From: a virus
DNA: 64,000 nt
IMG/VR virus record: IMGVR_UViG_3300025154_000069
Coordinates: 1-64,000 of that record
Strand: one strand, 5' to 3'
Shown: positions 1 through 64,000 of the stretch, piece by piece
How the letters are laid out: every line of letters starts with the position of its first letter
How positions within the stretch are numbered: the first letter of the stretch is position 1
Notes under the pieces: generated by a model
The model's database searches: none
What the model saw: only the letters and a program-made list of their open reading frames with translations
Told to the model about the DNA's origin: nothing
Program-made: the position numbers and the translations under genes

Positions 1-135
1 AATAATTCTTATTTTTTGCATCCGGAACGCAAATTTTTAAACTTTTTTAAAAAATTTTTTCTATTTATATTACTTTCATTATTATAACATTACATTAAAA
101 AATATAACCCTTATTAAGCCTTAATAAAAAATAAA

Positions 136-167
136 TTTGCATATTAAATAAATCTGATATATATTTG
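136..167 (+). promoter_or_regulatory. Bacteroidota primary-sigma promoter (-33 TTTG, -7 TATATTTG)
   Basis: TTTG 136-139, 20-nt spacer, TATATTTG 160-167; fits TTTG-N19-21-TAnnTTTG. Confidence 0.8.
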
Positions 168-497
168 CTTATTCTTTGATAAAAGGAATTAAGCACTTAA
201 GACCGGCACCGGCACAATAAAAGCCAAAGAGCAAATAAAAACCGGATGCAACCAAAGAAAGAAAGACGCAGGGCAGAGACGGGATGAGATACAAGGCAAG
301 AAACCGAAAATAAAACCGCCGGGAGGCACGATAAAAACGGGATAAAGCCGGAACGAAAGAAAGCTATTTTTTGAAGGACTGAAAAGAACCGGGATAATTA
401 AAGACAAATAAAGACCTTTTAAAGCCATTTACAGGGCTTTTAATTATCCGGATTGAAAAGGCATAAGAATTTAATAAACTCTTTAATTTATTACACA

Positions 498-1664
498 ATG
501 GAAACGACAAAAAACAACACTTTTGCAAAAGGAATGAATAATTTACCTCATTCTTTCGGATTATCAAATGACAAGACGAAAATCTTTGAATTTTGTTCAT
601 TCGGGTTTATTACTCTCTCATTAGCTTTTCATAAATCATTTATTAAATTGATTGATGCATGGCACACAATAGAAAGTATTTTGGTTCAAAACAAAGGAAC
701 CAACGTACAGTATGCTTCATCTTTCATCTTGAATGAATTTATTTTGAGCGAAGAAAAGAAAGAGCTAACGGACGCAAATATTTTAAAATTTTATGCCGAA
801 TTTAACAAGCAACCTGTTAAGTTTCATTTATTGGAATACTTAAAAGACTTAACACCAAGCGACTTAAAAGAGTTTGTGGATTCATTGAATTTAGGCCAAT
901 CTTTTGACTCATTTTCACATACCGAGACCAAAAAAATCGGGGAAATGTTAGAGATTAAAGCAGAATATGACAGGGATTACGTACCTGCCATGCTTGTATC
1001 TCGAAATGATTTTTACGACCTATTACTCACAAAGACCAGAGATGGTTATGCTTTTGGAATGTTCCCAATGCTCAAAGAATATAAGCAAAGGGAATTTAAA
1101 GCCGAAAGATGGGTAAAAGAGCAAATAGAAACCATGAAAGAACTTTTTTCCGAGTGGGTGGTTGAGGTTGAAGAACGAAAAGAAAGAATATCTAAAAAAG
1201 CCATTGCAGAAATGCAAGCCGAAGAGAAAAAAGCCGAAAAAAGTGCTTCCTTTAAAGTGAACTTTGATAAAAAGATTGAACACTTACAGGGCAAGGAGAC
1301 AGCAGAAAAGCTCACAGAGGCATACAACGAAGCAAGAAAAGCAACTTTTGCCGGCAATATCTCAAAAAATGATATGGTTGCATTAAATGCAGCCTATAAA
1401 GAGCTTTTAAAACCTTTTGAAGCAACCAAGGAAGCAACAAAGCAAGCTGAAAAGCAAGAAAAGGAACTTTTGAAGGCTGCAAAATTGGCAGAAAAGGAAC
1501 TTTTGAAGGCTGAGAAGGAAGCAAGCAAGCAAGCAAGCAAACAACCGGAACCGGAACCAGAAAAGAAACCGGAACCGATCAAGGCAGGCAGCAAAAAAAC
1601 GGATGCAAAGAAAGAGCAACCCGAACCGATTAAGGCTAAAAAATTGAACCCACTAAAAAAATAA
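498..1664 (+). CDS. Hypothetical protein with K/E/A-rich repetitive C-terminus
   Basis: Long ORF (track start 453 is TTG; ATG 498 more likely); EKELLKA and PEPIKA repeats; own promoter and terminator. Confidence 0.75.
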   Translation: METTKNNTFAKGMNNLPHSFGLSNDKTKIFEFCSFGFITLSLAFHKSFIKLIDAWHTIESILVQNKGTNVQYASSFILNEFILSEEKKELTDANILKFYAEFNKQPVKFHLLEYLKDLTPSDLKEFVDSLNLGQSFDSFSHTETKKIGEMLEIKAEYDRDYVPAMLVSRNDFYDLLLTKTRDGYAFGMFPMLKEYKQREFKAERWVKEQIETMKELFSEWVVEVEERKERISKKAIAEMQAEEKKAEKSASFKVNFDKKIEHLQGKETAEKLTEAYNEARKATFAGNISKNDMVALNAAYKELLKPFEATKEATKQAEKQEKELLKAAKLAEKELLKAEKEASKQASKQPEPEPEKKPEPIKAGSKKTDAKKEQPEPIKAKKLNPLKK

Positions 1665-1672
1665 GACTTTTT

Positions 1673-1702
1673 AAGGAATGCAAAAACTGCATTCCTTTTT
1701 TT
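1673..1702 (+). terminator. Rho-independent terminator
   Basis: AAGGAATGCA-aaaac-TGCATTCCTT followed by a T run, 8 nt after the stop. Confidence 0.85.
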
Positions 1703-1715
1703 ATGCCTATAAGCG

Positions 1716-1792
1716 AACAAGCCTACAGGACTACAGACAAACAAGCCTACAGGACTACAGACAAACAAGCCTACAGGACTACAGACAAACAA
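1716..1792. repeat. Perfect tandem repeat, 3.2 x 24 bp (AACAAGCCTACAGGACTACAGACA)
   Basis: Copies at 1716, 1740 and 1764 plus a partial copy; each holds CTACAG twice. Confidence 0.95.
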
Positions 1793-1924
1793 AAATAAAA
1801 CCGGGCTAAAGGGAGATAAAAGTAACTCAAAAGTGCTTAAAATCATTCATTTATGCATATCTTTACATAGAAAATAACAACAGAAGCAGAAAAACGATGT
1901 AGAAACCTAACAAAAAAGAGAAGT

Positions 1925-2278
1925 ATGCCAATTTTAAAGGATTATTTGAAGATGTTCCACGGAGCTAAGCAAAAAGAGTTGGAGAATATGAAACTTGTTG
2001 ACGAGTACAACAGATTCATGGAGAAAGAGGTCAAACCTTTTATGGTTAAAGAGTTGGAAGATGTGTTCGGAGAGGAAGTTTCGGTCAAATTGAGGATTCC
2101 GAAGAGTATCCCGGAAGCAAAGGATTTGAAACTTTACAATCAGTCCAATCTTAGGATATTGCAGCTTGCAGATGTTAAGATCGAGCATGATGTGAGAACG
2201 GTTGAAATGGCTCAATTCAAGAGCAGGGAGGATTTCAACGAAAGGTTTGTGAAGGTTGTAGCTGACTTATTCGACTAA
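1925..2278 (+). CDS. Hypothetical protein
   Basis: ATG ORF with A-rich upstream, first gene of a tight operon. Confidence 0.7.
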   Translation: MPILKDYLKMFHGAKQKELENMKLVDEYNRFMEKEVKPFMVKELEDVFGEEVSVKLRIPKSIPEAKDLKLYNQSNLRILQLADVKIEHDVRTVEMAQFKSREDFNERFVKVVADLFD

Positions 2279-2280
2279 AG

Positions 2281-2520
2281 ATGGAAGGGTTACAGATTGA
2301 TAAGGTTTACAGGTATGCTGAATGTAGCATACCTTCCCCTTTAGGGGGTGGGGCTATGGAGAGACTAAAGAAGGTTTCCTCTATTGTTACAGAAGAAAAG
2401 CTAGTGATATTTTCTGAAAATATTGAAAGGTGCCATGATGGGTATGGCGACAAATTGCTCTATGGGTTGTCCGAACTCATGAGAAACGAGGGTTTGAATT
2501 TAATAGTAATAAAGCTATGA
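2281..2520 (+). CDS. Hypothetical protein
   Basis: ORF tightly packed between neighbours, ATGA overlap downstream. Confidence 0.6.
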   Translation: MEGLQIDKVYRYAECSIPSPLGGGAMERLKKVSSIVTEEKLVIFSENIERCHDGYGDKLLYGLSELMRNEGLNLIVIKL

Positions 2521-2891
2521 ACGAAATAAACGACATCAGGCATATGTTGTGCCTTTATGGGAATGCAGAAAGACAGAGTTTTGGCACAGGCCGAGATGTG
2601 TTGGTTAGATACCTAAAGGAAAATTATGGGGGTGTTGGTAGAGAAGCAGAAAGAGAAAAACTGACAGAAGCGTTTTATTTGAAGGATGGAAAGCATTTCT
2701 CACTTACGGGGTTCCGTGAGGATTTGATGGTTTACCACAAAACCTACGGTAGTGAGTTTACCGAAAAGAGGAAGTATGATTACAGGATAAGAAGGGGAGT
2801 GGATAAGGTTTATGAAGAGAGGGAAGAGGATGATAGTTGCAGGTTCCTTACAAGAACAATAGAGGGGCAGGTTGTATTGGGCTTAATTTAA
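2517..2891 (+). CDS. Hypothetical protein
   Basis: ATGA-coupled ORF. Confidence 0.65.
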   Translation: MNEINDIRHMLCLYGNAERQSFGTGRDVLVRYLKENYGGVGREAEREKLTEAFYLKDGKHFSLTGFREDLMVYHKTYGSEFTEKRKYDYRIRRGVDKVYEEREEDDSCRFLTRTIEGQVVLGLI

Positions 2892-2970
2892 AAGAAAGTA
2901 AGGATATATAGTAAAGAATAAGAATATTATTTATACCTTTATATATTATATATACTAAAAGACACAAAGT

Positions 2971-3456
2971 ATGAAATTATCAGTAAAGCATGAAGTTCTC
3001 GACTTCACTATGCAATTCACACCTGACTACTCTAACAGCAGGTTCCTCAATCTTCTATCTTCAAAAACTATGGGGGAAGCGGAGAGAGTGTTGGAGGATT
3101 ATTGGAGGGTACATCTTGGAACAGTACCAACAGGGAAGAGTGTCCGATACCTTAGATCAGTGATTATAAACTTTAATCTGGTAAGGTACTCTGATACTAT
3201 CATCGACATCAACAAGTATCATATGGGTCTTGCCTACTTAGGCACAGCAATAACCCACGTTGTTTTCGCTATGGTTATTCCTGCGAAAATTTTGGGGGAT
3301 GAGGCATTAAGGGATGCATTATGTGAAGTAGGAGAATTGATAGACGAATTAGAAAAAATATTCGGTATCAAAATAGATTTAAATTATACCTTCCCGATTT
3401 CATACGGATCATTCAAGGTGTCCTTGGAAGAGGGAGACGGGGATAAGAAAGAATAA
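2971..3456 (+). CDS. Hypothetical protein
   Basis: 161-aa ORF after an AT-rich intergenic region. Confidence 0.65.
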   Translation: MKLSVKHEVLDFTMQFTPDYSNSRFLNLLSSKTMGEAERVLEDYWRVHLGTVPTGKSVRYLRSVIINFNLVRYSDTIIDINKYHMGLAYLGTAITHVVFAMVIPAKILGDEALRDALCEVGELIDELEKIFGIKIDLNYTFPISYGSFKVSLEEGDGDKKE

Positions 3457-3468
3457 GAGTGTTTTGTG

Positions 3469-3617
3469 TCTTGTTTAATAGGGAAACAGGGGGGATGCTT
3501 ATGAAGAATTGTGGTTAAGACCGACTTGTACGTATGGAGATATGACAGAGAAGGTAGACCACGGTAAGAACTTCAAGAAAACGTGGTTTGTTTCGACCCC
3601 CCTCCCTTTAAACGAGA
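3469..3617 (+). ncRNA. Candidate structured RNA element (~150 nt)
   Basis: 3469-3494 pairs with 3597-3617 (about 21 bp in three segments); inner ACCACG/CGTGGT helix. Confidence 0.35.
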
Positions 3618-3741
3618 AAATTATGTGTGGAGACACCCTATATACACTCTTATGTTTGATATAAACAAAAACTACTGTAACAATTAATTCTTAATAAGGC
3701 TTAATAACTAATAGGTAATAATAACTAATAAGGGTAAGGTA

Positions 3742-4548
3742 ATGACGGAAAAAACTAAATGGGTCGGGTTTGGAAAATCTGACATTGATTGGGTGGCAAT
3801 GACGGTTGAAAAGATCGGATGGATCAGTGGTGTTCTTGGATTGAACAAATGGCATAAGCAGATAGGTGAGGTTTCGGAGGGGAAGATGATTCTCGGTAAT
3901 TTAGATTTGCCAAAGAAGGGTAGGTTTAAGATCGTGTTGGTTCCTGATGATGGAACTCTAAAGGTTGATGATATGGGTGGGGTAGACCTTGACAAGATAG
4001 ATGAAAAAGATATGGGTAGGTATAAGATTGAGGGTATCGAAGAGGTTGTAACTGATATGAAGATCGTTATGGGTAACAATGATGGAGAGATGCCGGAAAA
4101 GAAGAGTAATGATGTGCTTACCGACTCCGATATACCGATAAAGGCGGGTAAGGCTAAGTACACGGGTAAAAGGAAGTACACGAAGAAGCATGTTGATTAC
4201 CGGTATCGAACAAAAGGGCAGATTAAGTCCGGTGATCTTATACGTGTTGCAGGAATAGGGTATTTCCGCTATTTAGGTAACGGGGAGTGTATGTCTGTTC
4301 ATGGTGGTATCGAGAAAATGGATTCTATGAAGGGTAACAATATGTACAAGGTTGCTTCTGACAGGGTGGTTATCGGTGTTAATGGAATCTTGTCTAAGGA
4401 ATGGTACTCGAAATTTGGCGGAGAGGCATTCGATGTTAGAGATGGTAATGTTTCCGATTTGCATATAACGGAGATGCCGGAGGATCACTATGTGGTATCA
4501 AATGGGAAATATTCCGGACAGGTTATAGCCAAGAAACATTGTTTATAA
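3742..4548 (+). CDS. Hypothetical protein with a basic KRKYTKK linker
   Basis: 268-aa ORF. Confidence 0.7.
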   Translation: MTEKTKWVGFGKSDIDWVAMTVEKIGWISGVLGLNKWHKQIGEVSEGKMILGNLDLPKKGRFKIVLVPDDGTLKVDDMGGVDLDKIDEKDMGRYKIEGIEEVVTDMKIVMGNNDGEMPEKKSNDVLTDSDIPIKAGKAKYTGKRKYTKKHVDYRYRTKGQIKSGDLIRVAGIGYFRYLGNGECMSVHGGIEKMDSMKGNNMYKVASDRVVIGVNGILSKEWYSKFGGEAFDVRDGNVSDLHITEMPEDHYVVSNGKYSGQVIAKKHCL

Positions 4549-4567
4549 TTTCTAAATAAGACATAAA

Positions 4568-4750
4568 ATGGTATACACAAAAGAAAAATTTAAAGAACTT
4601 TGGGATTCCGATGAAGATGGCGGAGGTATCACGTATGAGGATATTATCGACTGTGCAAAAGATTGGGGGTTGTCGGATGATGCACCTAAAACCCACATCA
4701 CTATGGTTATGTACAAGGTTTTAAAAGCTGCCGACTGTAAGGACATATAA
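4568..4750 (+). CDS. Hypothetical protein
   Basis: 60-aa ORF with A-rich start context. Confidence 0.65.
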   Translation: MVYTKEKFKELWDSDEDGGGITYEDIIDCAKDWGLSDDAPKTHITMVMYKVLKAADCKDI

Positions 4751-4761
4751 ACATACCGGGT

Positions 4762-4941
4762 ATGAAGAAATGGAAGTATAAAAAGACAGAAAAGCTGCAT
4801 GAGAATATTGATAGATTGTGTGAGCACTATAAGTTGTCGGATGAAATAAAGGAAGCGGTTACCACGCTATCAAAGAATAGCTACACGCTTGGTTCAAATG
4901 ATTGTTATATACTCTTAAAAAGAAAAAATGGAAAAAATTGA
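4762..4941 (+). CDS. Hypothetical 59-aa protein (not in ORF track)
   Basis: MKKWKYKKTEKLHENIDRLCEHYKLSDEIKEAV...KNGKN*; fills the gap and overlaps the MTase start. Confidence 0.6.
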   Translation: MKKWKYKKTEKLHENIDRLCEHYKLSDEIKEAVTTLSKNSYTLGSNDCYILLKRKNGKN

Positions 4942-5689
4942 AGTATTTCAAAATTGCACGGTTTATGTAAATACGGTTTACGGAAATGTTATTAAGCTCC
5001 CTGATGTTCAACTTGACAGACAGGTTTACATGGAGGTTAAAAAAGCCTTTGAGGGTATTGGGGGAAAATGGGTCGGAGGTAAGGTTTACGGCTTTAAATT
5101 CAACGCAGACCCTACGGAACTGTTGGAAAAACTTGCCGGAGGTGACAAAATAAACCTTAAAAAGGATTATCAGTTCTTCGAGACTCCGAGTGATATTGCG
5201 GACTATGTGGTAGAGATGGCCGGACTGAAAGAAGAGCATATGATATTGGAGCCGAGTGCGGGTCACGGGGCTATGTTGAAAGCAATAAACAAGATTTTTC
5301 CCGGTAAAGAGGTTGACTGCTACGAATTAAGCCCGGATAATAGGAAAGTGCTGTTGAAAGAGACAGTATTATTCAAAGCTGCGGTTCTCGGAAACGACTT
5401 TATGACAAGCGATCTTTCGATGAGGTATGATAGGATAGTTGCCAATCCCCCATTTACAAAGAATCAGGACATAGTTCATATCCAAAGAATGTATAAGCAC
5501 CTAAAACACGGGGGTAGATTGGTTTCTATTGCTTCTAAGCATTGGGAGATTTCAAACAACTCGGTGGAGACTGAATTTAGGAACTTTCTTTGCGAGGTAA
5601 AGGCAGAGATAAGCCCATTGCCAAAGGGCAGTTTTAAGGAAAGCGGCACAGAAATAGCAACAAACATAATAGTAATCAATAAAAAATAG
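4928..5689 (+). CDS. SAM-dependent amino-DNA methyltransferase (likely N6-adenine)
   Basis: Motif I ILEPSAGHG, catalytic IVANPPF, C-terminal F.ESGT. Confidence 0.85.
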   Translation: MEKIEVFQNCTVYVNTVYGNVIKLPDVQLDRQVYMEVKKAFEGIGGKWVGGKVYGFKFNADPTELLEKLAGGDKINLKKDYQFFETPSDIADYVVEMAGLKEEHMILEPSAGHGAMLKAINKIFPGKEVDCYELSPDNRKVLLKETVLFKAAVLGNDFMTSDLSMRYDRIVANPPFTKNQDIVHIQRMYKHLKHGGRLVSIASKHWEISNNSVETEFRNFLCEVKAEISPLPKGSFKESGTEIATNIIVINKK

Positions 5690-5695
5690 ATAAGA

Positions 5696-5878
5696 ATGAA
5701 CGGATATAATGTCGGTGACAAGGTTATGCTCCCGAATTTTGAGGAGGGGGTGATTGAAAGCATAGAAAAGGGACTTACTCATTATCCCTTTAAGGTTAGG
5801 ATAACAAGGGCAGTTTTTAGCACTGTGGATGAGATACAGGAATTTGGCTCCGGAACACTTGATTTATTTAATTGGTAA
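5696..5878 (+). CDS. Small KOW/SH3-like hypothetical protein
   Basis: YNVGDKV start followed by a beta-rich pattern. Confidence 0.55.
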   Translation: MNGYNVGDKVMLPNFEEGVIESIEKGLTHYPFKVRITRAVFSTVDEIQEFGSGTLDLFNW

Positions 5879-5882
5879 TGCT

Positions 5883-6512
5883 ATGAAAGAATTACAAAGC
5901 TTAATGGATGATATTTCCACGTGGTCGAATGCTACGTTTGGGAAGTATGATCGAACAAAGTCGATAACGCACCACTTGAAAAAAGAAGTTGACGAGTTGT
6001 TACAGGTATTAGAAGAGGTATACTCTGTAGTCAGAGATGAGAGTATAGGTGTGGTGGAGACCAATAAAAAGATTCAAAAAGCAAAGATGGAATATGCCGA
6101 CTGCTTTATGTTGCTGTTGGATTCTGCATACCACTTTGGCTTAACTGCCGAAACTATTTTTGAGGTAACCCGCCAAAAGCTCGAAGTAAATAAACACAGG
6201 CATTGGGGTAAACCGGATAAAAACGGAGTTGTTGAGCATTTAGAATTTGTCAAATGCGGGTGTTATAAATGTGATACTACTGCAAATAAAGAAGAAGGGC
6301 AGCAAAATATGTCGAAGGAAGAGGCTGTATTGTCTATGGCTATGGGAGATAAGGTCACTCATAGATTTTTCGAGAAAGGTGAGTGGATGAGCATGAAAGA
6401 TGGAATGATAATACTTGATGATGGTGCTACCTGCACCCCTTATGAATTTTGGGAAAAGCGAAAAGGGTTCGGTTGGAGTGACGGCTATTCTATTTACAAA
6501 GAAAAAAATTAG
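5883..6512 (+). CDS. DUF550-like (MazG-fold) dATP/dGTP pyrophosphohydrolase fused to a small C-terminal domain
   Basis: HLKKEVDEL...EYADCFMLLLD...KLEVNKHRHWGKPD..GVVEH pattern; ATG 5883 preferred to the track start. Confidence 0.75.
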   Translation: MKELQSLMDDISTWSNATFGKYDRTKSITHHLKKEVDELLQVLEEVYSVVRDESIGVVETNKKIQKAKMEYADCFMLLLDSAYHFGLTAETIFEVTRQKLEVNKHRHWGKPDKNGVVEHLEFVKCGCYKCDTTANKEEGQQNMSKEEAVLSMAMGDKVTHRFFEKGEWMSMKDGMIILDDGATCTPYEFWEKRKGFGWSDGYSIYKEKN

Positions 6513-6515
6513 GGT

Positions 6516-6797
6516 ATGGAAAATATAAGGGCTGAGATACCGATTGTTGGAACTATAAAAAGGTCTGATCTTACATGCAATGTTCCTCTCGATGCCGAGT
6601 TTGCATCTTTAAACCTTAGCGGTGAGTTTATACAGAAGTTTTATAAATTCAAGACCATTAACTATAATGATGGTGATTCTTTGGAGGCTTTCCAATATGA
6701 GTCGGAAGGGGGTGGGTGGTATAATTCAAGCTATAATCGTGATGGTGTTGATTATCCTAAATTAAAGGATGCCAAGTTTTTAAAAATTGTCGACTAA
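6516..6797 (+). CDS. Hypothetical protein
   Basis: ORF in operon. Confidence 0.6.
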   Translation: MENIRAEIPIVGTIKRSDLTCNVPLDAEFASLNLSGEFIQKFYKFKTINYNDGDSLEAFQYESEGGGWYNSSYNRDGVDYPKLKDAKFLKIVD

Positions 6798-6807
6798 AAC
6801 AATAAAA

Positions 6808-6984
6808 ATGGGAAAAAAGAAAGAAAAGTTTACGAATTACACGCTTGTAGATATGTCTACAGGAAAACATGTTTTACAACTCTCCATGCCGAACGGTATA
6901 GATCATGAGGCAAGGCTGAAAAGCAAGAGATTTGCTGTCAGCTTAGACAGGAAAATACCGATTGAAAACTTAAAGTGGGGGTAA
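6808..6984 (+). CDS. Hypothetical protein
   Basis: ORF in operon, ATG at 6808. Confidence 0.55.
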   Translation: MGKKKEKFTNYTLVDMSTGKHVLQLSMPNGIDHEARLKSKRFAVSLDRKIPIENLKWG

Positions 6985-6985
6985 G

Positions 6986-7246
6986 ATGCTTGATATTTAC
7001 AACAAACATATCGAACTTGTAGGTACTTGCTCACAGATAGTGGGGGATGAGTATGATATGATGTTTCAAGGGGCTAAGAAAGCGAACGGGAGTAAGATAA
7101 GAAGGATGATAAAAAGAGACTGCCCGGAACTGTATGAGGCTATCTGTCTTGATTTCTACAACCCATTTGAGTATCAAAGCCAGAGAACCGAAACACACTT
7201 GATTTATGTTCACAGTATGATAGACTATTTTTTCCGGGTGATATGA
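6986..7246 (+). CDS. Hypothetical protein
   Basis: ORF in operon, ATGA overlap. Confidence 0.65.
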   Translation: MLDIYNKHIELVGTCSQIVGDEYDMMFQGAKKANGSKIRRMIKRDCPELYEAICLDFYNPFEYQSQRTETHLIYVHSMIDYFFRVI

Positions 7247-7662
7247 TAGCAGATTTTAAAAAAGGAGATAAGGTTGCCAGCAATACTTTTGGACTCATGG
7301 AGATTGTTGAAGATACTGCATACAACTCTATGGGAGAAAAAGTGCGTTTGGAGGACAGGCACTTAAAACCAGATAAGAATATACACTTTATGGTTAAAAC
7401 AGCAAAGACCGAACCGAAAACTTTTCTGTGTGCTCGTATTAATATTCATAGGCTTATAGTCCAATATGGGGATGTGCTATCCAAAATGGGGGATGATAAG
7501 AGATATATTGTAGCAGGAATTAAAATGTCCGAAGAAGGAGCTATTTCTGTTCAATTAGCTATCCAAGGAATGCAGGTTATCGCTATTGATATTTTCTTGT
7601 CTAAGCTTATGGAAGGACTTATTTCTGGTGAGTATTACTTTAGAGAAGCAGAACTAATATGA
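7243..7662 (+). CDS. Tandem KOW/SH3-like paralogue 1
   Basis: FKKGDKV ... IHRLIVQYGDVL. Confidence 0.65.
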   Translation: MIADFKKGDKVASNTFGLMEIVEDTAYNSMGEKVRLEDRHLKPDKNIHFMVKTAKTEPKTFLCARINIHRLIVQYGDVLSKMGDDKRYIVAGIKMSEEGAISVQLAIQGMQVIAIDIFLSKLMEGLISGEYYFREAELI

Positions 7663-8012
7663 AAAAATTCGGATTCAATATTGGAGACTTTGTTTGGTAT
7701 TCCTCTTCTCTGTATTGGGTGGGAGGTATAGATGCGGTTGACGACCTTAAACTTGCCAATCTTGGTAACTCAGGGGATGTAATGGTAATTACTACAGCAC
7801 ACCCGAACAACTGTCACAGGGTTCTTGCACAGAAGGGAGACTACTTTCACGATGTAAATGTCGGTGCTATTATTCAGATAGATGATATTGTTTTCGATAG
7901 ATTTATTGATAAATATGTAATTCTTTTTACTGACATCTCTTTCAATGAGCCTGTCACAGAGTTTGAAGATAAAATAAGGGGTGGAAAGGTTATTTTTCAT
8001 AGACATGAGTAA
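7659..8012 (+). CDS. Tandem KOW/SH3-like paralogue 2
   Basis: FNIGDFV ... CHRVLAQKGDYF. Confidence 0.65.
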   Translation: MKKFGFNIGDFVWYSSSLYWVGGIDAVDDLKLANLGNSGDVMVITTAHPNNCHRVLAQKGDYFHDVNVGAIIQIDDIVFDRFIDKYVILFTDISFNEPVTEFEDKIRGGKVIFHRHE

Positions 8013-8394
8013 CTACATGATAAATAAAGGCGACTATGTTAGGTTAAAAAATCTTGACGGGATTTTTAAGGTAAATTCTATAGCCGAGGTACAGGTAGGC
8101 ACACATGATGGAAAGTCCTTACAAGGAAAGGTTTTTTATGTTGCCAATATCCACACTAAAGATATTACACAGGCTATGGCGGGGGAGGTAGAGAGGTTAC
8201 TCATACAGAAAGATGATATTCTTTATTCCACACATGATGGTACTTTTCACACGGTTTCCGGGTATAATATAGAGGTAAACAATACCCTGCATGTTAGGTT
8301 CTCTACAGGGGAGACATCTACCTACAGGGCGGTAGAGAGGTCAGTTATTTTAGGGGATATGCACTTTACGAGTATAAAACATTGGCTTAGATGA
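8005..8394 (+). CDS. Tandem KOW/SH3-like paralogue 3
   Basis: INKGDYV ... VERLLIQKDDIL; ATG 8005. Confidence 0.65.
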   Translation: MSNYMINKGDYVRLKNLDGIFKVNSIAEVQVGTHDGKSLQGKVFYVANIHTKDITQAMAGEVERLLIQKDDILYSTHDGTFHTVSGYNIEVNNTLHVRFSTGETSTYRAVERSVILGDMHFTSIKHWLR

Positions 8395-8735
8395 AATACG
8401 ATTTTAATGAAGGCGATGCTGTGCTGTATAAAGGTGGGGTATTCTATGTAACAGAGGTTTTTACATACGCACTTTATGTTTCGCAATACCCGAAAGGTAA
8501 AATTAGGGATAATAATCTGGTAGAAAAGCGTGATGTAACCAGATTTATTATTCAGCCCGGGGATAGGGTAGAGTTTAGAACCTCTATGACACAAAGCAGG
8601 AAGGTTAAAAACCTTGAGTTTATAGACGGGTATCTTACATGCCTATTTTTAGATGATGGCATTGGTAGTGAACGCATAAGATACTCTCTTTTGCTCGGTA
8701 GCCTTATTAGTATTACACAATCTATTGAAATATAA
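8391..8735 (+). CDS. Tandem KOW/SH3-like paralogue 4
   Basis: FNEGDAV ... VTRFIIQPGDRV. Confidence 0.65.
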   Translation: MKYDFNEGDAVLYKGGVFYVTEVFTYALYVSQYPKGKIRDNNLVEKRDVTRFIIQPGDRVEFRTSMTQSRKVKNLEFIDGYLTCLFLDDGIGSERIRYSLLLGSLISITQSIEI

Positions 8736-8796
8736 TACCCCTATGGTTTTAATATTTTAACAAAAATGATTACTTTTAACTAAACAAAATTTAGAT

Positions 8797-9060
8797 ATGA
8801 AAGACTTAAAAAAAGATGGTTATCAGCTACATATAGCTTTTGAACACTGTATTGCCGATGTAGTCTATGATCTCATAGATACGGCTAAGGGTGTTCACCA
8901 AAAGGAGTTCGATGATTTAGTGGAATCTATCGAAGATGTTTCAAACACTATCCCAAAAGCGGGGGAGAGTGCTGAGGATATTGGTTCATTTATGTTCTCG
9001 TTTGTCGCTTTAAGAAGAAGAAGTAAACTACAAAAGATTGATTATGAAATACGGTTTTAA
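8797..9060 (+). CDS. Hypothetical protein
   Basis: 87-aa helical-looking ORF. Confidence 0.6.
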   Translation: MKDLKKDGYQLHIAFEHCIADVVYDLIDTAKGVHQKEFDDLVESIEDVSNTIPKAGESAEDIGSFMFSFVALRRRSKLQKIDYEIRF

Positions 9061-9466
9061 TAACGGTGACTTGGTTCAGTACCTCGGAACGGGTAGAATG
9101 TATAGGATTGTTTCTGTAAAAGACCAAACTTCGATAAGGATAGCAGCATTTGGAGGTAATGATTCTAAGGAGTTTGATACGGATAAGAATAATATAAAGA
9201 GGTTCTTGGTGCAGATAAATGAAAGAATAAATTTTCAAGCTGAGATTATGACTGTTACGGGGTATAATTGGGATAATACCACACAGGTTATGAACAGTAC
9301 CAAGGTTGGGGGAAGCAAGAGTGTTAATAAACCTGTTAAGTCAAAGTACAGTTATGTTGCCACTACCCTAAATGGTACAAAGAAACACATACCTACCACC
9401 GAGACCAATTTTGAGTTCACGAATTTTTTTCCAGTAGTGGTTGACGACCCGGACTTACCATTTTAA
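9044..9466 (+). CDS. Tandem KOW/SH3-like paralogue 5 with an SSB-like acidic DLPF tail
   Basis: FNNGDLV ... IKRFLVQINERI; ends DDPDLPF. Confidence 0.65.
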   Translation: MKYGFNNGDLVQYLGTGRMYRIVSVKDQTSIRIAAFGGNDSKEFDTDKNNIKRFLVQINERINFQAEIMTVTGYNWDNTTQVMNSTKVGGSKSVNKPVKSKYSYVATTLNGTKKHIPTTETNFEFTNFFPVVVDDPDLPF

Positions 9467-9480
9467 TAAATAAAGTTACT

Positions 9481-9621
9481 ATGAAAATACCTAAAAAAAC
9501 CACTTCATCGCCGGCCATTCAAGGCAATGAGCAAAAAATTAAGGTTTGTCTTGCGCAAAGGAAATACCCTTGTAAAATGGACGGTAAAATCTATTGTCCT
9601 AAATGCAAGGAATATGTATAA
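9481..9621 (+). CDS. Possible 46-aa Cys-rich peptide (not in ORF track)
   Basis: MKIPKK...KVCLAQRKYPCKMDGKIYCPKCKEYV*; ATG with A-rich context 14 nt after the upstream stop. Confidence 0.45.
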   Translation: MKIPKKTTSSPAIQGNEQKIKVCLAQRKYPCKMDGKIYCPKCKEYV

Positions 9622-9720
9622 CAAACCGTTTTTGCGGCCGTTTTTCACGGCATTGCCTTGAATGATCCGGCATGTAAGTGGAGTTCGGGCGAACCGTTCG
9701 GAGAACGGCATTGCCTTGAA
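9500..9720. repeat. Inverted plus direct repeat element upstream of the terminase
   Basis: CATTCAAGGCAATG (9516-9529) is complementary to 9651-9664; ACGGCATTGCCTTGAA is directly repeated at 9647 and 9705. Confidence 0.8.
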
Positions 9721-9874
9721 CGGTGAAGCATACACGAAGTTGGTGCAGGTGGAAGTGTGAAAGCTATAAGAGGAAAGAGGATAAGGAGCTGTCGATGTTT
9801 AATAAATTTTATCGAAACTAAGGCTTAGTAAAATCAAAAAGTAAAATTTTTATACGATATATAATTTTATGTTT

Positions 9875-9882
9875 TATATTTG
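9875..9882 (+). promoter_or_regulatory. Bacteroidota -7 promoter element for the terminase operon
   Basis: TATATTTG 21 nt before ATG 9904; -33 box imperfect. Confidence 0.55.
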
Positions 9883-9903
9883 TCTGTTGTAATCAGCAAA
9901 CAA

Positions 9904-12672
9904 ATGTCCGAAGAAGTAAAACATAAAGTGAAGCCCCAAGAGGAGAGTTATTCCTTTGAAACAAAGGGGGAGAAGATAGATGTAGAGAAAGAGGTAAAGA
10001 ATATTGCAACCTCATTTGACCCGTACAAACTGACACAGGCATTGATGCTCTTAGGTCAGAAGATGTACGGGTTAGACTTATACGCTTATCAGTACGCCCC
10101 AAGTTTCCGTATTATTTATTCGATGTTGGTTAATGATGGTTCAGATATAACACTTCACTTTGCCCGGCAGTGTATAGCTAAGGGGCAGATAATTTATGAT
10201 CGAAACGGTCACATACTACCCATAGAGCTACATAAAGATAGTTGGAAAACGGGGGATAACAGAAAAATATACTCTACTAAAGGTCTTAGGGGATATGAAA
10301 CATTTACTACTGACAACCACCCGTTTTTTACCCCCGATGGGTGGAAAGAACAAAAAGACATAAGGGTTGGGGATAAAATAGCGGTTCTTAAAAGAGATGT
10401 TAGGTTCGGGGATAATGTTGTACCCTTTAAGTATACTAAGTACATAAATGCATATTCACCACCCGAGGTAAAAGAGGGCAGTCGTCATATGGATTTGGAA
10501 TTATCTGAACTTCTCGGGTGGCTGACTGCCGATGGGTCAGTCAAAAAAGGACAGTCTATAAAATTTACAAACACCAATAAAGATTATTTAGATAGGGTTC
10601 AATTTTTAGTCGAGAAAAATTTTCCCGATATAACTACTAAGACCTACCCAAAAGGAAATGCGTACGATCTTCTATTTACTACAGGTAAAAAAGACAGGTT
10701 TAATACTCTAAAAGATTGGGTACAAGAGATGGCTTTTGTTGAAGGATTTCCTACTGCTGTAAACTATCTTGATAAAGATAATCTTAGTTCTTTTTTTAGG
10801 GGTATGTACCCTGCTGATGGGTATGTATGCATAAAAAATAACAGGGGTGGAAGTGGCACACAGGAATATGAGTGTGGTTTATCTTGTGGTAATTCTTACT
10901 TACTTGCCCAATATGTCCGGGAATTTTTAAATAAGTTGGGTATCCGGGGGAGGATAAAAACAGAGGTCATGAAAAAGCACACTCCCGGAGAAACATTTAA
11001 AAGGGTTGTATTCACAGGCAACACAAATGCAATAATTTTTAGGGATACCATAGGGTGCATATTAGGTAAGAAAAACCCCCCCGTGTATAGAGAATTATCT
11101 TCAATAAAGAGAAGGAAGATAGTCGATGAAATTATTGGTGATGATGGAGAGGTAATGGAGTTTGTTAGGGTTATATCTACGGGGTATTCTCATGATGGAG
11201 AGGTTTGGGATATTAGGGTTCCCGATAAAGGGTGGTTTTTAGCCAACGGCATAAAGGTGCATAATTCTGGTAAGAGCGAAGTTGTTTCTTTTGTGTCAAT
11301 TACGGTCGGTGTATTTTTCCCCGTGCTTGCCAAGGTTTTCACTAAGGATTTGGGTCACTTCAAAAACGGGGTAAAAATGGGTATCATAGCACCCCAATTA
11401 GATCAGGTTGAAACGGTTTATTCAAGATGCTTGGAAAGACTTTGGCAAGACAGTACGATAGAGTTCATGTCTGATTCGGATATTAATGACTCACCAACGA
11501 GTATAAGAGATTTTAGACTAAAGTCCGGGAGCTTTTTAAAGGCACAATCCGGAGCCAAACAGAGTAAGATTGAAAGTAAAACCTACCACATAGTGTTTCT
11601 CGATGAAGCACAAGATTTAGACGATAGAAAAATACGGAAGTCGGTGCGCCCGATGTTAGCGAGTACCTTTGGAACTATGGTTCGTATCGGTACTTCTACC
11701 TACACGATGAATGACTTTTACAGGCGTATTGTGGCTAACAAAATTTATGATGCAAAACTGAGGAGCACGGTGGATAAAGAAACTAAAAAGCTTCATTACA
11801 GTTATGATGCCGACCAAGTAATCCGGGCTAAAAGAGATCAATACAAAAAAGACGGTGTTCGCTTTCATATGCTCTATGAGAAATCTGTGGAGCAGGATAA
11901 GAGGGATATGGGGGAAAATTCGGATGAGTTTAGGCTGTCATACCGCCTACATTGGCTTTTTTCAACAGGTATGTTTACATCACTTGACAACTTAACCGAA
12001 TATTGCTACAGGAAAATACCTGTAATAAGTAAAATAAAAGGAACCGAATTTGAAAACACGTTCAATATTGCGGGTCTCGACATAGCAAAAGCGGCTGCAT
12101 CTACGGTGCTAACCCTTGGTAATGTTAAGGAACCTGTTACTGAGTTTGGGGAGCGTGGGCTTAAACGGGTGTTTGGTTGGTTGGAATTTCCCGGACTTGA
12201 TTATGCTTTGCAGTTGCAATACATTATAAATGCCCTTGTCGAATATAGGGTAAGGGTTTTATTCATGGATTATACGGGTGTCGGGGTTGCTCTTGGAGAT
12301 TTGATTATGTATCATTTATCGGAACATATCAATATAATTCCTTACCCATTCAGCTCGAAATCTAAGTCGGAGATGTGGAAAACACTTGATGAGGACATGG
12401 AGGCAAGATTGGTAGCAATCCCACATGATAAAAAGACGGTTGATACCATAGAGTTCAGAAACTTTGAAGAGCAAATGCTCGCATTGTCAAAGGGTTGGAA
12501 TGGTGGCTACATGGTGTGTGAAAAAACTTCCGGATTTAAAGACGATTATTGTGATAGTCTCGCTCTCTTTAATCTTGCCGGAAACTTTATATATGAGGAA
12601 ACAGTACAGGCGAGGGTGGATAAAAGCCCCTTCTATGCATCGGTTAAATCTTACTCGAAGAGCAGTTGGTAA
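9904..12672 (+). CDS. terL: Terminase large subunit, intein-containing
   Basis: Spliced Walker A ARQ|SGKS, Walker B VFLDEAQ, nuclease motifs GLDIA and DDYCDS; precedes the portal. Confidence 0.92.
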   Translation: MSEEVKHKVKPQEESYSFETKGEKIDVEKEVKNIATSFDPYKLTQALMLLGQKMYGLDLYAYQYAPSFRIIYSMLVNDGSDITLHFARQCIAKGQIIYDRNGHILPIELHKDSWKTGDNRKIYSTKGLRGYETFTTDNHPFFTPDGWKEQKDIRVGDKIAVLKRDVRFGDNVVPFKYTKYINAYSPPEVKEGSRHMDLELSELLGWLTADGSVKKGQSIKFTNTNKDYLDRVQFLVEKNFPDITTKTYPKGNAYDLLFTTGKKDRFNTLKDWVQEMAFVEGFPTAVNYLDKDNLSSFFRGMYPADGYVCIKNNRGGSGTQEYECGLSCGNSYLLAQYVREFLNKLGIRGRIKTEVMKKHTPGETFKRVVFTGNTNAIIFRDTIGCILGKKNPPVYRELSSIKRRKIVDEIIGDDGEVMEFVRVISTGYSHDGEVWDIRVPDKGWFLANGIKVHNSGKSEVVSFVSITVGVFFPVLAKVFTKDLGHFKNGVKMGIIAPQLDQVETVYSRCLERLWQDSTIEFMSDSDINDSPTSIRDFRLKSGSFLKAQSGAKQSKIESKTYHIVFLDEAQDLDDRKIRKSVRPMLASTFGTMVRIGTSTYTMNDFYRRIVANKIYDAKLRSTVDKETKKLHYSYDADQVIRAKRDQYKKDGVRFHMLYEKSVEQDKRDMGENSDEFRLSYRLHWLFSTGMFTSLDNLTEYCYRKIPVISKIKGTEFENTFNIAGLDIAKAAASTVLTLGNVKEPVTEFGERGLKRVFGWLEFPGLDYALQLQYIINALVEYRVRVLFMDYTGVGVALGDLIMYHLSEHINIIPYPFSSKSKSEMWKTLDEDMEARLVAIPHDKKTVDTIEFRNFEEQMLALSKGWNGGYMVCEKTSGFKDDYCDSLALFNLAGNFIYEETVQARVDKSPFYASVKSYSKSSW
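10171..11265 (+). mobile_element. Intein with LAGLIDADG homing endonuclease in terL (365 aa)
   Basis: N-term CIAKG, block B TDNHPF, LLGWLTADG and FRGMYPADG, C-term VHN|S. Confidence 0.95.
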
Positions 12673-12691
12673 AACAAAAAATTAAAAACTA

Positions 12692-14158
12692 ATGATAAAG
12701 GATAGGGTCAACAACTATAACACTACAAACACAGATGGTACGATAATGCTTCAATCATTTGTGCACAACAACGTGTATAATGAAAATAGCGATCTGGTTA
12801 AAAAGTTAGCCTTTTATCGGCTTGCGTACAAGTTTTATGACAATGAACATTGGGCTAAAAACAATGAAAAACTTTTGAGCTTTAACTACATCAGAGCCAT
12901 TATAAACAAGGTTAATGAGTTTACGATAGGAAGGAACGGATTTGAGGTAAACATAGAGAATATCTATGGAGATGCGGTTGAGGAAGAAGTTGAAAAGGCT
13001 ATGGAGGCCAATGTAAACTTTATCTGGAATGCACACAATAAAAGAAAGATACTCGGAGAGATACTACAAATGGGTGGGGTAACGGGTGATTGTTATGTGT
13101 TGGTATATTTAGATGTTAAGAACTACAGGCCGGGTATAAAAATACTTGATTCAAGGTATACGGTTCCCATTTTCTCTCCCGGGAGTCAGACAGAGGTTAT
13201 AGGGTATAGGTTTGTTGAGATACTTAAAAACCACTCGAAGAAATATGTTCAAAAAGTTACCGAGTACACAGACGAAAAAACTATCACATACTTTGTTGAG
13301 AAAGTTGGTTCTTCTGATAGATTTGAATTAGAGGAAGCAGAGAATCTGTTTTCAATTAACCCCGTTGTTCACATAGAAAACATGGTAAATTCTTTCGGGT
13401 ATGGTGGTAACAGTGATGCTATTGACATTTTAAAACTTAACAAGATTTATAATGAAGCTGCCGAAGATGTCAGAACGGTTATTGATTACTACGGAACTCC
13501 CGTAACCGTTATAACAGGGGCGGTGGTCAGTGATCTTAAAAGAGGTGTCGGTGAGGTTTGGTCTGGATTACCACAAGGTTCTACTGTTGCTAACTTGAAT
13601 CTTGATGCAGACTTAAATTCAAATTTCAGGTACTTAGAAACAATAAGGCAAGCCATACATGATTTAACAGGTGTTCCACAAGAGGTATTATCCAAGGTGC
13701 AACACATAAGCAACACTTCATCGGCTGCACTAAAGATGCTGTATCATTCTTTGGTTATGGCTGCGGACAGGAAAATAACAACGTACTCTGAGGGTATTGC
13801 CGAGATAAATAAACGGATAAATATTTACAGCGTTGTATTTGTTACAACAAACCCTATGGCCAAGAAGTTTTATGGAACTTTGGCAGCAGCAGGTAAGGTT
13901 TCCAATGTTGCCGATTACAGGACTGTTCCTGTTTTTGAATATGGTTTCCCGAACGACAGGATGGTACAACTTCAAGAGATTACGCTCGAACTTAACGGAA
14001 AGATCGGTAGCCGAAGAGAGGCTATGGAAAAATTGGGTAAAAAGAATATTCCAAAAATACTTGCCGAGATAGATGAAGATGTTGAATTTATGAAGAACGC
14101 TCAGCCGGAGATGGGTGTTCAACAACCACAAATCGGGGTCGCACAAGAAACTTTATAG
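12692..14158 (+). CDS. Portal protein (SPP1 gp6-like)
   Basis: 488 aa after terL; NPVVHIEN, SNTSSAALKMLY, largely helical. Confidence 0.85.
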   Translation: MIKDRVNNYNTTNTDGTIMLQSFVHNNVYNENSDLVKKLAFYRLAYKFYDNEHWAKNNEKLLSFNYIRAIINKVNEFTIGRNGFEVNIENIYGDAVEEEVEKAMEANVNFIWNAHNKRKILGEILQMGGVTGDCYVLVYLDVKNYRPGIKILDSRYTVPIFSPGSQTEVIGYRFVEILKNHSKKYVQKVTEYTDEKTITYFVEKVGSSDRFELEEAENLFSINPVVHIENMVNSFGYGGNSDAIDILKLNKIYNEAAEDVRTVIDYYGTPVTVITGAVVSDLKRGVGEVWSGLPQGSTVANLNLDADLNSNFRYLETIRQAIHDLTGVPQEVLSKVQHISNTSSAALKMLYHSLVMAADRKITTYSEGIAEINKRINIYSVVFVTTNPMAKKFYGTLAAAGKVSNVADYRTVPVFEYGFPNDRMVQLQEITLELNGKIGSRREAMEKLGKKNIPKILAEIDEDVEFMKNAQPEMGVQQPQIGVAQETL

Positions 14159-14174
14159 TGAAACATAAAATAAA

Positions 14175-14207
14175 TTTGTATTTTTAAGTTTTATTTTCAT
14201 AACTTTG
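14175..14207 (+). promoter_or_regulatory. Bacteroidota promoter for the head operon
   Basis: TTTG-N21-TAACTTTG. Confidence 0.75.
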
Positions 14208-14248
14208 TAATCACTATTAAGACTAATTAATAACTAAATTGTAAACAA

Positions 14249-14392
14249 ATGAAAAATTTACCTCAAGGACAAAAAGACGGTCTTGTTGACGATAACAAAA
14301 GAGGTTTCGTTAAGAAAGAAAACCGCAAAACGGGTGCATTAAAGGATGCTTCCGAGAAACTGAAAGAAAGTCGAACTAACTACAAAGGGTAA
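14249..14392 (+). CDS. Small basic 47-aa protein (not in ORF track)
   Basis: MKNLPQGQKDGLVDDNKRGFVKKENRKTGALKDASEKLKESRTNYKG*; first ORF after the head promoter. Confidence 0.65.
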   Translation: MKNLPQGQKDGLVDDNKRGFVKKENRKTGALKDASEKLKESRTNYKG

Positions 14393-14423
14393 TTCACCCC
14401 GCTAAAAATGGAGGAACTAAATT

Positions 14424-15314
14424 ATGGTAGACAAAATAACTATTGGCGGAGTTGAATATGTGGTTAAAGACCACCCGGAGTTGTTAAAGATGATCGAAGG
14501 AATACGCACAGAGGAAAAAGATAAACTGTATTCTGATATTGCTAAATACAAGACAGAAATAGCACAGCTTAAAAAAGATGGTGAAACCAAAAATGACACC
14601 AAAATTAAAGAGTTGGAAAAACAGTTGGAAGAGGCAACAAAAAACAAGGATGGTATCATGACCGAACTTGGCTCAGTAAAAGAAGAATTGAAAAAGTTGG
14701 CAGCACAAAAGAAAAAACCCGCTAAATCGGATGATGATGGTGATGGTGGCGAGGGTAAAAAAGAACCTGATCTTGACAGTATGAAGAAAATGATTTCGGA
14801 ACTCTTAGGGGAAAGCAGTAAAAAGCAACTCGAACTCGTTGAAGCATTACAAAAAAAGATTGATGAATTAGAGGGTAATAGCAAGAAATTCATGGCTGAA
14901 TCTTACCGTGAGAAACTTATTGCAGAACACAAGGGATTTATAATTCCTGAGTTCTTACGTGGTAGTAGCAAAGAAGAATTAGATGCTTCATTAGTTGAGG
15001 CATTGCAATCAAGCAAGAAGTATATCACCGTTGATGACGGAAAAGGTAAGAGGATTACGTTGGAAGAGAAAGAAAAAGTCGAAGGTAAAGTACCCGCAGG
15101 AACAGGCAGTGCCGGTTCTGGTGGTGCAGACCCAAACAATGCTCTTATGGAATTGTTACAAAAGGCTTTTAAATCTCCTCCGGCAGGTCAAAATGGTGGT
15201 GAAACCATCGTTAAAGAAATAAGTGAAGTTAAATCGGCAGATTGGGAAAAAGAGAAAGAGGGTATAAAAGCTCAGCTCATAGAAGAAGCCCGATTGGCCA
15301 GAGAGAAAAAGTAA
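14424..15314 (+). CDS. Capsid scaffolding protein
   Basis: Charged coiled-coil directly upstream of the capsid gene. Confidence 0.75.
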   Translation: MVDKITIGGVEYVVKDHPELLKMIEGIRTEEKDKLYSDIAKYKTEIAQLKKDGETKNDTKIKELEKQLEEATKNKDGIMTELGSVKEELKKLAAQKKKPAKSDDDGDGGEGKKEPDLDSMKKMISELLGESSKKQLELVEALQKKIDELEGNSKKFMAESYREKLIAEHKGFIIPEFLRGSSKEELDASLVEALQSSKKYITVDDGKGKRITLEEKEKVEGKVPAGTGSAGSGGADPNNALMELLQKAFKSPPAGQNGGETIVKEISEVKSADWEKEKEGIKAQLIEEARLAREKK

Positions 15315-15355
15315 ATTGAGGAAGTTTTCATTAAAAGTCTATAATAAAAAATATC

Positions 15356-16273
15356 ATGGCTGACGGAACAACATTATCAACTGATTTGAGTTCATCAACG
15401 AGAGAATTTTACTCACGTGAGATACTTGAGAAAGCAAGACCAAATTTGGTGTTTTACCAATTTGCAAAAAAGAAAAACGACCTGACAAAAGAGCCGGGTG
15501 ACACTATTACGTTTACAAGATTCGCTGATTTATCGGAAGGTGCAGAACTTGACGAAGGAGTAAAACTGAGCGAAGAAAAAATGGATGATGAAGATGTAAA
15601 AATCGTAGTCACAGAGTATGGTAAAGCTACAGCAGTTAGTGAAAAAGCCTTAGTAACTAACACCTTTGACGTTCTTGATGAGACGGCTGTTAAATTATCT
15701 AAATCCTACACAAAAACCTTGGATAGTAAAATCCGTGATGCTGCCTTACTCACAACCAATCATGTTTATGGTGGTTTGAATGTAAGTGCAGCCGATTTAG
15801 CATCTTTGACAGATGATAAATTGACGGTTGATGTTATCAGAGAAGCTGTAAAGGTACTCGAAGAAAACGATGCCCCGAAGATCAACGGTGAATACTACAT
15901 TTGCGTAGCAACCCCTCACCAATTACGTTACTTGAAAACTGATTCCGCTTGGTTCAACGCTAATGCGTATGCAGGAACCAGAAACATCTTTACAGGTGAA
16001 GTAGGTATGATTGACGGTGTTATTTTCATTTCAACTACCCAAATGCCGAAACTTACCGCAGCTCAAAGTTTAGCGAAGTATGGCTGTAATGTAGCCACTT
16101 ACGAAGCTATTCTTTTTGGTGAAAACGCTTTCGCTTATGCAGAAGCATTGCCGGTTGAGTTAAGAGAAGGAGATGAAACCGACTACGGAAGAAAACACGG
16201 GTTGGCTTGGTACTCTATCTTCGGTGCAGGATTACTTGACGAGGACTATATTGTGTCAATCGTAACCATGTAA
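15356..16273 (+). CDS. Major capsid protein (N4 gp56-like, HK97 fold)
   Basis: PGDTITF, EYGKA, GEVGMIDGVIF, DYGRKHGLAWY; followed by a terminator. Confidence 0.9.
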   Translation: MADGTTLSTDLSSSTREFYSREILEKARPNLVFYQFAKKKNDLTKEPGDTITFTRFADLSEGAELDEGVKLSEEKMDDEDVKIVVTEYGKATAVSEKALVTNTFDVLDETAVKLSKSYTKTLDSKIRDAALLTTNHVYGGLNVSAADLASLTDDKLTVDVIREAVKVLEENDAPKINGEYYICVATPHQLRYLKTDSAWFNANAYAGTRNIFTGEVGMIDGVIFISTTQMPKLTAAQSLAKYGCNVATYEAILFGENAFAYAEALPVELREGDETDYGRKHGLAWYSIFGAGLLDEDYIVSIVTM

Positions 16274-16288
16274 AAATATTTTTGAAAC

Positions 16289-16315
16289 AAAGGGTATGCT
16301 TTGAGTATACCCTTT
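16289..16315 (+). terminator. Hairpin or terminator after the capsid gene
   Basis: AAAGGGTATGC...GTATACCCTTT stem. Confidence 0.65.
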
Positions 16316-16343
16316 ATTCTATTCACCACTAAATTTTAGTATC

Positions 16344-16745
16344 ATGCCAAAAACAGATAGCCCAAAGGAACAAAAACCAAAGGCAGTAGTAACGGAAGAA
16401 GCTCTTGACGTAAAAGAGGCAGTTGAAAAGGTAGAAGAAATTCTCGAAGAGTCTGCTGTTAAAAAAGAAGCGGAAGAGGTAAAAGAACCCGAAGAAAAGA
16501 AAGAACCCGAAAAGAAAGAACAACCCAAAAAAGAAACCGTGAAAAAAGAAGTTGAAAAACCAGAAGAAGTTGTTGCTGTTGAGTCTAAGAACAAGGCTGC
16601 AATGTGCAAAGTAATTTTCGTTAAAAAGCACAGAATGAATGTCGGTGGTTTTGAAGTTGTTGAATACAAGAAGGGAGACCGGGCAGAAATGGAAAGACAT
16701 TTGGGTATTAAACTGATGAACAGAGGTATTGTTACAGTAATTTAA
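16344..16745 (+). CDS. Hypothetical virion-associated protein (K/E-rich N-terminus, small C-terminal domain)
   Basis: Position after the capsid gene. Confidence 0.6.
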   Translation: MPKTDSPKEQKPKAVVTEEALDVKEAVEKVEEILEESAVKKEAEEVKEPEEKKEPEKKEQPKKETVKKEVEKPEEVVAVESKNKAAMCKVIFVKKHRMNVGGFEVVEYKKGDRAEMERHLGIKLMNRGIVTVI

Positions 16746-16759
16746 TAACCTATGTACCC

Positions 16760-17641
16760 ATGACGAACTATGAAAAACTCATAGAATACATAAGAGAGAA
16801 TATCCTCGACTTGAATCCTGTTAATGCTTTAAGAGTTATTAAACAGGATTTAGTTTTATCTATTTCGGCTACCGAACTCACAACTAAACTCGGTGATGCG
16901 GAACCGGTTGTTAAACCCTTATCTGAAATATCCAAACTGTACAAGGTAGTTACCTACTTTCAAAGTTTGGGGGTTGAGGTTAGGTTTTATGACTTATACA
17001 TTCCACTTACAGAGAGTACGAACTTATCCCCCATAACCGATGTTTCACTTTCATCAGAAGTGCCTTTAAAGATCAAAAACTTCTTTTCAATAGATCAGGT
17101 TCACTACAAGATAAATGAGTTTTTTAACTACAAATATCCGTATAGGGGTGCTGATTTTACGGCTGATGATTACTTTTTAAACCTGACGGATAAGGAGACG
17201 GAGTTCAACTCTTATGAAGATTTTGAGTTGCGGATTATAGCCTTGTGGGTTTCTTTCTTTTTGCTCGAAGATAAAAAGACCATACTTTATGCCTCACAGT
17301 CGTATGAAAATATTCAAGGTACTACCGAGGATTCTTATGTTAATACCGATAAACAGATAACTACCCGGATAAATGATGTGTTTACGATAACAGAAACCCC
17401 GAAGAAAGAAGAGGGTGATTCTGCGATCACATCAATTTGGGGTGACAGTGATGGATTTATTTCAAAGCTACAGTTGTCTATTCGTAACAAATATGAGAAG
17501 CTAAGCAATGATTTTTCCTTACGGAACAACCCGGTTATACAGTCTCAAATTCACTTAGAAAAACATTGGTTCCAACATGCGCACGATTACAAAGACCAAG
17601 ATACGGAGTTATCAAGGACTATTCCTTTCGAGAATAGATAA
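16760..17641 (+). CDS. Putative head-tail adaptor
   Basis: Synteny only. Confidence 0.45.
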   Translation: MTNYEKLIEYIRENILDLNPVNALRVIKQDLVLSISATELTTKLGDAEPVVKPLSEISKLYKVVTYFQSLGVEVRFYDLYIPLTESTNLSPITDVSLSSEVPLKIKNFFSIDQVHYKINEFFNYKYPYRGADFTADDYFLNLTDKETEFNSYEDFELRIIALWVSFFLLEDKKTILYASQSYENIQGTTEDSYVNTDKQITTRINDVFTITETPKKEEGDSAITSIWGDSDGFISKLQLSIRNKYEKLSNDFSLRNNPVIQSQIHLEKHWFQHAHDYKDQDTELSRTIPFENR

Positions 17642-18026
17642 CAGTTACAAAACTGTTGACTTGTTCTTTCCTTCCTTCACAGGTAAGGATTCCGAATCGT
17701 CATTTTTTGGTGACAATATTAAGAATTGGAACGGGAAGCTTACGCTGAAATGTTACTATGAAAAAAACATAAGCCCTAAGAAAAGAGAGAAGTTTGGTAT
17801 AGCTGACGAAATATCGGCTATTGTTTATGTTTCTCCAAAGGAGTTATACGAAAAAACGGGGAAGTACAGGCTTTCTAACCTGATTATGAAGAAAGCAACG
17901 GGTATAAAGGTTACATTTGACAGCCGTAATTATTCACTTGAAGAGATCATCGACAAAGAGAACACGGATAATGAGTCCTCAGAGTTTTCAATCGGTATTG
18001 AACTAAGACTAAAACAGGTTCCATAA
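17577..18026 (+). CDS. Putative head-closure (stopper) protein
   Basis: Synteny, beta-rich 149 aa. Confidence 0.45.
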   Translation: MRTITKTKIRSYQGLFLSRIDNSYKTVDLFFPSFTGKDSESSFFGDNIKNWNGKLTLKCYYEKNISPKKREKFGIADEISAIVYVSPKELYEKTGKYRLSNLIMKKATGIKVTFDSRNYSLEEIIDKENTDNESSEFSIGIELRLKQVP

Positions 18027-18487
18027 TGCACAGAATGACGGTCAATAAGGTAGGTAAGTATAAACCATTCATATTTTTTGAGTTGTTTAAAAACACCATG
18101 CGCCAAAGACTGCCTAAATTTGCTGCCGAAAAGTTTAAGGGTTTGCTACTTGATAACATCGACTCAAACAAATTCGGGTTCAAGTTGTCTGATAGGTGGC
18201 TTGCCTACAAAAAATTGCGTGGTTGGGATCAGCGACCGTTTATTGCCGAAGGTCATTATGTGGATGCAATATCTGTGTTCCACTATAACGGACACCTTAC
18301 CATAGGGTTTAAGAAATCGACAAGGCATCCGAGGAGTAAGATGATGATGTATGAGGTTGCTCAAATATTGGAGTTTGGTAGATTAGATCAGGGAATACCT
18401 GCAAGACCGTTGTGGCGGTATACGGCAGAGGAATTTTTTAAACGGTTCCCAGAGTATATAAAAGAAATTTTGCCGAGAAATGAATAA
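18026..18487 (+). CDS. Neck or tail completion protein (HK97 gp10-like)
   Basis: LEFG...IPARPLWR motif. Confidence 0.65.
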   Translation: MHRMTVNKVGKYKPFIFFELFKNTMRQRLPKFAAEKFKGLLLDNIDSNKFGFKLSDRWLAYKKLRGWDQRPFIAEGHYVDAISVFHYNGHLTIGFKKSTRHPRSKMMMYEVAQILEFGRLDQGIPARPLWRYTAEEFFKRFPEYIKEILPRNE

Positions 18488-19157
18488 ACTTGAATCCATA
18501 AGAGAGGTTATCTATGAGTTCTCATCTCAGTTCTTATCAAAGGCAGTTCAAAAAGCCTTTCAAGATACGGGGGAAACGAGGCCGTTTATAGCTATGACCG
18601 ATTACAGGGGAACGCTTAAACAGGTTTTGGTTCGCTACTACAAGAAGGGGGATGAGTTCAATACTGAGGATGATTACAACTACTACCCGGTTATCTCTAT
18701 TCAAGACTTTGCTCCCGACTATGACAAGAGTAGGGGTTTTGGTGTTGATACCATTGATGGTGATTATGTAGAGGAAAATGGAATAGTTATATCCGGAGAT
18801 TTAATTTCCCTACCGATTCCTTACAACTTTAAGTTTCAAATTTCTTTTGCGGGTAATACTCAGGCCGACTACGATATGTTTGAAACGTGGTTCCATAACA
18901 ACTTTAGCACATTTAACGGTGCGTGTTTCACGTTTAAGACAGATGTTATTGTTAATTACACCTACAAGAATTTACCCGGGGGAGAGAGAAACGACAACAA
19001 GTTTGAGAGCATAAAAGAGTTTAATTTGAATACTTGGATTTGGTTTAAGGTTAATGTTACCAATACCGAGGACATCATTCAAACCATTAAGTTTGTTCTT
19101 AAACAGCAAGAGGAAACAACAGGGGAGGAATTTTATTTACAAATTCCGGGTGATTAG
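18480..19157 (+). CDS. Putative tail terminator
   Basis: Synteny; YPVISIQ and PIPYNFKFQI patterns. Confidence 0.5.
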   Translation: MNKLESIREVIYEFSSQFLSKAVQKAFQDTGETRPFIAMTDYRGTLKQVLVRYYKKGDEFNTEDDYNYYPVISIQDFAPDYDKSRGFGVDTIDGDYVEENGIVISGDLISLPIPYNFKFQISFAGNTQADYDMFETWFHNNFSTFNGACFTFKTDVIVNYTYKNLPGGERNDNKFESIKEFNLNTWIWFKVNVTNTEDIIQTIKFVLKQQEETTGEEFYLQIPGD

Positions 19158-19158
19158 T

Positions 19159-19190
19159 GTTGTTTTTATAAATTCTATTTTATATATTTG
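19159..19190 (+). promoter_or_regulatory. Bacteroidota-type promoter for the tail operon
   Basis: GTTG-N20-TATATTTG. Confidence 0.6.
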
Positions 19191-19205
19191 TCTAATTATT
19201 TTGTT

Positions 19206-19466
19206 ATGAAAGGCATGAAAAACGAAAACGAGGGTAAAAATACCAATACCGAAGAAACAAAGATCGAGGACAGTAAAGAGTCGGCAAAGGTTGATAAAAA
19301 ATATGCTCCCAAAATTGAAATAACAAAGCTTACTAAGGGTAAGATTTGCGTTATGATAGAAGGGAAACAAGTGAATTTTACGGACAGGATAACCGTTATC
19401 CCTTACTCCGATGAAGCAAATGAAGTATTGAAGAGTAAAAAATACATAAAAATTAAAATACTATGA
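19206..19466 (+). CDS. Hypothetical protein preceding the sheath
   Basis: ATGA overlap with the sheath start. Confidence 0.6.
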   Translation: MKGMKNENEGKNTNTEETKIEDSKESAKVDKKYAPKIEITKLTKGKICVMIEGKQVNFTDRITVIPYSDEANEVLKSKKYIKIKIL

Positions 19467-20941
19467 ATATAGGCATGGATATGGTGGAAGGAACAGCGAA
19501 TGTCCTTAACCTTAGTAGCAATAATCCCGCAAGAGCTATCGGTTTCATTATGGAGCGTGTTCGTGGGGTTGAAAACAAGCTTATCTTTTTAAGCGGATTA
19601 AAAGAAGATCGACAAATTTTTGGGGGTGTTGATGCTTCTATGTACTCCCCATATGTAATGGCAAATTATTTCCAAAACTTAGAAGGAAATTATGTACCTA
19701 CTTATGGTATTCGTATCGTAGGAACAGGAACCGATGCAGCAACAGGGAATGTTGTCGAAGCTACAAAAGTAATAGCCGGATTTACCGCAGGGTATCAGGG
19801 GGAACAAGATAAAGGAGATTGGGGGAATAATTTGGTTGTTAAACTTTACCCAAAGGAAGTTACCGGTGGAATGACCGATTACTTCTTAATGGAGGTTTAT
19901 GAAAGCTCGCAACTCGTAGAAAGTCTTTATGACAGCACGCTCGCATTACTCGAAGCCAAGGTAAACTCTGTAAGTAAATATGTGGTGATGAACGAAGGTG
20001 CTGATGGGTATGCTTCTCCATTTACGGCTGTTGGAACCGCTACACTTACAGGCGGAACTTATGTTGCACCGGTTGAAGGTGATTTTGAACCTGCTTACAC
20101 AGGTGACACACCGGAAGGTATGGCTATTTTTGCAGGTAGCCCTGTTACGATTTTCGCTTGCCCCGAATTTTTCACTTCTACACTTGCGGTAAAGGCCGAA
20201 GTTTTTGCAAAGGCAAATGATAAGTATTTTGTGATGAATGCAGCACAAGATATTACCGGAACCGATCTTGAAACATTGCACAATGCAGTTAAATCTGCAA
20301 CCATAAGCAGCATGGGTAAATACCTTGAGTGGGTAAAAGTATCTGATGAAAATTCAGGGTACACTTGGATTCCCGGGATAGGTTACTTCTTGGGTGCAGG
20401 GTTCGGAAGAGCTTGCATAAAAGACGGTGGATATGTTTGGAGTGTTCCCGCAGGTGAAAATACTTATCCTGTTGGAATATATGAGTTCTCTCATATTGAT
20501 CTTACCGAAATCACAAAGAAAAGATACGTTACCGAGTTCTTGACAAATGTGGTCATGTATAACTCTATTTTAGGTTACTACATGTACTCATCAAGGACAT
20601 GCTCTACCGCAGAACTTTATCATTCTGCACATGTAAGACTTGAAACAAATTGGATAAAACTTTCTTTGAAAGACCGAAACGCTAAGTTCCACCAAAAGTT
20701 GAACACACCGAAGCTCCGAAAGGACATGTACATCGACTCGATTATGTTCTTCAAGAACTTATATAACCAAGGGGGTATCGAGGGAAGCGTTCCGTTTTCA
20801 AGTGCTGTTGTAATTACGGTAGCAACCGATTCGGTAAACAGAAAACAAATAAACGAAGATATTTCATGGATTCCGCCAGAAACCGTAGAGTATCAAAAAA
20901 TAGCACTCAATAGAAATGACGGGGTGCTGAATATCTTGTAA
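19463..20941 (+). CDS. Tail sheath protein
   Basis: GDWGNNLVV, LTGG, YLEWVKV..PGIG, VWSVPAG, HVR, PPETVE motifs. Confidence 0.85.
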   Translation: MNIGMDMVEGTANVLNLSSNNPARAIGFIMERVRGVENKLIFLSGLKEDRQIFGGVDASMYSPYVMANYFQNLEGNYVPTYGIRIVGTGTDAATGNVVEATKVIAGFTAGYQGEQDKGDWGNNLVVKLYPKEVTGGMTDYFLMEVYESSQLVESLYDSTLALLEAKVNSVSKYVVMNEGADGYASPFTAVGTATLTGGTYVAPVEGDFEPAYTGDTPEGMAIFAGSPVTIFACPEFFTSTLAVKAEVFAKANDKYFVMNAAQDITGTDLETLHNAVKSATISSMGKYLEWVKVSDENSGYTWIPGIGYFLGAGFGRACIKDGGYVWSVPAGENTYPVGIYEFSHIDLTEITKKRYVTEFLTNVVMYNSILGYYMYSSRTCSTAELYHSAHVRLETNWIKLSLKDRNAKFHQKLNTPKLRKDMYIDSIMFFKNLYNQGGIEGSVPFSSAVVITVATDSVNRKQINEDISWIPPETVEYQKIALNRNDGVLNIL

Positions 20942-20969
20942 TAATTATTAAACACAAATAGAAGAAAAG

Positions 20970-21476
20970 ATGGCTATCACAAATTTAAAACAGTTAAGCG
21001 GCATTTATGCCTCTAACCCTGCTGAAAGATTCATAGGAACAGGTGCTCCTGCATCCTCTGACGAGTTCGTAACCGATGCAACCAAGTACCCTTTGGGCTC
21101 TCAGTACATCAACCTTACGACTAAGATCATGTATATTCGTACGGGAGTTGCCGGAACAACTGCTGACTTTACGGTATACCCTCTTCCGGGAAATGATATT
21201 TTAACCTTTGATTTCCTTGCTTTAACACCCGATGTTATTGGTGTTGTTGATGCAACTGCACATACGGTTGCTTTATTGGTTCCTTTCGGAACTACGGTTA
21301 CGGCCTTGGTTGCTACTTTCACATTATCTCCGGGTGCTTCGGCAGTAGTTGGTGCTACTGCACAGGTAAGCGGAACAACGGCAAACAATTTCACGAGTGC
21401 GGTAACTTACATTATCACAGGCTCGGATGGGGCAGCTCAAAATTGGATTGTTACGGTAACAATTGATGCCGAGTAA
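20970..21476 (+). CDS. Ig-like (DUF5018/cadherin-like) domain virion protein
   Basis: TALVATFTLSPGA...SGTTANNFTSAVTYIIT..DG...WIVTV. Confidence 0.7.
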   Translation: MAITNLKQLSGIYASNPAERFIGTGAPASSDEFVTDATKYPLGSQYINLTTKIMYIRTGVAGTTADFTVYPLPGNDILTFDFLALTPDVIGVVDATAHTVALLVPFGTTVTALVATFTLSPGASAVVGATAQVSGTTANNFTSAVTYIITGSDGAAQNWIVTVTIDAE

Positions 21477-21510
21477 TAAGTAAAGGTTATTTACCTCAAT
21501 AAAAAACATT

Positions 21511-21951
21511 ATGCCACGACCGGATAATTTATTGACAAGTAACCATTGGACTTTCGAGATTCCCGGTTTCACTTTCCCCAACTTTCAAAAAGTTTCGGGG
21601 ATAAGCAAGAAATCGGGAGAGGTCTCGATAGTTGATGGTACGACCAACATAAAACACAAATACTCTTCACAGTTGAAAGAGTTCAACGATATTACCTTGG
21701 TAAGACCGTATGATCTTTCAATAGATGATGCAAGTATTAGGGCTTTGGTCGCCCTATCATTTGACGAGAGCCAAAGGTTTGATGGTGCTTTAGTAAAGTA
21801 TCACAACAAAACCGAGGTTTTCAGAATTATGTTCTTTGGACTTCGAGTTAAAGAAGTTAAGCATCCCGACTTAGACACGGCAGCAGAAGAAAGATATGAT
21901 GTAGAGTTGCTTTGTTCAGTTTCAGAATGGGAAGAAATACCTACTGTATAA
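21511..21951 (+). CDS. Tail tube protein (T4 gp19-like)
   Basis: FQKVSGI, DITLVR; 146 aa after the sheath. Confidence 0.85.
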   Translation: MPRPDNLLTSNHWTFEIPGFTFPNFQKVSGISKKSGEVSIVDGTTNIKHKYSSQLKEFNDITLVRPYDLSIDDASIRALVALSFDESQRFDGALVKYHNKTEVFRIMFFGLRVKEVKHPDLDTAAEERYDVELLCSVSEWEEIPTV

Positions 21952-21970
21952 CTAAAAAATCTTGTATTAT

Positions 21971-22807
21971 ATGTTAAAGTTACCTGTTGGATTTAATTAC
22001 AACAAAACGGCGGTTAAAACGCTTAAACTTGCAGAGACTTCCGGGGAAGCAGAAAAAGTTTTTGTTAAAAGACCCGGAAAGACGGAATTATACACATGGT
22101 TTTCTGAAATAATAGCTGTTGCTGTAGAGTCTGTTCAAGATGTACGAGTTGCTTCTGAATTTATAAAATCCGGCGTTGTTCCTTCGGTGATTAAAAAAAT
22201 CCCATTGGTAGATGCCGGTTCTTTGCTTTTACAAATTCACATTGAAGCGTGGCAAGATACTATGGGTGAACAAGAATTGATCTGCAAGTATTGTGGTCAT
22301 ATTTTTGAGCGAGATATTGATTTAAAAAAGATCGAAATTCCGTTTGATGAGAATGATGAGATTCCAGAGTTTATTGATGTGGTTCTTGATAAGACCTATG
22401 AAATAAACGCTGACGGGGTTGAAAAGTTCGCTGACATACACGGGATGAAATACAATATGATTCGTTATCGTGTTCCGTTATTAGGTGACGGGATTGCTAA
22501 CGAGGGGTTGGCTTCTGATGAAGTCGAGTTTTGGAGAAACATTTCTTTCACATGTCAAGAAGGTTTATACTTTGTTGAGAAGGGCGAAAATGGTTATGCT
22601 ATTGTTGATTCTATACCGAGCGAGTATGCTATGGGTATGGGAAAAAGACTTTATAACAGTACCTTTACAACAAAGAGCTTAAAGCTTATCAGGGAGAAAT
22701 TGCAAACTTCTTTAAAGTCGGCTCCATTGTACTACAGAGATAAATGTCCGAGTTGTAACAGGCTTACACCACATATTGCTGCGGTTGAAAATTTTTTTTC
22801 GGCATAA
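21971..22807 (+). CDS. Tail or baseplate assembly chaperone with Zn-ribbon (T4 gp26-like)
   Basis: CKYC and CPSC pairs, ends NFF; between tube and tape measure. Confidence 0.7.
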   Translation: MLKLPVGFNYNKTAVKTLKLAETSGEAEKVFVKRPGKTELYTWFSEIIAVAVESVQDVRVASEFIKSGVVPSVIKKIPLVDAGSLLLQIHIEAWQDTMGEQELICKYCGHIFERDIDLKKIEIPFDENDEIPEFIDVVLDKTYEINADGVEKFADIHGMKYNMIRYRVPLLGDGIANEGLASDEVEFWRNISFTCQEGLYFVEKGENGYAIVDSIPSEYAMGMGKRLYNSTFTTKSLKLIREKLQTSLKSAPLYYRDKCPSCNRLTPHIAAVENFFSA

Positions 22808-23085
22808 TTTCTGAACGGTTTCACAATGAGGCACGATATTTTATCCAAAGAGACATTGTAAGACCCTTCTACTCGTTTCATACCACGCCATACAGAGAGC
22901 TGTTTTTTCAAAATTCGGAGTTAAACCCGCCAATGGAAGAACAGCTTTATTTGTTTATAAAAAGATTTAAGGGGGTAGGATATTCAGACTTTATGCAGAT
23001 GCCGTTAAAATTAAGAAGGTTTCTTTGGGATAGGGAAACAAAAGTGTTATTGAAGGAGAAAAATGATGCAGAGAGCAACAAATAA
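22792..23085 (+). CDS. -1 frameshift extension of the chaperone (not in ORF track)
   Basis: T8 run at 22792-22799; the -1 frame from 22798 is open for 95 codons with YSDFMQMP..LRR, stopping 8 nt before the tape measure ATG. Confidence 0.75.
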   Translation, partial: FFFGIISERFHNEARYFIQRDIVRPFYSFHTTPYRELFFQNSELNPPMEEQLYLFIKRFKGVGYSDFMQMPLKLRRFLWDRETKVLLKEKNDAESNK

Positions 23086-23093
23086 TTAGGTAA

Positions 23094-25610
23094 ATGACAA
23101 CTGAACTCGGATATAATGTAGCGATAAACTTCTTCGGAAATTATTCAAGAGAATTGGATAAGGTTCAAAGAGGTACTCACTCACTCGATGAATCTTTGAG
23201 AAAAGCATCGGTGTCTGGAAGTGGTATCATAAAATATGGTAGTGCTTGGGATAGGGTTGAGATGGGATTCGGAAGGGTTACAGGAACCGTTACCGGATTA
23301 TTTAACCGACTTATGAGTGTTCAAAATTTACTTCTCGGAGGTGGTATTGCTTATGGTATAGCCAACATAGGAAATAAACTGTATCAAACAGGTCTTACTA
23401 TGGAGAATAATTTTGCCTCTATCAAAACCGCATTAGACAGTGATGTTAAAACTATAGAGGGGTTGATGTGGGCGAGAAAGAAAGCTGCTGAGACTCCCTT
23501 TGAACTCCCCGATGTTAATCAAGCTCTTTTGCAGATGGCAAAGGAGGGGCTAACAAAGACCAATGATATGCGTGAGAAGGTATTCACAGCTATTGGTGAC
23601 ATGGCAGGTGCGGAAGGATTTGACTTCGGCACGGGTATGTATATGTTCACAAAAGCGGGGGAGGGTAATTGGATGCAGTTATCCATGAGAACAGGGTTGA
23701 GAATGTCTAATATGATAAACCTCGCTTTGCAGAGTAACCGCACGGAGGAGGAAAAAAAGAAGATGATCGAGTACGCCAACGTAGTAAAAAAGGCAGCGAA
23801 AGGAACAACCGAGTACAAGATGGCTCTCGCTGAATACTTAGCCATTATGTATAAAGGTGGTATGGAGAACAGGGTCAAAACGGTTGGCGGTGCTCTATCA
23901 AATGTTAGTGACTTGATGAGTATCTTTACTATGGAGATTGTTGGGTATACACAACAGGCCGACTCATTTTTTCACAGTATAATGCTTACGGTAAAAGATA
24001 AATTCTTGGGGGCTTTTAGTAAAGTTATCGAGGTTCAAAAAGATATAAACGGAAATGTTACACAACAGATAACTCTTCAAGATAAACTCTTTGAGTCTGG
24101 AAGAAGAATTGGTGGCATACTTAAAATCATGTGGAGCAGTGTTGATTCTGCCGTAGGTGGCCTTACCGAGAGACTTGAGGTGCTTATTCTAAAAATGAAC
24201 GCTTGGCTAAGTGATTTTCAAGGTAATGTGGCTCCGATGATTATAGCATTTACCATTATAAAAATGCGGGTTAAGGACTTTTTTAACGGATTTAAAGAGG
24301 GCTTTAGTTCTGGATTTGGATTCTTTTGGAACATATTAAAGGGTTTGGCTAAAACTATAATCGCAATAATCGGGTTTATAAAGAGATTGACCGGGGGAAC
24401 AGAAGAAGCGGATTCAAAGGCAAAAAGATTAGGTAAAACGGTCGGGTTGCTTATCGGCTCGTTAGTCGGACTCAGAATACTACTGCCCATAACAAACAAG
24501 ATGTTTATGTTCGCTAAGTCCGTTAAGTTTGCCACTACAGCCCTTCTTAATTTTATCAACACGAACAAGATGGTTGAAAAAGTAAGCACGTATGCTCAGA
24601 TAGGCACTACTTACGTGGCCGAAGGTTTTTCTATGCTTGGAACAAAATTAGGGTTGGCTACAAGGTCGTTAGGTAAGCTGAGGGTTGCATTTCTTGGATT
24701 AAACACGGTTCTTGTGTCTACGCCTATCGGATGGATAATATTGATCGTTGCAGCCTTGGTTGCGGGTATTATCCTGTTGGTAAAACATTGGGATAAAGTC
24801 AGGGAGCATGTTAGTAAGGTTCCTGATTGGATAATAATGATAACAACAGTTATGATGCCCCTTATAGGTGCTGTTATGTTACTCGCTAAATATTGGGAAC
24901 AAATTTCAACTATTGTTAAAAATGCATTCAAGACAATTAAAAATTATGCAAGAGGGGTGTGGGATTGGTTGGTTGTTAAGGCAAGGAACACTCGTGATTC
25001 TTTTGTTGATACTTGGAATAAAACCAAAGAAATGTTAAAACCGGTTAAAGACTTTTTTACTGATATGTTTAAAACAGCTAAGAAACAAATGAGGGATATG
25101 TGGGATGCTCTTACAGAAAGGTTCCCATTTATCGAGCGTATTCTTAAAGCCATAGGTGATATGTTCCGAAAGTATATACTTGAACCCATCCAAAAGATAA
25201 AGGCATACATAACCGATTCTTTCTCTAAGGTTTTTGGTGGTTTGTTTGAAAAGGATGCTCTTAAAACTTCGTTTGATGATCTGGCCAAACAATCTCAAAC
25301 ATGGGTTAATGCTTCTGGAAATTTTGCTGATAGACAAGCAAGGAACAAGTATTTGAGTGATATAAAAGAGGGCACGGTAAAAGGAAATACGATCGGTGGA
25401 ACAAGTGTGTTCGACTTATTAATGGCTAATAAGGACACATACGGGCAAGGAACGTCAAATGATAGGATAGTTGAGGCTTTAGAGAAACTTAACGAAAAAG
25501 AGAGGGGTATGGTTATTGACCAAATCACCATAAAAGTTGACGGAAAGACATTTAATGCTGATGAGTTTGTTAAAACTTTGGAAAGTCTCGCAAATAAAAA
25601 AGGTAAGTAA
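23094..25610 (+). CDS. Tape measure protein
   Basis: AAETPFEL motif, PIGWII/HWDKV repeats, 11-residue aromatic periodicity. Confidence 0.9.
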   Translation: MTTELGYNVAINFFGNYSRELDKVQRGTHSLDESLRKASVSGSGIIKYGSAWDRVEMGFGRVTGTVTGLFNRLMSVQNLLLGGGIAYGIANIGNKLYQTGLTMENNFASIKTALDSDVKTIEGLMWARKKAAETPFELPDVNQALLQMAKEGLTKTNDMREKVFTAIGDMAGAEGFDFGTGMYMFTKAGEGNWMQLSMRTGLRMSNMINLALQSNRTEEEKKKMIEYANVVKKAAKGTTEYKMALAEYLAIMYKGGMENRVKTVGGALSNVSDLMSIFTMEIVGYTQQADSFFHSIMLTVKDKFLGAFSKVIEVQKDINGNVTQQITLQDKLFESGRRIGGILKIMWSSVDSAVGGLTERLEVLILKMNAWLSDFQGNVAPMIIAFTIIKMRVKDFFNGFKEGFSSGFGFFWNILKGLAKTIIAIIGFIKRLTGGTEEADSKAKRLGKTVGLLIGSLVGLRILLPITNKMFMFAKSVKFATTALLNFINTNKMVEKVSTYAQIGTTYVAEGFSMLGTKLGLATRSLGKLRVAFLGLNTVLVSTPIGWIILIVAALVAGIILLVKHWDKVREHVSKVPDWIIMITTVMMPLIGAVMLLAKYWEQISTIVKNAFKTIKNYARGVWDWLVVKARNTRDSFVDTWNKTKEMLKPVKDFFTDMFKTAKKQMRDMWDALTERFPFIERILKAIGDMFRKYILEPIQKIKAYITDSFSKVFGGLFEKDALKTSFDDLAKQSQTWVNASGNFADRQARNKYLSDIKEGTVKGNTIGGTSVFDLLMANKDTYGQGTSNDRIVEALEKLNEKERGMVIDQITIKVDGKTFNADEFVKTLESLANKKGK

Positions 25611-26350
25611 TGAATAAGAACGCATATATAACCAATCTTGACGGCTCGGTGATAATAGACTTTCAATACTCCCCTCATGAGATGGATAGGAGCACGAAGA
25701 GTAATATTAAAACAAGCACGTATACGGGTTCTGTTGATGTTGATCTGTATTGGGTAAGTGGGGAACCTGAATCTGTTCCAATCCCCTTTTTTATAGATCG
25801 GACAAAGGAGAGTATGCCGTATAAAGGTGGAACTCAGGCGGAGGTAAAACCAAAAACATTGGATTGGCTTAGACCTGTTTATGATAATAGTGCTTTGGCT
25901 CAGATAATCCGAGGGATGGTAAAGAGTAAAACACCTTCCGAGAAAATACCTACAAGTGAGTACAATGCTACCCCCCACTTCAAGCAAAACAGGGATAGTG
26001 TTCTTTATGACATAGAAGTATTTGAATCTTTTTTGCGCCCGGAGGGATATAAACAGGTTCCTGCATCGGTTGTCGTGCAGTCTTATGAGTTCAGAAATAA
26101 TACTCCTGACAATAATGCAGTTAGATTTGTGCCTCCACAAATGATTAGATTCTTTTATTCGGGGCTGTGGGTAGAGGGGTATCTTGAAAATATCGACTAT
26201 AAGTATTCTATTTTCATGTCCGGGAAACCTCAGAGGGTAGAGGGTACTTTAACAATAGCAGCACATAAGAAAGGAACTTTTGAGTATGTCAATACGGTTG
26301 ACCCGGCACAAGCAGAGCTTAATAACTATGTAAATGAAGTCAGCATATGA
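25610..26350 (+). CDS. Tail tube initiator (CIS tube-like)
   Basis: FQYSP...PP.IRF...G.PQR pattern after the tape measure. Confidence 0.65.
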   Translation: MNKNAYITNLDGSVIIDFQYSPHEMDRSTKSNIKTSTYTGSVDVDLYWVSGEPESVPIPFFIDRTKESMPYKGGTQAEVKPKTLDWLRPVYDNSALAQIIRGMVKSKTPSEKIPTSEYNATPHFKQNRDSVLYDIEVFESFLRPEGYKQVPASVVVQSYEFRNNTPDNNAVRFVPPQMIRFFYSGLWVEGYLENIDYKYSIFMSGKPQRVEGTLTIAAHKKGTFEYVNTVDPAQAELNNYVNEVSI

Positions 26351-26640
26351 ACCGAGACTATTTTAAAAATAAGGTAAATACGATAACAACAGGATTATCG
26401 GGGGGAAGGAGTCATTTCTCTACCCGCCCCAAATTTATAACCAAGCTCGATAGTGAGTATGCTTGTGCTCATGGAGACACCTACTATGGGTTGGCAGATA
26501 AAACTTTGGGGTCGGATAAGTTATGGAATATTTTGGCAGACATAAATTTACCCTGTTACCCTACGGAGTTGGTATCAGAAATGAAAATCAATTTACCTTT
26601 GGTTGTTATTGAAAACGAAACGTCAGCAACTATACTATGA
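26347..26640 (+). CDS. LysM-like baseplate protein
   Basis: GDTYYGLA..LGS..LW.ILADIN. Confidence 0.75.
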   Translation: MNRDYFKNKVNTITTGLSGGRSHFSTRPKFITKLDSEYACAHGDTYYGLADKTLGSDKLWNILADINLPCYPTELVSEMKINLPLVVIENETSATIL

Positions 26641-28073
26641 TTCTAACGCAGTATTATAAGGTTTATATTCAAGATGTAGATGTCACCAAAGATGTTGACG
26701 GCATAAAGATAATGGAAGAGGATGGGCTGTTTACCACCGCTACCGTTACTTTTAGGAATGGGTATCTTTGGATGGAAACTATCGGGAAAGGAAACACGGT
26801 TAAGGTGTTCGGAGGAACTACTTCATTAAACGCTGTTCTTCAATTTTCCGGGTATGTGAACATAATAAACCCCGACTTTCAATCTGATGGTGAGGTTACG
26901 TTGACTGTTGAATGCTTTACCTATGGTCATATTGAAACAGGAATACAGAAGAAAAGCACTTTATACCCTTCGGAGAGTAACGAGGAAGAGTGGGCTAAAA
27001 GCAGTCCTTTACGCTATAGTTACATAATAGAACAAATAGCAAAAGATAGTGGGTATGAAATAGGCAGGTTCTCGGTTGCTAAGGGTAAGGACAAAAAAGC
27101 TACTTTCAAAGCCCCGATTTCACAAAAAGACAAAACAACGTGGAAGCTGTTGAATGACTTGGCAGCAGATATTGATTGTGTTATTTGGGAAGAGTTTCGG
27201 GATGGTAAGTCTATCCTTAACTGCGTTGATGAAGAAGGAGCCGTGAACACGATCAGCAAAAAATCTTTTTACTTTGTGGCCAGAGCAGGTAGTAAATTCT
27301 CGGTTGATAGTGCAGATAACACTATGATAAGACTTATAAGTGCTAATTTGAACTTAGATACTAACAGGGGAAAGGCGCACCAAAGGTTAGATACTAAGAC
27401 CAACCCGGCAACGGGGGAAGAGGAGGTAAAAACAGATACTTATGATGCTGTTACCGATAAATGGACTGAGTGGGTGTTCAAGGAAGAGCTATTGGCCAAG
27501 GAGTCGGAAGAAACAAAGGACAGGGTTTTTGAAATTGTTACTTCTTCAAGGGATAAGCTCGAAAAGTGGGAGACCATTCAGAAGTATTTTATTAAGTCGG
27601 ATAAGGTGGAAAAGGAATCTCAGAACCCACTACCAGAAGAATTTACTGTTACCGAGTCAAGCAAGAACTTCTCTAAGGATAAACAGTATACAACAACCGA
27701 TGCACTCAACAATGTTCCCCCCGAAGATCAGTCTGAACTGTTGAAACGGGCTACAAACGGGGAATTGACGGATGAAGATTTTGCTCTGTATTTTAAAGAG
27801 TCAGACAGACCAGATGATGTTGTTTCTGAGTCAAACAATGATGTTACCTCTGGTAACGCCAACCAAGGAGGAACCGACAAGAAGAAAAAGAAAACACGGA
27901 GAGATGAAGGGTTTAGTATTTCTGCACAGATAAACGGAGTGATGGATATTAAGACAAAGATGAGCTATCTTGTTCAAGGCTTAGGCAAATACTCAGCTAC
28001 ATATTATCTGTATAAAATTGAAAAGAATTTCGGGGAAGATGGATTTATGATGAATTTAACATTTACGAAGTGA
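26637..28073 (+). CDS. Baseplate hub (gpD/gp27-like)
   Basis: FSGYV, Q...TTWKLLNDLA, GLGKYSATY. Confidence 0.7.
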   Translation: MILTQYYKVYIQDVDVTKDVDGIKIMEEDGLFTTATVTFRNGYLWMETIGKGNTVKVFGGTTSLNAVLQFSGYVNIINPDFQSDGEVTLTVECFTYGHIETGIQKKSTLYPSESNEEEWAKSSPLRYSYIIEQIAKDSGYEIGRFSVAKGKDKKATFKAPISQKDKTTWKLLNDLAADIDCVIWEEFRDGKSILNCVDEEGAVNTISKKSFYFVARAGSKFSVDSADNTMIRLISANLNLDTNRGKAHQRLDTKTNPATGEEEVKTDTYDAVTDKWTEWVFKEELLAKESEETKDRVFEIVTSSRDKLEKWETIQKYFIKSDKVEKESQNPLPEEFTVTESSKNFSKDKQYTTTDALNNVPPEDQSELLKRATNGELTDEDFALYFKESDRPDDVVSESNNDVTSGNANQGGTDKKKKKTRRDEGFSISAQINGVMDIKTKMSYLVQGLGKYSATYYLYKIEKNFGEDGFMMNLTFTK

Positions 28074-28765
28074 ACGATTTAATTGACAGCATACTCGATT
28101 TTACAAAGGGTGATAAGCTCTCAGGTGTTTATCTTGCAAAGCCTACAGGTAAGGTTTTGGCTGATGATAAAACCTTCATACAGATAAGCTATGGTGGTAC
28201 ACTTCAATATGCAAAACCCTCTATGCCTTTCGGTTGGTTTTTTATTCCTACCGAGGAGTGGTTAGAGAAGCATAAAACAACGATCGGGATATGGATAATC
28301 TTTGAACATGGTAATCCACGCTACCCCGTTTGGTTAGGTATTGCCCCTCTGGATGAAAAAATTCCGGGAGGTAATTATCCGAATATAGCTGAATTTAAGA
28401 CAGAGACCTTTACTCAGGTGTTTGATGATGTAGATTCTATCTACTCTTTAAAGCATGACGATAATTTTTTGTTTATTTTAGCTAAAAATTATATATCTTT
28501 GCTTAATAAAGATGAGTACGGGCTGCACATAACAAAAAACAAGGTACAGCTTGGTAAAAAGAGCGAAACAAAGACGGAAGCGGTGAGGTTTGATAAGTTG
28601 AAAGAGGTTATCGAGGATATTTTGGAATTGGTGGTTAAGATGCTTACAATATCCCCTATGGGTAATAACAGCACAGGAGAAATAGACCCTGCAACGGTTT
28701 CAAGAAAAGCAGCGATTATACAAAAATTAAACAGTATAAAGAGTAATTCAGTAGAATTAGATTAA
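28070..28765 (+). CDS. Baseplate spike (gpV/gp5 OB-fold)
   Basis: WIIFEHGNPRYPVWLG followed by short beta repeats. Confidence 0.75.
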   Translation: MNDLIDSILDFTKGDKLSGVYLAKPTGKVLADDKTFIQISYGGTLQYAKPSMPFGWFFIPTEEWLEKHKTTIGIWIIFEHGNPRYPVWLGIAPLDEKIPGGNYPNIAEFKTETFTQVFDDVDSIYSLKHDDNFLFILAKNYISLLNKDEYGLHITKNKVQLGKKSETKTEAVRFDKLKEVIEDILELVVKMLTISPMGNNSTGEIDPATVSRKAAIIQKLNSIKSNSVELD

Positions 28766-29223
28766 TGGCATTATCAAAATCCATATTAAAGCAAGAGTTA
28801 TCAAAATTAATGGATAACACACACCCCCAATTTCTCGGGTTCTCTTCTAATATTTCTATTATAGGAGATCGGTGGGCTAATGTGGTTAAGGTTTATTCAT
28901 CTACTATAGTTCCCCCCTCTGCTACTTTAGAAACGGCAAAGAGTGGGTTCTATACTACTATGCTTAATATGGATTTGGGGATAGGAAGAACGATTTTTCA
29001 AAGTGCATTTTTACAGTTCACACTTTTGTTGGCAGCAGGAATGACACCGGCTTTTATAGGTACGCCTCCACCAACCCCGATAAATTTTTCTTCTCTGTAT
29101 GCTTTACCGCTTGATACAGATATTAATACTAAGATTGAGGTTTTTGCCACAATCATTGATGCATGGTTTAGAACAGGAACGGCTACACCGAGCGGTGGTG
29201 GAAGCCCTATATTATGGAACTAA
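28765..29223 (+). CDS. Putative spike-associated protein
   Basis: Synteny after the spike. Confidence 0.5.
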   Translation: MALSKSILKQELSKLMDNTHPQFLGFSSNISIIGDRWANVVKVYSSTIVPPSATLETAKSGFYTTMLNMDLGIGRTIFQSAFLQFTLLLAAGMTPAFIGTPPPTPINFSSLYALPLDTDINTKIEVFATIIDAWFRTGTATPSGGGSPILWN

Positions 29224-29606
29224 TGATAATAAAGACAGGGTTGACATATGACTTCACACTAACAAATGGTAAATTCACGATGAAAACCGGGAAGGATAAG
29301 GTGGATGCGGATATGAAGATGCTCTACATGTTCTTTGGTTGGTTCCGAATTTTCCTTCAAGACTATTGTGTAAATATTTATTTTTTCTTCAATAAGCATA
29401 ACAGCTTTATTTATCGGTATGCCGACATAATGAAGTTAGAAATAACGAGGGCGGTGGATAAGTATCTTACTTTTGTAAGGCTTGAAAAGGTTAATATTTT
29501 TAAAGAGGTGGCGAATAAAAAAGAATTGACATTTGATACAACGTATACATACACGTTAAATACAACGGTGGATAAGAATAGGGTAGTATTTAAAAAAATA
29601 ATTTAA
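29214..29606 (+). CDS. Baseplate wedge or sheath initiator (gp25-like)
   Basis: Size and synteny; EITRAVDKY..VRL. Confidence 0.55.
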   Translation: MELMIIKTGLTYDFTLTNGKFTMKTGKDKVDADMKMLYMFFGWFRIFLQDYCVNIYFFFNKHNSFIYRYADIMKLEITRAVDKYLTFVRLEKVNIFKEVANKKELTFDTTYTYTLNTTVDKNRVVFKKII

Positions 29607-29612
29607 GAAATC

Positions 29613-29966
29613 ATGGCACAGGTAAAAGAATACACAAGAAGGACAAAAAAGGGTAAAATAATTACCGTAAGGTCACACAGCAGAGCTGGTGGTGGAAAGA
29701 GTGGTGGAAAGAGTGGAAGTGGCAGTAAAAAACCAAGTACCTTTGCTAAAAGGAGAGCATTTATAGATACTAAGGGTTCTGGCGGTTTTGAGCGCTCAAG
29801 CTATCAAGGACAGGGGATAAACAAAATGAAGAAGGGTGGGTTTGGTAAAATTAGAAGCTCTAAAAATGTTGGTGCAAGGGAACTTTTATACCAATACCCA
29901 AAAAGCACAAAAAAAACAAAGCAACTTATGAGAACCAATTTAGTTAGGGCAGAATTGAGGGGCTAA
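29613..29966 (+). CDS. Small highly basic protein A
   Basis: MAQVKEYTRRTKKGKIITVRSHSR; K/R/G/S-rich. Confidence 0.75.
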   Translation: MAQVKEYTRRTKKGKIITVRSHSRAGGGKSGGKSGSGSKKPSTFAKRRAFIDTKGSGGFERSSYQGQGINKMKKGGFGKIRSSKNVGARELLYQYPKSTKKTKQLMRTNLVRAELRG

Positions 29967-29978
29967 TAAAAAGTAAAA

Positions 29979-30248
29979 ATGCAAAGAGTTAATCCACACA
30001 CAAGAAAAAATACTTTTGTAAGAGGCTATGAAAGAAAGAAACTTACTAAAACGGGGAAGAGTATGGTGGATAGTAAGGTTCATAAGGTGATGCATGAGTT
30101 CAAGTATAAAACTTTGCATTCTTATGGAGGAAGGGGGAAAGTAGGAAAGTTGGTTACAGAAAGACCCCAAGCAATAGCAATAGCATTGAGTGAGGCAAGT
30201 AGGATTAAAGGATTGAATAAGTTTGTTTCAAAGAAATTTAAACGATAA
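29979..30248 (+). CDS. Small basic protein B with DUF6496-like domain
   Basis: VNPHTR..FVRGYER plus KVMHEFK..LHS...VT...QAIAIALSEA. Confidence 0.75.
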   Translation: MQRVNPHTRKNTFVRGYERKKLTKTGKSMVDSKVHKVMHEFKYKTLHSYGGRGKVGKLVTERPQAIAIALSEASRIKGLNKFVSKKFKR

Positions 30249-30433
30249 TGGCACAGGTAAAGGAGTATACCCGTAGAACCAAAAAGGGTAAAACGTGCAG
30301 AGTTGCTTCTCACAACAGAGCATCCGGAGGTAAGATGAAAAATGTTCGGGCAGGTGCAGGTCATACTTTTACACGCCCCAAGATTTCTTATACCCAATCC
30401 GGAAGAGGTTTATTTATGAGCAATAACCGATAA
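30248..30433 (+). CDS. Small highly basic protein C (paralogue of A)
   Basis: First 15 residues MAQVKEYTRRTKKGK identical to protein A. Confidence 0.75.
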   Translation: MAQVKEYTRRTKKGKTCRVASHNRASGGKMKNVRAGAGHTFTRPKISYTQSGRGLFMSNNR

Positions 30434-30434
30434 A

Positions 30435-31943
30435 ATGACTAAGCAAGAAATTATAAATGTTTTCTACACTTATGACGAGGCTACACTTCAAAAGCTGTAT
30501 ATCCTTGCCGAGTGTAATCTTGTTCCACAACAAGACAGTCTTTTAGCGGTTGACTTCGCTACTATTATTGATTCGGTTTTTAAGACGGGTGGGTTAGCTG
30601 ATACCTACTACCCGGAATGGACTGACCGAAGTAGTGGTGACTTTGGAAGATTTCTTGTCGAACTTTTTGCAGTTCTTTCAGACAAGAATTTTTTCTATAT
30701 AAACCACTTTAGCCGTGAGGCACACGCAAGCACGGCTGAACTGTTCAGAAGTTTGTTACAGTTCGCCATAAGCAACAACATTTCGGTGTCAATGAATGAT
30801 GCTGCCGAGTTTACTTCTTCTATTGTTTTTGAGAATGGTGCTGAATACACCTATCCGAGGGGTTCGATAGTTTTAGGCTTGACTAATATTACAGGTCGTA
30901 ATTTCTCCAATAAGACAGCATTCACACTTGCTGCAAATAGCAGTTTACCTGAGCCGGCAAACAATATTGGTTTCATACATGGGGAACTCGAAGAAATAAC
31001 CGGGGCGTTTAATGGCAGGTCAATAATCTTGATAAAGGAAAGCATAATAGCCGACACGGTTGAGTTGGTTGTTGGTTCCGACACTTACACAAGAGTTGAT
31101 TCTTTCTCGGATGGAACGATCACAACCAAACACTTCAAGGTGTTTATAAACTCGTCAGGACAGGCCGAAATAATGTTTGCTGAGGCAGGCTATGGGGTAA
31201 CACCAGAGATAAACGCTACTTACACGGTTTCGTTTTTTGTCGGTGGTGGAACTACAGGGAACTTGTCTGCAAGTGTTCTCAATAAGGTTGTTTCTTGCCC
31301 GGGTAGGCAAATTTTAACCTTCACACAGCCCGAAGCAACAGGGGGTACAGATTTGATGGAGCTTGAAGATTTGAGACATTATGTGATAAATAAGCAAAAG
31401 AATAATGACAGGATGGTTACTAATCCCGATGTAGAGGATATAGTATCAGAACTCGACTTCGTAAAGAGGGTTAAAAGCCAGAATGTTTCCAACTATATTT
31501 TTATCTACGTTGTTACAACAGCAGGAACCTCTTTATCCCCATCACAAGTTACTGCAATAGAAACCCACATATCCGACAAGATATTGATGGGTTACTCTGC
31601 TCTTATCTCTGACCCGCCCTCGGTTCAGATTTATATGGAGGTTGAAATTTATGTTTTACCTTCGATACAATCTGCAAGTGCCGAAGCTCTGGCCGATGAA
31701 ATAATTAAGAATTACTTAATGGCAAATAGAAACGGGGAGTTTGGTGAAGGTGTTAAAAGGGGTAAGTTAGGAACCCTTTTATTGTCTGGAATAGTGAACT
31801 CTCAGAATGTTGTTTTTACAGCCTTGAATGAAGGAACAACTTTATCGGGTAGTCCTAATGATATTTCTGTAGAGCCTAATGAGGTTATTGATTACACAAA
31901 TTCGGCTATAATAATATCGGTAATAGGAGGTGAAAGTGCTTAG
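30435..31943 (+). CDS. Baseplate J / gp6-like wedge protein
   Basis: PEWTD.S.GDFG..LVE, GGGTTGN, ATGGTD, RMVT..D. Confidence 0.85.
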   Translation: MTKQEIINVFYTYDEATLQKLYILAECNLVPQQDSLLAVDFATIIDSVFKTGGLADTYYPEWTDRSSGDFGRFLVELFAVLSDKNFFYINHFSREAHASTAELFRSLLQFAISNNISVSMNDAAEFTSSIVFENGAEYTYPRGSIVLGLTNITGRNFSNKTAFTLAANSSLPEPANNIGFIHGELEEITGAFNGRSIILIKESIIADTVELVVGSDTYTRVDSFSDGTITTKHFKVFINSSGQAEIMFAEAGYGVTPEINATYTVSFFVGGGTTGNLSASVLNKVVSCPGRQILTFTQPEATGGTDLMELEDLRHYVINKQKNNDRMVTNPDVEDIVSELDFVKRVKSQNVSNYIFIYVVTTAGTSLSPSQVTAIETHISDKILMGYSALISDPPSVQIYMEVEIYVLPSIQSASAEALADEIIKNYLMANRNGEFGEGVKRGKLGTLLLSGIVNSQNVVFTALNEGTTLSGSPNDISVEPNEVIDYTNSAIIISVIGGESA

Positions 31944-32673
31944 TTTATCCCAACATATCCCGCCCGGAATACTTGAAAGCCCATATGCTAAAGAACTGAT
32001 AAAATTTTTATCAGTTCTTGAGAGTATAGCTGACGTGGAGATCGAGCAGATACAAGAATATGTAAAATCCTTTAATATTATTACAGCGAGTTTGGAGAAA
32101 ACGAGGGTGTTTGTTGATGATTTTGATGGTGAATATTTATTATCAACATCTAAGAAAGTCTTAGAGACTTTATTTAATAATAAAAAGAAATTCTATAGCA
32201 CACGAGGTACAGAAACTACTCTTATAGATATTCTTGAGTGTTATTTACAGCAATACTCTGGTACGGTTGATTCTTTAACTTACAATATCGGTTATCCGCT
32301 AATACATTTTTCTTCTTTAGACTCAGGCATACTCCCAGAAGGTCAGGATTTAGCGGATGAACTTGGGGGTGCTATGACTCCTACTAAGCTTATTCCTACA
32401 CTCCTTGATGGTTCTTGGTCTAACTATTATAAAACAATAGTTATTGAGCTGTCTGGTGCATCATTTTCGGATTCTTTTTTAAATTTATTGAAATTAGTTA
32501 TATATTTGTTTACTCCATTCTTGGAAGAGTACACTAATATATTTTTACTAATAGCTAACTCTTACACGGTTGAGGATGGTGGAGAAGATTCAGAGCTTTT
32601 AAGCTATCAAGCTGTTGGTGATGGTGGTTTAAACGAAATATTAATTAACAGTAATATTGTTCAAAATGGCTGA
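31930..32673 (+). CDS. Baseplate wedge (P2 gpI / gp7-like)
   Basis: FYSTRGT motif after baseplate J. Confidence 0.65.
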   Translation: MKVLSLSQHIPPGILESPYAKELIKFLSVLESIADVEIEQIQEYVKSFNIITASLEKTRVFVDDFDGEYLLSTSKKVLETLFNNKKKFYSTRGTETTLIDILECYLQQYSGTVDSLTYNIGYPLIHFSSLDSGILPEGQDLADELGGAMTPTKLIPTLLDGSWSNYYKTIVIELSGASFSDSFLNLLKLVIYLFTPFLEEYTNIFLLIANSYTVEDGGEDSELLSYQAVGDGGLNEILINSNIVQNG

Positions 32674-34582
32674 TATAACTATAGAAAATAAACGAAGGAG
32701 AGTAAAAAGACTTACAACGGCAGGGCAAGTTCCTACTGTTCCTGCATCCGATAACCACACAGACGGCACTTGGTTGGTTACTGACTTGTACGAAGGTGAG
32801 TGGTGTCTAAACACAGTTGATAATATTTTGTATTCTCGGTCAGGAAGCAGCATAATAAAGGTGCAGCCTACCCCATACCCAGAGTATTCTACTATCGAGA
32901 GAGATGCACTAACAGGGGTTGCAAATAATTTTCTAATTTTAAACACAGATACAAATACAGTTCAGATGTATCTTGGTGGTGCTTGGTATGACCTCACAGA
33001 AGAACCGCAAGGAGGTGTGATTCCAGACACTCTTGAATTTTGGGATGATTCACAAGTAGACGGAACCAATCTATACTTAATGATTCCAAGAATTACTCGT
33101 AACCCTAATGATGGAACACTTATAACGTGCTATGGTATATATTCATCACACACAACCTCTACCCAATTTTTTTTCTTGAGAAAATCTGTGGATAATGGTA
33201 AAACATGGACAGGATTGGATGGTACAGGTACACAAACAAAGATTACCACTACAGACTATGGTAGGAATTGGACTGCTATGTTTACAAAAACAGGGCGGTT
33301 ATTGGTGTTTTATCAGTATAGAACATCCCCCGATGTTCCGGCAACAAAATCAAAGATACTTTATACAGATGATTTAGGTACTACGTGGTCTACGCCTTAT
33401 GAAATTGTAAATCCAGACATACCTGACATTATATACCAACCTTATTTTTTTGATAATAAGGCTATATATAATGATGAGGGTAACTTAGTTACTCCGTATT
33501 GGGTTAGAGTTATTGAAACAGGAAGATGTGCCGTTTGTTTGGCAGAGAGCACAGATAATGGTGAAACATGGAATCCAGACTATTCGGTTGCCTTTATAAA
33601 CGATACGGGGGATATGAAAGAGTTCGGTGAGCAGTCTATGGTTGACTGTGGTGATGGAATCTTTATAATGATAGCTCGTTTATCCTCTTATGAGAATCCC
33701 GATGGTGACAATGTTCCGGTTATAATGACCTCTAAGGATTATGGAAGAACTTGGGCTAATGGTACGGAAACACTTACTCAGACAAACATAAATAACAAAG
33801 AGCATTTGAGTGGGTATGCCTATTTAGAGGGTGTAGGTAAAACAATGGGTACTGTGGTTAATTCATGCTCTGTTTTACCCCAAATGAATATACTCGAAAT
33901 TCAAGGGGAAAAATGGTTGGCAATTAACTATTGGTTAAGATATGACGGAGTTTCTTATCAAGATTGGAAATTGACACTTATTAATTTAAGAGAGTTTCTT
34001 TTGTTAGGTGTAGATTGTATTAAGACAGATTATGAGTACCTTCCATACATGATACACGATTATGCATATAATGGTGGAACATATGTAAATGGAGGGAATG
34101 GGTGTGCAGAGGTAATAAACAATGAGCTTATTTTAGTCACTTATAATCAGGTTACGTCATACACCACAGGTGGGGAGAGTGAGCTATCATATGCATTTGT
34201 ATCTTCATGTATATTGAATAAAATGGTGGATGCATATAGAGCAACAGGTATTAATACCTATAAGACCATTACGTTTAATGCTACTGAATCTATAATGGAT
34301 CATGGTAAATCTAAGGTTGCACAAATAACACTAACGGCTGATGTTACACTATTAAGTATAGATAATATTCCTGACCAAGATGGGGGTGAGATTGTCATTA
34401 TTCAAGATGGAACGGGTGGGTTTGGGATTACCGCTATAGAAAATTCAGAGCTAACCACAAAGTATATTGACGGTAACCCGCCAATTGCCGCAAATATAAA
34501 TGCAGTGGCAAATGCACACTCTGTTGTAAACTATAAAAGAGTTGGGTTATTTTTGTATGTTACTTATGGAAAATTTTCATAA
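32657..34582 (+). CDS. Tail spike or fibre with Asp-box (BNR, sialidase-like) beta-propeller
   Basis: SVDNGKTW, TDDLGTTW, STDNGETW, SKDYGRTW; fibre-type N-terminus (GEWCLNTVDNILY) and IIQDGTGG C-terminus. Confidence 0.8.
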   Translation: MFKMADITIENKRRRVKRLTTAGQVPTVPASDNHTDGTWLVTDLYEGEWCLNTVDNILYSRSGSSIIKVQPTPYPEYSTIERDALTGVANNFLILNTDTNTVQMYLGGAWYDLTEEPQGGVIPDTLEFWDDSQVDGTNLYLMIPRITRNPNDGTLITCYGIYSSHTTSTQFFFLRKSVDNGKTWTGLDGTGTQTKITTTDYGRNWTAMFTKTGRLLVFYQYRTSPDVPATKSKILYTDDLGTTWSTPYEIVNPDIPDIIYQPYFFDNKAIYNDEGNLVTPYWVRVIETGRCAVCLAESTDNGETWNPDYSVAFINDTGDMKEFGEQSMVDCGDGIFIMIARLSSYENPDGDNVPVIMTSKDYGRTWANGTETLTQTNINNKEHLSGYAYLEGVGKTMGTVVNSCSVLPQMNILEIQGEKWLAINYWLRYDGVSYQDWKLTLINLREFLLLGVDCIKTDYEYLPYMIHDYAYNGGTYVNGGNGCAEVINNELILVTYNQVTSYTTGGESELSYAFVSSCILNKMVDAYRATGINTYKTITFNATESIMDHGKSKVAQITLTADVTLLSIDNIPDQDGGEIVIIQDGTGGFGITAIENSELTTKYIDGNPPIAANINAVANAHSVVNYKRVGLFLYVTYGKFS

Positions 34583-34645
34583 TTGAGTCAATTAAAACAT
34601 ATATAGGTATTAGAATTTTCAGTAATAATGCATTATTTTTAATAG

Positions 34646-35020
34646 GTGATTTATATGGCTACTCCCGCAATTTATAACTTTGAGAATTGGTTTAGGGGTG
34701 ATACCTTTGAAGGTTTTACTTTTACTTTGACCGAGGGTGAAACAGAAGAAACCGCTACGCCTATTGATGTGACAGGTGCTTTAATAAAGATGCAGTTTCG
34801 TCTTGGTGACAAAGATGGGGATATAGGTATAGAAATATCAACACTCGATGGAACCATAGAGATAGTTGACGGAGCAGGAGGCATTATCTACATAAAACCC
34901 TTTGATGTTGTGCTTACCCCTGCTGAGTATTTTTATGATTTACAAATTGTTTTCACAGATGATGTAAAGCTTACTCCATTTCAAGGGGTGGTTATAGTTG
35001 ATAATGATACAACGAAATGA
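34646..35020 (+). CDS. Fibre adaptor (BppU-like Ig fold)
   Basis: RGDT...PIDVTGA..KMQFR...YFYDLQ. Confidence 0.6.
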   Translation: MIYMATPAIYNFENWFRGDTFEGFTFTLTEGETEETATPIDVTGALIKMQFRLGDKDGDIGIEISTLDGTIEIVDGAGGIIYIKPFDVVLTPAEYFYDLQIVFTDDVKLTPFQGVVIVDNDTTK

Positions 35021-36852
35021 GCAATATCTATATAAACATAGTAAGAAATGTTAGGGAGGCTTCAATAAGAGTTGTTAGTGAAGCCAAGAATAAGGTTATC
35101 TTTGTTACGAAAGGAAGGGAGGTTGTCGTTCGTAACAGCGGAACTTACTTGCAATGGAAATATGCGGGGGAGGTTGTGTGGAGAGATATAGTTGCTCTTT
35201 CTGAACTTATGGGAGCCGATGGGAGGGAGGTTGAAATAGGTAACTCTGGAACACATATTGTTTGGAGATACTCTGGTGAGGAAACATGGACTGAAATTGT
35301 TTCCCTCCTCGCTTTAAAAGGAGACCCGGGTGCAGGTATCATATCTGCCGAGTTTTCCGGAGATGATATTTTATTTACTAAGGATGATGATACAACCGTG
35401 TCACTTGTAGGGGCTAAAACTACTTTGGCGGGAACTGATGGAAGAGAAATACAAATGAGGGTTGATTCGGGTTATGTGCAGTACAAGTATGACACCGACA
35501 CCGAGTGGACCACTTTTTTTTTGATTTCTGATTACATACCGTATGTTAAATACACTATAAATTTCAACGAATCGGAAACCGATTGGGGATTCGTGTCTAA
35601 ACATGCCGGCAATATTACGACAGTACAGACTACCAATATCAGTTCTTATACGATAGATAAATTGGCGGTAACATTGCCGAAAGCAGTTGTATTGGACGAT
35701 ACGTACACTGTTCAGATAGTTAAGACAGCACCCGGAACGGCACAGATTGTTTTTAATGTAAAATTGGAAGTGTTCAGTGAAATCAGCACCATCAATTTTA
35801 CGCAGGGGGATGGTAAAAAAACCTATGGCTTATCCAATTCAAGCAAATGTGTTTATAAAGTCAACAATGAATTATTGACGTTGGCTAATTCTTCAGGGCT
35901 TGGAACATGGACGGTTGACCCGTTGGAAACTACAATAGCATTACCGACATTGCCTACGGGGGGGCAATGGGACAGATTGATATATGTCAGGTCGGGCAAA
36001 ATGCTTGTAATGGGGAGCAATCCTGTTAATAGTGCAAATAAATATTTTTGTTATATAAACCCGGATGATTCTGTTGAAAGTTTAACAGGGGTTTTAAATT
36101 CATATAGTAATTTAGTATCCGGTAGTTATACTAAAGACAGGATTTATGTGTCATTTTATGACTATTTGAATGATTATGTGTATATCAATGACACCGTGTA
36201 CGAGGCAACGAATTTAAAAAGACTTGATTTAAACACGAATTTGCTTTACGCTCAAACGGCAGTATTTTCTTTTAGAACGGATTATGCAAAAGAAAAAGTT
36301 GTTTTTAATCCGTACCGAAATTCATTCATTGACCTTGGAGATGTTCAAATAACCCCGTCAGGAGAGAAGTATTTGACATTTATCAATAGAAATGCGCAAT
36401 CAACAAAAAGATGGTACAATAGGAAAACAAAAAGATATTACGATGCGTCTTACAATTCTTTATCCGAGCTTGACCAATATAATAATCAAATAGCGATTTT
36501 AACTGCATCAGGTGTTACCTCCTTGGGAATGACTTATAATTATAGCGTGGATTATGATAATAATATTGCTGTTGTTTGTTCAGCTAACGCATTTGGTGTA
36601 TTCAGATTAGGGAGTATGAATTATGGCAGATTTGCGATTCAAAGCCCCGATTCTGTTACGTCAGCAATAACGAATGGCATGTATGCATATGGTAATTTAC
36701 ACGTCTTATCTGTCGGGACCGGACGTATTTATACTCCATATACAAAGTTACAGTGCATTGACGTTTCATATCCTTTTCTTGCGAATCCAAATTTCAATTA
36801 TTATACATTTCCTTCAACGGTAGTGGATATTTATACTAACAGATTACTATGA
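35017..36852 (+). CDS. Tail fibre or receptor-binding protein
   Basis: Three GRE..(Q/V)(W/Y).Y...W repeats with short collagen-like spacers, beta-rich C-terminus. Confidence 0.7.
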   Translation: MSNIYINIVRNVREASIRVVSEAKNKVIFVTKGREVVVRNSGTYLQWKYAGEVVWRDIVALSELMGADGREVEIGNSGTHIVWRYSGEETWTEIVSLLALKGDPGAGIISAEFSGDDILFTKDDDTTVSLVGAKTTLAGTDGREIQMRVDSGYVQYKYDTDTEWTTFFLISDYIPYVKYTINFNESETDWGFVSKHAGNITTVQTTNISSYTIDKLAVTLPKAVVLDDTYTVQIVKTAPGTAQIVFNVKLEVFSEISTINFTQGDGKKTYGLSNSSKCVYKVNNELLTLANSSGLGTWTVDPLETTIALPTLPTGGQWDRLIYVRSGKMLVMGSNPVNSANKYFCYINPDDSVESLTGVLNSYSNLVSGSYTKDRIYVSFYDYLNDYVYINDTVYEATNLKRLDLNTNLLYAQTAVFSFRTDYAKEKVVFNPYRNSFIDLGDVQITPSGEKYLTFINRNAQSTKRWYNRKTKRYYDASYNSLSELDQYNNQIAILTASGVTSLGMTYNYSVDYDNNIAVVCSANAFGVFRLGSMNYGRFAIQSPDSVTSAITNGMYAYGNLHVLSVGTGRIYTPYTKLQCIDVSYPFLANPNFNYYTFPSTVVDIYTNRLL

Positions 36853-37238
36853 CAGGATTAAAATACGATATCAGTCAAGACGGTTATATCTCCGCATGCG
36901 GTTATATGGATAACCTGCCATATACGGTTGATGAGTCGACACCGTTTCAAACTATACAGGATTCGGCATATTGGAGGCAGGTGAACGGAGAATGGCAAAG
37001 ATATGACCCTACATGGGTGGATGAGAAATTTAATGTTCGGGTTACGATCCCTGCGGATGTGGTATTGATGAATGACATGTATCTGCAATTGAAAGGATGG
37101 GTATTATACCTTGAAACAATCGGAAGGGCTTTATATATCATGATGAACGGTTTTGTAATCATGTATTTTTACGAATTGCTTCCCGAACATGAACAAATTT
37201 TGAGGCAGGATAATAACGTTTTAATCGAATACAAATGA
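36849..37238 (+). CDS. Putative fibre assembly chaperone
   Basis: Follows the fibre gene; YWRQVNGEW motif. Confidence 0.5.
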   Translation: MTGLKYDISQDGYISACGYMDNLPYTVDESTPFQTIQDSAYWRQVNGEWQRYDPTWVDEKFNVRVTIPADVVLMNDMYLQLKGWVLYLETIGRALYIMMNGFVIMYFYELLPEHEQILRQDNNVLIEYK

Positions 37239-37681
37239 AAAATATTTTTAAATTAATTTCCCTATTGGCTGCTATTGTGCTCTCCGCCCCTTTGTTTACA
37301 ATAGCCCTTGTTTTCAACCTATTCCAACTTAGGAAGGGTAAGGTTTTTGTCACATTTTACAGGCTTTTTAAAGAGGTTGTGAACATAGTTTTCGATATCT
37401 TTCTAACCGTTGCCATTATCATAGACAGGCTCGCTAATGTTATTGTAGGTGATCTTATAGAGAGGTGTGTAACAAAAGAAAGAGATACCACCTTCGGGAA
37501 AAATGATTGGACTATATCAGCAAGTCTCGGAAAACTTCAAAGTGAAGTAAAGCTAATAAAATTCGGGGTGAAGTTTGTTCGGTTTATAGACCGCATATTT
37601 GGTAAGTTTCACTGTAGGGATGCCTACAATTTTCGCAAAATGAAAGCAAATTTTGAGGGTAATGCTACCGGTATATCATAA
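37235..37681 (+). CDS. Membrane-associated phage protein
   Basis: Hydrophobic N-terminus; DRLAN...FG....TISA.LGK...HC motif. Confidence 0.6.
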   Translation: MKNIFKLISLLAAIVLSAPLFTIALVFNLFQLRKGKVFVTFYRLFKEVVNIVFDIFLTVAIIIDRLANVIVGDLIERCVTKERDTTFGKNDWTISASLGKLQSEVKLIKFGVKFVRFIDRIFGKFHCRDAYNFRKMKANFEGNATGIS

Positions 37682-37720
37682 AATAATTTAACTTTGGTAA
37701 AAATTTAAAACTAAACTGAT

Positions 37721-37966
37721 ATGGCTACAAAATTATATATTGATACGAATCTGTGCTTTGTGGGGGATAAGTTTTTCCCTAAAGGCCATATAAAGGGTAA
37801 GACATATGAGTCCAACACCAAGATAAGGCTGTGGGATATTTTTGATTCTTCCCCCGATGTTCCCTTGTTTGACGGTCTTGTTACCGAGCTTACAGAATCC
37901 GACGGTACTCCTTATGCTGATTGGTCTGCTGTTAAAGTTGTTTTACAAAGTTTTTTCATTGCTTAA
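37721..37966 (+). CDS. Hypothetical protein
   Basis: ATG ORF after TAACTTTG at 37689. Confidence 0.6.
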   Translation: MATKLYIDTNLCFVGDKFFPKGHIKGKTYESNTKIRLWDIFDSSPDVPLFDGLVTELTESDGTPYADWSAVKVVLQSFFIA

Positions 37967-37976
37967 TACAAATACT

Positions 37977-38414
37977 ATGTGGGAAAAATATTTTTTACTC
38001 ATTTGTTTGATCTTAATAGTTCTTATTAAAGCTATATCTGATGGTTACAGGTATTTATTTGAAACCGAGAAAGAGGAGGTTAAAAGCACTTCCTATGGCT
38101 ATATGTTCCACTTTATGAACTTTGCTGTTTTACTCATACCATTACTTATTATTCCTGCCTTTTTTGTTGGTGGTTTTTTTGAGCCCGTTGATATTCTATG
38201 GCTTGGAGTATCTTTCATTTGCATATACGCAGGTATCTTCGACTTTTTTTATAACTTGGTTGTTGGTAAACACCCTCTATACATAGGTGATACCGCACTA
38301 ACCGATAAAGCTTTGAGGAAGATATTCAGGTCTGCTACCTCAAAAATGTGGTACATGGGATTAAAATTTTTGATTTTTTGTTTAGGTATTCTTATAGTAA
38401 TTGACGTAATGTAA
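37977..38414 (+). CDS. Four-TM membrane protein
   Basis: Hydrophobic helices; FD..YN......YIG.TA..D motif. Confidence 0.65.
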   Translation: MWEKYFLLICLILIVLIKAISDGYRYLFETEKEEVKSTSYGYMFHFMNFAVLLIPLLIIPAFFVGGFFEPVDILWLGVSFICIYAGIFDFFYNLVVGKHPLYIGDTALTDKALRKIFRSATSKMWYMGLKFLIFCLGILIVIDVM

Positions 38415-38421
38415 CAGTACA

Positions 38422-39195
38422 ATGGAAGAAACACAAGGATTTTTTGATATAATTAAAGAGGCGTTTGCTCATGGGTATTGGAAGGGAGTTCTAATCCTAA
38501 TAGTTGTCATGCTTTTCTTTATCCTGTATAAGACTTTACAGGACTCTGACATAAAACAGGCTATAAGAGATTGGTTTAGACGAAAGACGTACTCTTTCAA
38601 CGAGGCCAAGCTCAACAGTCACCCATACTTTCAAAGTCAACCAAAATTAAAATATAAGGTCTGCAATTTAAACTTCCCTAATGCACAATATAAAACTCTA
38701 ATCTTTAGAGTTTTGCTTGGTACGGAGCTATCGGTCGGTATGGAGGTTGTTAAAGAATTTGTTACCCATGACTTTAAGAAGGTTACCGCAGATGAGTTGT
38801 TTACTAAACAGATTGAACTTCTTGAATCGGCTAAGAAAAACTTCGACACAAAGGTTATCCCTGAGCTTGAAAGTGTTTGTGAAAGAGAGTTGGCTGCTCT
38901 TCTTACTTATGATGATGCTTTAGCTAAAAAATCCAAGTGTGCGAGGGAAATATTCCACTATGTTATGTATACAACCAATGGTTATGATGCTGCACGAAAC
39001 AGGAGAACAGAGTTGTTGGTTGAAAATATGGAGATGCTTAGAGATAGCATAACCTTTCAATCAAGCAACGAGCGTAATTATTTCTTTTTGGAAATCCTTA
39101 GTTCTTTCACAAGTCAAGCTATTCTAAGAGCTGAACAAGATTTTAGAGGCTTTAATGGTGAGATTGAAAAGATTTTTGCAAACAGTTTAAAATAA
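38422..39195 (+). CDS. Single-TM protein, possible holin or lysis regulator
   Basis: N-terminal TM segment plus soluble helical domain. Confidence 0.45.
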   Translation: MEETQGFFDIIKEAFAHGYWKGVLILIVVMLFFILYKTLQDSDIKQAIRDWFRRKTYSFNEAKLNSHPYFQSQPKLKYKVCNLNFPNAQYKTLIFRVLLGTELSVGMEVVKEFVTHDFKKVTADELFTKQIELLESAKKNFDTKVIPELESVCERELAALLTYDDALAKKSKCAREIFHYVMYTTNGYDAARNRRTELLVENMEMLRDSITFQSSNERNYFFLEILSSFTSQAILRAEQDFRGFNGEIEKIFANSLK

Positions 39196-39200
39196 ACAAA

Positions 39201-40640
39201 ATGCCTATAACAGCAAAGCCGTTCTCTTATGACGAGCAAATACAAAATATATCCTTCTCGGGTAGACCTGCGTTCTTCAATGCAAAAGACCTTGAAAAGA
39301 AGGGGGATATTGTTAAGAATGCGTTAGTAAATGCTATCGACTATCTCGGTGTTAAATCAACTGCTGTTGTAACGGTTACTAATGTTGTCGATACGGGATC
39401 TTCTGGAACGGTTATTCCTGACATTACAGGATGGAATACAAACGACAGTTATAAGACTATGACTCCCCCATCAGGTGATTATAGAGAAAGAACTTTGTCT
39501 TTCGATTACTCTATTTCTGCTGGGTATGTGTACACTAAAGGTGTTCGATTTAAGGTTACGGCTACTACAGGAAGCTTCTCAAAAGAATATGCATGGAAAG
39601 AAGGTACTCCACCATTGGCCGCTTACGTTGTTCTCTCATCGGAGCTCATCACAAAAAATTTCGGGGATGGAAAGCCTAACTCGAATACTCTTTGTGGTAT
39701 TCAGTCTACTGAATATCCTACTCTGGTTCCTTCTTGTAGCATTCAACAATACGATACACCCACTATATCTTGCGTTTCTTTGCCTTCATCGGTCTCTAAC
39801 TTTGTGTGTATACTTTATACTGTCCTTCCCTCCGAATCCGGGGGTACGGTTGTATACACCACATTTAGAAACTCGGAGGATATAGATGGTATAGAGGTTG
39901 CAACTGACACATATGTTCCCGGCATACTGTACGCCAATTATTCCCTACTTGAAAAACTCAATGCTTTCGAGTATGAGCCTGTTGGGTTGGTTTATCGTGG
40001 TGCTATTGGAAGCTCACAAGACTTGAACAACTATAAAACAATGGGGATATGGGTTATCAATTATCTTTCTAAGCCCTCTAATGTTCCCTCTGACACTATT
40101 CTCGGTGCTTCCTCTACCCCCGATTCATCTTTTTACTTAGAGGTTAGGTACTTTGGTGATTCCACAAAGGTTGCTCAGTTTATTGGTAACAGAAAAGGAA
40201 TACTTGCTAAAAGATACTTCGGTTCTGGTGGTTGGTCGTCTTGGGTAAGCTATTGGAGTAGCCAGACAGCAACTCTTTTAGGTTCCGATGCGTGCTCTAT
40301 CGTAAGTCCTTACGCAATGCAAAATCACGGTGCTTGGGTTACTGCTACTCTCGTTAATGCTTGGACAGGGTTTTTTAAGTATAGAAAACTTACTAACGGA
40401 CTAATAGAGGTTAAATTTCATCTTGATGGTACAAGCGCAACAAACATCTCGGTAACGGGGGTAGATAGTGGATATTTCCCGTTAGAGGAAATTATCAGGC
40501 CGGCTGTTGGTGATGCAAGTATACGAACCGCTAAAATATCTATTAGTACCCTTGGTCAAGTAGGTGCTTCCGGATATAACGGAGCTGATGCTGTTTCCTA
40601 TGACGGGGTGTTCGATGGAGGTTTTATTTACTCAAAATAA
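39201..40640 (+). CDS. Tail fibre protein with pyocin-knob-like domain
   Basis: DLNNYKTMGIW...P...LEV...Q...WSSW, then W....L.N.W....YRK fibre tip. Confidence 0.7.
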   Translation: MPITAKPFSYDEQIQNISFSGRPAFFNAKDLEKKGDIVKNALVNAIDYLGVKSTAVVTVTNVVDTGSSGTVIPDITGWNTNDSYKTMTPPSGDYRERTLSFDYSISAGYVYTKGVRFKVTATTGSFSKEYAWKEGTPPLAAYVVLSSELITKNFGDGKPNSNTLCGIQSTEYPTLVPSCSIQQYDTPTISCVSLPSSVSNFVCILYTVLPSESGGTVVYTTFRNSEDIDGIEVATDTYVPGILYANYSLLEKLNAFEYEPVGLVYRGAIGSSQDLNNYKTMGIWVINYLSKPSNVPSDTILGASSTPDSSFYLEVRYFGDSTKVAQFIGNRKGILAKRYFGSGGWSSWVSYWSSQTATLLGSDACSIVSPYAMQNHGAWVTATLVNAWTGFFKYRKLTNGLIEVKFHLDGTSATNISVTGVDSGYFPLEEIIRPAVGDASIRTAKISISTLGQVGASGYNGADAVSYDGVFDGGFIYSK

Positions 40641-40708
40641 AAATATAGTTCTTTTTAAGTCTTAGATAAAAATATTAATTATTATCTTTGCTTAAACTTT
40701 TGAATTAT

Positions 40709-42322
40709 ATGGATGCACTAATAAAGGGTACACTTACCTTAGATGTTTTTTCCTTAAACGATTTCGCAGGGCTTGTAAAAGAGCTTACAGTCAAAAACCC
40801 AAAATATTCTCAACAACAAAGGTTCTCAAGATTCAAAACAAAGATTCCTGAGTACCTTTCCTTTTATACAGCCAACAAAACAGATAATACTATCAGTGTT
40901 CCGAGGAGCTTTAAAATTGATAAGTATCTTGATGAACCCCTAACAATAAAAGATCATCGGTCTATAGGCTATATTAAAATAAGTAAGGCTAATAATATAA
41001 TATTAAGAGACTACCAAAAAGAAGTTATAGATTCTTATTTAGCTTTAAAGAGCAAGGGTAAGACCGATATAATGATTAACCTAAAACCGGGGGGAGGTAA
41101 GACTTTAATAGCTCTTTATCTTGCTTCCATTATAGGGATGAATGTTCTCGTTGTGTGCTTAACAAATCAACTGATAGATCAATGGATTCGGGTTATAACC
41201 GATGGCTTTAACGCAAATCGTGACCCCTTCTTCCCTGAGTGGACTGCAGGTAAGTATGACCCCAAGAAGGATTATTTATATGATATTACTTTCGCTACCT
41301 ATAGCCAACTGTCATCTGCTGACAACGGTTCCTTTAGCTATGATGAGGCGTTCTATGAAAGGTTCGGACACATTATATTTGATGAGTATCACAGGGCTGC
41401 TGCCGAAACTTACGGGGTTATTAATGATAGAGCTACCTGCTTCTATAAAACAACTTTAACCGCTACGTTTAGGCGTGCCGATGGGCTGCATAAAATACTT
41501 GCTCACTACATTTCTGATGTTGTCGAAAGTAGCAAAAAGACCGAGCCTGCAAGGGTGTATATAAGAAAGACAGGCATAGCTAAACCAGATGCATTTTTTA
41601 CCCGGTTTACTCCCCGTGCAGTCGGATATAATTTCTTGCGCCCGGGGGAATATATAAAGGTCACTAACGGGGCTGAAACATACACGGGAACGCTAAAGAG
41701 CAAGGATGCTAAAAACGGTCTTTTATTTGTTGTTGTCGGGGGGAAGATAATGGAATTTAAGGGGTATAAGGCATACCCAAAATCAGAGATGGTTACTGCC
41801 ACTATAGATTCCTTCATCTCCTCCGATCTAAGGTTGTACTCTTGTTTAATCAAAGATATTAAGCAGCTCTTGGCTGAGGGTAGAAAGATAATAGTCACAA
41901 GCAAAAACTTAAAGGTGCTTTACCTCACGTATTATTTTTTAGATCGGGCAGGGATTGATGGGTTATGTATTGTTGCTTCCGACAAGCAAGCAAAATATAA
42001 AGGCTTTGTTAAGAAGCTCGGTTATACCCTTGATGAATACGCCAAATACTGTATGAACGAGTCCAGAGTTATTCTTGGAGTGGATAAGATAGCAAAGGAG
42101 GGGATGGATGTTGATAAAGCGGACACCTTATTAATTACCACACCCACGAAGGACCCGGAACAGGTGTTCGGAAGGATAGACAGGGATTTTGAGGGTAAGA
42201 AAGAGAAAGTTATTTATGCTTACTTCTATGATGTGCCTATATACAGGAATATTGTTCTTAATGACTTTAAGAAAAATACTGAGAAGCTCGGACACTCTAT
42301 TGGTTATTTGCCACAAAAATAA
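40709..42322 (+). CDS. SF2 DExH helicase (UvsW/XPB-like)
   Basis: LRDYQ, PGGGKT, DEYH, TAT, EGMD, QVFGRIDR; TATCTTTG upstream at 40683. Confidence 0.9.
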   Translation: MDALIKGTLTLDVFSLNDFAGLVKELTVKNPKYSQQQRFSRFKTKIPEYLSFYTANKTDNTISVPRSFKIDKYLDEPLTIKDHRSIGYIKISKANNIILRDYQKEVIDSYLALKSKGKTDIMINLKPGGGKTLIALYLASIIGMNVLVVCLTNQLIDQWIRVITDGFNANRDPFFPEWTAGKYDPKKDYLYDITFATYSQLSSADNGSFSYDEAFYERFGHIIFDEYHRAAAETYGVINDRATCFYKTTLTATFRRADGLHKILAHYISDVVESSKKTEPARVYIRKTGIAKPDAFFTRFTPRAVGYNFLRPGEYIKVTNGAETYTGTLKSKDAKNGLLFVVVGGKIMEFKGYKAYPKSEMVTATIDSFISSDLRLYSCLIKDIKQLLAEGRKIIVTSKNLKVLYLTYYFLDRAGIDGLCIVASDKQAKYKGFVKKLGYTLDEYAKYCMNESRVILGVDKIAKEGMDVDKADTLLITTPTKDPEQVFGRIDRDFEGKKEKVIYAYFYDVPIYRNIVLNDFKKNTEKLGHSIGYLPQK

Positions 42323-42403
42323 AAGAGTTATTAAGAGTTACTAAGATTTACATTTTATATATTATTTTTGCATTACTAATTACTAACAATTAAATTTTTG
42401 AAG

Positions 42404-42937
42404 ATGAAAATTAAATTAAACGCCAAGGTTATCTTGGAAGGAGAACTTGATGCAGTGGTTATTGATGGAGTTCTTTTTGTATCGGTCGGAGATGTTTCGG
42501 AAATGACGGATTCAAAGAGTGCCCCCACAGCTATCGCAACAAAAACGCAAGAATCGGCAAGAGAACAAAAGGAAGAGGTTGCAAAACCTAAGAAAGAAAA
42601 GGTGACTGAAAAAGCACCCGTGGAAGAACCAAAAAAGACAAAGAAGGGAAAGAAAGAAAAAATGGTTGAGCTTGAAGATTTAGACTCGGTTGAACCCGGA
42701 GATACTTACAAGCTGAAATTCCCGTCAACGATGCTTGATGATTCTGACGACCCGGATTTATCCTATTCGGTGTTGGTTAAATCCGTTACAGAGGATGCTA
42801 TTCAATTCAAACTCACGGAAAGTTACGAAAACTTCTCGGTGGATGAGTTTGAGATCGAACTAAATGACTTTGATGCAGAAAATTTTGAGGGAGATGATGA
42901 GTTTCCGGCTAAATTGTTCGTTGCAGTTGTTGAGTAA
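42404..42937 (+). CDS. Hypothetical acidic protein
   Basis: Preceded by TATTTTTG (42363), followed by a terminator. Confidence 0.7.
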   Translation: MKIKLNAKVILEGELDAVVIDGVLFVSVGDVSEMTDSKSAPTAIATKTQESAREQKEEVAKPKKEKVTEKAPVEEPKKTKKGKKEKMVELEDLDSVEPGDTYKLKFPSTMLDDSDDPDLSYSVLVKSVTEDAIQFKLTESYENFSVDEFEIELNDFDAENFEGDDEFPAKLFVAVVE

Positions 42938-42947
42938 TTAATGTTTC

Positions 42948-42983
42948 GGTACGGGCTGAGTTCACTCTTAGCCCTACCTTTTT
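42948..42983 (+). terminator. Rho-independent terminator
   Basis: GGGCTGAG/CTTAGCCC stem plus T run. Confidence 0.7.
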
Positions 42984-42998
42984 GTAAAACAATCACAC

Positions 42999-43481
42999 AT
43001 GAAAATAAATAGGCCGATAGGCAAAGAAAAGTCTAATCTGGAAGAATCTTCCGAAATCATAAAGCAAGCGGTGTATTCTGAGTGCTTAGTTAAGTTGAAG
43101 CTCGATGGTGATATAAAGAATTTGTCGAAGAAAAAAGAGGGTATTGTTGAGAAAATTTTCAACTCTATTAAGCCTTTTTTCACTAAGGATAAAGACTCAG
43201 AGGTTATTGTGCTGCAAGATGCTCTTGGTGAGAATCCGATACTTGTTTCTTTACAGGCATCTAAGGGAAGCGAATCTTTGAACGAAGGGTGGGAAGATAT
43301 TTTGAGAGATGTTTTAAAGAATGAGTTTGATACCTACGTTGAAGAGATCAAGTATTATTCTTTGCGCCCGGGAGCACTTGAAACCCTTATTCTAAAAAAG
43401 AAATTGGATGACGCTACGTACAAAAAGCTTATCACCAAAAGACCGGGAACATCGAGCAGGATAATAAAAAGGATAAAGTAG
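42999..43481 (+). CDS. Hypothetical protein
   Basis: 160-aa ORF. Confidence 0.65.
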   Translation: MKINRPIGKEKSNLEESSEIIKQAVYSECLVKLKLDGDIKNLSKKKEGIVEKIFNSIKPFFTKDKDSEVIVLQDALGENPILVSLQASKGSESLNEGWEDILRDVLKNEFDTYVEEIKYYSLRPGALETLILKKKLDDATYKKLITKRPGTSSRIIKRIK

Positions 43482-43482
43482 C

Positions 43483-43914
43483 ATGCCGAAAGTGTATTCT
43501 ATAGGTGGAAAATCTGTTGTGTTTTATTCAATAACTGACTTGGCTAAGAGTACCAAAAGGACTAAGTACTCTATTTACAACCTTGAAGTAACAGGAACTC
43601 TTCCCTCCCCTAATTTCAGAACAAAGCCGAAATTTAGGAAGAAAAAGGTTCCAAATATATCACAAGAGGAATATGTGAATTACAAGTCTTTGTACTTTGA
43701 ATATCTTGCCGGGAATGCATCCCTAAAGGATTTAGAGGTGGGAATTAAGTCATTACAAATAATGGATGGCGATAGGTTATACTCTGAGTTTATTTTTTCC
43801 GATCTTTGCAAGATTATAAATGGAATACGCAAGGGGATTAAAATATCGGACTCAGTTAAATTAGAAATTAAAAATTTATTTGTAACAGAAAAAAGTAAAG
43901 TCTATGAAAATTAA
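43483..43914 (+). CDS. Putative MerR/excisionase-like DNA-binding protein
   Basis: YSITDLAK...YNLE..GTLP.P...GDRLYS. Confidence 0.5.
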   Translation: MPKVYSIGGKSVVFYSITDLAKSTKRTKYSIYNLEVTGTLPSPNFRTKPKFRKKKVPNISQEEYVNYKSLYFEYLAGNASLKDLEVGIKSLQIMDGDRLYSEFIFSDLCKIINGIRKGIKISDSVKLEIKNLFVTEKSKVYEN

Positions 43915-44437
43915 AGCAAAAGAAGAGGGTAAAGCACCCGTTAAAGAACCGAAGGGGGAACTTTTGGAAACAAATGATGTTTCATACATCGTGTTTACAG
44001 AGAATGAACTCAGAACCATGTCGCAAGAGGTTGTTGACAAGATTATGATTATTTATGGTATTGATGCAGCCGAAGAACTTAAAGCACTTGGTAAGACACG
44101 TGCTACCGATACCTTTAAATCCGATCTTATCTTGCGTAAGCAATTAGATTCAATAAAGGAAACGGGCGGAACCCCGAAAGGGTTGGTTCAAATTGCAGGA
44201 TTAAAGACCCCCGATTTAGGGTTTACAACAACGAGCATATCTACTACGATCAACATGGGTAATTACAACTCGTTGAAAGTCGAATCTGGTCTTACCCTCC
44301 CGGTTGGGTATGACAGAAACCTTGAAAATATTGCTGTCGATCAGCTTTCCAAACAGCTTGAAGCAAACAAGGTTTTTCTTCTGTCAAAAATAGAAGAAAT
44401 GAAGGATGAATTTGAAAGTTCATTCCCACACAAGTAA
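43904..44437 (+). CDS. Hypothetical protein
   Basis: TINMGNYNSLKVE motif. Confidence 0.65.
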   Translation: MKIKAKEEGKAPVKEPKGELLETNDVSYIVFTENELRTMSQEVVDKIMIIYGIDAAEELKALGKTRATDTFKSDLILRKQLDSIKETGGTPKGLVQIAGLKTPDLGFTTTSISTTINMGNYNSLKVESGLTLPVGYDRNLENIAVDQLSKQLEANKVFLLSKIEEMKDEFESSFPHK

Positions 44438-44455
44438 CCGATTTATTCACATTTG

Positions 44456-44483
44456 AAAGGTACTCGCTGTAGTACCTTTTTTT
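44456..44483 (+). terminator. Rho-independent terminator
   Basis: AAAGGTACT/AGTACCTTT stem plus T run. Confidence 0.75.
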
Positions 44484-44498
44484 AACACATAATATTTT

Positions 44499-45245
44499 AT
44501 GGAATCAATAAAATTGTGGGATTCTGGTGTGTTCGGAGACCATAAAGAATATAAACTTGTTTATCTCGGTATGCTCATTCCTTATGGGCTTTTGGATAGG
44601 GTCGGTTTATTTATAACTAAGACCGATCTTGTAAAGGCATCAAAGAAGTTTGTCCAAGAGGTTATTGATACTCTTATTGAAGAGGGCTATGCAGAAAATG
44701 ACGGAGATAAGGTGTACCTTGCATACTATAACGGAACCAAGCTTAACTTCTTGTATCTTGATAACAAGAATGATAATGTGGTTATTAAATCCGCTTCCGA
44801 TAAATTCTATTCCCTATTGGAACCGTCACTTGATGAGTATAAATCAATATGTAGTGATTTCCGAAAGGACACATTTTTCTTGCAGGTTCGCAGGGTTATA
44901 GATTTATGCTTAATAAGGATGAAAAAAGGACAGGCAGCAGACTTTGATGTGGTTAAAATGATTCGTGCTATTGACGGGATTACTTCCGGAGCTTTGGGTA
45001 TGGATTTTATATCGAGCACAGCGAGGGAAAAAGCTTATGTTTCGTCACTAAGGAAGATATTTAATGATGATGTTATGCTTTCACTCTCTTATCTCTACTT
45101 TATGCAAAACAGGACAAAATTTGCAACCAAAGGGGTGTACAATATGTATAGCTTTAAATGGATTGCCCCACAGGTTCAAGGTTTGGTAGTAAAAGCATTA
45201 AATGAAAATAAAGGAGCGCGCGGTGATGGAAAGAAATATTTCTAA
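44499..45245 (+). CDS. Hypothetical protein, possible replication initiator
   Basis: Directly upstream of loader, helicase and primase; function by synteny only. Confidence 0.45.
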   Translation: MESIKLWDSGVFGDHKEYKLVYLGMLIPYGLLDRVGLFITKTDLVKASKKFVQEVIDTLIEEGYAENDGDKVYLAYYNGTKLNFLYLDNKNDNVVIKSASDKFYSLLEPSLDEYKSICSDFRKDTFFLQVRRVIDLCLIRMKKGQAADFDVVKMIRAIDGITSGALGMDFISSTAREKAYVSSLRKIFNDDVMLSLSYLYFMQNRTKFATKGVYNMYSFKWIAPQVQGLVVKALNENKGARGDGKKYF

Positions 45246-45819
45246 AGAATACCTAAAAGCAGGTATATTCGAGAAGTGGCACAAAACTTCTTTGGCTGAG
45301 TACGAGGGGAATGAAAATCTAACTACTTTTATACGGGATTACTTAAACAACCCTATAGAAAGAGGTATATTTATGACAGGAATAAACGGAACCGGAAAGA
45401 CCATGTTGATGAATATCATGTTTAAAAAATTCATTGACTCAGGTGAGTCCGCTTTAATAGTTCCTTATTGGGAGGTAGTAAAGGCTTATATAGACTCTTG
45501 GTCGAACAAGGAGTCTGTTTACAACTTGATGAAAAAGGTTAAATATCTCGGAATAGATGATTTTGGAAAAAGTTTCGAGGGAACGGACAACTCTAAGAGG
45601 ATGGCCAAGAGTGCTGTCGAGTTCTTATTAACCTATAGGGTGCAGAGATTGAAACCTACTTTTTTTACTTCTAATATTCAATATAAGGATTTGCGGGAAG
45701 AGTACGGTGATGATATAGCATCTAAGCTTAATGAGGCTTGTGTGTTGGTCGAGATTGAAAACAAAAACAAGAAAAAAGCAGATTACAGATACAACTTAAA
45801 CGAATATTATGGTTTTTGA
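45226..45819 (+). CDS. DnaC/IstB-like AAA+ helicase loader
   Basis: GINGTGKT, LGIDDFG, PTFFTSN. Confidence 0.85.
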   Translation: MERNISKEYLKAGIFEKWHKTSLAEYEGNENLTTFIRDYLNNPIERGIFMTGINGTGKTMLMNIMFKKFIDSGESALIVPYWEVVKAYIDSWSNKESVYNLMKKVKYLGIDDFGKSFEGTDNSKRMAKSAVEFLLTYRVQRLKPTFFTSNIQYKDLREEYGDDIASKLNEACVLVEIENKNKKKADYRYNLNEYYGF

Positions 45820-47050
45820 AAGTTTTGTATATTCCTTACTTGACTCTGGGGATTTTAAGTCTCTTGGGTTGGCCAAAGAGGAATATTTTACGGTAGACGA
45901 TTTCAAGGTTATTTCTTACTTAAATGACTACTTTATTAAGTTTAACAAGATGCCCGATGTCACAACGGTAGAGGTTAAATTTAAGACTAAGCTGCACAAA
46001 AATACTTCCCCACCTGAGTATTGGTTAAAGGAGCTAAAGGATAAAAATGTAAAGAACGTCATAGACGACACTTTAAGGCTTCTGGTGAAGAGCAAGAACC
46101 CGATAAGCACATTGACCGATGCGTTGCATAAAATACAGCTTGACGACCCAATGGCTGCTACTACGGAGTATGGAGCCAACACGAAAGAAAGGTACGATCG
46201 GTACATAAATGAGAAGAAGAAAAATCTTGGGGTAACATATTTGTCAACAGGAGACCTTAAACTCGATGAATTTACAGGTGGGTACAGGAAAGGAGACTTG
46301 TGGCTTATAGCCGGATATGAAAAGATAGGTAAGTCATTTAAGTTACTAAGGCTTGCTAACGAGGTATCAAGAACCATAGCTGTTAAATTCCCGGACAAGA
46401 AAGCTCTTTTTGTTTCTCTTGAAGTGAATGAGGATGAATTTATGGATAGATTGGACTGTATCAATGCAGGTATTTCTTATGAGAGATTCGATTCGGGTAA
46501 GTTGAAGAAAGAGGAGATGCTAAAGCTTAAATCCTATTATAAACAGGTAGAAAACAACCCGGATGCAAAAGAGCACCGATTGTTGCTTGAAAGTAGGTTG
46601 AGCAAGATGTCTGATCTGGAAAGTTTCATAAGAATCTACAAACCCGCTATAGTGTTTGTTGATAGTGTTCACCTCTGGTCTGCTTCTTTGGATTGGAAAG
46701 ACATGATGAAGATAACACAGCAGTTGAAGAATACGGCAAGGGCAACCAATACCCCTATCATAGTTACAGCACATGCCAATTTAAAAGAGGGGGATGAGAT
46801 AACAAAAATGGATGGGAATGTGTTCTCATACTTCAAGGCAGGTAGAGACCCAGATTTCTCATTCGTTATGTTTCGTGATACAAAAATGGCGGTGTTGGGA
46901 TTGACCGGAATGTTATCTGCTTTTTCGAGAAGGAAAAGAAAGTTTGTTCAAACAGTAAAGACAAATTGGGAAACCATGCATGAGGAGACTGTTGATATTT
47001 GTTACTTTGAGGACTTTTCTTCTGATGATCTTGACGACAGTATGTTTTAA
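45809..47050 (+). CDS. dnaB: DnaB-like replicative helicase
   Basis: LSTG...D...GG, AGYEKIGKS, FVSLE, IVFVD, LKNTA. Confidence 0.85.
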   Translation: MVFESFVYSLLDSGDFKSLGLAKEEYFTVDDFKVISYLNDYFIKFNKMPDVTTVEVKFKTKLHKNTSPPEYWLKELKDKNVKNVIDDTLRLLVKSKNPISTLTDALHKIQLDDPMAATTEYGANTKERYDRYINEKKKNLGVTYLSTGDLKLDEFTGGYRKGDLWLIAGYEKIGKSFKLLRLANEVSRTIAVKFPDKKALFVSLEVNEDEFMDRLDCINAGISYERFDSGKLKKEEMLKLKSYYKQVENNPDAKEHRLLLESRLSKMSDLESFIRIYKPAIVFVDSVHLWSASLDWKDMMKITQQLKNTARATNTPIIVTAHANLKEGDEITKMDGNVFSYFKAGRDPDFSFVMFRDTKMAVLGLTGMLSAFSRRKRKFVQTVKTNWETMHEETVDICYFEDFSSDDLDDSMF

Positions 47051-47060
47051 AACCAATTAT

Positions 47061-47312
47061 ATGAAAATAATACTCATAGTTTTCGGTGTGATATTCGCAC
47101 TAATTTTTACGGCAATAGCGGTGTTTCTAATGGCTATTTGGCGAACATCTTTAGTTAAAACCGGGTACATGCAAAGCCTATATCGTATGCTTGAGGCATT
47201 AAAGAATGAGTTTGCTAAAAATACCGAGGGGCTAAAGAAGATCGGGCAACATTTTGAAAAAACAGTAAAAGACTTCAAAGATGAAATTGAGAAGTACTCA
47301 AATAAAGACTGA
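47061..47312 (+). CDS. Small membrane protein
   Basis: N-terminal TM segment. Confidence 0.55.
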   Translation: MKIILIVFGVIFALIFTAIAVFLMAIWRTSLVKTGYMQSLYRMLEALKNEFAKNTEGLKKIGQHFEKTVKDFKDEIEKYSNKD

Positions 47313-48201
47313 GATAACGCCAGAAGAAGTATTCGCTACTCTTTCACGGCTTACCCCAACAAATACAGGGTATAAGGCTTTATGCCCTAACCCGGAGCAC
47401 AAAGATACAAAACTTGGAAACTTTCATATAAATCTTAGTAAGGGTTATATGAAGTGCTTTTCTTGTGGATGGAGTAAGTCAGTATTCGATTTTCTTATAG
47501 AGGGAGGGGTGAGTTTTGCAGAAGCATATAAATTTTTCATAGAGCCGAGAGAATTAGAGAACAGAGAGGTTTTGTTCCCTATAGCTATTGGAGCACCAAA
47601 GGAGTTTTTAGATAGGGGGTTCACAAAGGAGACATTAGAGCATTTTAAGGTTGGTTATTCGGAGCACGATGGAAGAATAGAGATTCCTGTTATATTTTAT
47701 GACAAGGTTGTTGGAGTTGTTTACAGAAAGCCGGGGAAGAAGTTGTTTTCTAATGATGGATTTTTAATGCATGATTTTATTTATAACTATGAACCTACAG
47801 AAGAGAGGTATTTTACAGAAGGGTTCACGGATGTGTTCAGAACCTACCAGAACGGAGTAGAAAATATTTCCGCAACGATGGGGGTAAGCATAACCCCTAA
47901 ACAGCTTGCTCTTATGAGGAGGCATAAGGTTATCCATCTTGGGTACGATTATGACTATGCAGGGGTTTCTGCTATGTACCATATCTATTATTCGCTCAGA
48001 GATTATGTTGATATAAATGTCCTTCCCTTTAAAGCTGATTTGGGGGATAAGAATGATCTTGGTAACTGCTCTAAGGTAAGTATAGAAAAGGCGGTAAAAA
48101 GAATATCCCCATTTGTAAATTTCGACATAGCTTTTCAACAAAGACAGCCGGAACTGTATGAAAAGATAAAAAAAGAATTAACAAAAGGTAGGCTTATTTA
48201 G
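47281..48201 (+). CDS. dnaG: DNA primase (CHC2 Zn finger plus TOPRIM)
   Basis: CPNPEH..CFSC, TEGFTD, YDYD.AG. Confidence 0.88.
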   Translation: MKLRSTQIKTEITPEEVFATLSRLTPTNTGYKALCPNPEHKDTKLGNFHINLSKGYMKCFSCGWSKSVFDFLIEGGVSFAEAYKFFIEPRELENREVLFPIAIGAPKEFLDRGFTKETLEHFKVGYSEHDGRIEIPVIFYDKVVGVVYRKPGKKLFSNDGFLMHDFIYNYEPTEERYFTEGFTDVFRTYQNGVENISATMGVSITPKQLALMRRHKVIHLGYDYDYAGVSAMYHIYYSLRDYVDINVLPFKADLGDKNDLGNCSKVSIEKAVKRISPFVNFDIAFQQRQPELYEKIKKELTKGRLI

Positions 48202-48234
48202 ATTTATTTTTACCTTTACAATAAAATTAAAAGC

Positions 48235-48738
48235 ATGGAACTTAAAGATGTTGGCAGGTATTTAATAGAGGGCATATATAAAAAAGATTTTGCTACAGTT
48301 TGTGATGAAAACCCTGATCTTATAAACACACCAGAACGGTTTGCAAAAGCTATTACCGAATGGTTCACACCTACCCCGTTTGAATTTACTACCTTTGATG
48401 GCGAGGGGTATGGTTTGGTAGCTGTTTCCGATATTGACTTCCACAGTTTTTGTGAGCACCACTTAGCAGCCATAATAGGCAAGGTTTCAATAAAGTATAT
48501 CCCGAATAAAAAAATAGCCGGGCTGTCAAAGTTTCCAAGAACAGTAAGATTCTTTTCAAAAAAGCCGATGATTCAAGAGAGGTTCAACAAAGAAGTTTTC
48601 GACTTCCTATGGGATAAGCTCGAACCAAAATACCTTAGAGTTGATGTTGATGCTTTGCACACCTGCATGACTACAAGAGGTGCTAACTCGGTCAATTCAA
48701 GCACAAAAACATACATAGAGAAGGGAGAGCAACAATAA
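48235..48738 (+). CDS. folE: GTP cyclohydrolase I
   Basis: TPER, SFCEHH, GLSK, IQER, HTCM..RG. Confidence 0.95.
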   Translation: MELKDVGRYLIEGIYKKDFATVCDENPDLINTPERFAKAITEWFTPTPFEFTTFDGEGYGLVAVSDIDFHSFCEHHLAAIIGKVSIKYIPNKKIAGLSKFPRTVRFFSKKPMIQERFNKEVFDFLWDKLEPKYLRVDVDALHTCMTTRGANSVNSSTKTYIEKGEQQ

Positions 48739-48821
48739 AATAATAGTTGCTTTTCTTGTCTATTTTCTCCCCGAAAATTCTTATATTTACTAATTAATAA
48801 ATACTAACTAAATTTAGCGTT

Positions 48822-49628
48822 ATGCCAAAAATTGAAACTAAAAATCCTGAAAAAGGTATCAGAAAGCCGAAAGTGGCACAAAAGAATGAAGATTCCCAAG
48901 AAGATGTGTGGGATCAGATTGAGAAGATGAAACCATCCGGGGGTGGAAATTTCGAGGAGTTAAAAGACTCAAACGGATTCTCAAAGAAAGATGTTAATTT
49001 CTTTCTTGATGATGATAACAAGGAGGCAGATATTGTAATCCTTGCAGCCGTTCCCTACATTATCCCGATTCACTCGATGGTAAAAATTGTAGAACCGCAA
49101 AAGGGAGCATCCTTTAAGGTGTACCCGGTTAAAACATGCTTGAAAATTTCTTCAAAATCTTGCCCGTACTGTGACAAATCATCAACCTCAAAATCGGTCA
49201 AGAAAGCGTATGACGGAATATTTTTCCCAATGGTTGATCTTCGTGGAAAGAGAACAGAGGACAAGGATTATGACGGTGATGCTTTTCCAAAGTTCATGAA
49301 GGTTACAAGGGATGAAGCTATGCAAATCCGTGACATGATTGACTCCTTGAAAGAGGACAAAATGAAAATTTCTGATGTTGTTGTCAACGTAGAAAAGACC
49401 GGGAAGCAAAGAGTTTTCTCGATCAAGCAAGTAAAAACAAAGGGGAGACAATTCGAGGAGGTTAAGGTTGACACCGAAGTAAAGAAGCTCGCAAACGGTG
49501 ACATTGCCTCTGCAACAATAGAGGATGAAAAGAACGAATATTTCTCAGGTAAAACCCCGTTGTTCTCCGAACTTTGGGCTACACCGGAAGAGTATGCCGA
49601 TGCAGAAAGAGAAGCATCAGACGTTTAG
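48822..49628 (+). CDS. Putative single-stranded DNA-binding protein (gp32-like, Zn)
   Basis: H...C.....CPYC cluster, acidic end, position in the replication module. Confidence 0.55.
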   Translation: MPKIETKNPEKGIRKPKVAQKNEDSQEDVWDQIEKMKPSGGGNFEELKDSNGFSKKDVNFFLDDDNKEADIVILAAVPYIIPIHSMVKIVEPQKGASFKVYPVKTCLKISSKSCPYCDKSSTSKSVKKAYDGIFFPMVDLRGKRTEDKDYDGDAFPKFMKVTRDEAMQIRDMIDSLKEDKMKISDVVVNVEKTGKQRVFSIKQVKTKGRQFEEVKVDTEVKKLANGDIASATIEDEKNEYFSGKTPLFSELWATPEEYADAEREASDV

Positions 49629-50127
49629 GATTTTTACCGATGGTGCTTGTAATAATAGGAGCGTAAAACGTGGCGGTTGGGGATTTGTTGTCATATTTAA
49701 TAGCAAGAAAATATACTCAACAGGAGGGTTTGAAAAAGAGGAAACAACGAGCAATCGTATGGAACTCACTTCTGTATTACAAGCACTTCTTTATCTTATA
49801 GAGATAGAGGTAAAAAAGTCGGAGGAAATTCTAATCATATCCGACAGCATGTACGTTGTAAACAGCTTGAATAATGACTACTCCCTACTTAAATCTTGGT
49901 ATGCAAAAAACTTTAGGCACTACGTAAAAAATGACGAGGGTATCTCGGTAGTGCAGGATATTAAGAACAAGGATTTGTGGTCAGAAATATACGCCTGCTT
50001 AAAGAACATCGGAGAGGTTAAATTTAAGTGGGTAAAGGGGCACTCAGGAAATGAATATAATGAGTTGGCCGACAGGATTGCAGTACGAATGAGAAAATTT
50101 GCAGAAAATGTTATCGAGGAAGTATAA
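49594..50127 (+). CDS. rnhA: Ribonuclease HI
   Basis: FTDGAC, TSNRMEL, SDS.YV, NKDLW, WVKGHSG...NE.AD. Confidence 0.92.
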   Translation: MPMQKEKHQTFRIFTDGACNNRSVKRGGWGFVVIFNSKKIYSTGGFEKEETTSNRMELTSVLQALLYLIEIEVKKSEEILIISDSMYVVNSLNNDYSLLKSWYAKNFRHYVKNDEGISVVQDIKNKDLWSEIYACLKNIGEVKFKWVKGHSGNEYNELADRIAVRMRKFAENVIEEV

Positions 50128-52105
50128 ATACAAGGTTATAGATAGCTTAAAAGGTCTTAAAGACTTTATATCCGAATTTAAGCATCAAGAATTTGCGTGG
50201 GATACGGAGACCACATCACTTAGGTATCATCCATTGCAGATAACCGCAATGAGCATATACACCACGGAATCAGAATTTTCTTATGTGTTCCTATTTAACT
50301 TTACAGCCACTTATCAGGTAAAGGTTAAGGACACTATCACAAAGAAGATGGTTCCTTTGATTGTTCAATACGAAAAGAACACAGCTATCGACATTCTTGA
50401 AGCAGCACCGTTGCTCCGTAAATTTTTTGAGGGCAAGGAACTTGTTACAGCTAATGGTAAGTTTGACTATAAGGTTGCAAGAAAGTACGGTTTTGCTACA
50501 TTCACCATAAAGGATGATGTCAATATGATGAGCTTCTACATTGACAGTAATGCAAAAAAGGGGCTAAAGATAAATGCAAAGCAGTACCTTGGTTTGGATA
50601 TGATCTCCTATGCCGAGGTAACGAAACAAAAGAATGATAACATAAATTGGGATGAGGTGGATTGGGATAAGTTTTGCTCTTATTCCGGATTGGATGCATT
50701 CGCTACCTACCATTTAAGGAATAAGCTGTTACCGATACTTAAAAATGTGGGAAGAACGGGGAGCTCAAAGTTTGCTGATCGAGATGCATATAAAAACTAC
50801 CTTGAAATAGGGTTGCCTACTGCGTTAATAGCTGCTCAAATGGAGATAGATGGTATTCACATTGATGTTGACTACCTAAAGAAGATGAGTGTTGTTGCCA
50901 ACAAAGAGATGGAGATAAAGAGATTTAAGGTGTATGAGTCGGCAGGATATTCATTCGATCTAAATTCACCCAAACAAATCGGGGAGGTGTTCTTTGATAA
51001 GCTCGGCATTGAGCCACCGATAATAACAGATAAGGGTAATCGGTCTACCAATGAAGAGGCTTTGAAAATACTTCACTATAGAGAGTTTGATGCAGCAGGG
51101 TACTTACTCGAATACAAGAAGTTGAGCAAGTTGGTTTCCACGTATATTGATGCCATTCCCGATATTGTTGATGGCGATGGTAGACTCAGGGGGAGTTTCA
51201 ATAATACAGGGACTTCGACTGGAAGGTGGAGTTCCTCAGAGCCAAATTTACAAAATCAGCCTAACAATAAAAAGTTTAAAGTCAGAAATTCTTTTACAGC
51301 CCCAAAAGGAAAGGTGTTCATAGTTGGTGACTATTCTCAGATTGAATTTAGGTTGCTTACTCATTTCTCAAAAGACCCATATTTAACGGATGCGTACAAT
51401 AGAGGTGCTGACATGCACCAATTCACGGCTGACATTATCGGTTCTGCATCTGGCGTACACCTATCAAGAAACCAAGGTAAGACATTGAACTTTGCTATTG
51501 CCTATCTAATGCAGTATAAGAGCTTGATGGAAAACTTAAACGGGGGATTGAGAGATATGGTTATTTCCGGTGAGCTTACGAAGGAGCAATACTCTAAAAT
51601 GAGAGTTACACCGAATCAATCAAAGAGCATAATAAACTCGTTCTTTAATACGTTCACAGGATTCGATAACCTTGTTAACAATATTACAAGATATGCCGAG
51701 ATAACGGGTTTTGTTTCTACGATCGACAACTTTTGCAGACCGATACCAGAACTGCAAAGTAAAAAGTTCTACTCTTCCGGGAAAAGAAAAGCACTAAACA
51801 CTCTTATACAGGGAAGTGCTGCCGACATTATAAAACGGCTTATGATGAGAGCTTTTGTGTACATGCATGAGAACAGTGATTTGAAAATGCTTTTACAGGT
51901 ACATGATGAGCTTGTGTGGGAGTCGGATATTGATAAGGCCGAGAAGCACATGGGTAAACTTAAATACCTTGCCGAAAATGTATTTCCTGAGTGTAGGGTT
52001 CCTATTTTATTTGATATAGGAATTTATAAAACTTGGGGGGATGCTAAGGCAGGTAATAAATTGAAACTATTTAATGTTGAAGAATACATAACAGAAATAC
52101 AATGA
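50108..52105 (+). CDS. polA: Family A DNA polymerase with 3'-5' exonuclease
   Basis: DTETT, TGRWSSSEPNLQN, DYSQIE, KTLNF, NT.IQGSAAD, VHDE. Confidence 0.95.
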   Translation: MLSRKYKYKVIDSLKGLKDFISEFKHQEFAWDTETTSLRYHPLQITAMSIYTTESEFSYVFLFNFTATYQVKVKDTITKKMVPLIVQYEKNTAIDILEAAPLLRKFFEGKELVTANGKFDYKVARKYGFATFTIKDDVNMMSFYIDSNAKKGLKINAKQYLGLDMISYAEVTKQKNDNINWDEVDWDKFCSYSGLDAFATYHLRNKLLPILKNVGRTGSSKFADRDAYKNYLEIGLPTALIAAQMEIDGIHIDVDYLKKMSVVANKEMEIKRFKVYESAGYSFDLNSPKQIGEVFFDKLGIEPPIITDKGNRSTNEEALKILHYREFDAAGYLLEYKKLSKLVSTYIDAIPDIVDGDGRLRGSFNNTGTSTGRWSSSEPNLQNQPNNKKFKVRNSFTAPKGKVFIVGDYSQIEFRLLTHFSKDPYLTDAYNRGADMHQFTADIIGSASGVHLSRNQGKTLNFAIAYLMQYKSLMENLNGGLRDMVISGELTKEQYSKMRVTPNQSKSIINSFFNTFTGFDNLVNNITRYAEITGFVSTIDNFCRPIPELQSKKFYSSGKRKALNTLIQGSAADIIKRLMMRAFVYMHENSDLKMLLQVHDELVWESDIDKAEKHMGKLKYLAENVFPECRVPILFDIGIYKTWGDAKAGNKLKLFNVEEYITEIQ

Positions 52106-53259
52106 AAAAGAAGAAAGAAGTTGTTGTCGAAGATCAAGCAGAAGCTAAGAAAGAAGAGAAAAGCAAGTATGATAGTATTCACTTGGCTGCAAAATTACTG
52201 AATGATAAATACAAGAAGAAGCTGTTAAAAATAGGAAGTGATATTCCGAAGCTGCAAAGAGTTCCTTTCGGGTTCCCTTCTCTCGATTGGGTAAATGGCG
52301 GTGGTATTCCTATTGGAAGGATAATTGAAAAGCTCGGAAAGGAACACTCGTTTAAAACGGTTGAGGGGTTGCATGGATTGAGACAATTCCAAAAGTATTG
52401 CTTTAATTGTAATACCCCAAATGGGTTAGATGTTGTTTGGAAGCTCGATAAAAACGGGAATCCCGAAATAGAAAAATGCGTGTGTAAGAATTGCTCTGAG
52501 CCTAAAGCCACGATACAGGTTATTGTGGACTATGAAAAGACACTTGACAAGGAATTTGTCGAGAATTTTGGTATTGATTTAAACGGGGTGTTGTGGGTGG
52601 TTCCAGAAAAACCTTCTCAGGTTTCAAACATAATTCAAACATTCGCACAAAACGCAAATATCGGGTTGATACTTGTTGATAGTGTTGGAGCTTTTAGTTC
52701 CGATGCTGAGATAGACAAGCCTTTTGAAGAGAATAATATGAACAAGGGTGCTATTACGTTGAATGAGATTATGAGAAGGATAACGGCAGCGTTAAACTTC
52801 AATTCAAACTCTACAGACAAGCCCTCCACTACGGTTTATGTGATAAATCAATCCTACTCTTCCATAGGCTTATTTGTGCATGAAATACCACAGGGGGGAA
52901 GGGGATTGAGGCATACGAAGTCTATATCCTCAAAGAACCGGGTGGTGAATGAAGTGTATGATGATGAAAAGAACCTGCTCGGGACACATGTGGAGATACA
53001 TAACCAAAAGAACAAGGCAGGGATTCCACACAGGAAGGTTGAGGTATTTTTCAACCAAGACAAAAGTAATGATGTCGGATATTGCTATCCCGATTTAAAG
53101 GATGAATATTTTATGTTTGCCTTGAAGCTCGGTGTACTTAAACAAAAGGGCGGGTGGTATGAGTTCGGGGATAAGAAATGGCAGGGGAGGGATAAGGTTG
53201 TTGCTGATATGCCAGAAGAACTTATTGAGGAGGTAAAATCTAAGCTATACTATCAATAA
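52102..53259 (+). CDS. recA: RecA/UvsX-like recombinase with Cys-rich insertion
   Basis: GGGIP.GRI, GKEHSFKT, LVDSV, INQ, GGRGL, KNK. Confidence 0.85.
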   Translation: MKKKKEVVVEDQAEAKKEEKSKYDSIHLAAKLLNDKYKKKLLKIGSDIPKLQRVPFGFPSLDWVNGGGIPIGRIIEKLGKEHSFKTVEGLHGLRQFQKYCFNCNTPNGLDVVWKLDKNGNPEIEKCVCKNCSEPKATIQVIVDYEKTLDKEFVENFGIDLNGVLWVVPEKPSQVSNIIQTFAQNANIGLILVDSVGAFSSDAEIDKPFEENNMNKGAITLNEIMRRITAALNFNSNSTDKPSTTVYVINQSYSSIGLFVHEIPQGGRGLRHTKSISSKNRVVNEVYDDEKNLLGTHVEIHNQKNKAGIPHRKVEVFFNQDKSNDVGYCYPDLKDEYFMFALKLGVLKQKGGWYEFGDKKWQGRDKVVADMPEELIEEVKSKLYYQ

Positions 53260-53270
53260 TTCAAAATAAA

Positions 53271-53576
53271 ATGTATACAAAAGAAGATATTGAAAAAGCA
53301 AAACAGTATTTGAGTGATGAGGGGTACGGAACAGGCAGTAATTTTACTTTAGACACAGTGGCTAATTTAATGGCAGAGTGGTCAGCAAAAAACACCCCTA
53401 CCGCTTCGGTCGGTGATCCGTTGACTTACTCTGAACGTGAGGTAGATTTTGCTTACCTGACAGGGGTATTTAATGTTTCTGGAATTGACGGGCTGCAAAA
53501 GGAAATAGAGAGGTTAAAAGGAATAGGTAAAAATCCACATGACATTTTTTTCTATACCAAAACCTCACGGGCGTAA
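53271..53576 (+). CDS. Hypothetical protein
   Basis: ATG ORF with A-rich context. Confidence 0.6.
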   Translation: MYTKEDIEKAKQYLSDEGYGTGSNFTLDTVANLMAEWSAKNTPTASVGDPLTYSEREVDFAYLTGVFNVSGIDGLQKEIERLKGIGKNPHDIFFYTKTSRA

Positions 53577-53618
53577 CCCGCCTGTATTTTGTAGAGTTTT
53601 TAACCAAATAATTTTTAT

Positions 53619-54122
53619 ATGAATGTAGTTGATTTGCGTGGGAAACTTCCCACATGGAACATACTAAAACCGAGTGAGCCTAAGAAGTTTTATCCTAATA
53701 GGAACCTATTAGACATTACTTCGATCGGTGTGCATCATTCCCTTACGTTTCGAGGGTCTGCTGAGGCTTTTGCAAGATACCATGTCGAGCATAATTTATG
53801 GCCGGGTATCGGATATACTTACGTTATTGAAGAAGAGGATGGAAAGATAGAGTGGTGTTGGGATTGGGCTACCAAAACAGCACATGTTGGTAACTCTAAC
53901 AGAACATCTTTGGGAATATGTTTGGTTGGTGACTTTAGAAAGGAAAAACCGAAGGATTTTATGCTTATAGCAGCAGCAGAGTTATGTTCAATGCTTATGG
54001 ATAAAATACCTTCAATTAAGGAGGTAAAAGGTCACAGTTCCTATCCCGGATATTCTTGGAAGGAGTGCCCTGCTTTTGATGTAAAGCTCATAACTGATTT
54101 AATGCCCGGCTACAATGGATAA
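53619..54122 (+). CDS. N-acetylmuramoyl-L-alanine amidase (Amidase_2) endolysin
   Basis: VHHS, IGY, AHV...N..SLGIC..G, GH......KECP. Confidence 0.9.
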   Translation: MNVVDLRGKLPTWNILKPSEPKKFYPNRNLLDITSIGVHHSLTFRGSAEAFARYHVEHNLWPGIGYTYVIEEEDGKIEWCWDWATKTAHVGNSNRTSLGICLVGDFRKEKPKDFMLIAAAELCSMLMDKIPSIKEVKGHSSYPGYSWKECPAFDVKLITDLMPGYNG

Positions 54123-54453
54123 TATCCCGGGGTGGTTGGGAGAGAAGGAATCTACACGTAAGTTTTCCGGAAAGCAAGAAAAGAGGTTGGCAAAGACCTT
54201 TAACGGGAAGCTTACGTCAAATTCCGGAGCTACTTTCGGGCAGAATGATATTGAGAGCAGGGAGTTCTCAATAGAAAGTAAAATAACGGCAAAGAAGAGC
54301 TATTCGATAAGTGTGGATGAGTTCGAGAAACTTATAAAGAGAACACCCAACGGCAAGATACCTGTTGAGGTTATTACATTTGACAAAGCTAATTTAGATT
54401 TAGCGGTTATTCGACTCGAAAATCTTCTTGAACTATTTAGAAATCAAAAATAG
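54115..54453 (+). CDS. PD-(D/E)XK Holliday junction resolvase-like nuclease
   Basis: QEKRLA...SGA.....D...IESK. Confidence 0.7.
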   Translation: MDNIPGWLGEKESTRKFSGKQEKRLAKTFNGKLTSNSGATFGQNDIESREFSIESKITAKKSYSISVDEFEKLIKRTPNGKIPVEVITFDKANLDLAVIRLENLLELFRNQK

Positions 54454-54503
54454 TTTAATTTTGTTCTTATATTTGCCTAAATAACTTTATATTTGATTAA
54501 ATT

Positions 54504-54725
54504 ATGATACAGAAAAAAGACAAGAAACCGAAGGTTTTATTGAGCTATGAAAAGATCGGGAACATATACATGATGTACATACATGTAAAAGGGAAAGAGC
54601 CAAGAGCTATTGTATCTACGATTAATAAGAATGATTTTTTAAAGAAAAGCTCAACGTATGTGGAGCAGTATCTTAAAAAGGGGAGAGAGAAAGAAAAGTT
54701 CATAAAAGGATTATTCAAACTTTAA
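54504..54725 (+). CDS. Hypothetical protein
   Basis: ORF after two TATATTTG motifs (54468, 54488). Confidence 0.55.
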   Translation: MIQKKDKKPKVLLSYEKIGNIYMMYIHVKGKEPRAIVSTINKNDFLKKSSTYVEQYLKKGREKEKFIKGLFKL

Positions 54726-54737
54726 AAATTAAGCAAT

Positions 54738-55928
54738 ATGTTGAAGTTTTATTTTGTAGGCTTACCTAACGGGCATTTAGAGTTTTTACACAACCAGACC
54801 ACCTCTCAGGTTGATGGGGGGTCGTTGATTGACCCAAAGACAGAACTTAATATTCGATCAGGAGCTTTGTATGCCTGTTCGAGTATGTTCATTGTTAAGA
54901 ACAGGGTTATAGCGGAGGACATACATGAGATAATAATTAATGGTAACTCTCTCGAATGTGATGCAGAACTGTCACCAGAGGCAGATACCATTATAGGTAT
55001 GTATCTTAAAAAGGATTTGAACTCGGGTAATCCTTCGGCTGCACCGAAGAAGAAAATAGAGCCTGTGTCTCCTTTAGATGTTTTAAAAAGCAACCCGGCC
55101 TTAGCCCCACCCGATTTCAGACAAACAGGATTTTATGTTGATAAAGATGTTTGGTATTTCCTTATCTGGTCATACATGAGAAAGAATCAGGTTCTTCTTG
55201 TGGGAGATGCGGGAACAGGAAAGACATCTTTACCAAAATTGGTTGTGGCTGCAATAAACAACAGGCAAAAGAAGTATGCACAAGCTCCCATAGACATTCA
55301 TTATTTTGACATGATGACAAGTAACCCGGAAGCAGAATTTAAGGGTGGTCTAAGGGTAGCAGATGGAAAGACATTCTTTCAATACTCTCGGTTCTCTAAA
55401 GTTATTCAGAGTCCCGGGCTTTCGGTGTTGAATGAAATAAACAGGGGAACGAAACAAACACAGAATATTTTCATGTCGGTTCTTGACGATCAAAGAACTT
55501 TATTCATAGAGAAAGGTGACGACTTTGAAAAGATACAGGTTCATGATAATCATACGTTCTTCGCTACTGCAAACATCGGGAGCAGATACACGGGAACAAC
55601 GAGTATTGACCCGGCTGTTGCAAGGAGATTCGATTATGTGGAGCTTGTATATCCACCTAAAGACGAAGAGGCCAAGGTTCTTGAATATAGGACAGGGGTA
55701 GGCTCACGTGAAGCGGTGAAGATAGTTGAGGTATTGAACAAAATAAGAGAAAATAAGAACATCTTCACAAAGGTTTCTACGGCTGACGGGTTAAAGATAG
55801 CTCAAAAGGTTCATGCAGGGTACACGTTACCACAGGCTTTCGATTTTACAATATCCTACAGGTTTGACTCCGATTTAGTGGATGGCGGGGAGAGAGGTAT
55901 TCTTAAATCAATACTCACTGCCTTATGA
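54738..55928 (+). CDS. MoxR-family AAA+ ATPase (CbbQ/NorQ/CobS-like)
   Basis: GDAGTGKT, LNEINR, ATAN.G..Y.GT..D.A..RRF. Confidence 0.9.
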   Translation: MLKFYFVGLPNGHLEFLHNQTTSQVDGGSLIDPKTELNIRSGALYACSSMFIVKNRVIAEDIHEIIINGNSLECDAELSPEADTIIGMYLKKDLNSGNPSAAPKKKIEPVSPLDVLKSNPALAPPDFRQTGFYVDKDVWYFLIWSYMRKNQVLLVGDAGTGKTSLPKLVVAAINNRQKKYAQAPIDIHYFDMMTSNPEAEFKGGLRVADGKTFFQYSRFSKVIQSPGLSVLNEINRGTKQTQNIFMSVLDDQRTLFIEKGDDFEKIQVHDNHTFFATANIGSRYTGTTSIDPAVARRFDYVELVYPPKDEEAKVLEYRTGVGSREAVKIVEVLNKIRENKNIFTKVSTADGLKIAQKVHAGYTLPQAFDFTISYRFDSDLVDGGERGILKSILTAL

Positions 55929-58027
55929 CATACAAAGAGTTTATAAAAAAGGATTGGTTAGATAGAAACTTCCTTGATTTTACGGTTAGAAACGTAAACG
56001 GATTCGATTGGCTCAGATACTATGGTACTGATGAGCACTCAAAGTTTTTGGGGAATGCTCAGGCAGTCGATATAGAAACAGCAGCTCTTGTTTTCAGTAA
56101 ACAAATGATCTCAGCTATTGCCCCAAGACCCATAAGCATAACTTTGGAGGGTGATGAGACGTACACCGATGGCCATAATACCATTGTTTTATCGAAGGAG
56201 ATCACAAAGAGTTTCCCAAGATTATCCAAGTATAATGTTATTGATGTTTATATCGGCTTATCTATTCATGAATCGGCACACATACTGTTTACAGATAATA
56301 AGCTGTGCCTTAATGCAGCTAAGAAGGTTAAAAATACCGATCTCTTTTTGCTTATTCATAATATTGTTGAGGATGAAAGGATAGAGAATTTAGTTGGTAT
56401 GAATAACCCGGGCTATTCAAGATATATAGCAAAAGCCAAGAGTTATTTTTTCAACAAGAATAATTTAGGGGTGTTTGATGCAAAGGAGGATATTTTAAAG
56501 ATTTTATCTGCCTTTACTTACATTATCCGTTACCCTTCTTCTACACCAGAAAACCTATTTACTGAGTTTGAGGTTATTCTTAATGAGATAATCTCTATAC
56601 TTACCCCGTACCCGAAAACAAATGAGGAAGCCCTTGAGGGGACTAAAAAGATTTACGACCTGCTTGTTCCTATGATTAAAGAGGTAGAAAATAAAGAGGA
56701 ACAAGAAGGGGAAAGTGATTCTGATTCCAAATGGAGTAAAGGCAAGTCTGGAAAGTCTAAAGGTGATGATGATTCGGAAGAGTCTGAGAAAAAAGATTCT
56801 GAGGAAGAAGAAAGCGGTGATAGTGGCGATGAGGAGCAAGAGGATGAACAAGAAGGTGAGGAAGAAGGTGGCGAGGGTGATGATGGTGAGGATGAAGAAA
56901 AATCTGACGGGGATGATGAAGAAGAGGGTGACGGCAGTAAGGATGATGCTAAGGAAGAGCCTAAAGAGAAAAAAGGTGCGAAGGGTAAAGAGAAGAGCTC
57001 GAAGGAAGAAAATGAGCCGAAGGAGGAAAAGGGTGATGATGGAAACAAAGACACCGAGCTAACTGAAGAGGTTAAAAAAGCGATAGCAGACATACTTGAT
57101 AAATTTGGGGTAAATGAAACGAAAGAGTTTACAGGGAGTAAACAAGAATTAGATAAGCTTAATTCAATAATTAGCTCATTAGACTTGTCACCAAAGTTAG
57201 GTACTTATGAACTATCCGCTTTCCCTACGGTTGTTAATACCCCCAAGTCTCCTTCCAGATCATATGATTATAGACAATCTGTTGCTAAGGTAGGTCAATT
57301 CTCGGCCTATTTAAGGGCTGTTTTGAGCACGTTGAATAAAGATGATGATTACTATGAGAAGGAGTTGCGTAGCGGTGACTTAGATGAGGATATGCTCCCC
57401 GATTTTCTTGCAGGTGGTTCAAACATCTATGAGGAAAGAACAACCATAAGGAATAGTGGTGGAGCCGTGATATTGATACTTGATGCATCCGGGTCGATAC
57501 AGACAAGACAGCTAAAGGGGGTTATAAGAGATATAGCCGTATTATTTCATAGAGCTTTGCACGGATTAAACAACATAGAATTTTATTGTTATCAACACAA
57601 TGCTCCCGGTTGGGGAAATGAGGTTTTAAACATGGGTATTCTATATGAGCATGGAAAAACTTTAGAGATGGATTGTGTTGCCTCTTATGATAACCCGATG
57701 GGTTCTAACAGGGATGGTCAAGCAATAATTTGGGCGGTGGATAGAGTAAAGAGTATATCAGAGCTCAACAGAAAGGTAGTATTTATGGTTAATGATGGAG
57801 AACCCTCGGCATCGGTTCCTGTAGGGTATGACACGACTACATACACAAGGAAGTGTGTGGAGCTCGTTGAGAAGCAACACAACACGATGGTGATACAGAT
57901 ACCAATATATCAAGCTATACGGAGCGAATTGATGTATAATGATTTTATTCCGTTCAAAGATTACCCAAGTCTTATAGATAAGATCGGGGAGAAAATACGT
58001 AAAATAATTAAAACTTTGCAGATATGA
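55925..58027 (+). CDS. vWA partner protein with HExxH N-domain and acidic linker (CobT/NorD-like)
   Basis: HESAH, NIVEDERIE, long D/E linker, MIDAS DASGS, NDGEP. Confidence 0.85.
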   Translation: MTYKEFIKKDWLDRNFLDFTVRNVNGFDWLRYYGTDEHSKFLGNAQAVDIETAALVFSKQMISAIAPRPISITLEGDETYTDGHNTIVLSKEITKSFPRLSKYNVIDVYIGLSIHESAHILFTDNKLCLNAAKKVKNTDLFLLIHNIVEDERIENLVGMNNPGYSRYIAKAKSYFFNKNNLGVFDAKEDILKILSAFTYIIRYPSSTPENLFTEFEVILNEIISILTPYPKTNEEALEGTKKIYDLLVPMIKEVENKEEQEGESDSDSKWSKGKSGKSKGDDDSEESEKKDSEEEESGDSGDEEQEDEQEGEEEGGEGDDGEDEEKSDGDDEEEGDGSKDDAKEEPKEKKGAKGKEKSSKEENEPKEEKGDDGNKDTELTEEVKKAIADILDKFGVNETKEFTGSKQELDKLNSIISSLDLSPKLGTYELSAFPTVVNTPKSPSRSYDYRQSVAKVGQFSAYLRAVLSTLNKDDDYYEKELRSGDLDEDMLPDFLAGGSNIYEERTTIRNSGGAVILILDASGSIQTRQLKGVIRDIAVLFHRALHGLNNIEFYCYQHNAPGWGNEVLNMGILYEHGKTLEMDCVASYDNPMGSNRDGQAIIWAVDRVKSISELNRKVVFMVNDGEPSASVPVGYDTTTYTRKCVELVEKQHNTMVIQIPIYQAIRSELMYNDFIPFKDYPSLIDKIGEKIRKIIKTLQI

Positions 58028-58659
58028 AAAATTTTTGGAGAACGATTATCTTTATCTCATTAGGTGTTCACTTAGCCCTTTCTAACGCCAAGGTACTTTA
58101 TAACCTTGACACAGGGATAAAGAACTTCACCGACATTCAAAACATAAATGTGTTCTTATCCATATTCTTTGCTATAAGTTATGCAATAAGCACATTATAC
58201 CTAATAAATAAATCGGACAGGATTTGGCTGATAATTGTTTTTGCTGCACTCGATGGTATTCTTGTAGCACTTTGGTATATTAACATAATAGAGGGAGTAA
58301 CTTTTACTATTGTCGGAGGCTCGTTTTATGCGGTTTACACGTTTTTGATACTGATAGGAATCGGGGTGTTAAATGATAAAAATTCAGTAAGGAGTGAGTT
58401 ACACTTAGTAATGGATAGTAACAAAGAGTTAATAAAAGTTAATGAATCATTAGCTAAAAAGAACGAGGAATTGATTGATATTGCTAAGGGTATGGCATCC
58501 GGGTATGTATTTTATATCAAATGGCGGTTTAACAAATCTATCAATGATGAGAATATAAAAATGGCCGAAGAATTGTTTGAGTCGGTTGATAAAAATTTTA
58601 ACTTTACAGAATACACGACTGAGAATTTTAATCAAATTAAAAGTTTATTACATGGGTAG
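58024..58659 (+). CDS. Membrane protein (4 TM plus coiled coil)
   Basis: Hydrophobic segments followed by a heptad region. Confidence 0.65.
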   Translation: MKNFWRTIIFISLGVHLALSNAKVLYNLDTGIKNFTDIQNINVFLSIFFAISYAISTLYLINKSDRIWLIIVFAALDGILVALWYINIIEGVTFTIVGGSFYAVYTFLILIGIGVLNDKNSVRSELHLVMDSNKELIKVNESLAKKNEELIDIAKGMASGYVFYIKWRFNKSINDENIKMAEELFESVDKNFNFTEYTTENFNQIKSLLHG

Positions 58660-59446
58660 TTTAGCAAATTTATTGAAACCGGAAAGACTTCATGAGGTTC
58701 CTTTGTCACTTAACACCAAAGATGTTGACAGGAGATTGGAGAATGCAGAAACAGTGATGTTGTTTAACAGGATATTATCTAATCCGAAGAGGGTATCTAA
58801 ATCTCTTCATCCGTCAGAGGTCAGCAACCCGTACCAAAAGCCCTGCAACCTCAGATTTTATTATGATCTTACGGGGGCAGAGGTTAATAAATTGTTTGTT
58901 TCTGATGCTTCGGTGAACAATCAGCTTCAAATCATATTCGACACCGGAACACTTTTACACCTATACACCCAAGCAACTTTGTATGAACAAGGTTATCTGG
59001 AGGCATTTGAGGTTCCTTGTTCGGAGCCGGGAATACTTACCGAAGGGATGGCTGACGGAGTGTTTAATCCGGGTGTGCTCGACATACCAAAAGGAAAGAA
59101 AGCGGTGTACGAGTTTAAGACTATCGGAGATAACGGTTTTAGAAATCTGAGGGGAGCACCAAAGAAGGAGCATGTTGGTCAAGCAAGTATCTATGCAGAC
59201 ATATTGGGGATAGACTTGATCTATTTTCTGTATATGAACAAGAATACTTCTGAAACCAATAGTTTTCTGGTTCCTGTCGACAAAAAATTCATTGAAAAAT
59301 ATAGAGAGCTCGCTAAGTATTTGCGAGACCTTATTAAGAGAAACACATTAAAGAAGGTTAAAACTTTTCCGGACAGAATATGCAAAACAAAAAAGGACGG
59401 GGAAGCAATTAATTGTAGATTTTCGGACATTTGTTTTAAACAATAA
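58652..59446 (+). CDS. Cas4-like PD-(D/E)XK exonuclease
   Basis: HPS...C, G..LH, ADG, EFKT, Q..IY, C..CRF..IC (1+3 Cys). Confidence 0.85.
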   Translation: MGSLANLLKPERLHEVPLSLNTKDVDRRLENAETVMLFNRILSNPKRVSKSLHPSEVSNPYQKPCNLRFYYDLTGAEVNKLFVSDASVNNQLQIIFDTGTLLHLYTQATLYEQGYLEAFEVPCSEPGILTEGMADGVFNPGVLDIPKGKKAVYEFKTIGDNGFRNLRGAPKKEHVGQASIYADILGIDLIYFLYMNKNTSETNSFLVPVDKKFIEKYRELAKYLRDLIKRNTLKKVKTFPDRICKTKKDGEAINCRFSDICFKQ

Positions 59447-59450
59447 ACCA

Positions 59451-59645
59451 ATGGAAAATGTTACCAGAGAAGAACTCGAAAGGGCGGTTAGAGCCTGTAA
59501 CTCTAACATCACGGTTGAATACCTAAAAGATAAGAGCATCGAATCTCTTTTGAGGTTGATGCATCCTGTAGAAAGGAATAAATACAAACGAAGATTAGGG
59601 TTAATAAACGAAGGAGAAGAAAAATATGAAATTGACGAAACATAA
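59451..59645 (+). CDS. Hypothetical protein
   Basis: ORF in operon. Confidence 0.6.
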   Translation: MENVTREELERAVRACNSNITVEYLKDKSIESLLRLMHPVERNKYKRRLGLINEGEEKYEIDET

Positions 59646-60135
59646 CAGGGGTAATGACATTGATCTGTCATTCTTACCAGAGGCAGCGGTTGATAGAATA
59701 ACCGATATATTTGATTCTTACAAGAACACCAAGGTTATTCCATCAGTAGCTAAACCTTCGGGAGCACCAGAATTTCCTAATAAAGTTTCCGGGGTAGACT
59801 TGAATGAGCTTAGGGATTATCATTCACAATTCGAGAGTTGGCTCGGTTACACAAAAGACAGACTAAAATTCTTTAAAGTAGTCAAAACTGTAGTGTCTGA
59901 TCTCATGGATGATGCCTATAACAAGCGTATGGCTGATTTAAAAGATGCTAAGGGGAATATTGAGGGTAAGAAAGCTCATGCAAGAATAGGGAAAGAGTAT
60001 TTAAACCTAAAAGCTATTTACATAAAGGCAGAAGCTCTTGAAGAAATGTTGTATAATGAGACTACAAGGCTTGAAAGCCATGTAATGTCGCTAAGAGCCG
60101 AATTAAAAAGTAGAGAGTTGAACTCTAATTTTTAA
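59626..60135 (+). CDS. Helical protein, possibly a UvsY-like recombination mediator
   Basis: Coiled-coil pattern and context only. Confidence 0.4.
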   Translation: MKLTKHNRGNDIDLSFLPEAAVDRITDIFDSYKNTKVIPSVAKPSGAPEFPNKVSGVDLNELRDYHSQFESWLGYTKDRLKFFKVVKTVVSDLMDDAYNKRMADLKDAKGNIEGKKAHARIGKEYLNLKAIYIKAEALEEMLYNETTRLESHVMSLRAELKSRELNSNF

Positions 60136-60139
60136 TAGG

Positions 60140-60628
60140 GTGGAAAAGAAAACTACAAATAGGCGAACATGGAAAAACTTCGAGACCGAGGTTGCCAAGA
60201 TGTTTGGAACGAGCAGAACACCTCTTAGCGGTGCGGTTCAAAGTTTAACAAGAGCAGATACTCTCCACGCTAAATTGTTTTTTGAGTGTAAGCTCAGGAA
60301 TGAAGATCACCCTTTTGTTATTTTACACAAGATTTTTTCCAACCATAATAAGACCGTTATAGCCTGTGATAGCCTTTTAATTATGCACGATTCGGTGTTT
60401 GATGAGTTATACAGAACTAAGCTTACGGTAAAAAAGATTAGGCTAACACACAAAATTGTATATAAGAATTTAAAAAGTATTGTAACTTTGTACGACAAAA
60501 CAAGAGAAAAGGCAGAAATTGAGAAGAAAATACCGGTAGTTGCCATAAAGATTAAAAGCAAAAGGGGGTTCTTCTTGGGGTTTGACCTTAAAGACTATCA
60601 AGAAATTTTAGACTACTATGGAGAATAA
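60140..60628 (+). CDS. Second PD-(D/E)XK resolvase-like nuclease
   Basis: WKNFE.EVA...R.PLSG...D...FECK...KIPVV. Confidence 0.7.
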   Translation: MEKKTTNRRTWKNFETEVAKMFGTSRTPLSGAVQSLTRADTLHAKLFFECKLRNEDHPFVILHKIFSNHNKTVIACDSLLIMHDSVFDELYRTKLTVKKIRLTHKIVYKNLKSIVTLYDKTREKAEIEKKIPVVAIKIKSKRGFFLGFDLKDYQEILDYYGE

Positions 60629-60914
60629 AAGCAGCATTTTGTTTGTAAAAAGTACAACGCCAACCAAACAGTTAGCATCCTCGATCGTATTGAAATATGA
60701 ATCGGAAGGAGCTAAGGTAATCGTTTTACGGTCTATTGGAGCCGGGAGCATAGCACAGTGTACTTATGGAATCCTTGTCGCAAAGGGAATACTCGAAAAA
60801 AAGGGAAAATCGGTGTCGATGGATTTCAAGTATGTCGATGTTATAAATACCCGGGAAAACAAAGATACAAAGCCGAAAATAACTGCGGTGGAGTATACGG
60901 TCTCCGTATATTAA
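60618..60914 (+). CDS. SpoVS-like (Alba-fold) protein
   Basis: V...T....LASSI......LRSIGAGSIAQ....I.VAKG...ITA resembles the SpoVS IGAGA.NQ..KA.A.ARG pattern. Confidence 0.7.
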   Translation: MENKSSILFVKSTTPTKQLASSIVLKYESEGAKVIVLRSIGAGSIAQCTYGILVAKGILEKKGKSVSMDFKYVDVINTRENKDTKPKITAVEYTVSVY

Positions 60915-60944
60915 AACAGAATTATAAATAGAAGAATAGATTAT

Positions 60945-61334
60945 ATGTTAGAAGTTAAGATTATTCCTAAAAGGAGTGAATCCTTTAAGTTAATTTATGT
61001 TGAAGGAGAAATATTGAAGCTTTTCGGTGAGAGGATAAAGGGTTATTTTTTAATTGACACGGGAGCCACACTATCCATTATACACAGTAATTATTCGGAC
61101 TTCCTTAGAGATACAGAATCAATAACGCTTGTAGGTGTTACAGGACAGAAAAAAACCAAGCATGGAATACTTGATATTGAGATCGGGGGTAGTAAATTTA
61201 CCATAATGAATGCGGTTTCTTCTGACTTTAAACCTATGAAAAAGGGTACGTACTTAGGCATATTGGGCTTAGATTTCCTTATAGAAAATAGCTGTACTAT
61301 AAATTTAGTTGAAAATATTTTGCATATTAATTAA
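60945..61334 (+). CDS. Retropepsin-like aspartic protease
   Basis: FLIDTGAT.S, flap GVTG, GILGLDFL. Confidence 0.9.
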   Translation: MLEVKIIPKRSESFKLIYVEGEILKLFGERIKGYFLIDTGATLSIIHSNYSDFLRDTESITLVGVTGQKKTKHGILDIEIGGSKFTIMNAVSSDFKPMKKGTYLGILGLDFLIENSCTINLVENILHIN

Positions 61335-61349
61335 AAGGTGTTATCTTTG
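61319..61349 (+). promoter_or_regulatory. Consensus Bacteroidota promoter for the peptide gene
   Basis: TTTG-N19-TATCTTTG. Confidence 0.8.
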
Positions 61350-61406
61350 TTTCAACTAAAGTATACTACATGTTGTATTTTTAAAAAGGTTTAAAATTTT
61401 ATAGCT

Positions 61407-61526
61407 ATGAAAAAGACCATCGTTTTAGGTGTGGGCGCATTAGCCAAATCTGCAATTTCAAGAACAAGAAGTTTGGTTCAAAGATCAAATGCATTTAACG
61501 CCACATTAGCCGGAGGCGGAAGATAA
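61407..61526 (+). CDS. 39-aa peptide MKKTIVLGVGALAKSAISRTRSLVQRSNAFNATLAGGGR (not in ORF track)
   Basis: Only ORF between a consensus promoter and a strong terminator; AT-rich leader. Confidence 0.75.
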   Translation: MKKTIVLGVGALAKSAISRTRSLVQRSNAFNATLAGGGR

Positions 61527-61552
61527 GTACCCTCCAAACTAATCGCACATAC

Positions 61553-61582
61553 TAAGCACCTATAATCAGGTGCTTATTTTTT
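61553..61582 (+). terminator. Rho-independent terminator
   Basis: TAAGCACCT-ataatc-AGGTGCTTA plus T run. Confidence 0.85.
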
Positions 61583-61610
61583 AAGTTTAAGAATCTATAT
61601 TTTGGCAGTC

Positions 61611-64000
61611 ATGACTTCATATGAAGATAAATTCGTTCCTTTTTTAGCAGTAACCCCAAACAAGCAATTTTTCAATTTATTTCAAAGAGCCGGGGTTAAG
61701 AATATCCTTATTTCCTACTACTACATAAAAAAGAATCCAAGTCTTGCAAGAGATTTTATGGATTATGCTTCCTCGGTTGGTGGACTTGTTATGGTTGACT
61801 CCGGGGTTTTTACTTTATATGCCGAGAAAAAGGTGAGGGAGGATGATGAGTACCTTAAATTCCTTGAAGAGTATGTTAGGTTCCTACACACAGATAAGAA
61901 CAGAATTTTCTCTGCCTGTAACTTCGATATGGATATACTTTTCGGGTATGATAAAATAGATAAATGGAACGAAAAATTCTTTGAGCCGTTAGAAGGGGAT
62001 ATTAACATCATATATGCGGTGCATCCGATTGGCAACCACAACCCGCTAACACGATTTAAGGAATACTCAGAAAAATATAAGTATTTAGCTATAAACGAGG
62101 ATTTAACCAAATATGCACAAAGTATTTATCAGTTAGCTAAGAGAACGGGAACCAATATACATGGGTTAGCATGGACTAAACCTACTTATTTAAAGCAGTA
62201 CCCATTCTTCTCGGTCGATAGTGTTACAGGAGATTCTGTTGTAGACATTCAAATTGATGGGGTATCTATGAGTATACCTATTGAAGAGTTATATAGGTTT
62301 TTTTCTCCAACAGCAGTAGAAAATTCTAAGGGTCAATTTGTGACTAATCCGGACAATGTAAATGCTTTAACCCTAAATAAAGACAATAAACTTATATGGT
62401 CTAAACTTTCCGGTGTTCTTATGCATGCAGTAAAAAAAGAGATGTTTAAAATCACCTTGGAGGGAAATATAAGTATTGATGTAACCTCTGACCACTCTTT
62501 AATTTCTATGGATAAAGATGGGTTACTTTATGAACTTAAACCCAACAGCTTAACTACTGATAGTTTTTTGCTGTATAAAAAATTTTCCCCCAATAAAAAT
62601 AGCGATGTTCCTTTCATAGATTTTACAATAGACCCTAAAAAATACAGTCACATAGCTGGGGAGCACAGAGTTGTTCTCGATGAGATATTTCTTAATTTTC
62701 TTGGGTATTGGGTTGGAAATGGGCATTTTGATAAAGGAAATATTTGTATTTCCGGGTATCAGTATTCGGAGGTCGCCAAAATTATTGAGCGAATAGCAGA
62801 GAGATATGAAAGAACGGTTAACATAAGGGATAATGGTATAGATTGCTATATAAGCTGTACTTGGTTAGCAACCCTTATGCGGCATATGGGATTTTTAAGT
62901 GGTTCAGCTAACAAAAGTATTCCAAACATTATTTTTACTTTATCTACCAAACAAATTTGTTGGTTTTTAAAGGGATATTATTCTGCTGATGGTAGTGGCT
63001 ATTCTGCAAGTTGTTCAACAATATCTAAATCTTTATCTCTTGATTTGTCCACTATTTTAAGTAACTTAGGGATAATATTCAGCCTAAGTAAAAAAGAGGG
63101 TAAGATAGGCGGGTATAGTAGTGGAAAAAGCACTCTATACACTATAAGTATAGTAGACACCAATAGTAAAAAGGTATTCTTAGAAAAAATAGGCTTCCTA
63201 CAGGATTACAAGACAAAGATTATTGGGGATGAGATAGCAAAAAGGGTGGGTAAGAATCAGGTATGGAGTAAAAAATTAGGTGTTCCCAAGGTACTATCTC
63301 TTAAAGGCAATATAAAGCATAAAAAGTATTCTGCATCAATTAGCTCTATAAAAGGTTGGAGAATAAATAGAGAAAATAACAGAGGATTTTTTTCTGATAA
63401 AGTGTTGGACTCAGATGTTCTATTTCTTAAAGTAGTAGCTATTGATAAGTATGTTCCCGATGATGATATATTGGTATATGATCTTTGTGTTCCGGAGACA
63501 GAAAACTTTATAGCTAACGGTGTTGTAGTGCATAACAGCTCTTCTTGGGTAGGCTATCAAAAGTACGGCTCTACTGTTTACTTTGATGGGAAGGAGTTTT
63601 ATCAGTATGATAACAAGAAAAAAGATATACGGAAGAGCTTGCGCCCATACTGTATTAAGTATGGTGTTAAATTTTATGAGTATGTTAATGAAAAAGATGA
63701 AAAGACGGGGGCGCACAATGATGGCGAAGGATTGACGTTTTCTATAAAAAGTTGGCTTGAAGTGTTGGAATCTATCAAAAAAATTGCTAATTTTAAACTA
63801 AAAACAAAAATCAAGGACATGATAAAGAATGATAAGCTCGTTGAATCCGTCACAGACTCGGAAGAGGATGATGAAGAAGGTATGAGCCTGAGTGAGGCGG
63901 TTGCCACTACAGAAAGCGGTGCAGCAGCTTATGAGTTGGTTATAGCAAAAGATGTAATTTCTTATGACAATATTCCAAATACGCATAAGAACATTATGCT
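61611..64000 (+). CDS. TGT-fold, DpdA-like DNA guanine transglycosylase; intein-containing; runs off the window (not in ORF track)
   Basis: Hand-translated open frame: ILISYYY, VDSGVFT, NFDMD, AVH, IHGLA, YPFFSVD|SSSW..YG; acidic linker near the window end. Confidence 0.8.
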   Translation, partial: MTSYEDKFVPFLAVTPNKQFFNLFQRAGVKNILISYYYIKKNPSLARDFMDYASSVGGLVMVDSGVFTLYAEKKVREDDEYLKFLEEYVRFLHTDKNRIFSACNFDMDILFGYDKIDKWNEKFFEPLEGDINIIYAVHPIGNHNPLTRFKEYSEKYKYLAINEDLTKYAQSIYQLAKRTGTNIHGLAWTKPTYLKQYPFFSVDSVTGDSVVDIQIDGVSMSIPIEELYRFFSPTAVENSKGQFVTNPDNVNALTLNKDNKLIWSKLSGVLMHAVKKEMFKITLEGNISIDVTSDHSLISMDKDGLLYELKPNSLTTDSFLLYKKFSPNKNSDVPFIDFTIDPKKYSHIAGEHRVVLDEIFLNFLGYWVGNGHFDKGNICISGYQYSEVAKIIERIAERYERTVNIRDNGIDCYISCTWLATLMRHMGFLSGSANKSIPNIIFTLSTKQICWFLKGYYSADGSGYSASCSTISKSLSLDLSTILSNLGIIFSLSKKEGKIGGYSSGKSTLYTISIVDTNSKKVFLEKIGFLQDYKTKIIGDEIAKRVGKNQVWSKKLGVPKVLSLKGNIKHKKYSASISSIKGWRINRENNRGFFSDKVLDSDVLFLKVVAIDKYVPDDDILVYDLCVPETENFIANGVVVHNSSSWVGYQKYGSTVYFDGKEFYQYDNKKKDIRKSLRPYCIKYGVKFYEYVNEKDEKTGAHNDGEGLTFSIKSWLEVLESIKKIANFKLKTKIKDMIKNDKLVESVTDSEEDDEEGMSLSEAVATTESGAAAYELVIAKDVISYDNIPNTHKNIM
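62220..63536 (+). mobile_element. Intein with LAGLIDADG domain in the DpdA-like gene (439 aa)
   Basis: N-term SVTGDS, block B VTSDHSL, FLGYWVGNG, KSIP, FLKGYYSADG, VYDLCV..ENFIANGVVVHN|S. Confidence 0.93.

What the first reader, a model, noticed from the sequence alone, without database searches (positions are those of the whole stretch)
60945..64000. Stand-alone 39-aa peptide ending LAGGGR between a retropepsin protease and a DpdA-like base-exchange enzyme: candidate undescribed peptide system
Seen: an ORF below the track cutoff (61407-61526) has its own consensus promoter (61319-61349) and terminator (61553-61582), so it looks like a dedicated transcript. It has MKK plus a 10-residue hydrophobic stretch, an Arg/Ser-rich middle and a C-terminal GGG-R. 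Its neighbours are a DTG aspartic protease and a TGT-fold enzyme. Known: ubiquitin-like and sulfur-carrier proteins are activated at a C-terminal Gly-Gly often exposed by a protease, and arbitrium AimP precursors are about 40 aa with MKK, a hydrophobic core and a C-terminal active peptide. Inference, two alternatives: (a) the protease trims the peptide to a Gly terminus that carries or is conjugated in a DNA modification or protein-tagging reaction; (b) it is a processed signalling peptide. No E1-like enzyme or TPR receptor is visible in this window, and the adjacency may be coincidental.
Basis: partly seen in the sequence, partly recalled or inferred. Interest (0 to 1): 0.8.

Follow-up and report, generated by a model that had tools for sequence, protein, structure and literature searches.

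The report
Cationic micro-gene beside phage DNA-modification genes
The 39-codon gene looks real and is this phage's version of a tiny, strongly positively charged peptide that many phages keep next to the genes that replace guanine in their DNA; it is not a ubiquitin-like tag or a signalling peptide, and its function is untested.

Summary
The promoter, however, is the Bacteroidota type (TTTG / TAnnTTTG), not sigma-70. Codon usage says the ORF is coding, and the transcript body is not structured.

The peptide has no sequence homologue. But about 80 related phage loci, and Bacillus phage BCD7, carry a 30-72 aa, acid-poor, strongly cationic low-complexity ORF in the same slot. That slot lies within the SpoVS-like / QueC / DpdA module. 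Where examined, the ORF has its own promoter and terminator. Indels between strains are always multiples of three.

The C-terminal GGGR is not conserved, and the complete genome has no E1-like enzyme. A protease gene lies in the module in four lineages: retropepsin here and in one relative, S26 peptidase in two others. Most of those lineages have a peptide with a hydrophobic N-terminal pre-sequence.

Best reading: an abundant nucleic-acid-binding polycation, possibly protease-matured, that works with the 7-deazaguanine module.

In gut-phage relatives, but not in this window, the micro-ORF follows a pseudoknot leader supported by covariation. The same leader precedes queC in other phages. This scan has already reported that queC leader on other genomes.

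The parts
60140..60628 (+). Resolvase-like nuclease gene (162 aa), the first gene of the conserved syntenic block
   Evidence: PHROG 2002, Holliday junction resolvase, E 4e-8. tblastn finds it upstream of the SpoVS-like gene in nearly all related loci.
60618..60914 (+). SpoVS-like (Alba-fold family) gene, 98 aa
   Evidence: Pfam SpoVS 28.4 bits, cut-off 24. Conserved next to the micro-ORF or Que genes in relatives, and in Bacillus phage BCD7 and L041.
60945..61334 (+). Retropepsin-like aspartic protease gene, 129 aa, with DTGA and GLDFL motifs
   Evidence: Pfam RVP 22.6 bits, cut-off 20.7; PHROG 21241, protease. The only homologue found in the same slot is L035 4595-4987.
61319..61349 (+). Bacteroidota-type promoter: -33 TTTG at 61319-61322 and -7 TATCTTTG at 61342-61349
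   Evidence: One of 8 such composite motifs on the + strand, against about 1 expected. It is the only one between 34679 and 69873.
61407..61526 (+). 39-codon micro-ORF: net charge +7, no Asp/Glu, hydrophobic residues 4-13, RGG-like C-terminus
   Evidence: It occupies the same slot as the polybasic micro-ORFs of relatives.
61553..61582 (+). Intrinsic terminator, 27 nt after the stop codon
   Evidence: Each of the 13 related micro-ORFs examined has a hairpin plus T-run 20-31 nt after its stop.
61611..64000 (+). DpdA-like 7-deazaguanine DNA transglycosylase gene. It carries a Ser-initiated LAGLIDADG intein at about 62220-63536 and a fused C-terminal Cys-rich domain. The ORF runs to 64385 of the genome.
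   Evidence: Pfam Intein_splicing and LAGLIDADG_3; tblastn to phage DpdA/TGT genes; ORF end and the QueC/QueD/QueE genes downstream.

Best explanation
The 39-codon ORF is a genuine micro-gene. It is transcribed from its own Bacteroidota-type promoter and closed by a strong terminator. It is this phage's representative of a positionally conserved, sequence-hypervariable class of short polycationic, acid-poor and probably disordered peptides. These peptides accompany the SpoVS-like / Que / DpdA (7-deazaguanine DNA-modification) module.

Mechanism (inferred):
- The peptide acts through its charge. It binds and neutralises nucleic acid in the manner of protamines, histone H1 tails or phiX174 protein J.
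- It is made in large amounts from the short terminated transcript. The downstream enzymes would be made from read-through.
- In this phage the hydrophobic first 13 or so residues, which end in Ala-Leu-Ala, are probably a pre-sequence. The adjacent retropepsin-like protease would remove it, leaving a cationic peptide of about 25 aa.

Shown: the anatomy, the coding signal, the conserved slot, the compositional conservation and the in-frame evolution in relatives.

Inferred: nucleic-acid binding, abundance, cleavage, and any functional coupling to DpdA.
For: 1. Coding signal. Codon usage favours the ORF frame (+0.22 against -0.59 and -0.61 per codon; 0 of 75 off-frame ORFs reach it). The RNA body is no more structured than shuffles (z = 0.10).

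2. Self-contained unit. The promoter motif is about 8-fold enriched on the coding strand and a terminator follows.

3. Same slot in relatives. The IMG/VR loci with a SpoVS-like gene, most of the metagenome loci and two GenBank phages carry a 30-72 aa ORF at the same place. Net charge is +7 to +18, with 0-2 acidic residues in all but one. It lies between the SpoVS-like gene and QueC-like/DpdA on the same strand. In 447 kb of DpdA loci, 33 strict polybasic ORFs lie in the slot. The 20 elsewhere are mostly one recurrent off-frame ORF.

4. Selection on charge, not sequence. Lineages use Arg/Gly, Lys/Ala/Pro or Lys/Pro repeats.

5. Translation in relatives. In three strain-level groups all ORF indels are multiples of 3 (3, 27; 6, 24, 42; 3, 9, 39). 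The ORF is the most variable segment, with 4-12% variable columns.

6. Transcription architecture. A TAnnTTTG box lies 44-94 nt upstream in 13 of the 14 micro-ORFs examined, and a hairpin plus T-run lies 20-31 nt downstream in all of them. In gut-phage relatives there is no promoter before the next gene.

7. The link to the Que/DpdA genes extends beyond Bacteroidota phages. L202 has a 47-aa basic ORF between QueC and FolE. Bacillus phage BCD7 has two tandem basic ORFs of 69 and 72 aa between QueC and FolE/DpdA.

8. Protease link. A retropepsin follows the SpoVS-like gene here and in L035. An S26 peptidase precedes it in BCD7 and L041. The N-terminal hydrophobic heptad scores 2.53, 1.97 and 1.66 in three of the five protease-linked peptides. 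The maximum among 27 protease-less types is 1.11 and the mean is -0.17.
Against: - There is no detectable sequence similarity between the window peptide and any counterpart (shuffle p 0.24-0.97). Membership rests on position, size, composition and transcription architecture only.
- The window peptide is the least extreme member. Net +7 without acidic residues occurs in 8 of 175 random small ORFs. It narrowly fails my strict composition filter (0.718 against 0.72, by my count).
- The protease correlation rests on four lineages, at most two independent events per protease type. L041 is not hydrophobic (-0.06) and L035 is intermediate (0.89).
- There is no expression, proteomic or binding evidence for any member.
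- One low-coverage contig (L165) has ATG changed to AGG.
- The structured leader that marks the gut-phage micro-ORFs is absent here.
Confidence: 0.5

Rival explanations
1. Regulatory leader ORF. The micro-ORF and terminator would form an attenuator-type 5' leader of the dpdA-que operon. Translation or stalling on the polybasic, Gly- or Pro-rich tract would set read-through. The peptide itself would have no function.
For: - In gut-phage relatives no promoter lies between the terminator and the QueC-like gene, so the enzymes must be made by read-through.
- The promoter at 61319 is the only full promoter motif between 34679 and 69873.
- In relatives the unit starts with the same pseudoknot leader that precedes queC elsewhere.
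- Composition is conserved, not sequence.
Against: - The stop codon lies 20-31 nt before the terminator stem, too far for a terminating ribosome to affect it.
- The window transcript shows no alternative antiterminator structure or excess folding.
- L005 and L035 have a separate -7 box after the terminator.
- Charge is kept through Lys/Arg exchange with different codons, which argues for selection on the product.
Confidence: 0.15
2. Not a gene. The promoter-to-terminator unit would give a small non-coding RNA, or the spacer is only punctuation between operons, and the ORF is accidental.
For: - The peptide has no homologue among 1.84 billion representatives apart from itself.
- Basic, acid-free small ORFs are fairly common by chance in this genome (8 of 175).
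- No RNA or protein evidence is available.
Against: - Codon usage is gene-like in frame only.
- The RNA is not structured and has no Rfam match.
- An ORF of the same size class and charge sits in the same slot in all related lineages and evolves by in-frame indels.
Confidence: 0.1
3. Exported or signalling peptide. MKK plus the hydrophobic core would be a Sec signal cleaved after Ala-Leu-Ala, releasing a 26-aa peptide that acts outside the cytoplasm, as in arbitrium.
For: The N-terminus looks like a signal peptide. Its best heptad hydropathy is 2.53 and an AXA motif sits at residues 11-13.
Against: - No receptor-like or TPR gene is adjacent. The neighbours are the SpoVS-like gene, the retropepsin and DpdA.
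- None of the 27 protease-less counterpart types has a comparably hydrophobic N-terminus (maximum 1.11 against 2.53 here).
- The C-terminal part is not conserved anywhere.
- From my own knowledge, arbitrium is known from Bacillus-type phages, whereas this phage has Bacteroidota-type promoters.
- SignalP could not be run.
Confidence: 0.05
4. Carrier or tag. The protease would expose a C-terminal Gly that is activated and conjugated, ubiquitin- or ThiS-like, or attached to a 7-deazaguanine.
For: C-terminal GGGR; an adjacent protease; PP-loop (QueC-type) adenylating enzymes in the module.
Against: - The GGGR end is not conserved in any counterpart.
- The complete genome has no ThiF/E1-like gene. 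The only JAB-like hit is a weak one far away (11.9 bits, which I read as RadC-type from its HNHPSG motif).
- 39 aa cannot form a beta-grasp fold.
- The retropepsin is missing from most lineages that have the peptide.
Confidence: 0.03

Closest known systems
Microviridae protein J (phiX174 J, about 20-38 aa DNA-packaging protein) - from my own knowledge
   Same: Tiny, Lys/Arg/Gly/Pro-rich, acid-free phage peptide with a short hydrophobic end. It acts by neutralising genome charge and its sequence is poorly conserved.
   Different: J belongs to ssDNA phages and lies in the structural operon. There is no Pfam or PHROG match here. This peptide sits in a DNA-modification module of a 79-kb tailed-phage-type genome. 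Virion association is untested.
Protamine-like core peptides of eukaryotic dsDNA viruses (adenovirus pre-Mu/pVII, baculovirus P6.9; PMC6163548, PMC5899202)
   Same: Small arginine-rich DNA-condensing peptides. The adenovirus ones are made as precursors trimmed by a viral protease (my own knowledge), which parallels the protease-plus-pre-sequence pattern seen here.
   Different: No homology. Nothing of this kind turned up for tailed phages in the papers I searched. Condensation and cleavage are not shown here.
Bacterial H1-like Lys/Ala/Pro repeat tails (HupB/Hlp C-terminal domain, AlgP, chlamydial Hc1) - from my own knowledge
   Same: The AKKAP-type and KPKP-type variants (L020, L035, L185, L196) have the same repeat chemistry, known to bind and compact DNA.
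   Different: Those are domains of larger proteins or proteins of more than 100 aa. The window peptide has no such repeats.
Arbitrium AimP pre-peptide
   Same: About 40 aa, MKK plus a hydrophobic core, phage-encoded, stand-alone.
   Different: No AimR-like receptor next to it, no conserved C-terminal mature peptide, and counterparts lack the signal-like N-terminus.
Ubiquitin-like / ThiS-MoaD sulfur carriers
   Same: A Gly-rich C-terminus near a protease.
   Different: Too short for the fold, no E1 in the genome, and the C-terminus is not conserved.
preQ1-I riboswitch (Rfam RF00522; review PMC11625349), for the leader seen in relatives only
   Same: H-type pseudoknot with an A-rich third loop, located in front of queC.
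   Different: No Rfam match even at E<=10 on 100-nt stretches. L2 is 1 nt and L3 is about 15 nt. The UC/AC specificity dinucleotide before the 3' strand of P1 is not present. It is absent from this window.

Membership tests
Polybasic micro-ORF class of the SpoVS-like/Que/DpdA module (defined here) | Lies on the gene strand within the SpoVS-like / Que / DpdA block | tested here: met
   Window order is nuclease, SpoVS-like, retropepsin, micro-ORF, DpdA. The relatives have the same block.
Polybasic micro-ORF class of the SpoVS-like/Que/DpdA module (defined here) | 30-72 aa, net charge +7 or more, at most 2 acidic residues | tested here: met
   39 aa, +7, no Asp/Glu. This is the lower edge of the class range of +7 to +18.
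Polybasic micro-ORF class of the SpoVS-like/Que/DpdA module (defined here) | Low-complexity A/G/R/K/S/T/P-rich composition (0.66-0.74 in the few members where I computed a comparable fraction; higher by eye in the repeat-rich gut types) | tested here: inconclusive
   The fraction is 0.64, which is unusual for this genome (2 of 175) but lower than typical members. The hydrophobic N-terminus accounts for the deficit.
Polybasic micro-ORF class of the SpoVS-like/Que/DpdA module (defined here) | Own -7 TAnnTTTG promoter upstream and an intrinsic terminator 20-31 nt after the stop | tested here: met
Polybasic micro-ORF class of the SpoVS-like/Que/DpdA module (defined here) | Detectable sequence homology to other members | tested here: not met
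   Local alignment scores are within the shuffle range. phmmer finds only the peptide itself. Members of different lineages are not alignable with each other either, by eye.
Polybasic micro-ORF class of the SpoVS-like/Que/DpdA module (defined here) | Pseudoknot leader (NCGGUU..RRGC-U-AAUCGN'..AAUAC..GCYY) before the ORF (gut-phage subclass only) | tested here: not met
   Regex and covariance-model searches of the whole 79-kb genome give a best hit of 11.5 bits, E 0.6, elsewhere in the genome.
Ubiquitin-like / sulfur-carrier proteins | Beta-grasp domain of about 65-100 aa with a C-terminal Gly-Gly | tested here: not met
   39 aa, ends GGGR. No Pfam hit.
Ubiquitin-like / sulfur-carrier proteins | Cognate E1/ThiF-type adenylating enzyme | tested here: not met
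   PF00899 is absent from the complete genome while all 14 control genomes are detected.
Arbitrium AimP | Adjacent AimR-type receptor gene and a conserved mature C-terminal peptide | tested here: not met
   The neighbours are the SpoVS-like gene, the retropepsin and DpdA. The C-terminus has no relatives.
Arbitrium AimP | Functional Sec signal peptide | not testable with these tools
   Only a crude hydropathy value (2.53) and an AXA motif are available. No signal-peptide predictor was on hand.
Microviridae J / protamine-like DNA-condensing peptides | Sequence-family membership | tested here: not met
   No Pfam or PHROG family matches the window peptide or two counterparts.
Microviridae J / protamine-like DNA-condensing peptides | Binds and condenses the genome; present in virions | not testable with these tools
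   Needs a gel-shift assay and virion peptidomics.
Retropepsin-like aspartic protease (neighbour gene) | hydrophobic-hydrophobic-D-T/S-G-A active-site motif, about 100-130 aa, Pfam RVP at or above the gathering score | tested here: met
   LIDTGAT motif, 129 aa, RVP 22.6 bits against 20.7. Dimerisation and activity were not tested.

The most novel reading that the evidence does not exclude
The polycationic micro-proteins would be dedicated, stoichiometric partners of the phage DpdA/SpoVS-like 7-deazaguanine DNA-modification machinery. For example, they might hold or compact DNA for genome-wide base exchange, or shield DNA that is not yet modified. In some lineages they would be made as pro-peptides matured by a module-encoded protease (retropepsin or S26). 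In gut Bacteroides phages they would be placed under a new 7-deazapurine-responsive pseudoknot riboswitch together with queC-like and dpdA.
Probability: 0.2. Interest if true: 0.85.

Novelty: new variant of a known kind. Interest (0 to 1): 0.6.

Why it matters
Genes of 30-70 codons with low-complexity products are routinely missed or dismissed. Here one such gene recurs beside the DpdA/Que genes in dozens of gut and environmental phage lineages and in a cultured Bacillus phage. It is not mentioned in the 7-deazaguanine paper I checked (PMC10516641).

If the peptides coat or condense DNA, they would be a protamine-like component of tailed-phage biology. They would also be a missing accessory of a DNA hypermodification pathway that defeats restriction.

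Two cultured phages, Bacteroides phage BS162P1 and Bacillus phage BCD7, make this directly testable. The finding also shows that the phage queC-leader pseudoknot can control something other than queC.

Tried and rejected
Searches that gave nothing useful:
- Single-sequence scans of IMG/VR with the retropepsin, the DpdA N-extein and a two-row retropepsin alignment found no relatives.
- tblastn of the peptide against phages gave only chance matches to lactococcal tape-measure genes, E 0.4 or higher.
- phmmer against 1.84 billion representatives found the peptide itself plus a 1101-aa tandem acyl-carrier-domain protein. That score is summed over repeats, so I rejected it as chance.
- The ESM Atlas gave no usable hit.
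- Rfam gave nothing in the window region, in relatives or in queC leaders.

Tools and data that were unavailable or uninformative:
- Sequencing runs: no RNA holder listed.
- The three groundwater samples hold identical sequence, so there is no variation for a dN/dS test.

Ideas considered and rejected:
- Remnant of a Rossmann N-terminus (VLGVGA looks like GxGxxA). Rejected because no homologues exist and the ORF ends at the terminator.
- Split-off first quarter of the DpdA barrel, a lead from earlier scan notes. Rejected because the N-extein aligns with DpdA homologues annotated or readable as single ORFs and counterparts of the micro-ORF are low-complexity.
- Iterons or a packaging site, to explain the tandem repeats in relatives. 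Rejected because of the fixed ATG, in-frame indels and charge conservation across different repeat units.

Not run:
- Complex prediction, because an enzyme-substrate pair is a poor use of it.
- Structure prediction of the peptide, because it is an orphan and probably disordered.


Full report
**Setting.** The window is bases 1-64000 of a 79,079-bp virus record with direct terminal repeats, estimated complete. The long ORFs that tile the genome all lie on the + strand. The same sequence occurs without any difference in three groundwater samples from two studies. The composite Bacteroidota promoter motif TTTG-N18-22-TAnnTTTG occurs 8 times on the + strand and 2 times on the - strand, against about 1 in shuffles. 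The host is therefore probably a Bacteroidota bacterium.

**Observation.** The gene order around the finding is:
- a resolvase-like nuclease (60140-60628; PHROG 2002);
- a SpoVS-like gene (60618-60914; Pfam 28.4 bits);
- a retropepsin-like protease (60945-61334; RVP 22.6 bits against a cut-off of 20.7, DTGA motif);
- the 39-codon ORF (61407-61526);
- a DpdA homologue from 61611, interrupted by a LAGLIDADG intein.

The DpdA ORF runs to 64385 and is followed by QueC, two unknown genes, QueD and QueE.

The sigma-70 scan sees no promoter at 61319-61349. The site is a full Bacteroidota-type promoter, TTTG at 61319-61322 and TATCTTTG at 61342-61349. The terminator is confirmed, with stem 61553-61576 and a T-run.

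**Is it a gene?**
- Using the phage's 59 long ORFs as a model, the ORF scores +0.22 log2 units per codon in frame and -0.59 and -0.61 in the other frames.
- None of 75 off-frame small ORFs reaches +0.22. The value sits at the 15th percentile of 38-codon windows from true genes.
- The predicted transcript body folds no better than shuffles (z = 0.10).
- Rfam finds nothing.
- Net charge +7 without acidic residues is not rare by itself (8 of 175 small ORFs). The A/G/R/K/S/T/P fraction of 0.64 is rare (2 of 175).

**Relatives.** The peptide has no sequence relatives. phmmer against 1.84 billion representatives finds only the peptide itself and a chance hit summed over repeats. tblastn against phages gives noise.

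I collected related loci through DpdA:
- two GenBank phages, Bacteroides phage BS162P1 and MT835482;
- 37 IMG/VR loci;
- 46 metagenome loci.

The block of nuclease, SpoVS-like gene, a variable stretch and DpdA is conserved. Wherever the SpoVS-like gene is in view, a small ORF sits in the slot of the window's ORF, with one exception that has lost its start codon (L165). These ORFs are 30-72 aa, with net charge +7 to +18 and 0-2 acidic residues in all but one. They are built from Arg/Gly, Lys/Ala/Pro, Lys/Pro or Thr/Arg repeats.

In 447 kb of DpdA loci, 33 strict polybasic ORFs lie in the slot. The 20 found elsewhere are mostly one recurrent off-frame ORF.

The 14 micro-ORFs I examined in detail, the window's included, all have a hairpin plus T-run 20-31 nt after the stop. 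Thirteen of them have a TAnnTTTG box 44-94 nt upstream; L041 has only a relaxed match.

In three strain-level groups all indels in the ORF are multiples of three (3, 27; 6, 24, 42; 3, 9, 39). The ORF is also the most variable segment, with 4-12% variable columns. This is the signature of a translated, fast-evolving product selected for composition.

**The link reaches beyond this phage group.**
- L202 has a 47-aa basic ORF between QueC and GTP cyclohydrolase I, just before DpdA.
- L041 has a 40-aa ORF in a QueD-QueE-QueC...FolE-DpdA cluster.
- Bacillus phage BCD7 has two tandem ORFs of 69 and 72 aa between QueC and FolE/DpdA. They are G/R/P/T-rich with net charge +13 and +11.
- BCD7 and L041 also carry the SpoVS-like gene (71.9 and 77.4 bits) at the head of the cluster.

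**Caveat on membership.** The window peptide shows no similarity to any counterpart beyond composition, and it is the least extreme member. Its assignment rests on slot, size, charge and transcription architecture. The closest layout is L035: SpoVS-like gene, retropepsin, promoter, micro-ORF, terminator. There the micro-ORF is an unambiguous AKKAP-repeat peptide.

- The C-terminal GGGR is not conserved; counterparts end in SKS, GNS, RRR, GAN, GAGS and others.
- GGR and RGG recur only as part of the composition.
- The complete genome has no ThiF/E1-like gene, while the control genomes are all detected.
- The only JAB-like signal is a weak hit 16 kb away, which I read as RadC-type from its motif.

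There is no receptor-like neighbour, and the 27 protease-less peptide types have no hydrophobic N-terminus comparable to the window's.

**Protease.**
- The retropepsin occurs only here and in L035. It is absent from the closest relative by DpdA (L005 record, 98% complete), from BS162P1 and from two other records.
- BCD7 and L041 instead carry an S26/S24-type peptidase gene immediately before the SpoVS-like gene (52.8 and 54.4 bits).
- So two unrelated protease families occupy the same neighbourhood in four lineages.
- Their peptides begin with a non-basic stretch. The first seven or eight residues are MKKTIVL (window), MKNVHFL (L035), MLFMNVFA and MLFLNVYA (BCD7) and MMKVYA (L041). All other types start directly with MA[KR], MGTTR or the like.
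- The best N-terminal hydropathy heptads are 2.53, 0.89, 1.97, 1.66 and -0.06. The 27 protease-less types have a mean of -0.17 and a maximum of 1.11.
- This is suggestive, not clean, and not phylogenetically corrected.
- It favours N-terminal maturation of a pro-peptide, not C-terminal trimming.

**Transcription logic.** In the gut-phage relatives only about 20-35 nt separate the terminator's T-run from the QueC-like start, and this stretch contains no -7 box. QueC-like and DpdA must therefore be expressed by read-through. L005 and L035 have a -7 box after the terminator. The window has only a near-match, TATATTTTG, 9 nt before the DpdA ATG.

A strong terminator after a first small cistron gives much short mRNA and little enzyme mRNA. 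That fits a product needed in bulk. It also keeps a purely regulatory leader-ORF role alive as a rival.

**Leader RNA in relatives (not in this window).** Between the -7 box and the micro-ORF, the gut-phage clade has an invariant-core motif that folds as an H-type pseudoknot.
- In 45 distinct sequences the P1 closing pair is G-C 14, U-A 20, A-U 4, C-G 5 and U.G 2, so 45 of 45 are paired.
- P2 pair 3 is A-U 32, G-C 10 and G.U 3.
- P2 pair 4 is G-C 24, C-G 13, A-U 5 and G.U 1, so 43 of 45 are paired.
- Within strains the promoter-plus-leader segment has 0 variable columns in 100.
- The same motif lies about 25-35 nt before the queC start in 32 distinct environmental phage sequences. Pfam confirms QueC, with QueF downstream, in the one contig checked.
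- Rfam 15 has no match, even at E<=10 on 100-nt stretches.
- A covariance model built from the motif finds nothing in the window's genome or in L005, L035, L040, L041 or L202.
- Earlier reports of this scan already describe the queC-leader pseudoknot on many other genomes. What is new here is its use in front of the polybasic micro-ORF operon.

**Literature.** The paper on four further 7-deazaguanine derivatives (PMC10516641) holds none of the terms riboswitch, intein or Bacteroid-. I did not search it for small basic proteins. My searches for protamine-like or H1-like small proteins in bacteriophages returned only eukaryotic-virus and capsid-tail examples. The closest functional analogues are phiX174 protein J, the adenovirus and baculovirus core peptides, and bacterial AKKA-repeat tails. 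These comparisons rest on my own knowledge and on PMC6163548 and PMC5899202.

**Verdict.** The two proposed mechanisms are not supported. The idea of an undescribed peptide system next to DpdA is supported in a different form: a cationic micro-protein class, here possibly matured by the retropepsin. Function is inferred from composition and context only.

Noticed in passing
L003:3963-4017, L004:3930-3984, L006:5036-5090, L020:4971-5026, L032:4893-4946; queC contigs such as L043:4851-4904: An H-type pseudoknot leader supported by covariation (core CGGUU..GCUAAUCG..AAUAC) precedes the polybasic micro-ORF in gut Bacteroides phages and queC in 32 environmental phage sequences. It has no Rfam match and is absent from the window genome. 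The queC version was already reported by this scan on other genomes.
   Followed up: yes
window 62220-63536; L026/L028 (732 aa) against L027/L034 (308 aa); L003 (322 aa, the longest ORF): The LAGLIDADG intein in DpdA sits right after the conserved FFSVD motif, starts with Ser, and ends HN followed by Ser. Near-identical gut-phage strains differ by presence or absence of an intein at the same site, which is a homing polymorphism.
   Followed up: partly
window 63839-64000 and L002:3900-4385; L003:5890-6645: The C-terminal Cys-rich and helical domain is fused to DpdA in this phage, in L202 and probably in BCD7. In BS162P1 it is a separate 251-aa gene.
   Followed up: partly
L206:351-1036 (Bacillus phage BCD7 gp032-gp031); L041:380-989: An S26/S24-type peptidase gene directly precedes the SpoVS-like gene at the head of the Que/DpdA cluster. 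This is the same neighbourhood the retropepsin occupies in the window, where it follows the SpoVS-like gene.
   Followed up: partly
L006/L008/L010/L159/L164 micro-ORFs (for example L008:5063-5239): The copy number of a roughly 30-nt repeat (peptide unit GGxGRRTATR) varies between otherwise near-identical phages, giving products of 33 to 58 aa.
   Followed up: yes
window 30248-30433: A second small basic ORF (61 aa) lies in an otherwise gene-free gap between 29966 and 30435. It has no Pfam hit.
   Followed up: partly
L003:2570-3574: In BS162P1 the resolvase-like nuclease is fused behind an HNH/I-HmuI-type homing endonuclease domain, giving a 334-aa protein annotated as DNA endonuclease.
   Followed up: no
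L165:3100-3106: One low-coverage human-gut contig has the micro-ORF start codon changed from ATG to AGG, with two further nearby substitutions. This is either sequencing error or a natural null allele.
   Followed up: partly
L002:5072-5452 and 5465-5923: Two genes of unknown function (126 and 152 aa) sit between QueC and QueD. They have only sub-threshold Pfam or PHROG matches.
   Followed up: partly

Follow-up and report, generated by a model that had tools for sequence, protein, structure and literature searches.

The dpdA precursor gene and its insert

The window, which is the whole 64,000-nt stretch of DNA that we analyzed from the 79-kb genome of a groundwater phage, ends within a long gene matching the "queuine tRNA-ribosyltransferase" family. 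The gene is a single ORF running from an ATG at 61611 to a stop codon at genome positions 64383–64385; the original prediction covered 61611–64000, and the ORF in fact continues to 64385. Its reading frame of 2772 nt is unbroken and encodes a precursor of 924 aa, divided as follows:

61611..64000 (+), continuing beyond the window to genome position 64382: dpdA precursor gene, 924 aa (ORF call; PHROG 887, "queuine tRNA-ribosyltransferase", matches both exteins)
61611..62219 (+): N-extein, 203 aa, predicted to form the bulk of a TGT-type TIM barrel and ending with the predicted nucleophile Asp203 (PHROG 887, profile positions 13–207, E = 6.3e-18)
62220..63536 (+): intein, 439 aa, with a LAGLIDADG homing endonuclease set into its HINT splicing domain (Pfam, TIGRFAM, fold matches, GC3)
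63537..64000 (+), on to genome position 64382: C-extein, 282 aa in total, starting with Ser+1 of S-S-S-W and predicted to close the barrel (PHROG 887, profile positions 208–459, E = 2.8e-11)

At the 5′ junction, the GAT codon of Asp203 ends at 62219 and the AGT codon of Ser, intein residue 1, begins at 62220, while at the 3′ junction CAT-AAC (His-Asn) ends at 63536 and AGC (Ser+1) begins at 63537. In-frame excision of these 1317 nt (439 codons) yields ...YPFFSVD^SSSWVGYQKYG (^ marks the junction), and 16 of the closest intein-free homologues read FSVD^SSSWV(N/G)YQKYG at the same position. Intein-free alleles reading FSVD^SSSW were thus found, and together with the contiguity of the PHROG 887 profile over the junction (207/208) they bear out the prediction that removing 62220–63536 rebuilds SVDSSSW.

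The insert itself matched the Pfam models Intein_splicing (PF14890, E = 3.6e-18) and LAGLIDADG_3 (PF14528, E = 2.2e-10), both above cut-off. TIGR01445 matched its N terminus with 29.6 bits (cut-off 24.5) and TIGR01443 its C terminus, over intein residues 419–439, with 31.3 bits (cut-off 15.6), so that the intein models score far above chance expectation. The GC3 of the intein is 0.27, vs. 0.39 and 0.38 for the exteins.

Searches with the N-extein returned 319 homologues at E ≤ 1e-3 among 1.84 billion cluster representatives. The C-extein residues W646 and G653 are nearly invariant in an alignment of 144 sequences, and C798, C801, C807 and C816 are invariant in alignment A1; the CxxCx5Cx8C cluster and the helices of the C-extein fall past the window end. 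The precursor has a 99%-identical twin, P0001, which differs from it in length by 7 aa.

Fold and active site of the host enzyme

Neither extein matched the Pfam TGT model (PF01702) at E ≤ 1, PHROG 887 matching instead, and profile searches of PDB sequences (A2, A3) gave nothing significant, with the Salmonella DpdA structure 7UI4 at E = 1.6. Published phage DpdA subfamilies have likewise been detected only by HHpred (PMC6884629, PMC10516641); BCD7 is absent from the main text of PMC6884629. Using VIA-align, we compared structures with an AF2 model of an intein-free homologue, P0008, which is 53% identical to the N-extein (pLDDT 86.4). The best match was 7UI4 (Z = 17.9, rmsd 3.2, 261 aa), the next matches were TGTs only (Z about 17), and all 50 top rows belonged to the TGT family. 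Foldseek by itself failed to separate TGT from other TIM barrels (E = 2.4e-5 for ArcTGT vs. about 3e-4 for TrpA), so that VIA-align was required. The window's own exteins, in a precursor model (range 2..728, spanning the intein) in which the N-extein had a pLDDT of 90–98, matched the TGT structure 2ASH with Z = 12.9 over 274 aa and 1P0D with Z = 12.8. The TGT barrel originally proposed for the spliced enzyme is therefore present in the model of the intein-free homologue.

The following residues and motifs were located in the N-extein:

61797..61805 (+): D63-S-G (DSG) motif with the predicted general acid/base Asp; D63 is invariant and aligned at motif level with Asp95 of 7UI4 (E = 1.6, not significant)
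61926..61928 (+): Asp106, predicted base-recognition residue, likened to DpdA Asp130; invariant in 144 sequences
62160-62168 (+): H184-G-L (HGL) motif, conserved
62217..62219 (+): Asp203, predicted catalytic nucleophile and also the intein −1 residue; invariant, with ySvDSttW aligned to TSIDSTT of 7UI4

D63, D106 and D203 were the only invariant columns in the 144 sequences. We took the roles of the active-site Asp residues of DpdA from published work on the enzyme, in which exchange is lost in the D256A and D95A mutants and Asp256 is put forward as the nucleophile (PMC10164549); the Asp of TSIDSTT in 7UI4 is Asp256 once a 20-residue tag is subtracted. Asp203 and Asp256 of S. Montevideo DpdA were aligned only at the level of the motif (E = 1.6). 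Because there was no significant sequence alignment to the PDB, we equate the two residues on the grounds of their invariance, the motif alignment and the fold. Asp106 probably corresponds to Asp130 of DpdA, as judged from sequence order and invariance only. That the intein sits at the later catalytic Asp of an enzyme with the DpdA/TGT fold, as first proposed, is supported by the match of the homologue to 7UI4, that of the window's own exteins to 2ASH and the invariance of Asp203. Both upstream motifs that had been named, DSG and HGL, are present; the HGL motif, though, differs from the catalytic His-Gly that has been published for DpdA.

Like the DpdA of 7UI4 and of phage 9g, the enzyme has a TGT-type TIM barrel, the same order of three invariant Asp residues and motifs of the D-x-G-A-F-T and S-x-D-S-T-T types, at about 19–28% identity to named phage DpdAs. 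It differs from them by the 439-aa intein directly after the nucleophile Asp and by a C-terminal extension with CxxCx5Cx8C and helices. Also in common with phage DpdA, it is encoded in a genome that contains folE, queD, queE and queC. The queC gene lies immediately downstream of dpdA (TIGR00364, E = 1.8e-61), with queD and queE next, and a 126-aa gene after queC gave a weak QueF-II hint (E = 0.022) and no match in Pfam or PHROGs. The first gene of the pathway lies farther upstream:

48235..48738 (+): folE, GTP cyclohydrolase I, first step toward preQ0 and so to the predicted DpdA substrate (PF01227, E = 2.1e-42, above cut-off)

We considered whether the host enzyme might act on tRNA or another non-DNA substrate, which would place the intein in an RNA-modification enzyme and not in an anti-restriction one. 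The Z scores to tRNA TGTs almost equal the one to DpdA, and PHROG 887 and many GenBank records carry the name of the tRNA enzyme. However, the top structural match is a DNA enzyme, distant tblastn matches were to the DpdA of phage 9g, of Seuratvirus/Nonagvirus phages and of Pseudomonas phage Iggy, and the host protein gave no match to a PUA or tRNA-binding domain. Moreover, a phage DpdA together with a preQ0 pathway is the published signature of 7-deazaguanine modification of DNA (PMC10516641). We regard a non-DNA substrate as extremely unlikely; on sequence and model evidence, the host protein is a predicted phage DpdA of the TGT fold, with DNA as its probable substrate.

Splicing residues and homing endonuclease

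The intein carries the following blocks and endonuclease motifs:

62220..62237 (+): block A, S-V-T-G-D-S, with Ser1 (Ser204, AGT at 62220–62222) as N-terminal nucleophile; aligned with S-V-x-G-D-S/T of 11 other DpdA inteins
62484..62495 (+): block B, T-S-D-H (TxxH motif); T292 and D294 invariant and H295 nearly invariant in alignment A4
62691..62729 (+): first LAGLIDADG motif, LNFLGYWVGNGHF, with Asn370 where most alleles in A4 carry Asp
62958..62996 (+): second LAGLIDADG motif, CWFLKGYYSADGS, retaining the acidic Asp460; Pfam LAGLIDADG_3 spans intein residues 246–325
63516..63536 (+): block G, N-G-V-V-V-H-N, which ends in the intein's penultimate His and its terminal Asn; H641 and N642 invariant in A4 (TIGR01443)

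Ser1, TxxH, His-Asn and Ser+1 are all present and are conserved over 12 DpdA intein alleles, across which S204 and V205 are invariant. The intein model (residues 207–642) matched PI-PfuI and the TliVMA intein, each with Z = 19.3, and the TFIIB mini-intein with Z = 17.7 (rmsd 2.5), while the endonuclease fold matched I-DmoI (Z = 16). We concluded that the insert is a class-1 intein with a modeled HINT fold, for which splicing is predicted. As in PI-PfuI, the Tli/Pho VMA inteins and PI-SceI (Z = 16.5–19.3), a two-motif LAGLIDADG endonuclease interrupts the HINT domain, blocks A, B, F and G are present, and the insertion site is a conserved catalytic motif in an enzyme that acts on nucleic acids. 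Unlike them, the insert has Ser1 and Ser+1 in place of Cys, Asn at the first LAGLIDADG acidic residue, the host's catalytic Asp at −1 and, as far as the searched literature shows, a new host protein.

Splicing would begin with an N-O acyl shift by Ser1 at the Asp203-Ser204 bond, after which the ester would be transferred to Ser+1, Asn642 would cyclize with the help of His641 to release the intein, and an O-N shift would leave a native Asp-Ser peptide bond. The spliced product would be a 485-aa DpdA that brings Asp63 (general acid/base), Asp106 (base recognition) and Asp203 (nucleophile) together in one barrel. This enzyme would then replace guanine in the DNA of the phage with a 7-deazaguanine, either preQ0 or a base derived from it, made by the phage's own FolE, QueD, QueE and QueC. 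The unspliced precursor is probably inactive, and base exchange may reasonably be expected to require splicing.

Residue −1 of the intein is the host's predicted nucleophile, Asp203. From work with intein tags, an Asp at −1 can favor N-terminal cleavage over splicing, and the carboxylate of Asp203 could affect the first step of splicing. In the first LAGLIDADG motif, the triplet is G-D-G in seven alleles of A4 and G-N-G in the window, P0151 and P0006, and the S-A/S-D-G of the second motif is kept in 9/10 full-length alleles. The endonuclease may still work, but Asn370 may also leave it impaired or acting as a nickase.

The Asp at −1, with an insertion shifted by one codon, and the Asn at the first acidic position would also fit an intein that is decaying or dead for splicing, which splices poorly or mostly cleaves, leaving dpdA crippled or nearly a pseudogene and modification lost or carried out by another enzyme. 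The ORFs examined contained neither an intein-free copy nor a second dpdA. Against such decay, the 2772-nt frame is intact with all splicing residues present, the exteins retain every family-invariant residue, and the full preQ0 pathway, pointless without a working DpdA, is retained beside the gene. The same sequence also persists in samples of two studies: contigs identical over both intein junctions recur in a second groundwater study (run X5). (None of the sequencing-run contigs joins the exteins across the intein, which has no bearing on the existence of an intein-free variant.) We therefore consider a splicing-dead intein highly improbable and expect that splicing occurs.

Distribution and spread of DpdA inteins

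The insertion site is not unique to the window phage. An intein lies no more than one codon from it in 12 other metagenomic cluster representatives, so that 13/150 DpdA cluster representatives (about 8%), including the window's, have an intein at or within one codon of the site. The DpdA inteins found besides that of the window are as follows:

Full-length inteins: P0006, P0022, P0027, P0030, P0070, P0081, P0125, P0150 and P0151
Mini-inteins: P0054 and P0124
Further carriers: MT835482.1 and L010

These inteins are homologous to that of the window (29–39% identical), lie in the same motif and enzyme family, and have the same Ser1 and blocks. They differ in being inserted one codon downstream, as D-S^T-T/S-W with Thr at +1 vs. 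D^S-S-S-W with Ser at +1 in the window. Ser stood at −1 in 11/11 of those with both junctions readable, and the window allele alone has the catalytic Asp at this position. A search of IMG/VR for related loci with the single protein returned no relatives; with alignment A4 it gave 48 loci, mostly other intein hosts such as polymerases, and among 21 DpdA ORFs only L010 had an intein (a mini-intein, D-S^T). The searched literature, including the DpdA papers (PMC10164549, PMC10516641, PMC6884629), makes no mention of an intein in DpdA or TGT, in agreement with the original view, which did not count this protein among the common intein sites.

The carriers are scattered over the DpdA extein tree, where the 12 intein-bearing rows require at least 9–10 gains or losses (shuffled mean 11.7). 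The window is the sole carrier in its 17-row clade (100% SH-like support), its 16 nearest relatives lacking the intein. Identities between alleles were 29–39% for inteins and 20–41% for exteins (r = 0.68), and since the two are similar, divergence alone does not prove horizontal transfer; the scatter over the tree is the stronger argument for mobility. The mini-inteins P0054 and P0124 are decay stages, and the exteins of P0124 are 97% identical to those of the full-length P0150.

An allele that is patchy and rare, with decaying mini-inteins, fits a selfish element better than a retained regulator. We assign a probability of roughly 0.86 to the reading that the 924-aa phage DpdA precursor carries a mobile class-1 intein between Asp203 and the Ser of D-S-S-S-W that is there through selfish spread. 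The freed intein's LAGLIDADG endonuclease would cleave the highly conserved coding site in those dpdA alleles of co-infecting relatives that lack the intein, and repair of the break would copy the intein in (homing).

The original prediction had instead proposed that splicing could make genome modification conditional. Some other inteins are known to splice conditionally, and here temperature, redox state, DNA, substrate or infection stage would act through it as a switch timing 7-deazaguanine modification of the genome. The position of the intein on the nucleophile, which probably renders the unspliced precursor inactive, would suit such a switch, as would the unusual Asp at −1, which could slow or modulate the first step. 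However, we found no sensor or regulatory feature in the sequence, and the catalytic residues are Ser/Ser, so that no Cys is needed and a disulfide or redox trap would have no catalytic Cys to act on. The rarity and patchiness of the allele (13/150, at least 9 gains or losses), the decay of the mini-inteins and the lack of the intein in the 16 nearest relatives also count against a switch, which we judge very unlikely. In a narrower form, Asp203 at −1 would tune the splicing rate and the onset of modification through active-site occupancy (preQ0/DNA, a pre-folded barrel) or infection conditions; to this we likewise give little credence, although, if true, an anti-restriction pathway would here contain an intein gated by substrate or by state. 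Selfish spread, rather than regulation, accounts for the intein, which behaves as an ordinary mobile intein.

With this allele, DpdA, a DNA-hypermodification enzyme, joins the intein hosts, with an insertion site at the residue predicted to form the covalent enzyme-DNA intermediate. By itself the intein reveals no new DNA-modification biology. Far from a one-off, the allele is mobile and recurs among uncultured phages, in about 8% of the family representatives; annotation pipelines and surveys of DpdA, where they are based on length or a single domain, will miss or mislabel intein-bearing genes, and heterologous tests of intein-bearing DpdAs must allow for splicing. The full-length inteins, the mini-intein in a 97%-identical host and the one-codon-shifted allele form a natural series for intein invasion, site shift and decay, and the cysteine-free splicing domains with Ser1/Ser+1 and Ser1/Thr+1 may interest protein engineers.

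The same genome contains a second intein, in the P-loop of TerL (window positions 10171-11265), a well-known host site for inteins. It is likewise a LAGLIDADG intein that interrupts a catalytic motif in a DNA enzyme of the phage; it differs in having Cys1, and is only weakly similar to the DpdA intein (23% over the C-terminal half, E = 2.5e-5).

The dpdA gene and its intein

Direct reading of the DNA reproduced exactly the insert coordinates and junction motifs of the original prediction, and added the end of the gene, which lies past the window. The dpdA frame runs from an ATG at 61611 without a stop up to the window end and terminates at 64383-64385 of the full virus record (79,079 bp with direct terminal repeats; the window covers bases 1-64000), giving a precursor of 924 aa. 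Excising 62220-63536 (1317 nt, 439 codons) links ...YPFFSVD with SSSWVGYQKYG.

Intein junctions (codons read directly from the DNA) and splicing blocks
Ends 62219: GAT, Asp203, last codon of the N-extein (DpdA before the intein)
From 62220: AGT, Ser, intein start
Block A: S-V-T-G-D-S, with Ser1
Block B: T-S-D-H
Block G: V-V-V-H-N
Ends 63536: CAT-AAC, His-Asn, intein end, then AGC (Ser)
C-extein (DpdA after the intein), first residue: Ser+1

The insert is an intein. In Pfam it matched Intein_splicing with 66 bits, where the cut-off is 35.8 (E 3.6e-18), and LAGLIDADG_3 (E 2.2e-10), and it scored above the cut-offs of both the N- and C-terminal TIGRFAM splicing models, a search in which it also matched many archaeal intein-containing proteins. 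The full set of chemistry-bearing residues is present, and the splicing positions were invariant or nearly so when aligned with 11 homologous inteins. The entire precursor was modelled with AlphaFold2 from a 144-row alignment (mean pLDDT 80.7); in this model, residues 207-642 aligned with PI-PfuI and the TliVMA intein (Z 19.3 each), PI-SceI (Z 16.5) and mini-inteins (Z 17.7, rmsd 2.5), and the middle portion of the intein with I-DmoI (Z 16).

Catalytic motifs of nucleic-acid enzymes are favoured intein sites, and an intein in DpdA is for this reason mechanistically unsurprising; we regard it as solid at the level of annotation, with natural variants that are of some use. In the full-text literature searched, we found no intein described in DpdA, queuine tRNA-ribosyltransferase or guanine transglycosylase, or in connection with deazaguanine, nor is one in DpdA mentioned in PMC10164549, PMC10516641 or PMC6884629, which agrees with the expectation that this host is not a common intein site.

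Host enzyme, active site and genomic context

Neither extein matched Pfam TGT. Both matched PHROG 887 ("queuine tRNA-ribosyltransferase"), the N-extein over profile positions 13-207 (E 6.3e-18) and the C-extein over 208-459 (E 2.8e-11), so that the two matches adjoin at the junction, where intein-free homologues (463-531 aa, 40-54% identity) read FSVD^SSSWV(N/G)YQKYG. An AlphaFold2 model of P0008, an intein-free metagenomic homologue 53% identical to the window N-extein (132-row alignment; pLDDT 86.4 overall, 94-98 for residues 1-310), is a beta/alpha barrel. Its top VIA-align match was the crystallised DNA preQ0 insertase DpdA (7UI4; Z 17.9, rmsd 3.2, 261 residues), followed solely by tRNA-guanine transglycosylases at Z ~17, and its first Foldseek match was archaeosine TGT. 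In the precursor model, the window's own exteins, taken as one unit that spans the intein (model range 2..728), aligned with TGT of T. maritima (Z 12.9 over 274 aa) and of Z. mobilis (Z 12.8). Since both models align with DpdA/TGT structures, the proposed TGT fold stands, and the host protein is, as modelled, a DpdA-type transglycosylase.

TGT and DpdA share three invariant active-site aspartates; in S. Montevideo DpdA, Asp95 is assigned the role of general acid/base, Asp130 that of base recognition and Asp256 that of the nucleophile, which is joined covalently to DNA in the intermediate, with exchange activity lost in the Asp95 and Asp256 alanine mutants (PMC10164549). Across 144 family members, D63, D106 and D203 were the sole invariant columns. 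A profile search reached 7UI4 at E 1.6 only, aligning DSGAFTF on GDCGAFTY and ySvDSttW on TSIDSTT, in which the 7UI4 aspartates are Asp95 and Asp256 once a 20-residue tag is subtracted. The placement of the later catalytic Asp at the junction is thus borne out: on invariance, order, motif alignment and fold, Asp203 is the well-supported predicted nucleophile. Intein excision would complete the DpdA active site.

In their C-terminal part, the DpdAs of the window's clade share an invariant CxxCx5Cx8C cluster (C798, C801, C807, C816; genome 64005-64061, L001:2506-2562). This cluster is unlike the standard TGT zinc motif, may serve in Zn, Fe-S or DNA binding, and is followed by long helices, ~150 aa past the barrel, where model confidence is moderate.

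Genes of the preQ0 pathway
48235-48738: folE
Downstream of dpdA: queC (TIGR00364, E 1.8e-61)
Downstream of queC, beyond two small genes: queD (PTPS, E 1e-26)
Downstream, after queD: queE (radical SAM; PHROG 2076, E 1.6e-37)

Such genes alongside dpdA are a signature of phage DNA 7-deazaguanine modification (PMC6884629, PMC10516641). The phage is a tailed one whose genome (37.6% GC) includes sheath and baseplate genes, and distant tblastn matches of its DpdA were DpdAs from phage 9g, from Seuratvirus/Nonagvirus phages and from Pseudomonas phage Iggy. Both this context and the best structural match, to the DNA enzyme 7UI4, argue against a tRNA-directed host enzyme, the least probable of the readings considered. 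The reading frame is intact, as are the catalytic residues of intein and enzyme, and the preQ0 pathway genes are kept, all of which makes a dead insertion unlikely. In the likeliest account (probability 0.86), the intein is a selfish element of the ordinary self-splicing type, and the DpdA active site becomes complete only once it has been removed.

Distribution, register and mobility of the allele

The N-extein query gave 319 matches at E<=1e-3 among 1.84 billion cluster representatives. An intein lay directly after the junction motif in 13 of the best 150 of these, including the window's own cluster twin (P0001), one truncated protein and two mini-inteins (165 and 175 aa). Two further carriers were GenBank MT835482.1 (human gut) and an IMG/VR locus (L010). 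All of these carriers were rare metagenomic proteins. The phage itself was present in groundwater metagenomes from two studies, with both intein junctions spanned by second-study contigs at zero differences.

Extein columns alone were used for the tree, on which the 12 carriers scored need 10 state changes (shuffled mean 11.7), at least 9 of which well-supported branches make unavoidable, and the window is the only carrier in its 17-member clade (100% SH-like support). Intein-free alleles, which the original prediction had proposed seeking, include the 40-54% identical homologues and the DpdA of Bacteroides phage BS162P1, the closest named relative for dpdA (FFSVD^SVTWLGG). Another IMG/VR contig holds a tandem pair of adjacent intein-free DpdA-family ORFs (L036:4806-6436; 290 and 269 aa). 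Two representatives with 97% identical exteins, P0150 and P0124, carry at the same site a 413-aa intein and a 165-aa mini-intein, respectively, whose shared splicing domain is just 71% identical; this pair is a case of recent endonuclease loss or intein replacement. GC3 of both inteins in the window's phage (the second is in its terminase gene) is below that of their exteins. Tree scatter, mini-inteins and GC3 together match what is usually seen in a homing cycle of invasion, endonuclease decay and loss. The suggestion that conditional splicing regulates DNA modification has no support, and we consider it improbable: this patchy, decaying distribution and the cysteine-free chemistry of the intein argue against it.

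In all 11 other alleles with both junctions readable, the intein is inserted Ser^Thr in D-S-T-T/S-W, with Thr at +1. The window allele alone lies one codon upstream, Asp^Ser in D-S-S-S-W with Ser at +1, a shift that leaves the spliced length unchanged and makes the catalytic Asp the -1 residue. This unique register suggests that the insertion into the "DSSSW" clade was either independent or imprecise. At the first LAGLIDADG motif, the window and two cluster representatives (P0151, P0006) have G-N-G, and seven alleles have G-D-G; the second motif of the window intein retains its Asp. Judging from the first-motif Asn, its endonuclease may be weakened or nick-only.

A second intein and neighbouring genes

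The large terminase gene (9880-12672, 930 aa) holds a second LAGLIDADG intein at 10171-11265 (365 aa; Intein_splicing E 3.2e-10, LAGLIDADG_3 E 4.8e-15). It runs from Cys1 to K-V-H-N^S within the Walker A P-loop, excision yielding F-A-R-Q^S-G-K-S, and shows weak similarity to the DpdA intein of the same phage (23% identity, E 2.5e-5).

Between queC and queD lie a 126-aa gene (genome 65072-65452, L004:1072-1449) with a weak QueF-II hint (TIGR03139, E 0.022) and a 152-aa gene (genome 65465-65923, L004:1465-1920) with a weak DUF7659 match; these may determine which 7-deazaguanine derivative is produced. Just upstream of dpdA, a 129-aa ORF (60945-61334) gave weak matches to retropepsin-type aspartyl proteases (RVP E 1.3e-4, gag-asp_proteas E 1.2e-4); for a tailed phage this is unusual. 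Just before the dpdA start, at 61553-61582, inspection by eye showed a hairpin rich in GC, AAGCACCT ... AGGTGCTT, with a T run after it. This resembles an intrinsic terminator, and dpdA and the que genes therefore probably begin a new transcription unit.
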